Part shown: in pieces, positions 1 to 24,715 of the stretch
Layout: each line of letters begins with the position of its first letter
Numbering within the stretch: position 1 is the first letter of the stretch
DNA from: a virus
Taxonomy: Duplodnaviria; Caudoviricetes
DNA length: 24,715 nt
IMG/VR virus record: IMGVR_UViG_3300014169_000024
Location: 1-24,715 of that record
Reading direction: 5' to 3' (one strand)
Position numbers and translations under genes: made by a program
The notes under the pieces: generated by a model
What the model saw: the letters and a program-made list of their open reading frames with translations, nothing else
What the model was told of the DNA's origin: nothing
Databases searched by the model: none

Positions 1-123
1 AAACATGATATTGAGAACTTACAATATCTGTCTCCATTGGAGAATCAAAGGCGGTCGAAAAACAAAATCACCACAAACGATAAGATAGCATTGATCCGCA
101 ATCGCTTCATTCGAAAATTATGA
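1..123 (+). CDS. C-terminal end of a probable HNH endonuclease (5' truncated by the window edge)
   Basis: Frame 1 reads KHDIENLQYLSPLENQRRSKNK... to TGA 121-123; the H-x-x-x-NLQ-x-L-x-x-x-EN pattern is typical of HNH ends. Confidence 0.55.
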   Translation, partial: KHDIENLQYLSPLENQRRSKNKITTNDKIALIRNRFIRKL

Positions 124-145
124 TATCAGACGATAAGGAATTTCT

Positions 146-382
146 TTACTCTTTTTCCTTCATCGCAATTCTATATTCTCTTTTCCAGGATTCCAAAAGG
201 TTTTCGAACATTTCAACTGGGATATCTAATAATTTATTCACAGCAAGAATGTATTGTCCGCATGCTTCCTGCATTACATTTAAATCCAAATTGTTAATTT
301 TTCGCATATCATCAATGAGATGGACTGCTTTCATGATTGTTTTTTTTAACTCTTCAAAATCTTCTATATGCATTATTCGCAT
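146..382 (-). CDS. hypothetical protein
   Basis: ORF in the co-oriented leftward operon. Confidence 0.6.
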   Translation of the reverse strand: MRIMHIEDFEELKKTIMKAVHLIDDMRKINNLDLNVMQEACGQYILAVNKLLDIPVEMFENLLESWKREYRIAMKEKE

Positions 383-407
383 TCTTTTAAGGTTTCAAGT
401 TTATTGT

Positions 408-722
408 TCATAGCGTCTCATTTGAATGTGGATCGTCTATTTTCATCACATCAACCCCAGTATAAAATTTAACATTCCCAAGAAATCCCTTAGCTAAATT
501 TAACGCTGCCCTCTGAATTTCCATTGGATCTTCTGAAATGTACATTTTGACCATCAATGCTAGAATATGATTCATAGCTGAAAGAGTCAGGTTGCAATTT
601 GTTTTCTCTGTAATCGGAGCTATCGCTTCCATCATTTTCAAGATCAGAGCTTTCAATTCCTCAATCACATGATCCGGAATGTCTTCAGTTTTGTAGAGGT
701 TCATTAGCTTCATTCGTACCAT
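408..722 (-). CDS. hypothetical protein
   Basis: ORF overlapping the upstream gene, GGAG RBS. Confidence 0.65.
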   Translation of the reverse strand: MVRMKLMNLYKTEDIPDHVIEELKALILKMMEAIAPITEKTNCNLTLSAMNHILALMVKMYISEDPMEIQRAALNLAKGFLGNVKFYTGVDVMKIDDPHSNETL

Positions 723-1254
723 TAAGCAGAACTCCTTTGTATTCTAACATTTGGTCTACCATTCTTTCTGTTTCTCCCATAACGAACTGGATGTCTTTAT
801 AAGAGCGTTCTAAGATTTTGGAAGAAAGTTTGGGTAAATTAGGAATTTTTTCATGAAGTAATCTTTGTGCTTCTTTCATACTGTTTTCCATTCCTGGTGC
901 TATATCCATAGAATGAGAACAGTCAAATCCAATAACAGCTCTGTCATCTATCGTTCTTTCTCCAAAGGTTATACCACCATGAACATCAATGGGAAGTTCA
1001 AAACATCCTTTCATGTTTGAAAACTTATTTCCGAAGCATTCATGTGTTTCCATGGGTTGATCAAAGGGATGACCTTTAGGAACGAAACAATATCCATTTA
1101 GAGCGCCGAAATCGTTCCTTTTAACAAAGCATTGAATTCCTTTGTATTTCCACTCGACTCCATCAGGCTCTTCAATCCAAGGCCCCTCCCCCCATTTTTC
1201 AATCTTTTTAGATTTTTCAGCATAATGCTCTTTAACTTCGGATCTTTCATTCAT
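685..1254 (-). CDS. conserved phage hypothetical protein
   Basis: Motifs GxxNGYxxVPxxHP, VHGGITF and IGFDCxH are common in phage early proteins; start set at ATG 1254 behind GGGAGG. Confidence 0.75.
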   Translation of the reverse strand: MNERSEVKEHYAEKSKKIEKWGEGPWIEEPDGVEWKYKGIQCFVKRNDFGALNGYCFVPKGHPFDQPMETHECFGNKFSNMKGCFELPIDVHGGITFGERTIDDRAVIGFDCSHSMDIAPGMENSMKEAQRLLHEKIPNLPKLSSKILERSYKDIQFVMGETERMVDQMLEYKGVLLNGTNEANEPLQN

Positions 1255-1653
1255 TTTGTTTCCCTCCCAAAAATGTAAACTAAAACGATTGCAACGCAGA
1301 TACTCGTTATGGAATAAAACACACAAGTTGGCCAATCAATGATCATTTGTCTCCTTCTTGGGTTTCTCTGTTTCTTTATTTAGAGCAACAATCACTTCAT
1401 CGATCTTTTCTTTCCCTTCGAATTCGTTCAGGATAGCGTATAATTCGCCTATTTCTTTGATGGTGTAGTATTTCTTCACAGCTTATCCTTAATTTCCTCG
1501 CAAATCGTCTGAATTGTCCTAAGCCTGCACCAATGGTCGAATAGGAATATGAATGTGATGGCGAAAAGAGTAACGAGGATGGCAAATCTGGTGGGGAAGG
1601 TCATTATTCCGCTTCGATCTTGGGTGTAGGGGGGATGTAATTCCATTCGTCTA

Positions 1654-1857
1654 TCATTCTGGCGACTCCGGTAATGGCATCCAATGTGTCGCAGTTAAAA
1701 TCTCATATAGATATTTATCATGTTCGAATATACTAACTTCATTTACGAAAGCCCAGACACCCATCTGAGGACTTTTGATATAAGCGACTTTATCAAATTC
1801 AATTGGTCTTTCCTGAATAATAATCCATTCAGCTTTGCTCATTTTGCTTTCTCCCAT
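1654..1857 (-). CDS. DUF551-like small phage protein
   Basis: C-terminal ATHWMPLPESPE motif. Confidence 0.7.
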   Translation of the reverse strand: MGESKMSKAEWIIIQERPIEFDKVAYIKSPQMGVWAFVNEVSIFEHDKYLYEILTATHWMPLPESPE

Positions 1858-2057
1858 GTATCATCTAGAATTTTAACTATATCGTCTTCTAGCTTTTTTC
1901 TCCTTTTTTCCGGATAAGCATCCAATTCTTCTTGGCTATTAAATTTCATGTCCGCTGCTTCTAATGCCATCATAGACCCATGAGCAGCGGATATCATCAT
2001 TAGAGCTTTGAGATGCAAATAAGCGAATGATCTTTTTTCTTCTGATTGACTAGACAT
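1839..2057 (-). CDS. hypothetical protein
   Basis: ORF abutting the bet stop codon. Confidence 0.65.
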   Translation of the reverse strand: MSSQSEEKRSFAYLHLKALMMISAAHGSMMALEAADMKFNSQEELDAYPEKRRKKLEDDIVKILDDTWEKAK

Positions 2058-2909
2058 TTATTTTAATAAATCCCCTTGTTCTGCCTTAACATCGACTGCC
2101 TTCTTCTCTCCGGCAATTTTTTCGTCTACCCATTTTAGATAAGACTTAGAAAATCTGTCACTATGTTTTAATGCCTGAGTAATAGCGTCTTCGATCGGTT
2201 TCTTGCTGGTTTCGCAGATATGCTTGAGGAAGTCATTGAGGTCGTAGTCCATGTTCTCTATGGGTTTAAAGGCATCTTTGAATTCTGGAGTGTTGTCTAC
2301 AGTAGTCTCTTGAGAAATTATCGCTCCATTCGCTTCATTCAAAGCTTGAGCCATCTCATCTACCGTGTAGATATTGCCAAGATCGGCAGGGAAAGCCTTT
2401 CTTAATGCTAAAGCTTCCGCGCACTTTGCAAGTTGATTATGTTCGGACTGTTTCCAAAACTTTGTCGGTTCTTGCTTTCCCGTATCTTTATCTTTAAAAG
2501 TTTGAACATATTCGTTGTAAAAAGCGGTTGCTCCAACTTCATGCCAAGTACCATCGGATGTTAATTTTTTAACATAAGATGTAGCAGAAAGAAGCATTCC
2601 GTCCTTATCGTAATTAAATGTTGGCTCTCTTCCAGGGGCATATTTCCCTGTTCTGTCTGCCAATAATCTATAACCATCGATTGAAACCTGGAACGTGAAC
2701 ACCGTTTTCTTTAACTTATAATCCTCTCTCGGTATCGCATGGATCTGCTTCATCTCAGGACTTAAGCCTGTTCTTTTGCAAATTTCTTCGAATAGAACAA
2801 GCTCATCATCGGAAGCGCCCTTCATAAAGGTTCTCTTCCAAAGCTCGATTCTCTCTCTCCATTCGTCTTCTGAAGCCTTTGTCTTAGGTGCCATTAAATA
2901 TTTAGACAT
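2058..2909 (-). CDS. bet: phage single-strand annealing recombinase Bet (RecT/Redbeta family)
   Basis: Motifs LF..ICKRTGLSP..KQIH, QVSIDGYRLLADRTGKY and QLAKCAEALALRKAFP..LGNIYT.DEM. Confidence 0.92.
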   Translation of the reverse strand: MSKYLMAPKTKASEDEWRERIELWKRTFMKGASDDELVLFEEICKRTGLSPEMKQIHAIPREDYKLKKTVFTFQVSIDGYRLLADRTGKYAPGREPTFNYDKDGMLLSATSYVKKLTSDGTWHEVGATAFYNEYVQTFKDKDTGKQEPTKFWKQSEHNQLAKCAEALALRKAFPADLGNIYTVDEMAQALNEANGAIISQETTVDNTPEFKDAFKPIENMDYDLNDFLKHICETSKKPIEDAITQALKHSDRFSKSYLKWVDEKIAGEKKAVDVKAEQGDLLK

Positions 2910-3082
2910 TCTTCCATCCTTCCTTTTCGTGTATAATCATCTTCTATAAAATATTTCTGATCGACAAGCTTTTTCCTCTGCTTTTCTAATTCCACGATAA
3001 GATCGTCAATCTCATCAATCTTGCTCCAGATCGCCTCTAATTCGATCTCATCTTTACTCAGTCTATAGTTAGGAGTAGCCAT
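2894..3082 (-). CDS. small coiled-coil protein
   Basis: Heptad-rich ORF translationally coupled to both neighbours. Confidence 0.6.
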   Translation of the reverse strand: MATPNYRLSKDEIELEAIWSKIDEIDDLIVELEKQRKKLVDQKYFIEDDYTRKGRMEECLNI

Positions 3083-3726
3083 TATTTCCTCCTAACAACA
3101 AACTTCTTATCCTTGACAATCTTGATCCCAGGAATATCTTGTATCCCCAAGTCAATATGCTTTTGAACTGCTTTTTCGTCGATGATCCAATATTGATCCG
3201 GGATCAACTTCGCATCCACAACTTCAAACGTTAGCACATCTTTGTAGAATGTCGTCGCCTTAGAGCTTTGAATATTCCTAGATTCATTAGGAATGACGAT
3301 ATCGACACCCAATTGCCTGGAAAGCTCCTTAACCGATTCCTCAGCAGCCTTCGTTTTCTCTGCCTCTTTAGCGTGATATGTCGCTATTTTGACAGTTATG
3401 GAGTGTTCTGCTTGAGAAAGGATCTCTTGAAGTCCCTTGGCTGAGTCATTGATCATTTGTACAATTCTGCGAGAAGGTTCAATCGCTTTCTTCCTTAGCA
3501 CCTCAATTGTTTTATCTAACGTACGAATATCCGCAGTGATATCGAGGGCCGATGTACAGCCTTGCGCATCTTCTACCGTTACATTCTTGGCCATTAAAGA
3601 GAGCTTGCTAATTTCCGGCAAGAACTTCTCTATTTCCGCAATCGCCGGGAAGCGATCATCGGGCAGCACTTCTAGATTATCTTTTAATAAATCCAAGAAA
3701 TCTGTATCGTGTTGTGTATCATTCAT
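3082..3726 (-). CDS. coiled-coil phage protein (Gp157/Gam-like, recombination-associated)
   Basis: Long helical region, then FEVVD..LIP..Y..IDEK...IPGIKI; lies between the exonuclease and bet. Confidence 0.55.
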   Translation of the reverse strand: MNDTQHDTDFLDLLKDNLEVLPDDRFPAIAEIEKFLPEISKLSLMAKNVTVEDAQGCTSALDITADIRTLDKTIEVLRKKAIEPSRRIVQMINDSAKGLQEILSQAEHSITVKIATYHAKEAEKTKAAEESVKELSRQLGVDIVIPNESRNIQSSKATTFYKDVLTFEVVDAKLIPDQYWIIDEKAVQKHIDLGIQDIPGIKIVKDKKFVVRRK

Positions 3727-3770
3727 TGGCTAACTCCATTGTTTGACTTTTCTGGTATATAAAAATCCTG

Positions 3771-3800
3771 GCCCAACACTCGTAATGTTGGGCTTTTTTT
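3771..3800 (+). terminator. intrinsic terminator, oriented against the leftward operon
   Basis: GCCCAACA-loop-TGTTGGGC followed by T7. Confidence 0.65.
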
Positions 3801-4017
3801 ATCCTCGTTTGTATTGCTCTCCAAGATATCTTAAAAAAATATCTAATTCTTCTGCTGACATGTTTCCGTTTCGAGACATAGATAAAATTAATTCAGACAT
3901 AGCCAGTATAGCTTCATCTGGACGGACATGATTAAACTCGAAGAATTCTATCAAAAGGTGTTGAATCTTCGGTGAGATATTTCTCATTTTTTCAATGTAA
4001 TTTTCAGGAAGCTTCAT
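3799..4017 (-). CDS. hypothetical protein
   Basis: ORF with AAGGA RBS. Confidence 0.6.
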   Translation of the reverse strand: MKLPENYIEKMRNISPKIQHLLIEFFEFNHVRPDEAILAMSELILSMSRNGNMSAEELDIFLRYLGEQYKRG

Positions 4018-4027
4018 TGTTTTTCCT

Positions 4028-4609
4028 TTAGTTTTTGTTGTTCAAATAAACGTATGCATTGTACCACGAAATAGCAGACGCCATTAGGGTGTCAGTTATA
4101 GTATATTTGTGAACTTTTGGGAACCCTCCATCAGGGTCAAGTTGCACGAAAAGGGTTGTTTTTTCAACCGGAATCTTGTTAACCGTCGCCAGAAGATGAT
4201 ACAAAGCTCCCTGGAGAGGCCATTTAACAGGGTCGGCAGAAACGGTGCACTTGAAGTCGGTTACATATAACATACCATCAAGCTCGATGACCATATCAAT
4301 ACATCCGGTTAGCTTCATAGCTTCGTGGTAAAGTCTTTTCTCGTTGAAGGACGGAATAAATTTAAGATCCTTCTCCCACTTAAAGTAGGACGCTAAATAG
4401 CCATCTTCCTTGGCGCTTACAGGAATAAACTCATCTCGGCAATGAGCTGCTATGGCTGCGTGGACAGAGGTTCCTAGATCAGCCTTCCGTTGAAGGACTC
4501 CTTGGTCTATAGCCTGCATAGGATAGTGCCACTTGCCATCAGCGTCCTTTGTGGGGATCATGGATAGGATTGAGCTTACGCGTATCCATTTGGGGTCTAG
4601 TTCAGTCAT
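4028..4609 (-). CDS. PD-(D/E)XK (Cas4/RecB-like) exonuclease, likely Bet partner
   Basis: Motifs VSSIL, GTSVH, E..L, GCIDMV, DFK and Q..LY. Confidence 0.85.
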   Translation of the reverse strand: MTELDPKWIRVSSILSMIPTKDADGKWHYPMQAIDQGVLQRKADLGTSVHAAIAAHCRDEFIPVSAKEDGYLASYFKWEKDLKFIPSFNEKRLYHEAMKLTGCIDMVIELDGMLYVTDFKCTVSADPVKWPLQGALYHLLATVNKIPVEKTTLFVQLDPDGGFPKVHKYTITDTLMASAISWYNAYVYLNNKN

Positions 4610-4758
4610 TCAAACCTCACGATTTCAATAGTAACTAAAACACCACGAATAGCAAAGGCAAGCCCTAGCCATTGAATCCAATTCAGATCAAAAATAAAGG
4701 CAATCCCAAGGGCAAAGAGTGCAACCTCAAAAATCATCCAAATGGCTTTCATGTCCAT
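4606..4758 (-). CDS. 50-aa two-TM membrane protein (not in ORF track)
   Basis: MDMKAIWMIFEVALFALGIAFIFDLNWIQWLGLAFAIRGVLVTIEIVRFE; ATGA overlap with the exonuclease start. Confidence 0.6.
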   Translation of the reverse strand: MDMKAIWMIFEVALFALGIAFIFDLNWIQWLGLAFAIRGVLVTIEIVRFE

Positions 4759-4763
4759 ATTTC

Positions 4764-4820
4764 TTCCTTTTCCCCTTGACTATAACACCAAGAGGAAAAT
4801 ATAATCAAGAGCAAAAGGAA
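4764..4820. promoter_or_regulatory. symmetric overlapping divergent sigma70-type promoters
   Basis: + strand TTGACT(4776)-18-TATAAT(4800); - strand TTGATT(4808)-18-TATAGT(4784); 21-bp inverted arms match at 18/21. Confidence 0.75.
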
Positions 4821-4833
4821 AAAAATAAAACAT

Positions 4834-5103
4834 ATGGGAATCAAAGACTGGCTTAAGAAAAACAAAATGCGTCCCTATACGCTTTCTAAAATCGCGGGAG
4901 TAGCTCCCTCTACTATATGGAATCTTTTAAGAAGTAGGCCAGCCAGAGCCGAAACCGTAAAAAAACTCGTCGAGTCTACTAAAAACTTCAAGATACCTAT
5001 CACACATGATTCGTTTCCAAAGGTTTATAATCCTGGGACATTTGAAACCATTTCAGGGCCTGAACTTTTCAAAAGATTAATGGACAAGAAGCTTAAGAAA
5101 TAA
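4834..5103 (+). CDS. XRE/Cro-like HTH regulator 1
   Basis: LSKIAGVAPSTIWNLL helix-turn-helix. Confidence 0.75.
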   Translation: MGIKDWLKKNKMRPYTLSKIAGVAPSTIWNLLRSRPARAETVKKLVESTKNFKIPITHDSFPKVYNPGTFETISGPELFKRLMDKKLKK

Positions 5104-5127
5104 AAAAGGAGCGGTTTTCGCCGCTCC
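5102..5127 (-). terminator. hairpin terminator with the U-tract on the minus strand
   Basis: A6-GGAGCGG-loop-CCGCTCC. Confidence 0.55.
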
Positions 5128-5213
5128 CAAAGGAATTCTAACAAAAAAGGTTGTTGCATGTACAATCCTCAGGATATTTTGAGACGGAATTTGTGACAAG
5201 AGAAATATTTAAG

Positions 5214-5591
5214 TGGATTTTTAGGGTTTTGTGCCGGTAGGATAAACTCTAGAAAGGAAATTTGGAGCCTGTATGAGATTCAAAGATTGGGTCAAAAAGA
5301 GCGGGTTGAGCCTGCGCTCGCTTGCAAAATCATTGGGAATTACTCATTCTATGATAAGGCATCTTATGAATGAAAAGCCTCCAATGATAATTACAATAAA
5401 AAAGCTTATTGAACTCTCAAAAAATATGTCACATCCCCTTAATTATGAGATGTTCCCTAAGGCTTTTCTTCGGGGTTATTCTAGGGTTGTCTCGGGCAAA
5501 GAACTAATGGAGCTTCTCAGGAAACCTGAAAAATGAAGAAAAAATTTCTGGCTTTTTAGTAAAGAGGCTGGTTAGGATAAACTCTATAAAG
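5214..5591 (+). repeat. duplicated promoter-like element (5214-5256 and 5549-5591)
   Basis: Exact TAGGATAAACTCTA at 5238 and 5573, each preceded by TGG(A/C)TT with an 18-nt spacer. Confidence 0.7.
5273..5536 (+). CDS. XRE/Cro-like HTH regulator 2, paralog of 4834-5103
   Basis: LAKSLGITHSMIRHLM HTH; shares KDW.KK, KKL.E, FPK and SG.EL with the first copy. Confidence 0.75.
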   Translation: MRFKDWVKKSGLSLRSLAKSLGITHSMIRHLMNEKPPMIITIKKLIELSKNMSHPLNYEMFPKAFLRGYSRVVSGKELMELLRKPEK

Positions 5592-5733
5592 CACGAAGGC
5601 CCCGACAAGCGGAGCCCCCTAAAACAAGATATTGAAAAGTGATATTCTCAGTATCTTAATTAGGGTCTTTATTTTCAAGCAACGAAAATAAAAACTTGTC
5701 GAGTTTCTTCCCAAACCATCAGGAGAAGATTTT

Positions 5734-6360
5734 ATGTTTCAAATACCTGCACCAAATTATACCCAAACCCCTAACGCACTCTTTGATGAATGGCTTCCCA
5801 AGCTCGGCATGGCGGAATTAAAAGTTTTAATGGTCATCATGCGAAAGACCTTTGGATGGCATAAAGTCCGAGATCAGATAAGCCTTTCTCAACTTGAAGA
5901 AATAACAGGTCTAGAACGTCGCCATGTTTTGAAGGGCGTTAAGGGTCTTGTCGAAAAGAATCTAATAACTAAAGTCGTCGAAGGAAAAAACGGGGCGCAA
6001 AAGACTTATTATGAGCTAGTTATCACAGATGATTCAAATAATTCTTACCAGTGTCCTAATGACACCCCCACCAGTGTCCTAAAGACACCCACAAAAGAAA
6101 CTCCTACAAAACAAATAAATACAAACGTTAACGTTCCTAAGAGGACGGAGAGGAACGTTTGCATAAATGAATCCCTAAAGAAAATAGGAGGGCTTGATGA
6201 TAAAGCCAAAGAATATGCTTCACTCTTTGCCACCGAACATGAAATTCAGGATACATTGGAAGCTTGCAGATATCAGGAAAAGAAAAGAAAGATACCCAAT
6301 CCATCAGCATATTTTCTGGGGACTCTGAAAAACAAAATGAAGGGAAGGAGATCCGCATGA
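5734..6360 (+). CDS. phage replication initiator (lambda O-like)
   Basis: PNYTQTPN, ELKVLMVIMRKTFGWHK..DQISLSQLEE.TGL winged helix; C-terminal NPSAYF motif. Confidence 0.85.
   Translation: MFQIPAPNYTQTPNALFDEWLPKLGMAELKVLMVIMRKTFGWHKVRDQISLSQLEEITGLERRHVLKGVKGLVEKNLITKVVEGKNGAQKTYYELVITDDSNNSYQCPNDTPTSVLKTPTKETPTKQINTNVNVPKRTERNVCINESLKKIGGLDDKAKEYASLFATEHEIQDTLEACRYQEKKRKIPNPSAYFLGTLKNKMKGRRSA
6047..6090. repeat. two iteron-like repeats inside the initiator gene (putative origin)
   Basis: ACCAGTGTCCTAA(T/A)GACACCC at 6047 and 6070, each with a GTGTC/GACAC inverted core, followed by an A-rich tract. Confidence 0.65.
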
Positions 6361-6677
6361 AAGACTTCGAAAAAGGAACATGGTATTACATTTTCAAAGA
6401 TGGCGTCAAAGAACACTATTACAATCACCCCAAAGCTCCAAAAATAACAATCGATGAGATGGGTTTTTCACACCAAAGACATATTCCAGCACCAGGTGTT
6501 TACACTCGTAGACGTTGCGCCTGTGGTATTCAGCATGCATGGAATGCGGAAGGGGAGCAAACATTCAAGATTTATCAAATGCACATAGCAACAAATGATT
6601 TTGGAGAAAAAATGTATATGAATACAAAGAAATGCAAAAAATGTGATGAAATTCTTATGTTAGAATTGGAGGAATGA
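6357..6677 (+). CDS. Cys-containing hypothetical protein
   Basis: ATGA overlap with the initiator stop; CACG and CKKC motifs. Confidence 0.6.
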   Translation: MKDFEKGTWYYIFKDGVKEHYYNHPKAPKITIDEMGFSHQRHIPAPGVYTRRRCACGIQHAWNAEGEQTFKIYQMHIATNDFGEKMYMNTKKCKKCDEILMLELEE

Positions 6678-6678
6678 G

Positions 6679-6885
6679 ATGGAATTTAAAAACCACGAAG
6701 ATCAACAAGCATTTGAACTTTGGGCTTTTGGAGAGACTGGAGTTAGATATGGCGAACCCTTACTTCACACATGGAATTCACGGCACGGAAATAAGCTTTG
6801 GGTCATTCCATCAGAGAAAATAAGCGATTCCATGAAAAAGATGTATGAGCTATATGTCAATTCTACCAAAGGATCAACCGCATGA
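6679..6885 (+). CDS. hypothetical protein
   Basis: ORF with GGAGG RBS. Confidence 0.6.
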   Translation: MEFKNHEDQQAFELWAFGETGVRYGEPLLHTWNSRHGNKLWVIPSEKISDSMKKMYELYVNSTKGSTA

Positions 6886-7013
6886 CCCTCCATCAAGCCA
6901 AGATTAAACTAGTCAAATGGTGTAAAGCCGTAGTTTTGAGAAAGTCAGTCTGTCCGTTCTGTAAGGAAATCTTTAATCAGAGAAGTCATCCTAGAGTTAA
7001 GAGGAAACGGTAA
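6882..7013 (+). CDS. small basic CxxC protein
   Basis: 43-aa ORF coupled at both ends (ATGA, TAATG). Confidence 0.45.
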   Translation: MTLHQAKIKLVKWCKAVVLRKSVCPFCKEIFNQRSHPRVKRKR

Positions 7014-7174
7014 TGGATCGGAAAATGAGAAAGCAGGTGGGCAAACCTCTCAAGAAAGCCGAGAAGCTCGTCCATAAAGCAGAACGAGCCAACGCAAAAC
7101 TTGCAGACTACGACGAAAAGGTCAGAGATCCTCTAATTGCCAAAGCCAAGAAAATGAAGAGACATTGTAAATAA
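7013..7174 (+). CDS. small Lys-rich protein
   Basis: 53-aa ORF MDRKMRKQVGKPLKKAEK... Confidence 0.5.
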   Translation: MDRKMRKQVGKPLKKAEKLVHKAERANAKLADYDEKVRDPLIAKAKKMKRHCK

Positions 7175-7231
7175 TCTCTTTAAATGTTATGGGTTAATTT
7201 TAGGGACTACCCCTCAACCCGGAGGTTGATT

Positions 7232-8290
7232 ATGGTTTCTAAAATAATCTCATTACTAATAACACTACAACTAACTACTTTAGTTGCACACGATAATTTT
7301 AACCAAATTAGCGCAAATGTTGGATCTAATGGCGTAGATTCATCTCATTTGAGATTTAACCATCAATCATATTTTTATATCCCTAACGGTGACGCTTTCA
7401 TATTGGATCTGGCGCATTCACTATGCCGAAATCATATCCAAAACGAAGCTGGACTATCATATCGTACATTCGCAGGAAAGGTAGGATTAGGGGCTAATAT
7501 CTATTATATGAACATGAACCATCCCGGAGCCTTCCTGCATCAATTAAGCCCTGGAATTGAGGCTATGTACAAGGATTTGCACGTAGCATATAATCTGTAT
7601 CTGCCAACTTCTCAGAATAAAAAGGCCAGAAATGGGATGATCTATCATAATCCGGTTTCGGAATTCGGCCTTAGATATATGATCAGGAAGGATATAGGCA
7701 TTGCATTGCTTCCATTCATTGATCATAAAGATAAAAGTTGGGGGCTTAATTCAAGATTAAATTATACACTTAATGATCGGTTTGAGTTTGGTATAGCCCC
7801 TTATTTCAAAAAAGAGGGAAAGGGATGTCTTTTCTCTTTCGGCATCAACTTTGGTGAATCTAAAGGCATGAAACAAGCGCTTAGGTCAAATTCCTTTAAG
7901 TATTCACTCAAACATTTTCAACCAAAAATTGCGAAAATATACGTTCAGATGCCGATCATTCCGATTGTTGTTCCTGATATAGAATATCCTGAGCTAAAGC
8001 TGATCGAAGAAGATGAGATCCTGCCTGAAAATGTTGAGCAAGAGGAATTAGAGGTAATTGCTCCGATCGAGAATCATTCCGTTCTATATCACGAAATGAT
8101 TGAGGAGATCAAAGAGCCTGAAAAAAAGCCTGAAACGTGGTTTAACTTCTTTCCATTCAGGGATATAAAAAGATCAGAGGTTAATCTTTCGGCTATGAGA
8201 AAGGATGATTTCTTTTTAGTAGCACCTTGGGGAAAGATATTAAATCCAAACGTACATATGCCCGGAGATTTGCCGGGCATGTTAGTCTAA
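7232..8290 (+). CDS. exported beta-barrel protein, inverse-autotransporter beta-domain-like
   Basis: Signal-peptide-like start (MVSKIISLLITLQLTTLVA); GLSYR..GLGANIYY..HQLSPGIEA..NLYLP strand pattern; GGAGG RBS. Confidence 0.6.
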   Translation: MVSKIISLLITLQLTTLVAHDNFNQISANVGSNGVDSSHLRFNHQSYFYIPNGDAFILDLAHSLCRNHIQNEAGLSYRTFAGKVGLGANIYYMNMNHPGAFLHQLSPGIEAMYKDLHVAYNLYLPTSQNKKARNGMIYHNPVSEFGLRYMIRKDIGIALLPFIDHKDKSWGLNSRLNYTLNDRFEFGIAPYFKKEGKGCLFSFGINFGESKGMKQALRSNSFKYSLKHFQPKIAKIYVQMPIIPIVVPDIEYPELKLIEEDEILPENVEQEELEVIAPIENHSVLYHEMIEEIKEPEKKPETWFNFFPFRDIKRSEVNLSAMRKDDFFLVAPWGKILNPNVHMPGDLPGMLV

Positions 8291-8342
8291 AACGTTTGAC
8301 AATAATTTCTATTATAATCATGAAAGGCTTTCGCGAGGTATC

Positions 8343-8408
8343 ATGATAATTCACGGCGATTGCTTAGATGAGATGAGAAAGATGGCAGATAACTCCATTT
8401 CTGGGATT
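8343..8408 (+). pseudogene. orphaned N-terminus of a DNA methyltransferase
   Basis: MIIHGDCLDEMRKMADNSISGI parallels IIQGDCLEVMRSYPDNYFSCV at 8894; similarity stops just before the DPPY motif. Confidence 0.75.
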
Positions 8409-8457
8409 GAATTCATACATAGAGGGTGTTACAATACATCTCCTAAAAAGAGGAGAT
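8407..8457 (+). promoter_or_regulatory. endonuclease promoter plus RBS-sequestering hairpin
   Basis: TTGAAT-17-(TG)TACAAT; ATCTCCT(8438)/AGGAGAT(8451) stem. Confidence 0.65.
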
Positions 8458-8463
8458 TTATTA

Positions 8464-8949
8464 ATGAAAATACCCGAACTTCAATTAGGCAAAGCTGGGG
8501 AGTATTTGGTTTGCGCCGATCTGATTTTAAAAGGATATATTGCCTTCCCTTCCGAACAGGGATTGTCTTATGACGTTGTTGTCGATGATAAAAACACTCT
8601 TATTCGGATTCAGGTCAAAACAACACAGACATACCGAGCTGTTGGCCAGAGAAAGAATTATTGTCCTTCCTATTTATTCAATGCGAGAAGATGCGGCAAA
8701 GGTGGTCGACAATCTTATGAAAACACAGATATCGACATCATGGCTTTTGTTTGTTTGGAAGATAATATTATTGGATATCTCCCAGTTCATGAAGTTCGTC
8801 AAACATTGCATTTTAGGGTTAAGAAATACCAATACAAAACAAAGAATTTGTGTGGCAGATATTTGGAAGATTTATCAATTGAGAGGGCAATAAATGGACT
8901 GCAAAATAATCCAAGGGGATTGTCTGGAGGTAATGCGCTCTTATCCTGA
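8464..8949 (+). CDS. PD-(D/E)XK homing endonuclease (I-Ssp6803I-like)
   Basis: GKAGEYLV..DL..KGY....YDVVVD....RIQVKT...Y...DIDIMAF. Confidence 0.8.
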   Translation: MKIPELQLGKAGEYLVCADLILKGYIAFPSEQGLSYDVVVDDKNTLIRIQVKTTQTYRAVGQRKNYCPSYLFNARRCGKGGRQSYENTDIDIMAFVCLEDNIIGYLPVHEVRQTLHFRVKKYQYKTKNLCGRYLEDLSIERAINGLQNNPRGLSGGNALLS

Positions 8950-10039
8950 CAATTATTTTTCTTGTGTTTGCACAGATCCCCCCTATGGGTTATTATTTAT
9001 GGGAAAAGGATGGGATCATGAAGTGCCAGGAGTCGAATATTGGAAAGAGTGCTTCCGTTGTATCAAACCAGGAGGCCATATCCTTGCCATGGGCGGATCT
9101 AGAACTTTTCACAGACTCGCTTTTGCAATGGAAGAATCAGGGTTTGAGCTTCGAGATACAATTATGTGGATCTACGGATCAGGATTCCCTAAGAGTCATA
9201 ATCACTTCGGTATCAGCGGCTTCGGTACAGCCTTAAAACCCGCGTATGAACCCATCATAATGGCAATGAGACCATGCGATGGGACATTCAAGCAGAATTA
9301 TGAGAAATGGGGTCAGGCTGGGATTAATATTGATGGGTGTAGGATTGAAGGTCAGAAACCCCCATGCAATAATACGTCTTTTGTTTCTTGGAGAAATTTA
9401 GAAAATCGAAATGACATTCAACCGGCAAAACAAACTTATGACCAGTCAAAAGGCCGCTGGCCCACAAACATCATATTCGATGAGGAAGCAGCTAAGATGC
9501 TCGATGAGCAGAGTGGGGAGCTATCGGGGCCTAAAAAAGAAAGAATAGGAAGAAAAGGCGGCAAGGGCTTTGGCTTTTTCGATGATGAAAAAACAGCGAA
9601 TATGAATTCCAGATGGCCTGGTGATTCAGGTGGGGGTGCATCCCGCTTCTTCTACTGCGCAAAGACATCATCGAGGGAAAGGAATGAGGGATTGGAGGGG
9701 ATGCCTGATGTTCCTGGGGGTTCAAATGCCAAAGGATATACGCTCGATGTAGCCAATGGAAATGATAGAAACAAGCCGACCAAAAATTATCACCCCACAG
9801 TCAAACCCCTAAAACTCATGCGCTACTTAATCACCCTCATCATGCCACCAAAAGATGGCATATTACTCGATCCATTCGCTGGTTCTGGCTCAACGATTAT
9901 CGCCGCGCATCAGCTAGGCGTCAAAGCCATTGGCATCGAGAAACAAGCCGAATATGTAGAGATTGCAAATAAACGGCTGGAATACTACATGAACACTAAA
10001 GAAGATAAAGACTTAGATCTATTTGATACAGCGGTTTAG
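8894..10039 (+). CDS. N6A/N4C DNA methyltransferase, beta class
   Basis: TDPPY near the N-terminus; HPTVKP and LDPFAGSGST near the C-terminus. Confidence 0.92.
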   Translation: MDCKIIQGDCLEVMRSYPDNYFSCVCTDPPYGLLFMGKGWDHEVPGVEYWKECFRCIKPGGHILAMGGSRTFHRLAFAMEESGFELRDTIMWIYGSGFPKSHNHFGISGFGTALKPAYEPIIMAMRPCDGTFKQNYEKWGQAGINIDGCRIEGQKPPCNNTSFVSWRNLENRNDIQPAKQTYDQSKGRWPTNIIFDEEAAKMLDEQSGELSGPKKERIGRKGGKGFGFFDDEKTANMNSRWPGDSGGGASRFFYCAKTSSRERNEGLEGMPDVPGGSNAKGYTLDVANGNDRNKPTKNYHPTVKPLKLMRYLITLIMPPKDGILLDPFAGSGSTIIAAHQLGVKAIGIEKQAEYVEIANKRLEYYMNTKEDKDLDLFDTAV

Positions 10040-10045
10040 AAATAC

Positions 10046-10501
10046 ATGCCAAGCGCACCTAAAACTATTAAAAGACCCAAGCATAGGCCATTGTTAGATA
10101 TTGATTGGAATGTCGTTGATGATTTCCTTGAAACTGGATGTCCGACAACCAAAATTGCCGACGCAATAGGCGTATCTCCCGACACCCTTTATCGCCGTTG
10201 TGAAGAAGAAAAGGGTATGACTTATACGGCATATTCACAACAAAAAAGAACTAAGGGTGAAGCTTTATTATTTAAAGCGCAATTTGATAAAGCAATTGGT
10301 AGAGCAGACATTGGGGATAGTTCTCTTTTAATTCACCTTGGTAAAACTAGACTAGAACAGCGAGAAGCCGCCATCGTCACAGCAACCCCAGAACAAGAGA
10401 AGAACTATCGCACTGTCATCGAACAGCTTGCGGAATTACAGGCAAATAGGCAAAATCAATCCTCAGAAAAGAAAAATGAGGAGAATGCGAATGAACTCTG
10501 A
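10046..10501 (+). CDS. terS: terminase small subunit (HTH type)
   Basis: GC...IA.AIGVSPDTLYRR HTH and GD..LLIHLGK.RL.Q motif. Confidence 0.7.
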   Translation: MPSAPKTIKRPKHRPLLDIDWNVVDDFLETGCPTTKIADAIGVSPDTLYRRCEEEKGMTYTAYSQQKRTKGEALLFKAQFDKAIGRADIGDSSLLIHLGKTRLEQREAAIVTATPEQEKNYRTVIEQLAELQANRQNQSSEKKNEENANEL

Positions 10502-10829
10502 CATGTTTTTCACCTACTGCATGATCGCTATTTGTGCCATAGATAGTCTAATTGTGATTTGTATATGGCTAATTTCACGTCGACTGAACTCAATTCAGAA
10601 GCAAAACGGCTACATCATGGACGAGTTAAATAACATGAGGAACGATGTTGAGTATAAAGCATCCGAAATCGGGTCTCGTTTTGAAGATATAAAAGAGCGA
10701 CTTATATTTCTTGAATCATCAGCTCTCTACACCATGCCTATTGAGCCAGCACAACTCAATCCCCGAAGTGCTGCGGCCAGAGAGGTGTGGAAGCAAAGGA
10801 AGATGAAGAAGTTGGAGAAAAAGGAGTGA
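10491..10829 (+). CDS. membrane-anchored coiled-coil protein
   Basis: N-terminal hydrophobic helix followed by heptads. Confidence 0.6.
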   Translation: MNSDMFFTYCMIAICAIDSLIVICIWLISRRLNSIQKQNGYIMDELNNMRNDVEYKASEIGSRFEDIKERLIFLESSALYTMPIEPAQLNPRSAAAREVWKQRKMKKLEKKE

Positions 10830-11110
10830 GTAAAACTTGCATAAACCATCCGAATATTCCGGTATATGTATATGACAAGCTGTGTGAATCTATTTGGTGT
10901 GAGCTATGCTTTGATATAATCAACAAATCATATCAGGACGCGTATAAAATTTGGAGCGAACACTTTGAGGAGAAGAAGAAGGTCGAACAAAACCCACTCC
11001 CTCAAAACTGCACGTTCTGCAATAATCCCGAATCGTTTCTTTCCGTAAATACGTGTTGCACTGGATGTAGCAAACTTCCCGTGAGCAATACAAAGGAGGA
11101 AAAAGGATGA
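10826..11110 (+). CDS. Cys-rich putative zinc-binding protein
   Basis: CxxH and CxxC motifs; GTG start after AAGGA overlapping the previous stop. Confidence 0.55.
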   Translation: MSKTCINHPNIPVYVYDKLCESIWCELCFDIINKSYQDAYKIWSEHFEEKKKVEQNPLPQNCTFCNNPESFLSVNTCCTGCSKLPVSNTKEEKG

Positions 11111-11224
11111 GAATGGATGAAGAAAAAGTCCTAAAAGCAATGGCAAATTATTGTTTGATGGAATGTATGCGAAACGAAGTGATTTATGGTATATTTTGTT
11201 TGGATAAAGACATTCCTGAAGATG

Positions 11225-11494
11225 TTAAAGGGTCTGCGATTCAGCTTGTGAATCCGGAGAAGAAGGATGGATAACATAGATATCATTTCCAATGTAGGAA
11301 AATCCTCCTTTAAAAGGCGTTCCCCACAGAAGATTTAAGTTTTTCATTCTTTCTTCAGGTGTTTCACCGAGATCTTTGTAAGCTGGACTACATAACTTAC
11401 AGCACATTTTCCCTTCAAAAACAGTATCACAATAAAATCCATTTCCACACGGACATTTTTCTGGAACATTCGAAGTTGTTCGGTTTTCTTGCAT
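11225..11494 (-). CDS. Cys-rich hypothetical protein
   Basis: CPCG...C...CCKLC; opposite strand to its neighbours. Confidence 0.5.
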   Translation of the reverse strand: MQENRTTSNVPEKCPCGNGFYCDTVFEGKMCCKLCSPAYKDLGETPEERMKNLNLLWGTPFKGGFSYIGNDIYVIHPSSPDSQAESQTL

Positions 11495-11680
11495 TTAAAT
11501 TAATCCTTTTATATATCCAAATTTATCGTTCGCCATCGTAAATGGCATCTCGCCGGCCGCGTTAAAGCCATTATATCGCTGAACTGCGTTACGTTCAACC
11601 GATGTATCTGAAAACGGACTGTAGTACGTCATCGTCCACGGATCAATACGTCAATAACATTCAATCCATAAGGATTAGAA

Positions 11681-13541
11681 ATGTCTATTACGACAACTGG
11701 CAATTTAGGCCCATTGATCTTGCAAAGCTTAGCTCCTGCAATGCTCTATGTTCCTACGCCAACAATGAACTATATTACTATTTGCGACAAAGTTTCGATG
11801 CCCTCCAATGGTGGGACGACTTGCCGCTTTATGAGGCCAAGAGCCTTACAACCGCCAACTATCCAGTTGGGAAATTCTGGGATTGACCCCCCAGCACAAG
11901 TGCCACAAAGAGACATCATTGATGCTCAAATGGCGTTTTTCGGTCGATTGCAAAATGCTGATAGTGAGTTACTTGCAGCATAACCTGTGCCGAAATAGTT
12001 GATGGTTTGCGACAGGATGTATCATCAACGAGCAAGTGATCCTAAAATAAAAATTTGACTTGTGGGATCACTGTTTTAATGTTGTAGGTTAGGATGATGA
12101 AGATTAGGACGAATATGAAGAGATTTAAGCTCCAAATAGCAACGATGACGAATAGCAATGTCTGCCTCGGGTACTTTTTGTATACCTTGTTTACCTTGTT
12201 TCGCTTGATTTCTATACGTGCCTCGAATCTCATACATTATTTCAAATTCTCTTCGTTTAATGATGGAATATGGAATCAAAAGAGTGCAGAACTCTCTGAT
12301 TCTATAGATAGGACAATACCATCTCCAAATGGGCCTTCGAATAACACCAGACTTTTTGTCGGTGGGAATGGATCGGATAATTCCGTCTATTCTTTCTTGA
12401 AGCCATGTAAGGAGTTTCATCTCGGTGTTTGTAACCGCGATGTATGTCTGATAGATTGGGCTTTTGCAATCTTTGGCTCTTGTAATGGGCCTAGATATAT
12501 GAATAGACCCTTCTCCATCCATAATTCCTGCGAGGTATCCAATCTCTTGCTCAGAGAGGGTTCTTCCGTAAAAATCAGTCATGATTTACCTATACTGCAT
12601 TATTGTGGAGCACTGTAACATATGCTACATATTACTGCAACCATTAAAGCTATAAATTCCGCTATATGCTGGAAACTCCTAAAGCTATCAGTACCAAAGT
12701 GTGAAAATCTGATAGATGAACAATGGACAATCAGCAGGGAAGGCCCAACTGGGAACCCTCAGAGACTACACGCGGAACACGAAAGTGAAGATATAGTCCG
12801 ATCTTATGTGAGAGCATAAGAGATTAGCAGAAATGCCTAATCCCCTCGCAAGAGGAGTAACAATAATGTCAAGATCAAGAGGGTGTTTTAGCTTGGGTAA
12901 GCGAACGCTTAGCCGTAGCTATGCGTCAGGCTGAGGACTTGATTTTAAGAGATTATATTATAAGCGCAGCTAGCGAAATCAATGCCGGCGGCGGAACTAA
13001 TGGTGACAATCCAACCAATCTCGGTGTATCCGACTTTAGCTTGGTTGCCACTACTTTAGATACCAATAATGCGTATAAATTTACGTCTGGTATCGAAGGA
13101 ATGGATCGCTTTGGTACAGGCCCAGTCCGTTCAGCATACTTTATGCTGTCGTCTACTGAGCTGCAAACCGATATGGATGGCTTAACTGGTTCAGGATTTT
13201 TGTCCCAGTGGAATTATCCTACTAACAGCTCTGCGCTTCCAAGTGAATTTGGATCGGTATTTAACATCCGAATTCTGACCTCATCTGAGGCTCCAGTAGC
13301 TCGCGGTGCGTCTGCTAATAATAACGATGTTTACTATAACACAGTTACAGGAAAGCAGGGCGTTACGCATATAAATCAAGATGGCTTCTCAATGAATCTG
13401 ATTTATAGAGATCCTTACTATTCTGGGATGTTAGCCCAGAATGCGACCTTGGCCGTTAAATTCGCCCAAGCGCAGGCTCTCACCCAAGACACTGCCGTGC
13501 GCAATCTCCTTTGCACACGCTTAAGCAATCTGGGGGTGTAA
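11681..13541 (+). CDS. major capsid protein, N4-gp56-like; spliced join(11681..11944,12012..12043,12869..13541), 322 aa
   Basis: Joined exons total 969 nt in one frame: ..QMAFFG|TGCIINEQVIL|QDQEGVLAWVSERLAVAMRQAEDLILRD..; also EFGSVFNIR and DPYYSG.LAQ motifs. Confidence 0.88.
11945..12011 (+). other. 67-nt coreless group I-like mini-intron
   Basis: Exon ends in U, insert ends in G; GCCGAAA(11989) pairs with TTTCGGT giving a U.G at the junction; CCTGT(11984) pairs with 3' exon ACAGG. Confidence 0.75.
12044..12868 (+). mobile_element. group I self-splicing intron (825 nt)
   Basis: P1 GTGATCCT/GGGATCAC with U.G; P3 TTCCGC/GCGGAA; P4 TGCTG/CAGCA; P7 GACTA/TAGTC in CAGAGACTACA and AAGATATAGTCC; GNRA-capped P8/P9; terminal G. 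Confidence 0.95.
12076..12582 (-). CDS. single-motif LAGLIDADG homing endonuclease, antisense within the intron
   Basis: YLAGIMDGEGSI motif; own promoter TTGCAG(12640)-17-TACAGT. Confidence 0.9.
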   Translation of the reverse strand: MTDFYGRTLSEQEIGYLAGIMDGEGSIHISRPITRAKDCKSPIYQTYIAVTNTEMKLLTWLQERIDGIIRSIPTDKKSGVIRRPIWRWYCPIYRIREFCTLLIPYSIIKRREFEIMYEIRGTYRNQAKQGKQGIQKVPEADIAIRHRCYLELKSLHIRPNLHHPNLQH

Positions 13542-13542
13542 T

Positions 13543-14679
13543 ATGACTGAATACTCAAGATCAGCAAAAGGTAGCTTTACACAAGCAGCGACTGGTAATA
13601 ACGTGGTGATTTATCTCCCGTTCCAACCAACTCGTGTTGATTTAGTAAACTACACAGCATTTGCAAACTTTGCCGCCTCTGATATTCCTGAAGCTCATTG
13701 GGATGTCATTATGGGACAAGGCACTGCCGCTTGTACCTATGTAGGTTCAGGCCCTGTCTATTCAACTGCTGTTGTTACCGCTAACGGTATCAGCACATTT
13801 GGTGCAGGTCTTAGCCTCCAATTTGGTGCTAAACAACAGATTGCAAGCATTGCGAAAGCAAGCCCAACTGTTGTGACTACAGCATCAGCTCACGGATATA
13901 ACGTGGGTGATGTTGTGATGATGGAAGGCCTTTATCAGTCTTCAACGACTGGTATGCCTCAAATGTCAGGAATGCTTTTCCAAATTACTGCTGTTGGTAG
14001 CACAACTACTTTCACAGTGACTTGGAACTCAAACCAATCAAATTATACCGCTTTATCTGGTTCTCCAACTGGCGCATATGTAATGAAGGTTTTATACCCT
14101 TTCTTATATCTGCCAGGACAGAACTTTATTGAAGCGATTAACACAACGACAGGTTTGATTACTACCACAACTAACCACAATTATGTCGTCGGACAGCAAG
14201 TGGCGTTTAGAATCCCAACTCAATGGGGTACTACTCAGCTAAACTCTCTGCCTGATACATTAATTCCTGGTCAGCCAATTTACTATTATGTGTCTGCGGT
14301 GAACTCAAATACCACATTCACAATTGCAGGGTTCCCAACTGGAGCAACTGCATATACATCAAACATTGCAGTTTCTGCGGTTCCAGGCTTAACACCTCCG
14401 CAAGTTGTTGCAGTTGGCGATGTAAATAGTGGTGGTTTCCCATATACTGGCGGAGCGCTCTATCCAAGTCCAACTTTCCCAACATTCTCTGGTGGAGTGA
14501 TGACGATGAATGGCCCTGGCATTGCAGGTGCATTTGTCAACAACACACGTCAAGGATTTGTGATTGGATCTGGTAATGCTTCGTATCAAGGCACACCAGA
14601 TACATCATCTCATTTGTCTGGAGAGACAAGTGACGTGATATACTGGCAAGCTTTTATTGATGATTTGAGCTCTCCCTAG
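13543..14679 (+). CDS. virion structural/decoration protein with repeated beta domains
   Basis: Follows the capsid gene; T/G/S-rich; two 'TT...H.Y.VG..V' repeats. Confidence 0.7.
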   Translation: MTEYSRSAKGSFTQAATGNNVVIYLPFQPTRVDLVNYTAFANFAASDIPEAHWDVIMGQGTAACTYVGSGPVYSTAVVTANGISTFGAGLSLQFGAKQQIASIAKASPTVVTTASAHGYNVGDVVMMEGLYQSSTTGMPQMSGMLFQITAVGSTTTFTVTWNSNQSNYTALSGSPTGAYVMKVLYPFLYLPGQNFIEAINTTTGLITTTTNHNYVVGQQVAFRIPTQWGTTQLNSLPDTLIPGQPIYYYVSAVNSNTTFTIAGFPTGATAYTSNIAVSAVPGLTPPQVVAVGDVNSGGFPYTGGALYPSPTFPTFSGGVMTMNGPGIAGAFVNNTRQGFVIGSGNASYQGTPDTSSHLSGETSDVIYWQAFIDDLSSP

Positions 14680-14735
14680 ACCTTAATTAGTCAATATGTT
14701 AGATTACCCTCCTATTAATTTAGGAGGGTTTTTTT
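14677..14735 (+). terminator. terminator-like hairpin containing the HNH RBS, with an upstream promoter
   Basis: ACCCTCCTA/TAGGAGGGT stem plus T-tract directly before ATG; TAGACC-17-(TG)TAGATT. Confidence 0.7.
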
Positions 14736-15326
14736 ATGCCAAGATGGCCAGGTCGATCTTTGCAAATGAGGAAAATTTGTACTATTTGTAAAACAGAAAA
14801 AGATAGAAGTGAATTTCCTTCTCAACGAGGAAATTATGTAAAAGAAAAATGCAAGCCTTGTCATACTGCTTTCAATAGAGAAAGGCGAATTAAATGGAGA
14901 AAAGAAAATCCAAAAAAATATCAAGAGCATTTAGATAAAAAGTTTATAGAATATCGTCTAAAAAGAGGACTTGATCCAAAAAGGCAAAGAAAGCCCCATC
15001 GAAAGTTTCAAGGGAGTATAAATAATGGTGGCTATAAAGAATTTAGAGGCCAACGTTTTATGTCCCATCCGTGTTGTGACAAAAGAGGAAGAATTTTAGA
15101 ACATAGAATGGTTATGTATGACCATTTAAAGAGGGCTCCAATAGGAGAAGAAACGGTACATCATAAAAATGGAATCCGAACAGATAATCGGATTGAAAAT
15201 CTTGAGTTATGGACTAAAAATCATGGTCCTGGTCAACGTGTGGAAGATGTCTTAAACTTCTGCATTGAATTCCTGAAAAAATACGGATATGAAGTTATAA
15301 AGAAAGAAGATATACGTATAGATTGA
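14736..15326 (+). CDS. free-standing HNH homing endonuclease
   Basis: EHRMVM..HL.R...ETVHHKNGIRTDNRIENLELW; N-terminal CxxC...CxxC. Confidence 0.92.
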   Translation: MPRWPGRSLQMRKICTICKTEKDRSEFPSQRGNYVKEKCKPCHTAFNRERRIKWRKENPKKYQEHLDKKFIEYRLKRGLDPKRQRKPHRKFQGSINNGGYKEFRGQRFMSHPCCDKRGRILEHRMVMYDHLKRAPIGEETVHHKNGIRTDNRIENLELWTKNHGPGQRVEDVLNFCIEFLKKYGYEVIKKEDIRID

Positions 15327-15382
15327 AGCTTTCCTGGGCCAAAGAATTTCTTGAAGAATATGGATACAAAGTAGATAGATAA
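15326..15382 (+). pseudogene. relic C-terminus of a second HNH gene
   Basis: KLSWAKEFLEEYGYKVDR* mirrors VLNFCIEFLKKYGYEV of the intact HNH. Confidence 0.65.
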
Positions 15383-15391
15383 AATTAAACC

Positions 15392-15835
15392 GTGGGGTTT
15401 AATGTGTCTGTCATCTCATATCCAGTTCCGCTCTATGCCAATGTCCCTCCAGAACCCCAATATTATACTCCTTGGCGTTTTGTTATATCAGCTATATCTC
15501 TTGGAGCTACAACTAACATCACGATGGTAATTCCCGCCATAACTTCATTAACTTACGTTGTGGGGCAATTAGTCCGATTAATTATCCCTCCAACATTCGG
15601 ATGTAGGCAATTGAATGGAAAAGAGGCTTATGTCATCGCAGTTAATCCACCAAATCAAGTCACACTTCAGCTTAATTCCTCTCAGAACGTAGACCAGTAC
15701 ATTTCTTCTAGTCAACCAACGAAAGCTCAAATTCTAGCAATCGGCGACATCCTTGCAGGAGCAACAAATAATAATGGTACACAAAATCAAACAACCTATG
15801 TTATTGGTGCTTTTATAAACGTTTCACCAAATTGA
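15392..15835 (+). CDS. virion structural protein, partial paralog of 13543-14679
   Basis: YVVGQLVRLIIPPTFGCRQLNG resembles YVVGQQVAFRIPTQWGTTQLNS. Confidence 0.7.
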   Translation: MGFNVSVISYPVPLYANVPPEPQYYTPWRFVISAISLGATTNITMVIPAITSLTYVVGQLVRLIIPPTFGCRQLNGKEAYVIAVNPPNQVTLQLNSSQNVDQYISSSQPTKAQILAIGDILAGATNNNGTQNQTTYVIGAFINVSPN

Positions 15836-15842
15836 GGATAAT

Positions 15843-16424
15843 ATGTCAGCAAAACCAAAGAATTTAAACTCAGCGTCAGAAAAAGAACTAGATAAAGCAC
15901 AAGAGCAGTTTGATCAATTCGATAAAGAAATCAAAGAAATGACTCTTGATCGAATGAATATGGCTCCTAAACAAGAAGTCGAGCCGCAAACTAAGATGTC
16001 GCAGAATGAGATTGCGAATACCAAGGATATCTATTTAAAACCTTTGAAAGTCATTAGTTGTAAAGAAAAGTTTAACGAGAAGTTCCGGGACGATTACAAC
16101 TTCCAGAAAGAATACGTCAACTTCATCGCAGAACATAAAGAACTCATCGGCGAAAGCATTCCTATTTGGACTCGTCCTTTTCCTGGCATGCCAGCTGAAG
16201 AATGGGAAGTTCCGACTAATACGCCAGTTTGGGGGCCGCGCTATCTAGCAGAGCAAATCAAGCGTAAGTTTTATCATAGATTAATCATGAAAGAGACTCC
16301 TAGACAGCAAACAGGAGCAGGAATCTTATACGGCAATATGGCCGCTGACTCAATAATTCCACGCCTCGATGCACAGCCCGTTACCAAACGCAAGTCTGTG
16401 TTCATGGGCGATAAACCATTTTAA
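15843..16424 (+). CDS. hypothetical protein (morphogenesis region)
   Basis: 193-aa ORF with GAGGA RBS. Confidence 0.7.
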   Translation: MSAKPKNLNSASEKELDKAQEQFDQFDKEIKEMTLDRMNMAPKQEVEPQTKMSQNEIANTKDIYLKPLKVISCKEKFNEKFRDDYNFQKEYVNFIAEHKELIGESIPIWTRPFPGMPAEEWEVPTNTPVWGPRYLAEQIKRKFYHRLIMKETPRQQTGAGILYGNMAADSIIPRLDAQPVTKRKSVFMGDKPF

Positions 16425-16444
16425 CCATAACAACAGGAGAAAAT

Positions 16445-16549
16445 ATGGCTAAGAAAAAAGAAAAACACAAAGAAAAAGCAAAGCTCGGACATAACGCCGA
16501 GATGATGGGAAAAGGCAAAATGCCCATGAAGAAGAAGGGATGTAAATAG
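16445..16549 (+). CDS. 34-aa Lys-rich peptide
   Basis: MAKKKEKHKEKAKLGHNAEMMGKGKMPMKKKGCK with AGGAG RBS. Confidence 0.55.
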   Translation: MAKKKEKHKEKAKLGHNAEMMGKGKMPMKKKGCK

Positions 16550-16737
16550 TGGAAGAAGTTTTCTTTCTTATTCATTTGGTGCCAGATCATCCCGAACTAA
16601 ATAGATTGGTTACGGGTGTATGGTCTTCTTATGAAGGAGCAAAGAAAGCCTTTGATCATTTTAAAGCAAATCGCCCTGATTTTGATTATGGAATAGCCAG
16701 CTATCCAGTCTTAAAAGAAGGGGAGGGGTTACCTTAA
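16549..16737 (+). CDS. hypothetical protein
   Basis: Coupled ORF. Confidence 0.55.
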   Translation: MEEVFFLIHLVPDHPELNRLVTGVWSSYEGAKKAFDHFKANRPDFDYGIASYPVLKEGEGLP

Positions 16738-17973
16738 ATGAATCTTCTTAGCGATATCATCACATACGTCCGCAGGATCATAAAAAGTCCTTCGGACGCG
16801 ACTATCAAAGATAACCTGATCATTGATTATATCAATAGATTTTGGTTGTATGATGTCGATGCTCGCTTACAGCTTTTCGATCTGAAAACCGTTTATCAGT
16901 TTCAAACAGTTCCCGGTGTAGACCAATACAACATGCCGCTTTATAATGTGCAAGTTGAAGGAATAGATCCTGGCACTGATATTGCGATGTATCCCGTTTA
17001 CCAAGGATTTATGCCGTATGCTAGAATAGGTGGCGTAAGTGTTGGATTTTATACGCAGCGTAGCGAGTTCTTCCAGTATTGGGACAACTACATTCAACCT
17101 TATGAAACAGTAGGAGTAGGAAATGGAGGATCAAATTACACAGTCCAGATACCTTTTGCTCCAGGTGTTCAACAAACGGTTAATCAAATCCCTAGTGGAA
17201 TCCTTCGGGGACACGTTGATATTAATGGAATCATTGCAACCGGAGACAATGTCGATCCGCCAATTGGTCAAAACCTTAACCTTGCCATTCCTTCGACCTC
17301 AATCTACCCCTCCGTCTACTTTACAACCATCGATGAAGCCGGTTCCTCTAGAATCGTCCAAGACTCAGGACAGTTCTTAACAGGAAATGTCAATTACGGC
17401 CTGTTAATGACAGGCTCTAATACCGCTCCTTTCGGATATCAAGAGCTTAATGGAAGCCAGCAAACATCCAATCAAATCTATACAACTGCGCTCAATACCT
17501 TCAATTACAATACAGGGATAGCCAATATTACCTTCACTGACCCGACAACCGGATTAGCCGTAAATATTCCTCAAGGACAGCAAATCAATGCCCAATGCTA
17601 CTACTATAACCCAGGTATACCACGTGCCATACTCTTTTATAATAATATACTCACTCTGCGCACTGTACCTGATACTCAATATTTGGTTGAACTAGAGGGA
17701 TATTTAACGCCCGCTGCTTTCTTAAGTTCAGGTCAAGCCATACAATTTGCTTATATGTGCGAATATCTCGCGCGAGGCGCTGCCAGAAAGATTCTTTCAG
17801 ATACAGGCGATACGGAACAATTTAACTTCTATGAGCCTCTTTTCAAAGAACAAGAGATGCTTGTGTGGAAACGTTCACAGAGGCAGTTCACATCAACAAG
17901 AACTTATAGTCTATATGCCCAGGGAAATAATCAAGGCGGCATAGGAAACAATACAAGCACAGGTCTACCATGA
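16738..17973 (+). CDS. putative head-tail adaptor / tail tubular protein A-like
   Basis: L..I...VRR...IN at the N-terminus and YLARGAA at the C-terminus, as in podovirus adaptors; position. Confidence 0.55.
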   Translation: MNLLSDIITYVRRIIKSPSDATIKDNLIIDYINRFWLYDVDARLQLFDLKTVYQFQTVPGVDQYNMPLYNVQVEGIDPGTDIAMYPVYQGFMPYARIGGVSVGFYTQRSEFFQYWDNYIQPYETVGVGNGGSNYTVQIPFAPGVQQTVNQIPSGILRGHVDINGIIATGDNVDPPIGQNLNLAIPSTSIYPSVYFTTIDEAGSSRIVQDSGQFLTGNVNYGLLMTGSNTAPFGYQELNGSQQTSNQIYTTALNTFNYNTGIANITFTDPTTGLAVNIPQGQQINAQCYYYNPGIPRAILFYNNILTLRTVPDTQYLVELEGYLTPAAFLSSGQAIQFAYMCEYLARGAARKILSDTGDTEQFNFYEPLFKEQEMLVWKRSQRQFTSTRTYSLYAQGNNQGGIGNNTSTGLP

Positions 17974-18542
17974 CAATACCTTATTCATCAACTATTCCAA
18001 ATCCTCCAAATGATCCGGCAGATGATGTTTCAGCCATGCAAACGAATGCAGGGTCAATATCAACGATTATCGCTGTAGATCACGTGGGATTTAATGTAAG
18101 CGGAGGAGGCCAACATGCGCAAGTTACCTTTAATAGCAATAATCCTCCTACACCTCCTGTATCTCCTCCTATTTTATTTACTAATAACCAGGATGGAGCC
18201 GGTAATAATCTTCCAGGTTCTTTAGCAGAGCTTTTCTTTTATTCAGGATCAGCGGCGCAGAGTAAGAACCAATACAATGTATCAGCGACTAATGGAAGCG
18301 TGATGCTTCCTATGGGCATTATCTTGAAGTGGGGAACCGATAGTTTTACTGGATCGGCCGGAATAACGGTAAATTTTACCAATGCTTTCCCGAACAATTG
18401 CTTTGGAGTTCAAATATCTCTTTTGAATACGGGCGGCACACAGACGCAAAGCCGTTTATCGACATATTCAGCGAGCGGATTTACGGGAAGTGTAAACGCG
18501 TCTGGATCTTGTACGCTTTTTTGGTGGGCAATAGGTAATTAA
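17970..18542 (+). CDS. short tail fibre-like protein (gp53-like C-terminal domain)
   Basis: LPMGIILKWG...VNF..AFPNNCF...WWAIGN. Confidence 0.7.
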   Translation: MTIPYSSTIPNPPNDPADDVSAMQTNAGSISTIIAVDHVGFNVSGGGQHAQVTFNSNNPPTPPVSPPILFTNNQDGAGNNLPGSLAELFFYSGSAAQSKNQYNVSATNGSVMLPMGIILKWGTDSFTGSAGITVNFTNAFPNNCFGVQISLLNTGGTQTQSRLSTYSASGFTGSVNASGSCTLFWWAIGN

Positions 18543-21200
18543 ATGCCAGAGCAAATCTATATTGGTAACTTTGCAAAAGGTCTTACCACTAGTAGACTTC
18601 CATTTGTCATTGATAACGACGCTTTTCCAACGATGCTCAACTTCTATTCATGGAGAGGAAGAGCTAAAAGAAAAAGAGGGACGATCTTTCTTGGACAGTT
18701 GCAGATTCAGGTTCAATCTGTAGCGACTGCAACGCCTCCTGCTAATTGGCAAATAGGAACATTAGTCACCTTAAGCGGCGCTGGTGCTGGCTCTGGAAAT
18801 CTCATAACATCCGCGAGCGCTCCGAGTTCATCATCAATTACGCCTGGCTCTATTACGCTTTCAGATGGGACGAATACCTACACTGATACGACTCAAAATG
18901 GGATTCTTACAGGGACTCCAGCAGGATCAGGAACAATTAATTATGCGACTGGCGCATTCACAATTACAGGAGGTGCAGCAAATGGGGTGGTTACGGGAAC
19001 TTTTTCTTTCTTTCCTGGCACTCCTGTTATGGGTTTGCGTGATTATGCTTATAACTCAACTCCTTCTATACCACCGGTAAGGGCTCTATATCCCAATACG
19101 ATGGCTTTTGACATTAAAAAGGCTTATCAAATCTATCAAACCTCCAGCGCGAATACGTTCTACAACGTCACCTACTATAAATCTTCTTCAAATCCTTTCT
19201 CATGGAGCGGTCAGGACTACCAGCAATTTTGGATAACAAACTATCAAGGCGCATTATGGGCAACGAATAATGTTCCGGGTTTAAACAAAGCCACCGGAAC
19301 TTATGTTTCAGGAAGCGGAACAACTGCCATTGTAATGACATTAGCAGGTTCTGGCGTACCGACTCTTGTTGTTGGTGATTATCTTTGGTTCAATGAATGG
19401 GGATCGAATACCATTAATTTACAAACTGGCCAAGTGACAAATGTTAGCGGTAGCGATTACACTGTAACGTTTGCAAGCAGTGTAACGGCTTCCAGCACGG
19501 GTTTTGTTCAACTTTTAACTGCCAGCGTTCCGGGCCAAGACGGAATTAAATGGTATGATGGTGACCCAACTACGCATACAGGGCTACCTACGGCTACTGG
19601 GCTTGGTTGGGTTAACTTTTCTCCCCCATTAACCGCAGCAACGGTTTCAATAGATGATGAAACAGCTGCTAAGTATTATTTAGTAGGTGCATTGGCGATT
19701 CTTCCCTTTAAAGACAGGCTTTTATTCTTCAGTCCTTGGATTCAGACAAGCTCTGGCAATCCGATTCAATTGCAAGACGTGGTACTTTGGAGTTGGAATG
19801 GAACTCCATATTACTCATCTTTAACTCCGGCTGGGGAAACTAGTGATGTAAGAGCATATTATCAAGATCAAACAGGACTTGGAGGAAATCTTCCTGCGGG
19901 AACAGGACAGCCTATCGCTACTGTAACTAACAATGAAGACGTTTTGATTATCGGTTTTGGAGGATCTGGTAGAAAAACAAGATTTGTCTATACAGGAAAC
20001 GACTTGCAGCCCTTCTTATTCTATAATATTAACTCAGAACTTCCTTCGGATAGCACGTTTTCAGCAATTACATTAGATAAAGGGGCTTTAGATATTGGTG
20101 GATATGGCATAGCCATGACCGATCAACAATCGAGTCAACGTGTCGATTTAGACATTCCTGATTCAGTTTTCCAAATTCAAGGATTAAACAATGGAGCCCA
20201 AAGAGTTAATGCAGTCAGAGACTTTTATAGAGAATGGATCTACTTTAGCTATCCTGTCAATAACAGCCCTTGGAAATTTCCAACACAAACATTCCTATTT
20301 AATTATCGAGACAACACTTGGGGTGTTTTATATGAAAATTATACAGCTCATGGATCTTTCAGACCCATGATTAAAAAGTCGTGGTTGACTATAGGATATA
20401 GTTCCTGGAATAGCTGGAGAGAGCCATGGAATTCCGGAGCTAATTCGCCAAGCTTTCCAAGCGTTATAGCAGGAAATCCACAAGGTTATGTATTAACTAT
20501 TGGCCAAGGAAGGGGAGAGGCGACTTCAGGGACAATTATAGCAATTGCAAGTTCATCAGGAGGCACGCAAATCACGTCGATTAACCATTGCGTAAGAGTT
20601 GGAGATTATCTCTATTTCTCCGGACTTCTTGGTACAACGTCTATAAATGGTTTAATTGGACGAGTTATATCTACAGCAGATGCCAATACGTTTGTGGTAG
20701 ATTTACCGTTCCCATCAGGAACATATTTAGGTCTTGGCAAGTTCACACGTCTATCTCAGCCGCTCTTGCAAACCAAGCAATTTCCTGTATATTGGGATCA
20801 GGGTAGACAAACGCGTCTATCAACGCAAAAATACTTAATGGACTACACAGCAAATGCTCAAGTCACCGTCAATGTTTACCTTTCCCAAGATTCTGACGAT
20901 GTTTGGAATACTCCTCAGCCTCTTAGTAGTACTTCCGCTCTTGTATACAGTCAACTTATGTATACTTGTCCTGAATCTACTAACATTGGTCTTACACCTG
21001 CCAATACCAATCTTCAAATGCCTACAGCTGAAGGTCAACATCAAATCTGGCACAGATTTAACACAAGTTTAGTTGGAGACAGTATTCAAATTGGAATCAC
21101 CTTATCAGATAGTCAAATGCGTAATTTAACTTACGCAACTTCAGAAATTACTTTACACGGAATGCACTTGACCGTAGACAAATCTTCACATTTGGCCTGA
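18543..21200 (+). CDS. tail nozzle / DNA-stabilization protein (P22 gp10 / tubular B-like)
   Basis: 885 aa, beta-rich; GRAKRKRGT near the N-terminus and FKDRLLFF motif; follows the adaptor. Confidence 0.65.
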   Translation: MPEQIYIGNFAKGLTTSRLPFVIDNDAFPTMLNFYSWRGRAKRKRGTIFLGQLQIQVQSVATATPPANWQIGTLVTLSGAGAGSGNLITSASAPSSSSITPGSITLSDGTNTYTDTTQNGILTGTPAGSGTINYATGAFTITGGAANGVVTGTFSFFPGTPVMGLRDYAYNSTPSIPPVRALYPNTMAFDIKKAYQIYQTSSANTFYNVTYYKSSSNPFSWSGQDYQQFWITNYQGALWATNNVPGLNKATGTYVSGSGTTAIVMTLAGSGVPTLVVGDYLWFNEWGSNTINLQTGQVTNVSGSDYTVTFASSVTASSTGFVQLLTASVPGQDGIKWYDGDPTTHTGLPTATGLGWVNFSPPLTAATVSIDDETAAKYYLVGALAILPFKDRLLFFSPWIQTSSGNPIQLQDVVLWSWNGTPYYSSLTPAGETSDVRAYYQDQTGLGGNLPAGTGQPIATVTNNEDVLIIGFGGSGRKTRFVYTGNDLQPFLFYNINSELPSDSTFSAITLDKGALDIGGYGIAMTDQQSSQRVDLDIPDSVFQIQGLNNGAQRVNAVRDFYREWIYFSYPVNNSPWKFPTQTFLFNYRDNTWGVLYENYTAHGSFRPMIKKSWLTIGYSSWNSWREPWNSGANSPSFPSVIAGNPQGYVLTIGQGRGEATSGTIIAIASSSGGTQITSINHCVRVGDYLYFSGLLGTTSINGLIGRVISTADANTFVVDLPFPSGTYLGLGKFTRLSQPLLQTKQFPVYWDQGRQTRLSTQKYLMDYTANAQVTVNVYLSQDSDDVWNTPQPLSSTSALVYSQLMYTCPESTNIGLTPANTNLQMPTAEGQHQIWHRFNTSLVGDSIQIGITLSDSQMRNLTYATSEITLHGMHLTVDKSSHLA

Positions 21201-21204
21201 TAAA

Positions 21205-21314
21205 ACCTCACCACACCCTTCCAATCCGTTCCATACACCACCATGCCTGACCACACCGAGGCTCACCCCGCCAGACCAGGCCGATCCGTTCCGTATCCCA
21301 CCATACCGTTCCAC
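21205..21314 (-). ncRNA. 22-unit pentamer array (NN-GGH), putative gapped guide RNA
   Basis: Strict 5-nt phase; 19/22 units carry GG at positions 3-4; variable NN decodes to codons 21063-21107 of the adjacent gene. Confidence 0.8.
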
Positions 21315-21318
21315 TAAT

Positions 21319-21378
21319 CTACAATACCTCAAATTTGACAACTTGAAATCTTCCAAATGTTGGCCTAAAATCTCCTAT
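21319..21378 (-). pseudogene. 3' relic of a RAMP/Cas7-like protein gene
   Basis: IGDFRPTFGRFQVVKFEVL* Gly-loop-like ending; in-frame TAA immediately upstream. Confidence 0.65.
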
Positions 21379-21511
21379 TTACTCTATCTGAAAACATAGG
21401 GACTTTTCCTACTTCCATACAATATCGGGCTTTGTCTGAGAAAAACTGCATCGAGTTGTGAATTAAATTTTGAATGTCTTCTCTAGAAAAAATATATCTT
21501 TTGGCCACTGT

Positions 21512-21739
21512 CTATATATCCTTTTTTTTAATTTCTAATAGTTGCGTATGAAAGTCTTTGATTTCATCATGAATTGCATGATTAAAGTTCACACTTTCCA
21601 TTCTAATTTCCCAGATTAGATCTCTATGAGCCCTCAACATGCTATCCATATGACGAATATCTGTACGCGATTCCGTACGGTTCCATATAAATAAACCGAA
21701 GACACCTAAGAAAAATATTATAAACTGAACCCATTCCAT
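21512..21739 (-). CDS. small membrane-anchored coiled-coil protein
   Basis: N-terminal TM, SRTDIR and KDFH motifs. Confidence 0.7.
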   Translation of the reverse strand: MEWVQFIIFFLGVFGLFIWNRTESRTDIRHMDSMLRAHRDLIWEIRMESVNFNHAIHDEIKDFHTQLLEIKKKDI

Positions 21740-21750
21740 AAGAACCCCAT

Positions 21751-21787
21751 TTGCATCTATTTTATCATGCTGTTACATTGAGATCAA
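21751..21787. promoter_or_regulatory. overlapping divergent promoters
   Basis: + strand TTGCAT-17-TACATT; - strand TTGATC-17-TAAAAT. Confidence 0.6.
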
Positions 21788-21788
21788 T

Positions 21789-22019
21789 ATGGGAAAAACC
21801 GACTGGAACGATGCAACAAAGGGCCATCCTACTGGCGCAAGACTGCTCGTAGTTAAGCATTATTTAGATCAAGAATTTGATATGGAACAGGGAGGCTACC
21901 GCGGCCCGTGGTTCAAAACCCCAAGCATGATTGTCATTGATATCTCGTTCAGAGAGCATAGCTGGGAAGGCGGAGGAATTGTGACGCACTGGATGGAGAT
22001 ACCGGAGATGCCGAAATGA
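21789..22019 (+). CDS. DUF551-like small protein
   Basis: C-terminal VTHWMEIPEMPK. Confidence 0.65.
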   Translation: MGKTDWNDATKGHPTGARLLVVKHYLDQEFDMEQGGYRGPWFKTPSMIVIDISFREHSWEGGGIVTHWMEIPEMPK

Positions 22020-22510
22020 CAACAACTAACCTCCAATTCTCCCCCTATCTCAAGACTCAATGGCAATTTCCCTATGAAGATCTGCGAGGACTTTCGAATC
22101 AAGTAGACATCGCTTATATCGACATCTCTTCAAAAGTCAACGCGCGCACGATTGGCACATTTTCCGTAAACTTTCCATTAGTAACAGGCGAGAGATGGTA
22201 TACTGCGACTCCAACCAATCCTCAATCAAATCAGCCCTTGCAAACTCTAAGACAGGTCTATTACTTCACATCAGCCGGAAATATAGCACACGGAATCAAC
22301 TTTGCTGGTATAAATGGTTTTACGAGGATCTATGGAACATTTTATGACGGATCTATATACTATCCTTTGCCTTACGTTGATGTCACTGCCGCTAATAACC
22401 AAGTCAATGTGGTAGTCAATAGCACGAATATAGTGATTACAGCAGGAGCGGGATCACCGCCGACTATTGTAAGCGGTTATGTAGTCTTGGAATGGCTTAG
22501 TCAGTTCTAA
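22016..22510 (+). CDS. virion structural protein
   Basis: Beta-rich; IAHGI...FTRIYG and VVLEW ending. Confidence 0.6.
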   Translation: MTTTNLQFSPYLKTQWQFPYEDLRGLSNQVDIAYIDISSKVNARTIGTFSVNFPLVTGERWYTATPTNPQSNQPLQTLRQVYYFTSAGNIAHGINFAGINGFTRIYGTFYDGSIYYPLPYVDVTAANNQVNVVVNSTNIVITAGAGSPPTIVSGYVVLEWLSQF

Positions 22511-22581
22511 TCAAACATAACGGGAGTTCAACGAATCTAACGTTGGTATGTATACTACCCAAAACTGGCCTCCCATATGAG

Positions 22582-22830
22582 CTAAGTCAGCTTCTTTTTT
22601 AATGAAAAAGTGTCAAAAGGATTGAAATTTCTTCTCATGGCATCTTTCAAGTCTTTTTTCTTATCAAACTCATGGTGCGTTCGTATTGATGCCAGATAAA
22701 TCAGTCTTGCTTTATTCAATGCAATCAGTTCCTTGTGTAACTTTTCAATTTCTTCCTTTTTTTCATCCATTATTGACTGAATTTCAATCAAAGTCTCTTC
22801 GGAAAAGGCTTGGTTATCCATTATTGACAC
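22582..22830 (-). CDS. coiled-coil hypothetical protein
   Basis: Overlaps the groES end. Confidence 0.55.
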   Translation of the reverse strand: MSIMDNQAFSEETLIEIQSIMDEKKEEIEKLHKELIALNKARLIYLASIRTHHEFDKKKDLKDAMRRNFNPFDTFSLKKKLT

Positions 22831-23078
22831 ACAATCGCCAGAATCTGATCTTCGTAAATAACAAGATACTTCTCTCCCTTTTCCTCAATTGGAGTTCCTG
22901 TATGAGGCGGAAGAATAACGATATCATCTTTAAGTAGATTGGAATCCACATCGCTGCCTTTTGCAATTACAGATGCCCTAAAATATTTTTTCTCGTTAAC
23001 TTCAATGATAAGCTTTTTTTCGTCTTTTACTTCTTCGATTACCTTGACGACAACTCGTTTACCGACAGCTTTTAGCAT
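22821..23078 (-). CDS. groES: GroES-like co-chaperonin
   Basis: LKAVGKRVVVK...VIAKG...DIVI...GT.IE..GEKYLVIYEDQILAIV. Confidence 0.85.
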   Translation of the reverse strand: MLKAVGKRVVVKVIEEVKDEKKLIIEVNEKKYFRASVIAKGSDVDSNLLKDDIVILPPHTGTPIEEKGEKYLVIYEDQILAIVCQ

Positions 23079-23197
23079 GGAAAATCTCCTTTAGCCAGAA
23101 ACTTACCATTTGCCAAAAAAAAATACAAATGAGATATATATTCGCAGGAATTGCGTTGATATCGTTCCTCCCCCTGAACCGTAAGTAAGGGGGTTTT

Positions 23198-23749
23198 CTA
23201 TTTCCTTTCAAAGTCAATGAGGTTATAAAGATCGTTTCTGAGTTTTCCAATATCCTCGATGATCTTGTTTAAGGAATCAAGTAGTCCTTCAAGTTTTGGG
23301 ACAGCAAAACTTAATCCGACTTTTTGCAACAAAATAGAAATTTCGTCCAATGTATGTATTCCAAAATTTCTCATACGAAACAAAGAATCATAAGTATATA
23401 AAGACACATCTTTTAAATTCTTTGCTCCCAGTTTGATTAGACAATTAATCGCTCTTCTGGATAAAGGCAGTTGTGATATTGGTAATTGGGTAATTTTTTC
23501 TACATCTCCATATAGAAGAAATTTATTAATCTGCTCAATAGCATAAACATAACGCATTCTTACAGATTGCCCTGTAATGTTGTGCATTTCTCCTATTTCT
23601 TTAAAAGTTTTACATTCATTTAATTTTAGATATAAAAAATATATATCACGATCTTTAAGATGAGGAACCTTGGTCAGATCACCTTGTTTTATGAATTCTA
23701 AGGTTTCTTTTGTAATTTTGAAATGGTTATAGGGTTCTTTCATAGGCAT
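23198..23749 (-). CDS. sigma region-4-like HTH fused to an RNA polymerase alpha-CTD-like domain
   Basis: KTFKEIGEMHNITGQSVR HTH; ISQLPLSRRAINCL...RMRNFGIHTLDEI...GLSF. Confidence 0.8.
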   Translation of the reverse strand: MPMKEPYNHFKITKETLEFIKQGDLTKVPHLKDRDIYFLYLKLNECKTFKEIGEMHNITGQSVRMRYVYAIEQINKFLLYGDVEKITQLPISQLPLSRRAINCLIKLGAKNLKDVSLYTYDSLFRMRNFGIHTLDEISILLQKVGLSFAVPKLEGLLDSLNKIIEDIGKLRNDLYNLIDFERK

Positions 23750-23802
23750 TATATTCTACACGAAATTCCATTTCCCTGCTAAGGTGAAGAAAAGAGGTCA
23801 CT

Positions 23803-24393
23803 ATGTCCATTTCAGCAGGAAGCAGAGGAGCAGCAGGCAATAAGATCCCAAAAGGGTATTCAGCGGGAAGATTGCAGCAATTTACGCCTGAGCAGCAAAG
23901 TCTTTATCAGAGTTTGTTTCCTTATGTCTCTCCAGGTAGCCAATTAGCTCAGCAGGCTCAAGGAAGTGACCAAGGATTTGCTCCCTATGAGGACTATGCT
24001 AATCGCCAGTTTCAGGAGTTTTCAGGGCAAAATGCTTCGAGATTTAGTGGACTTGGAATGGGAGCTAGAAAAGGCAGCGGATTTCAGAATCTTCAAACGC
24101 AAGGAGCGCAGGATTTCGCATCGCAACTTGCTATGCAGAGGCAGGAGCTTCAAAGAAATGCTTTACAGCATTTGATGGGAATAAGCCAAAGCTTATTGGG
24201 CAATCAGCCAAGTACTCCATATCTCATGCCTAAACAACAAAAACAACAAGGATTCTGGGGCAAGCTATTTGGTGCAGCAGCTCCATTCGCTGGTGCTGGA
24301 ATAGGCGGATTATTTGGTGGCCTTCCAGGAGCTTCAATGGGAGCGCAATTAGGCAGTGGAGTTTCTCAAGGATTCCAACCAACACAGTGGTAA
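23803..24393 (+). CDS. putative DNA ejection/pilot protein
   Basis: Q/G/A-rich with a Gly-rich hydrophobic C-terminal segment; follows the tail genes. Confidence 0.6.
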   Translation: MSISAGSRGAAGNKIPKGYSAGRLQQFTPEQQSLYQSLFPYVSPGSQLAQQAQGSDQGFAPYEDYANRQFQEFSGQNASRFSGLGMGARKGSGFQNLQTQGAQDFASQLAMQRQELQRNALQHLMGISQSLLGNQPSTPYLMPKQQKQQGFWGKLFGAAAPFAGAGIGGLFGGLPGASMGAQLGSGVSQGFQPTQW

Positions 24394-24397
24394 AAAT

Positions 24398-24715
24398 ATG
24401 ATACAAATTATCGATCAAATACAAAAAAAACCTAAGTTCTTAGATCAGCTGATGGGTGGAGCGCAGAACGCAGGGCAGCAATTGCCGGGATTGCTTGGGA
24501 ATATGGCTGAGAATAAGGCTTTAAGTAGGTTGACCGGCCAAGAGGTCAGTGGACTATCTCCTGAATTAAAAAATACTTATCTCTCTAAGTTAATGTCCAA
24601 AAAGGCTGAAGATACTCAAACCAAGCAAAATGCTATAAATTCCATTGGAGAAATGAGAGAAATTATAGGCCGTGGGAAAACAGGATTAAATCCATTTACT
24701 ATAGGGCCAGAGGGT
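24398..24715 (+). CDS. putative internal virion/ejection protein (3' truncated by the window edge)
   Basis: Open frame MIQIIDQIQKKPKFLDQLMGGAQ... to the window end. Confidence 0.55.
   Translation, partial: MIQIIDQIQKKPKFLDQLMGGAQNAGQQLPGLLGNMAENKALSRLTGQEVSGLSPELKNTYLSKLMSKKAEDTQTKQNAINSIGEMREIIGRGKTGLNPFTIGPEG

Follow-up and report, generated by a model that had tools for sequence, protein, structure and literature searches.

A coreless 67-nt insert in a phage major capsid gene, probably a satellite of the group I intron beside it

How can a phage capsid gene be expressed when two inserts interrupt it and only one of them contains a ribozyme core? We analysed a 24.7-kb virus record, hereafter the window, in which the major capsid gene occupies positions 11681-13541 and forms a 322-codon frame only once both inserts are removed (Table 1). 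The preliminary description of this DNA had claimed that the gene contains a complete group I intron and, 32 nt upstream of it, a 67-nt insert that also has to go, and both claims held. Removal of the large intron alone (12044-12868, 825 nt) leaves TAA 11981 in frame and the protein stops at codon 101, while removal of 11945-12011 as well gives the 322-codon frame. Skipping of the intervening 32-nt exon shifts the frame to a stop at codon 110. The identity of the gene comes from its relatives: an insert-free relative (L002) matches phrog_1357, major head protein, at E 1e-15, and the JGI product name for relatives is N4-gp56 family major capsid protein. Pfam at E 0.001 gave no name for the capsid exons or for the ORF in the large intron, and a PDB sequence search returned no match. 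The intron ORF matches LAGLIDADG_1 at E 0.013 only, which does not reach Pfam's cut-off. The orientation of the corresponding endonuclease-like ORF varies in introns at neighbouring sites, where it is sense (L050), antisense as in the window (L022) or absent (L015). A scan for promoters and terminators remained at chance level.

Table 1. Features of the major capsid gene region in the window.
Feature	Position	Strand	Remarks
Exon 1, major capsid gene, codons 1-88	11681..11944	+	last base U11944
Coreless mini-intron (putative satellite), 67 nt	11945..12011	+	frameshifting; in-frame TAA at 11981; terminal G12011
Optional hairpin in P1 loop of mini-intron	11955..11981	+	pair probabilities 0.88-1.0; 3' end is motif TTGCAGCAT
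Internal guide of mini-intron	11984..11995	+	11984-11988 forms P10 with 12012-12016; 11989-11995 forms P1 with 11938-11944
Docking strand of mini-intron	11998..12005	+	partner is exon 2 12022-12029, beside the (extended) P1 of the large intron
Exon 2, 32 nt	12012..12043	+	source of P10, docking partner and 5' strand of host P1
Complete group I intron, 825 nt (proposed host)	12044..12868	+	Rfam Intron_gpI 12592-12820, 74.9 bits; terminal G12868
Host intron helices	P1 12035-12043/12064-12072; P3 12657-12662/12772-12777; P7 12764-12768/12794-12798	+	
Endonuclease-like ORF, 168 aa, in loop between host P1 and core	12076..12582	-	phrog_5046, E 2e-15
Exon 3, capsid gene	12869..13541	+	84-94% identity to 80 relatives

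An assembly artefact, which the preliminary description had named as a threat to its reading, failed as an explanation, since the insert is present with 0 differences in contigs of two sequencing runs. The contig of run X1, possibly the source of the window, covers 11600-13138, and that of run X2, from another study, covers 11915-12168. The junction was established by alignment to intronless homologues: among 66 loci examined, all 63 readable insert-free junctions encode FFG followed by TG, and none encodes FFA. DNA contigs of insert-free relatives (X5, X10) join 11944 to 12012, skipping exactly 67 bases at an unambiguous joint. Excision of the insert at the DNA level was ruled out by its lack of repeated ends. 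Some relatives in runs X3 and X5 have, ahead of exon 2 (window position 12011), a sequence of at least 255 nt that is unlike the mini-introns and has no IMG/VR match; it is possibly a long insert at codon 88.

The insert has the ends and guide of a group I substrate, as had been described. The 5' exon ends in U11944, which pairs with G11989 in P1, the last base is G12011, and one contiguous guide pairs with seven bases of exon 1 and five of exon 2. The terminal G and P10 are supported by the exact DNA joint and by covariation. A 12-bp guide arose by chance in 7 of 20000 shuffled inserts, and a strict scan of the whole window on two strands found the mini-intron and one other match (12 shuffles gave 0.17 per strand). 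The ATGCTG/CAGCAT hairpin reported in the P1 loop is also present (11955-11960 with 11976-11981), and it is absent from family members of 30-47 nt. The group I core, P3 to P9 with the P7 guanosine site, is found in the neighbouring intron and not in the insert: Rfam finds a core only at the position given in Table 1 and a family-specific model (R1) only at 12734-12864, in agreement with the earlier claim that the insert has no P3-P7 core. Since Rfam misses most host cores in this phage capsid-gene family, its blank is weak evidence, and family-specific profiles were therefore built. A profile made from 60 host introns matches none of 114 short satellites, none of 13 long ones and all 117 long hosts. 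Because the core is absent, the insert is not a group I intron, though it is group I substrate-like.

Related inserts are common in this gene. Loci were gathered by protein and pattern scans and then processed with a custom spliced aligner; the first pattern scan returned 116 loci, of which 87 did not belong to this gene and were dropped, and 2 of 93 were dropped from the metagenome scan. This yielded 103 distinct coreless inserts of 32-75 nt at codons 88 (94), 91 (4), 104 (4) and 114 (1), which form 67 clusters at 85% identity. Ninety-three shift the frame, 10 carry an in-frame stop and none reads through. Outside this set are one insert of 87-89 nt (L216, L225, L267), misplaced by the aligner, and three loci identical to the window (L196, L213, L382). 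Because the pattern behind 85 of the 103 required the terminal G and part of the guide, and the aligner also favoured U and G ends, the count of 103/103 with U and G is partly built in; without the U/G bonus, the protein fixes the insert boundary only to within one base. The 18 inserts found without the pattern all allow U and G ends, with a P1 of 6-8 bp and a P10 of 4-9 bp. Across all 103, P1 measures 6-10 bp (partly built into the search) and P10 3-12 bp. The pattern did not impose pairing at wobble positions, where the wobble base of the Phe codon is paired with its guide partner in all 94 site-88 mini-introns (81 C-G, 13 T-A), as is that of the Thr codon, again in 94/94. Four elements are conserved by compensatory change: guide, U.G pair, terminal G and, as described below, docking strand. 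The members of 30-35 nt are reduced to guide, docking strand and linkers.

The site-88 mini-introns are scattered over the capsid-gene tree (36 changes versus 37.8 for shuffled labels), a tree that may carry little signal; this scatter is the one observation here that bears on homing. No endonuclease ORF lies in the 67 nt of the window or was seen in the 94 site-88 inserts, and neither a full-core intron nor an endonuclease-bearing insert was found at codon 88 in any locus. In 34-40 kb of each of five related phage records, there is no convincing mini-intron away from the capsid gene, and in the same stretches intron cores occur only in clusters at that gene. The capsid-gene family has more than 30 insertion sites, and single capsid genes (L131, L132, L111, L129) hold four to six inserts in 322 codons.

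A further intron starts 18-168 nt downstream of 102 of the 103 mini-introns, and the remaining record ends first. In 68 cases the record covers the next intron in full, and a P4-type motif is present in 100/102. In 91 loci fetched by protein only, with kinship ignored as in the other counts, 14 have a mini-intron (13 distinct) and all 14 also have a full intron at codons 89-146; four have such an intron and no short mini-intron (two of these loci hold long satellites), and 73 have neither. A second set of 27 further loci comprises six with mini-intron and host, four with host only (full introns at codons 118-123) and 17 with neither. A mini-intron was found without a downstream host in 0 of the 20 unbiased mini-bearing loci, and the six unbiased loci with upstream introns only contain no mini-intron. 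An IMG/VR pattern search for hosts at codons 96 and 101 without a mini-intron gave no match, with patterns that would catch 8/8 and 9/10 of the mini-bearing loci, respectively. For these near hosts (26-39 nt) the association is two-way; tight linkage is the simplest explanation and could account for it alone, but the mini-intron may also benefit a near host. Hosts of different core types serve the same mini-intron site, and mini-introns also accompany hosts of ~200 nt, which are too short for an ORF.

A third helix, absent from the preliminary description, is predicted beyond P1 and P10: the mini-intron tail pairs with exon bases immediately 5' to the P1 of the next intron. In an unconstrained fold of the window, the mini-intron P1, this docking helix and the host P1 extended to 12030 form side by side (z -2.49, 3/200 shuffles). 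The docking strand covaries with its exon partner, and the tail sequence follows the next intron over 24-168 nt. For distant hosts (54-168 nt, n=27), pairing of the 11 bases after the mini-intron P1 with the exon bordering the host P1 is better than with 95% of other exon windows in 23 cases and than with 90% in 26. At codon 104 the tail varies with the host site, being GGCTAGA or GGCGAGA for hosts at codon 116, AGCATAGCT for 120 and AGCTTGGCG-type for 122. Most linkers measure 1-3 nt, and most gaps to the host P1 are 0-2 nt. A contiguous helix of at least 5 bp lies within the tested range in 91/101; the 10 misses include the window, whose helix is just outside the range, and one misassigned locus. 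In the host-site assignment, L252 is still misassigned. The window class is the poorest fit to the docking rule: a gap of 5 nt separates its helix from the 9-bp host P1 unless weak pairs extend that P1, and in a swap test the class scores -9.6 on the codon-96 host zone and -5.9 on its own. In the same test the codon-120 class scores equally on the codon-122 zone, which overlaps its own, while for the codon-122 class its own zone (-7.8) is narrowly ahead of the codon-101 zone (-7.5). Many mini-introns form a second helix with the start of exon 2, unrelated to host position, and 14 of 15 codon-104 satellites also pair with an upstream intron.

Both inserts must go for the frame, the mini-intron has no core, and a complete intron always follows. 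Together, these results suggest that the insert is, with good probability, a non-autonomous satellite intron of group I type that is spliced by the core of its tethered neighbour, a conclusion in which splicing is read from comparative sequence evidence. One core serving two introns was what the preliminary description had proposed, and the comparison favours it, with a host always downstream and a docking helix that tracks the host. The docking helix would set the base of the mini-intron P1 at the base, or hinge, of the host P1, and either could enter the active site. Swinging into the host active site, the mini-intron P1 would occupy the position of the host's own P1, and cleavage after U11944 would be by free guanosine. 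G12011 would then occupy the G-site while P10 aligns exon 2, the exons would be joined, and the host intron would splice itself last. Since the exon tether lasts only while the host P1 holds exon 2, this model predicts either that the mini-intron is spliced first or that the excised host rebinds. Loss of the large intron would be lethal, as the earlier proposal had held, and the absence of mini-only alleles fits with this.

Could the insert instead be spliced in trans by any free core, that of the excised host or of another intron, with the extra helix only organising the 3' splice site or the order of splicing? This is unlikely, because the mini-intron tail tracks the P1 of the next downstream intron across the full 24-168 nt and introns elsewhere in the gene support no mini-intron, with none in the six upstream-only loci. 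Its appeal is that the docking helix pairs with the exon and not with the ribozyme, that the second helix to exon 2 is independent of host position, that group I cores act in trans in vitro according to passages of PMC2532722 and PMC4094466, and that the upstream pairing of the codon-104 satellites may indicate the use of more than one core. We regard as very improbable a mini-intron that is itself a minimal ribozyme or is removed by a phage or host protein (compare the claim for fungal rDNA introns of 63-75 nt). Sections of PMC3160393 report that a 67-nt intron with P1, P10 and 3'-exon pairing splices in vitro, and the host ORF could be a maturase; yet the 30-35 nt members have nothing beyond guide, docking strand and linkers, none of the 20 unbiased mini-introns stands alone, and the ~200-nt hosts that have no room for an ORF still have mini-introns.

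It is more improbable still that there is no splicing at all, either because ribosomes hop over the insert to give FFATGC or because the allele is a dead gene. Translational bypass of the T4 gene 60 type involves matching take-off and landing codons and a stop right after take-off. In the window, TTT at 12006 is a possible landing codon, and a two-base match lies one codon back in 16 of 99 phase-0 mini-introns; at the junction itself, however, take-off and landing codons match in 0/99 and a stop follows directly in 2/99. The hop had also been named in the preliminary description as a way for its reading to fail, and it is contradicted by the FFG of the 63 insert-free junctions. Compensatory change in guide and docking strand is unexpected for a hop signal or a pseudogene.

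We compared the satellite intron proposed here with known systems. The nearest in size are the small 'degenerate' group I introns of 63-75 nt in fungal nuclear SSU rDNA, PaSSU of Phialophora, which in the passages available of PMC3160393 are said to hold P7, to end in U and to self-splice with long flanks in rRNA, with no neighbouring core invoked. In the features described there, they resemble the phage mini-introns in size, in the U.G pair in P1, in P10 and in the pairing of the intron middle with the 3' exon, and the window's insert shares P1, P10 and 3'-exon pairing with them. It has neither a P7 of its own nor a terminal U, it lies in capsid mRNA and not at SSU rRNA position 1516, and the 30-35 nt members leave no room for P7. 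The phage mini-introns differ further from that account in ending in G, shrinking to 30 nt, sitting in mRNA, tracking a neighbouring intron and having endonuclease-bearing forms.

The chemistry has precedents in engineered systems. As related in part of PMC2532722, Sargueil and Tanner 1993 had a truncated Tetrahymena core splice a separate P1/P10 pseudoknot substrate with free guanosine, in a reaction that needed 10-100 mM magnesium and 55-65 C; the same text covers trans excision-splicing by group I cores, in which a single G can be excised in vitro. Spliceozymes, as described in sections of PMC4094466, are engineered. As far as these accounts go, the likeness is that a core removes a segment other than itself, and the Tetrahymena substrate has its own guide and needs free guanosine. 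The described systems are laboratory constructs, whereas the phage case is natural, exon-helix-tethered, conserved and in an essential gene. For Twort orf142 and the Bastillevirinae, portions of PMC11878797 and PMC3073962 describe phage genes that contain several complete group I introns and undergo exon skipping. Judged from those portions, they too have several introns and short exons in one gene, and a core there can use a splice site that is not its own; however, skipping drops an exon and no coreless intron is mentioned, whereas here the exon must stay and one intron is coreless. Passages of PMC8395846 and PMC8393795 describe no such coreless element, and group III introns appear as non-autonomous elements in those of PMC8393795. 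Searches of open-access main texts turned up no coreless group I intron in nature that relies on a neighbouring core. The mini-intron fails the defining tests of both group I introns and fungal small introns, although the chemistry that it would borrow is already known.

Some mobile group I introns carry LAGLIDADG homing endonucleases, and MITEs and group III introns are non-autonomous elements. The satellites share with these an endonuclease gene in a loop, decay by deletion and dependence on an autonomous partner. They differ in that a satellite loses the ribozyme yet can keep the mobility gene, the reverse of the usual decay. An endonuclease ORF inside the element, absent from the window's mini-intron, is present in 12 coreless relatives at codon 104. 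A scan with the codon-104 guide found 29 loci, 28 of them in the capsid gene, with 26 distinct inserts: 12 of 30-56 nt, two of 93 and 325 nt, and 12 of 946-987 nt. The 12 long inserts hold an ORF of 288-296 aa in the P1 loop, flanked by 54-81 nt on its 5' side and 14-29 nt on its 3' side, and have the guide and docking tail at the 3' end. Two of these ORFs were tested and match LAGLIDADG_1 (E 1.4e-11 and 7e-6). The regions singled out are L079 3029-4000, L292 2813-3765 and ten more. In L320, a 325-nt satellite at codon 104 has a 74-aa ORF where others have the endonuclease gene. Since long coreless forms with the ORF exist beside short ones, a coreless element can carry a mobility gene, with a decay series to the short form. 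The motif TTGCAGCAT that closes the hairpin of the window's mini-intron also opens the endonuclease-bearing satellites at codon 104, which suggests a similar origin; for the motif in site-88 mini-introns, no consistent partner was found in neighbouring introns. The satellite class is probably able to move by itself and likely spreads by homing, judging from these ORFs. Short members would be deletion products of endonuclease-bearing forms, or passengers of the host's homing.

Still smaller inserts occur elsewhere in the gene. Frameshifting inserts of 1-4 bases follow a U (G, AG, TG, TTAG, TAAG) after codon 81 in L342-L353 and L216/L225 (for example L292 near 2744). In an unbiased scan, all 12 contigs with such inserts have a full intron at codon 69 and a codon-104 satellite. 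The 5' exon of the codon-69 intron ends in the same six bases as the codon-81 site, and the guide of this intron can pair with both junctions. By analogy with trans excision-splicing, the 1-4 base inserts are candidate guide-less nano-introns. Alleles with an extra single G after codon 81 lack a G after codon 94 (L292, L314, L330, L333; six contigs, four distinct), and the shifted frame between the two sites hits a stop where read. To yield full-length protein, these alleles would have to lose a G at the first site and gain one at the second, possibly through ribozyme-mediated editing; alternatively, this may be a shared dead allele. A single case of a 2-base insert (TG) after U lies at capsid codon 7 of L088, upstream of introns at codons 20 and 31.

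Taken as a whole, we think it likely, with somewhat less assurance than for the window's insert itself, that these elements represent a natural class of non-autonomous group I introns that have shed the ribozyme and plug their own P1 into a neighbour's core via exon docking, that can carry a homing endonuclease, and that grade to 'introns' of 1-4 bases and perhaps to guided guanosine insertion. If so, one ribozyme core would work as a small machine that splices and edits several substrates within an essential phage mRNA. Arguments for how self-splicing introns gave way to a shared machine that handles passive introns usually start from group II introns and the spliceosome. In the present case a second, passive intron appears to be served in nature by a group I core, and more than 100 sequence variants give design rules. 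The arrangement would also provide a tethering scheme for ribozymes intended to cut selected segments out of mRNA. 'Frameshifted' capsid genes in metagenomes would also be explained. For the phages, satellite introns appear to be general within this group; they would be a further layer of parasitism, one intron exploiting another while carrying its own endonuclease, and the host intron would be locked into the gene.

Follow-up and report, generated by a model that had tools for sequence, protein, structure and literature searches.

VIPR has been described from phage SUSP1 and a P. fulva prophage as a system consisting of the RAMP protein Vipr and a guide RNA (vrRNA) with GGY/NN repeats. According to the available text of the two reports (10.64898/2026.04.26.720920; 10.64898/2026.04.26.720927), each triplet is held by one Vipr subunit, and the NN dinucleotides base-pair with the target two letters at a time and pass over one base between them; pairing appears to run from the 3' end, and the bound filament represses transcription, on either strand and without a PAM. 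The same texts report that the SUSP1 Vipr pocket excludes GGA and describe a conserved structured 3' tail for SUSP1/type II vrRNAs. For natural VIPR targets, a cut-off of 80% NN match has been used (10.64898/2026.04.26.720920). Solo vrRNAs are known from F5 satellites and VIPR-null SUSP1-family phages, and their targets, as far as the available text lists them, are REP elements, vipr, other vrRNAs or satellites in enterobacterial phages (10.64898/2026.10.15.759431). A different kind of element is represented by the seg/mob free-standing homing endonucleases of phage T4, for which intronless homing and marker exclusion are described in the available part of PMC2988022.

The VIPR code and its wobble skipping have already been published, as have solo guides left by deletion of vipr, guides directed at vipr itself and lower scores for self; this is covered by the available parts of four reports (10.64898/2026.04.26.720920; 10.64898/2026.10.15.759431; 10.64898/2026.04.26.720927; 10.64898/2026.10.21.760802). 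What is added here is a guide located 97 bases from its own mismatched target allele. A guide adjoining its own mismatched allele of a structural gene was not found in the published VIPR texts searched, the target tables of which could hold such cases.

The window, which is the whole stretch of DNA analysed (24,715 nucleotides), corresponds to an entire record (G000), a linear virus contig estimated to be 62% complete and carrying replication, capsid and tail genes. No isolated phage relative was found among 50,697 phage records, and genome-level matches were obtained for two bins only. The features relevant to this study are as follows.

18543..21200, plus strand: podovirus tail nozzle gene, 885 amino acids, T7 gp12 / P22 gp10 / SU10-like by structure model match
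21063..21107, plus strand: resident allele of the target site (codons 841-855), mismatched at units 7, 8, 9, 12, 13 and 20
21205..21314, minus strand: putative VIPR-type guide (vrRNA) array of 22 NN+GGH pentamers, assigned from sequence
21215..21289, minus strand: array units 6-20, the part spelling the nozzle site, in the same sense as the coding strand and with the skipped base at codon position 3
21290..21314, minus strand: array units 1-5, without a nozzle-site match, possibly a leader or the remains of another guide
21319..21378, minus strand: vipr 3' stump, i.e. the last 19 codons and the stop, with the G-loop motif GDFRPTFGRF, 4 bases before array unit 1
21512..21739, minus strand: small membrane protein of 75 amino acids, possibly holin-like, at the place expected for the 5' part of vipr
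21789..22019, plus strand: DUF551-like gene, 76 amino acids (Pfam E 0.004, below the cut-off), closing a block of about 815 bases

The label "tail gene" given by the first-pass annotation, which was made from the DNA letters alone, can be specified. The structure model of the 885-residue protein (pLDDT 81.7) matches podovirus nozzles, namely those of cyanophage A4, SU10, T7 (gp12) and P22 (gp10), with a best E of 5e-19, and an SU10 adaptor-like gene lies upstream. At the sequence level, a weak match to the VP1 nozzle (E 0.14) was obtained, and Pfam and PHROGs gave no family. Downstream of the nozzle gene, the array, the vipr stump and the two small genes fill roughly 815 bases up to the next conserved gene. 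This block is absent from the near relatives L001 and L003, where the two flanking genes adjoin directly. The 75-residue protein has 194 homologues, and its Atlas feature score of 0.93 to an automatically named holin cluster without a common Pfam family is a lead only.

Read from 21314 to 21205 on the minus strand, the array consists of 22 in-phase pentamers, for which the first-pass annotation had listed the NN dinucleotides exactly and in the correct phase. Its description of every scaffold triplet as GG(A/C/T) holds for 19 of the 22 units, since units 4 (GAT), 11 (GCC) and 16 (TGT) deviate. The triplets comprise 10 GGT, 6 GGA and 3 GGC (13 GGY, 6 GGA and 3 other), and native SUSP1 arrays likewise contain TGT, GAT and AGT together with one GGA. 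GGA accounts for 257 of 4355 triplets in the Vipr subtype to which the window belongs. In-phase GG reaches 10/12 in the array versus at most 5/12 at any other tract of the window. Units 1-4 have 19 of 20 letters in common with an array in L047, the sole viral match of that pattern; units 1-5 fit the nozzle site in none of 68 homologous alleles (among the commonest dinucleotides listed), and units 21-22 do not fit it either.

A search of the array against Rfam gave no match at E<=1, no terminator was found for it, and its 3' tail has no stable fold (z 0.27). Four bases separate the T run at the end of the array from the nozzle stop codon, and A/T-run ends are also seen in several arrays of the subtype. 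No RNA data set was listed among 11 sequencing runs, which says nothing for or against transcription. The same guide core was absent from other viral contigs (0 matches). An ORF of 56 amino acids crossing the array (21186-21356, minus strand) was set aside as an incidental frame.

A link to VIPR systems, which the first-pass annotation had suggested, is borne out by the 3' end of a vipr gene 4 bases upstream of the array. The profile built from 83 SUSP1 Vipr homologues (A1) gave a single match on the contig, at the stump (E 9.4e-4), and a profile of a nearer subtype (A5) matched there with E 1.6e-6, covering model positions 184-201 of 202. The 10-residue motif GDFRPTFGRF is present in 21 of 120 homologues of the Vipr of G009. 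An in-frame TAA (21381-21379) lies directly upstream of the stump, no vipr homology was detected farther upstream in the window in any frame, and no intact vipr is present on the 24.7 kb contig, a record that is 62% complete. The stump does not appear in the first-pass annotation.

The placement of the array is usual for the subtype: in 60 of 79 loci the start of an array lies between -25 and +150 bases from the stop codon of vipr (median about +1; 4 in the window). The intact layout is found at the same place in L089, where the end of the nozzle gene is followed by an array and a full vipr on the minus strand, and the modelled L089 Vipr has a Cas7/Csm3-like fold (pLDDT 84.7, best E 3.5e-7). 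The subtype has 6758 homologues and is 26% identical to SUSP1, and the G009 Vipr matches a near-copy of SUSP1 Vipr with E 5e-11; Pfam gave no family for the two Vipr proteins tested. The published classification has seven types. A full vipr was found in 4 of 25 nozzle-family viral records, which are possible protein donors; G026 was excluded from this count, since it had been found through Vipr.

Homologous nozzle alleles were collected by a guide-pattern search and then by protein searches, and 93 sites collapsed to 69 (70 with L089). Duplicate alleles were removed, and L050 (identical to the window at the query and equal to it in length), L015 (a copy of the window) and L014 (SUSP1) were left out before counting, with a set of 68 distinct alleles as the result; L012 is in this set through the guide pattern alone. 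Units 6-20 spell codons 841-855 of the podovirus tail-nozzle gene, two letters per codon. The first-pass annotation had predicted that a search with the array pattern would find homologous tail genes, and the pattern derived from units 10-19 indeed gave five matching stretches in viral contigs, all five in homologous nozzle genes.

The gapped reading with a skipped third base, also proposed there, is the only one that fits: over 1.2 Mb of loci, up to 28/30 bases match when one base is skipped, whereas no more than 21 match with a skip of 0, 2 or 3 and no more than 22 in 100 shuffles. The base passed over falls on the wobble position, which is also where the site is least conserved: majority identity is 0.79, 0.91 and 0.49 at codon positions 1, 2 and 3. 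The resemblance of units 6-20 to the neighbouring gene at the amino-acid level is not due to chance, since 13 units are compatible and the maximum in 1000 shuffles was 11. On the DNA level the shuffles leave the self match weak, with nine or more matches somewhere in the window in 232 of 2000 and a run of six in 34 of 1000.

Among the 68 homologous alleles, units 6-20 match 7-13 of 15 NN, with 13/15 NN and 28/30 bases as the best values. The published 80% cut-off, i.e. at least 12/15 NN, is reached by 11 of the 68 on units 6-20 and not across all 22 units (best 14/22). Units 10-20 are matched perfectly (11/11) in 6 of 69 alleles versus 8/11 for the resident gene, and all six were also recovered by the protein searches. 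No metagenome contig matches all 15 units exactly; unit 9 matches none of the 68 alleles, and the pattern of units 9-17 with CT required at unit 9 had no match in viral contigs. The best metagenome targets are L061, L074 and L088. Perfect targets are weakly enriched in Vipr-positive relatives (2/4 versus 1/18, p 0.07).

Since the array spells the nozzle site found in related phages and immediately follows a vipr stump, it is very likely to be a VIPR guide RNA for this site. By those of its features that can be tested, the array is a VIPR guide; the contig has no full-length vipr and so does not carry a complete VIPR system.

The resident allele was found to match 9 of 15 NN (21 of 30 bases), with six consecutive matching units (14-19), just as the first-pass annotation had counted. 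Its central claim that the array is a copy of the neighbouring tail gene has to be given up, because the array spells the alleles of rivals and the neighbour ranks near the bottom: on bases the resident is exceeded by 62 of the 68 alleles of the homologous set, and on NN 46 are higher, 12 equal and 10 lower. The value of 9/15 is also the best match to the guide on its own contig, i.e. no self target of at least 80% is present, with 38% of the genome missing. Of the six mismatches in units 6-20, one is Leu versus Val; each of the other five is a codon-class switch at Ser or Leu or an Ile/Val exchange.

We also scanned the nozzle gene for atypical codons without the use of guide letters, on the basis of a 47-sequence alignment and 259 equally conserved windows of 15 codons. 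At codon positions 1+2, the resident departs most from its family just at the guide footprint (codons 841-855), with 8 of the top 10 codon windows starting at codons 841-848. Compared with its nearest relatives, L002 and L001, the resident has 5 silent changes at positions 1 and 2 per 15 codons here, whereas the means are 0.7-0.9 (0.6% and 1.1% of codon windows); the excess relative to L003 is not significant (p about 0.10). The signal is modest (window rank about 0.04), the codon windows overlap, and the site is rich in Ser and Leu. Because the resident is the most atypical of the family at the footprint, the scan suggests self-avoidance, and we regard it as quite probable that the resident allele is under such selection. 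The signal is suggestive (p about 0.04), and it is compatible alike with recoding after gain of the guide and with selection of a guide that missed self by chance.

Guides copied from the neighbouring gene are not a rule. When 241 arrays from 78 of 82 subtype loci were compared with their flanks (up to 7 kb on each side) at the amino-acid level, a clear own-flank match was found only in the window and, as one of the 240 other arrays, in L197. The L197 guide spells the vipr G-loop of rivals, with 10/10 in 6 of 68 alleles and 8/10 in self via Arg codon switches. Since own-flank matches are limited to these two loci, the adjacency of guide and target looks like an occasional linkage of a guide and a resistant allele rather than a general route of guide making.

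The locus is also present in other sequencing runs. A single contig of run X8 (study P8), an independent lake contig, covers 20904-21379 with 28 of 476 bases different (about 6% divergence). This contig leaves the window sequence at 21379, and a reading by hand of the 30 letters beyond shows an in-frame continuation of the Vipr consensus, with the residues A-G-R-L-N-G preceding I-G-D. From these 30 letters, all of the gene that is visible beyond this point, the vipr of this relative is inferred to be intact. Run X6 (study P6) has the same array variant as X8, X5 (study P5) covers 21222-21372 with 2 differences, and X2 (study P2) covers 20975-21229. Five differences from the window array are listed for X6/X8, four in scaffold letters and one in an NN letter (unit 3); for units 6-20, 0 of 30 NN letters and 4 of 45 scaffold letters differ (p 0.12, listed differences only). 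The X6/X8 phage's own site keeps all six mismatched units and is changed at four wobble positions and one first position.

On these grounds we consider it likely that the array provides a VIPR guide RNA which would silence a rival allele with Vipr from elsewhere and spare the mismatched copy of its own phage. In the mechanism proposed, the guide RNA would be transcribed from the minus strand and would pair with the template strand near the 3' end of a rival nozzle gene, and the bound filament would form a roadblock on that gene and on the downstream virion genes. The resident would escape by Ser TCN/AGY and Leu CTN/TTR class switches and two Ile/Val changes, with the mismatches at unit 20, units 12-13 and units 7-9 protecting self. 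A point against silencing with sparing of self is that the resident's six matched units stand in a row near the 3' end, where pairing reportedly starts. The six GGA triplets, the lack of an allele matching all 15 units, the misfit of units 1-5 and 21-22 and the missing promoter-like site, terminator and stable tail fold also weigh against the proposal. With vipr cut down to its 3' end, a working guide would depend on Vipr made by a co-infecting Vipr-positive relative or by another vipr copy in the part of the genome that was not assembled, and a guide with neither supply is a relic; the balance is somewhat in favour of a guide that still works in this genome.

The alternative with the most weight is that the array is such a relic, i.e. 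the guide of a formerly intact VIPR cassette that has been unused in this genome after loss of most of vipr. Just 19 vipr codons are left, there is no promoter-like site on the minus strand within 400 bases of the array, and the unchanged guide letters could reflect a recent loss, given the small divergence from the X8 relative. On the other side, solo guides are described in the available text of 10.64898/2026.10.15.759431 as working with the Vipr of another element in E. coli, and Vipr-positive relatives exist here. Supply in cis from the missing 38% is possible as well, because G012 has two vipr genes and G009 has an array distant from its vipr. We hold the relic reading to be unlikely.

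RNA-guided allele exclusion or homing, in which guide, resistant allele and vipr form a linked cassette that damages or blocks the rival allele and, like the free-standing T4 homing endonucleases, is over-inherited, would account for the closeness of target and guide and for the absence of the block in L001 and L003. VIPR cassettes are also found in or near the nozzle interval in L089, L062, L020 and L053, and for phage T4 the available text describes free-standing endonucleases that act on the genes next to them and exclude the markers of rivals (PMC2988022). However, no nuclease gene adjoins the array, the HNH and PD-(D/E)XK genes of the contig being 6 and 12 kb from it; other arrays, including those of L089, L062, L020 and L053, gave no match when tested against nozzle genes; and a clear own-flank match is as rare as described above. 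This reading is accordingly improbable in our estimate.

It is more doubtful still that vipr is in fact intact in this phage and looks truncated through an assembly artefact. Two contigs of run X1 over the region overlap by 22 bases only (21378-21399), exactly at the break, and neither bridges it by the 31-letter rule; the junction 21379/21380 is shown by no independent run and is seen in X1 only, the support of which is not independent, because X1 may be the source of the window. On the other hand, both X1 contigs are free of differences from the window, one of them reaching 20 bases beyond the break and the other beginning within the overlap. Self-regulation, in which the guide dampens the phage's own nozzle operon, could draw on the six consecutive matches to the own gene and on its adjacency, but the self match of 60% is under the 80% used for natural targets, nearly all homologues fit better on bases, and the X6/X8 relative retains the same six mismatched units, so that we give it very little credence. 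A chance resemblance of a low-complexity GG-rich repeat, with which the DNA-level self match (p about 0.12) would be compatible, is refuted for practical purposes by the skip, shuffle and stump results and also by the pattern matches in nozzle homologues and the independent X8 contig.

Beyond the silencing of a rival allele with borrowed Vipr, which we prefer, a further speculation may be offered with considerable reserve. The guide, the recoded own allele close by and vipr might form a linked poison-and-antidote cassette that in mixed infection shuts down or excludes any sibling with the common nozzle allele and thereby drives its own spread, and the phage of the window might be a cheater without the protein, using a rival's Vipr against that rival. 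If true, this cassette would be an RNA-guided counterpart of T4 marker exclusion.

The locus extends the VIPR code to a distant and very abundant Vipr subtype with a decoded natural target. First- and second-position class switches at Ser and Leu codons are the silent escape route left open by wobble skipping. A natural comparison is also provided, as the guide occurs in two settings: in one phage it follows a vipr stump, in another a vipr frame that continues. With 69 natural target alleles and the escaping resident, mismatch tolerance, self-avoidance and the use of borrowed Vipr become directly testable.

Comparison with known systems can be summarized as follows. Like the VIPR systems of SUSP1 and P. 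fulva, the window has pentamer repeats, a skip of one base at the wobble position, target sites in other phages and no self match of at least 80%, and a Cas7-like Vipr fold is predicted, here in the intact relative L089. The array differs from these systems in its length (22 units versus 9-16) and in its GGA-rich scaffold, no structured tail was found, vipr is reduced to a stump, and no vap was seen; the target is a structural gene of sibling phages, the own homologue of which lies next to the guide. As in the solo vrRNAs described in the available published text, the guide has been kept after loss of vipr, the Vipr of another element would be needed, and the self score is lower than the rival score, whereas the target here is a tail-nozzle allele in an uncultured podovirus family and a G-loop stump has been retained. 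With the T4 homing endonucleases, so far as the accessible account of them goes, the locus has in common an element inserted beside the gene whose rival allele it recognises, and it differs from them in that recognition is by RNA and the cassette is without a nuclease.

The array that immediately follows the intact vipr gene of L197, a locus outside the window, is an antisense spelling of the coding sequence of the vipr G-loop. This guide agrees 10/10 with 6 of the 68 vipr G-loop alleles and 8/10 with the G-loop of its own vipr, the mismatches being Arg AGA/CGN switches. Judged from sequence, it is an anti-VIPR guide adjoining its own mismatched target. This array and two others, from loci L010 and L098, are as follows.

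L197, 7604-7683, plus strand: array
L010 (record G009), 4757-4971, plus strand: array of 43 units
L098, 10029-9965, minus strand: array of 13 units

The L010 array is distant from the vipr of its record, and its units 5-16 fit the reading ELLNQENEVLD of loci L040/L041, whose product we take to be capsid-like, with a score of 18 against maxima of 13-14 in only three shuffles. For the L098 array, no vipr match was found within the collected locus, and it is possibly another solo guide.

Several Vipr types with differing scaffolds have been found within this one phage family (L122/G019, L020/L121/G013, L053 and L016/L018/G012). Its arrays follow the patterns NN-GGC (seven arrays), NN-GA(N) and NN-GGA, the last with two vipr genes within one genome. 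No targets of this family's arrays were found among the loci collected for analysis.

Other genes of the window are listed below.

7184-8290: inverse-autotransporter-beta-like gene, weak match
8407-8949: PD-(D/E)XK endonuclease, preceding a DNA methylase
11681-11983 and 12921-13541: capsid gene, apparently split in two parts (within 11681-13541)
12076-12582, minus strand: LAGLIDADG-like ORF (Pfam E 0.013), between the capsid gene parts
14736-15326: free-standing HNH gene, amid virion genes
22821-23078, minus strand: co-chaperonin GroES gene
23198-23749, minus strand: transcription-regulator-like gene

The interruption of the capsid gene at the LAGLIDADG-like ORF may be an intron. The last two genes are inserted opposite to the direction of the virion operon; a GroES-like ORF also adjoins the VIPR cassette of L020.

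Units 1-4 of the window array (21295-21314, minus strand) have 19 of 20 letters in common with about 8830-8849 (plus strand) in an array of L047, which comes from a distantly related phage whose Vipr is of this subtype too; the likeness reflects either a shared leader or chance.

What the first reader, a model, noticed from the sequence alone, without database searches (positions are those of the whole stretch)
21063..21107. Resident target site differs from the guide by synonymous Ser/Leu swaps (self-immunity, homing-like logic)
Seen: the six mismatches are non-random. All three serines use the opposite codon family to the guide (guide TC vs AGT 21066; TC vs AGT 21081; AG vs TCA 21105). Leu is TTA vs guide CT. 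The other two are conservative (V for L, I for V). Among sense codons only Ser, Leu and Arg allow synonymous change at positions 1-2. Inference: the guide attacks the competitor allele of an essential gene next to its own locus while self is protected, as free-standing homing endonucleases do.
Basis: partly seen in the sequence, partly recalled or inferred. Interest (0 to 1): 0.9.

Follow-up and report, generated by a model that had tools for sequence, protein, structure and literature searches.

The report
Phage guide RNA aimed at relatives
This phage carries a VIPR-type guide array right behind its tail gene whose code spells that gene as related phages write it, while its own copy differs mostly by silent serine and leucine codon swaps, so it likely silences relatives and spares itself, although its own effector gene is truncated and purposeful recoding is only weakly supported.

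Summary
Confirmed: a 22-unit GGN-NN array (21312-21203, minus) abuts the tail gene's stop. Units 5-19 read codon positions 1-2 of 21063-21107 at 21/30 bases; 7 of 9 mismatches are silent Ser/Leu family swaps. The guide is aimed at this gene family: best relatives 28/30, shuffles at most 23. Self sits in the low tail (13 of 118 relatives score 21 or less; 69 reach the published 80% cut-off), with a local patch of rare codons (p about 0.02-0.08, post hoc). But each swap is common in array-less relatives, only 1 of 118 has the full guide form, no nuclease supports homing, and self keeps six perfect units in a row, so immunity is untested. Verdict: VIPR kin-exclusion guide linked to a likely resistant allele; deliberate recoding unproven. 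VIPR, orphan guides and lower self scores are published; this scan noted similar Ser/Leu/Arg cases on three other genomes.

The parts
18543..21200 (+). 885-aa virion gene, likely tail nozzle / 'stabilization protein' of a podovirus-type tail; carries the target site near its 3' end
   Evidence: ORF; no Pfam, PHROG or PDB sequence hit; ESM Atlas 'Stabilization protein family' cluster at 0.96; two genes downstream of a weak SU10 adaptor hit, next to a gp53-like tail fibre gene; 776 homologues. Function is inferred.
21063..21107 (+). Guide footprint, codons 841-855; self allele matches 9/15 units, 21/30 bases
21087..21104 (+). Six consecutive codons (849-854, QIGITL) that match guide units 13-18 perfectly in the self allele
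21111..21122 (+). Two more rare self states just past the footprint: Ser857 (AGT; not found in 66 relatives, mostly Ala) and Arg860 as CGT (0 of 26 close relatives)
21203..21312 (-). VIPR-type array, 22 GGN-NN units, ending two bases from the tail gene's stop codon; units 1-4 and 20-22 do not match the tail gene
   Evidence: same array in independent contigs (X4; X5, X7, X8)
21218..21292 (-). Units 5-19: the guide; same sense as the tail mRNA, so it would pair with the template strand; skipped base = wobble position
21319..21378 (-). Last 19 codons and stop of a vipr gene (G-loop end); the rest of the gene is absent from this contig
   Evidence: HMM positions 186-203, E 1e-5; E 2.8e-7, only match in G000; 61% to L121 Vipr
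21379..21380 (.). Junction where vipr homology stops; a sister phage continues here in frame with Vipr-like sequence
   Evidence: loose end at 21379 in X5 and X7; junction crossed by 20 exact bases in X1, the probable source run
21512..21739 (-). 75-aa gene upstream of the remnant, also present directly behind the tail gene in array-less L001; marks the cassette as an insertion in this slot

Best explanation
The array is a VIPR-type guide whose 15 units spell codon positions 1-2 of related phages' tail gene; loaded on a Vipr protein it would likely bind and silence that gene in relatives, while the carrier's own allele, 21/30 matched and 97 bases away, is likely a poor enough target to be tolerated. 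Shown: array, family-level match in codon register, low self match, vipr remnant, same guide in a sister whose vipr sequence continues. Inferred: expression, binding, silencing (from published VIPR work), and the setting, most plausibly a prophage blocking a superinfecting relative, since a repressed prophage supplies no tail protein in trans. The self mismatches are best read as mostly standing Ser/Leu variation filtered by survival (a cassette persists only beside an allele it does not hit), possibly sharpened by a few local changes. In this contig the effector is truncated, so the guide is an orphan that would need Vipr from another element or from the unassembled part of the genome, or is a recent relic.
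For: Family match 28/30 vs shuffles <=23, only at 1-base skip; top hit among 191 arrays scanned against 6.4 Mb. Remnant belongs to a family homologous to SUSP1 Vipr (HHalign 97.7%, E 1.6e-12), folding like Cas7/Csm3, with arrays beside 77 of 80 viral loci. L121 has whole vipr plus arrays in the same slot. Self 70% vs 69 of 118 relatives at 80% or more. Sister contig (28 differences in 476 nt; X5, X7, X8, two studies): 0 of 30 read bases of the guide changed, 4 scaffold bases and 1 non-matching NN base changed; footprint changes are 4 wobble bases and Val to Ile, so it also scores 21/30. Relatives with other alleles occur in the same runs.
Against: No perfect target: none among 118 sites, none in an exact IMG/VR scan. 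49 of 118 relatives are also under 80%, so self is not unique. Six consecutive units match self, the length of the SUSP1 vrRNA4 footprint in 10.64898/2026.10.15.759431. No expression data. Own vipr truncated; sister's vipr seen for only 30 bases past the junction. Arrays of L011, L023, L042, L073, L121 show no target above shuffles, so adjacent-gene targeting is not general in this phage family. Temperate lifestyle is inferred from lambdoid early genes; no integrase seen.
Confidence: 0.6

Rival explanations
1. Strong form: selection by this guide recoded the carrier's allele through silent Ser/Leu/Arg family swaps, and cassette plus resistant allele spread as one linked, drive-like unit.
For: Self has the largest footprint-versus-flank deficit in codon-position-1/2 similarity of 27 sequences (-2.47; next L073 -2.15); the 17 lowest of 149 windows all start at 841-857; the four states absent from all 26 close relatives in codons 800-885 cluster at 844, 848, 857, 860 (P 0.019, post hoc); both carriers share the Ser/Leu/Ile states; target and array are 97 bases apart.
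Against: Of the four private states only Ile848 lowers pairing with the present guide: 857 and 860 lie outside the footprint, and Val844 is absent from the sister and mismatches no more than Ile. Ser842 and Leu843 carry the majority class of relatives (16 and 15 of 26). Leu854 is not swapped. Carriers are close kin, not independent. Two guides aimed at vipr genes showed no self depletion (17 vs mean 17.7; 18 vs 16.7). No nuclease.
Confidence: 0.2
2. The self allele is still partly bound; the guide taxes (or regulates) the phage's own late transcription, and loss of vipr in this lineage is the escape from autoimmunity.
For: Units 13-18 match self 12/12 near the guide's 3' end, where filament assembly on DNA starts (10.64898/2026.04.26.720927, part 2); vipr is truncated here.
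Against: The sister with the same 21/30 allele appears to keep vipr sequence and is seen in three runs of two studies; published vipr-null phages are read as borrowing Vipr, not as escaping it.
Confidence: 0.15
3. The guide is a fossil copied from an ancestral version of the adjacent gene and has no present target; guide and gene have drifted apart.
For: Adjacency; no perfect target found; effector truncated.
Against: Read bases identical in two carriers while scaffold and wobble bases differ (weak: about 0.13 by chance, my arithmetic); three two-base serine switches by drift in one lineage are unlikely; extant relatives match at 28/30.
Confidence: 0.05
4. Chance resemblance between a repeat and a nearby gene.
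For: Self match alone is reached by 76 of 1000 shuffles in the window.
Against: Family match 28/30 vs <=23 in 200 shuffles, all top hits at the homologous site in codon frame.
Confidence: 0.01

Closest known systems
VIPR systems (Vipr RAMP + GGY/NN vrRNA; phage SUSP1, P. fulva prophage; bioRxiv 10.64898/2026.04.26.720920 and .720927)
   Same: Five-base repeat array directly after a vipr gene; Vipr family homologous to SUSP1 Vipr with the G-loop GD(W/F)R; 1-base skip in wobble register; target in another phage's gene; self score under 80%.
   Different: Target is a conserved structural gene of the carrier's own family, next to the cassette; self homologue exists and is 70% matched; 6 of 19 GG units have A in third place; 22 units, 15 matching; no vap gene or SUSP1-like tail found; vipr truncated. 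Type not assigned.
Solo (orphan) vrRNAs of VIPR-null phages and F5 satellites (bioRxiv 10.64898/2026.10.15.759431)
   Same: Guide kept after loss of vipr; aimed at relatives; self-match lower than non-self, which that paper reports for vrRNA-targeting guides.
   Different: Published targets are vipr, vrRNAs, satellites and REP elements, not a relative's tail gene. That paper holds that escape needs amino-acid-changing mutations; here 7 of 9 mismatched bases are silent.
Free-standing homing endonucleases of T4-like phages (SegF, MobE type; recalled, not checked here)
   Same: A selfish gene beside an essential gene discriminates a relative's allele from the carrier's; tight linkage keeps element and resistant allele together.
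   Different: No nuclease at this cassette; RNA-guided repression, not cutting and gene conversion; no co-conversion tract shown.

Membership tests
VIPR | vrRNA of tandem YNNGG-type pentamers (9-16 units) | tested here: met
   22 units, 19 with GG; third base T/C in 13 of 19, A in 6; matching stretch 15 units
VIPR | Target read with a 1-base skip, wobble-aligned, 80% or more NN match | tested here: met
   28/30 at skip 1 vs 21, 19, 20 at skips 0, 2, 3; 69 of 118 relatives at 80% or more
VIPR | Adjacent gene of the Vipr (RAMP) family | tested here: met
   Remnant matches profile of L121's family; family vs SUSP1 ALH47069.1 97.7% (its H17, C173, D177, W178, R179 and 1+3 arrays fit the paper); Cas7/Csm3 fold
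VIPR | Intact vipr in the same genome | tested here: not met
   Only 19 codons in G000, which is about 62% complete; sister continues in frame for at least 10 codons, whole gene not seen
VIPR | Structured 3' tail (type II pseudoknot) and vap gene | tested here: not met
   3' flank is the antisense of the tail gene, fold z -1.35 and 0.72, no likeness to SUSP1 tails; no vap in window or L121. These vary between VIPR types.
VIPR | Expressed vrRNA bound by Vipr; DNA binding and repression | not testable with these tools
   No RNA holder listed
Solo vrRNA | Array without functional vipr on the element | tested here: inconclusive
   True for the 24.7 kb held; about 38% of the genome is missing
Free-standing homing endonuclease | Nuclease that cuts the cassette-less allele | tested here: not met
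   No nuclease ORF at the cassette in the window, L121, L073 or L185
Free-standing homing endonuclease | Co-conversion of the resistant allele with the element | tested here: inconclusive
   X2 contig: 8 listed differences all in 21005-21039, none listed in 21040-21229, but also none in 20975-21004; one low-depth contig

The most novel reading that the evidence does not exclude
A selfish RNA-guided cassette that travels with its own resistance allele: it silences relatives' copy of the essential gene next door, and the carrier has escaped its wobble-blind guide by silent six-fold codon-family swaps (Ser, Leu, Arg), making serine codon switching at the end of this tail gene the scar of a long VIPR arms race within one phage family.
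Probability: 0.25. Interest if true: 0.8.

Novelty: new variant of a known kind. Interest (0 to 1): 0.55.

Why it matters
The VIPR papers argue that skipping the wobble base leaves a target no silent escape. This locus is a natural counter-case: 7 of 9 mismatches to a guide against a conserved structural gene are silent, and the family holds a graded allele series (19-28 of 30) at one conserved peptide. That gives a ready test set for VIPR mismatch tolerance and self/non-self discrimination, neither of which I found measured in the parts of the papers read. It also extends natural targets to kin structural genes, and shows sister phages with the same guide, one with vipr truncated.

Tried and rejected
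Exact IMG/VR scans for a perfect target, for other arrays with this guide core and for this array: 0 each; a relaxed target scan returned only L014 and L024. Tail protein against named phages: no match; against PDB sequences: none. Single-sequence fold of L121 Vipr failed (pLDDT 33); the 118-row alignment worked. No RNA holder listed. An apparent direct repeat flanking the array (21181-21206 and 21346-21370), first taken for a target-site duplication, is coding sequence on both sides (tail gene end; Vipr G-loop) and was dropped. Sigma-70 scan at chance level (2 vs 2.8). Arrays of L011, L023, L042, L073, L121: no target above shuffles in the loci held. Serine-family mixing at the three footprint serines is above the gene average (P 0.013-0.05) but neighbouring C-terminal serines are about as mixed, so it is not footprint-specific. 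No Vipr of this clade in records of L001-L004, L014, L023, L042; L121, L074, L082 records not held. Rfam finds nothing at the array. Host not determined.

Full report
Observation. The window is a 24.7-kb phage contig, about 62% complete. A scan for period-5 GG finds one clear array, minus strand 21312-21203, 22 units, ending two bases from the stop of the 885-aa gene 18543-21200. The NN pairs of units 5-19 line up with codon positions 1-2 of 21063-21107: 9 of 15 units, 21 of 30 bases. On its own the self match is weak (76 of 1000 shuffles reach it in the window, 23 of 2000 within 2.1 kb).

What the guide is aimed at. I fetched 61 viral, the best 80 of 320 metagenome, and 3 genome loci of the tail gene; after removing the window's own record (L062) and 25 duplicates, 118 distinct sites remain. 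The guide scores 19-28 of 30 on them, best in L014, L074 and L082. Against these 3.9 Mb the 1-base skip gives 28, other skips 19-21, 200 shuffles at most 23. It is the top hit of 191 arrays scanned against 6.4 Mb. The guide spells TSLLGDSVQIGITLS; the family consensus is TSLIGDSVQIGITLS. No perfect target was found. The gene is probably the tail nozzle (Atlas 'stabilization protein' 0.96; synteny); this is inferred.

The effector. L121 carries, in the same slot behind the tail gene, a 210-aa gene and arrays. Its family (1693 proteins) folds like Cas7/Csm3 (pLDDT 88, Foldseek E 1e-7), is homologous to the SUSP1 protein whose residues and array layout fit the published Vipr (97.7%), and has arrays beside 77 of 80 viral loci (the best 80 of 394). 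The window holds only the last 19 codons of this gene, 21378-21322. The junction is crossed by 20 exact bases in the probable source run, where two contigs also end, so an assembly artefact is unlikely but not excluded. Other relatives carry vipr or arrays in nearby slots of the late operon (L073, L185, L011/L152, L023, L042); none of the five tested showed a target above shuffles. L121 and the window's record share a name prefix, so Vipr in trans is conceivable.

A sister phage. Runs X5, X7 and X8 (two studies) hold a contig spanning 20904-21379 with 28 differences and no gaps, which continues past 21379 in frame with Vipr-like sequence for the 30 bases shown. All 20 differences of the X5 piece (20952-21316) can be placed: in the footprint four wobble changes and Val844 to Ile; in the array four scaffold bases and one NN base of non-matching unit 2. 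So the 30 read bases are unchanged and its own allele also scores 21/30 (counted by hand), keeping AGT, TTA, AGT, ATT, TCA. The low self match therefore predates loss of vipr. The two carriers are about 94% identical and are not independent.

Is self recoded? For: 13 of 118 relatives score 21 or less (2 of 26 at 70% identity or more); 69 of 118 reach the 80% cut-off, self does not. Self's similarity to relatives at codon positions 1-2 dips only around the footprint, the largest footprint-versus-flank deficit of 27 sequences (L079 has an alignment artefact), and four states absent from 26 close relatives cluster at 844-860 (P 0.019, post hoc). Against: the predicted guide form occurs in 1 of 118 relatives; each self class is common (39, 34, 16, 11 of 66); Ser842 and Leu843 are majority states; Leu854 matches the guide; only one of the four private states (Ile848) lowers pairing with this guide; column-wise P is 0.04-0.08; two vipr-directed guides in other loci show no self depletion. 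'Array-less' means no array in the up to 10 kb of flank held. The reading: largely standing variation filtered by survival, with a weak hint of local selection.

Is self immune? Untested. Units 13-18 match self perfectly. The competition paper describes a six-unit, 18-bp footprint as a natural target, and the structure paper shows assembly starting at the guide's 3' end. Partial self-binding is therefore a live rival and could explain the truncation.

Mechanism. Inferred from published VIPR work: the array is transcribed after vipr, Vipr coats it, pairs NN bases with the template strand skipping wobble bases, and blocks late transcription of a relative. In co-infection tail proteins could complement in trans; a prophage expressing this minus-strand cassette against a superinfecting relative avoids that problem, and the early region looks lambdoid (RecT, HTH pair, O-like protein), though no integrase is in the contig. 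Linkage over 97 bases would keep cassette and tolerant allele together. There is no nuclease, so this is exclusion, not homing.

Literature. Read: 10.64898/2026.04.26.720920 parts 1-3 of 6 plus passages; 10.64898/2026.10.15.759431 parts 1-3 of 8 plus passages; 10.64898/2026.04.26.720927 parts 1-2 of 6, with no hit for 'mismatch', 'seed' or 'tolerance'. Their supplements are closed and may hold tolerance data or similar cases. They report orphan guides, kin targeting and lower self scores, and state that escape needs non-synonymous change. Two searches showed no paper on six-fold codon escape or on guides against an adjacent own-family tail gene; that is a narrow search. Homing endonuclease comparisons are recalled. 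Three earlier AI notes of this scan describe like cases on other genomes and also left recoding unproven; I did not check them.

Verdict. Real; a VIPR guide against kin, with a truncated effector here and a linked, likely tolerant allele. New variant of a known kind; interest 0.55.

Noticed in passing
window 11681-13541: Major capsid gene interrupted by a group I intron (Rfam RF00028 at 12592-12820) with a LAGLIDADG-like ORF on the opposite strand (12076-12582 minus; motif label recalled; phrog_5046). L185 has a shorter interruption in its capsid gene.
   Followed up: no
window 14736-15326: Free-standing HNH endonuclease in the late operon.
   Followed up: no
window 22821-23749: Minus-strand GroES and a sigma region 4 / RNA polymerase alpha-CTD fusion inside the late operon; GroES recurs in relatives.
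   Followed up: no
L173 10154 and L193 3119: Guides that read other phages' vipr genes in codon frame (21-22 of 24); L173's own vipr has Ser AGT where the guide has TC and Ile where it has Val, as here, but scores near the family mean.
   Followed up: partly
L011 15632-15418, L023 11256-11187, L042 4565-4649: Arrays with no vipr beside them in the same phage family; L011's record has a vipr locus elsewhere (L152). No targets found.
   Followed up: partly
L073 1414-1974 and L012 12514-13158: Other Vipr-like lineages in the same late-operon slots (L073 weak Pfam RAMPs hit; L012 weak, with a second gene and a degenerate repeat upstream): several independent cassette insertions.
   Followed up: partly
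window 21005-21039: X2 contig differs at 8 places in this 35-base patch and has no listed difference from 21040 through the footprint into the array: recombination just upstream of the target.
   Followed up: no
window codons 781-867 of the tail gene: Conserved serines near the gene's end are unusually mixed between TCN and AGY across relatives.
   Followed up: partly
window 21205-21314: Units 1-5 resemble units 13-17 (60-base spacing): possible internal duplication in the array.
   Followed up: no
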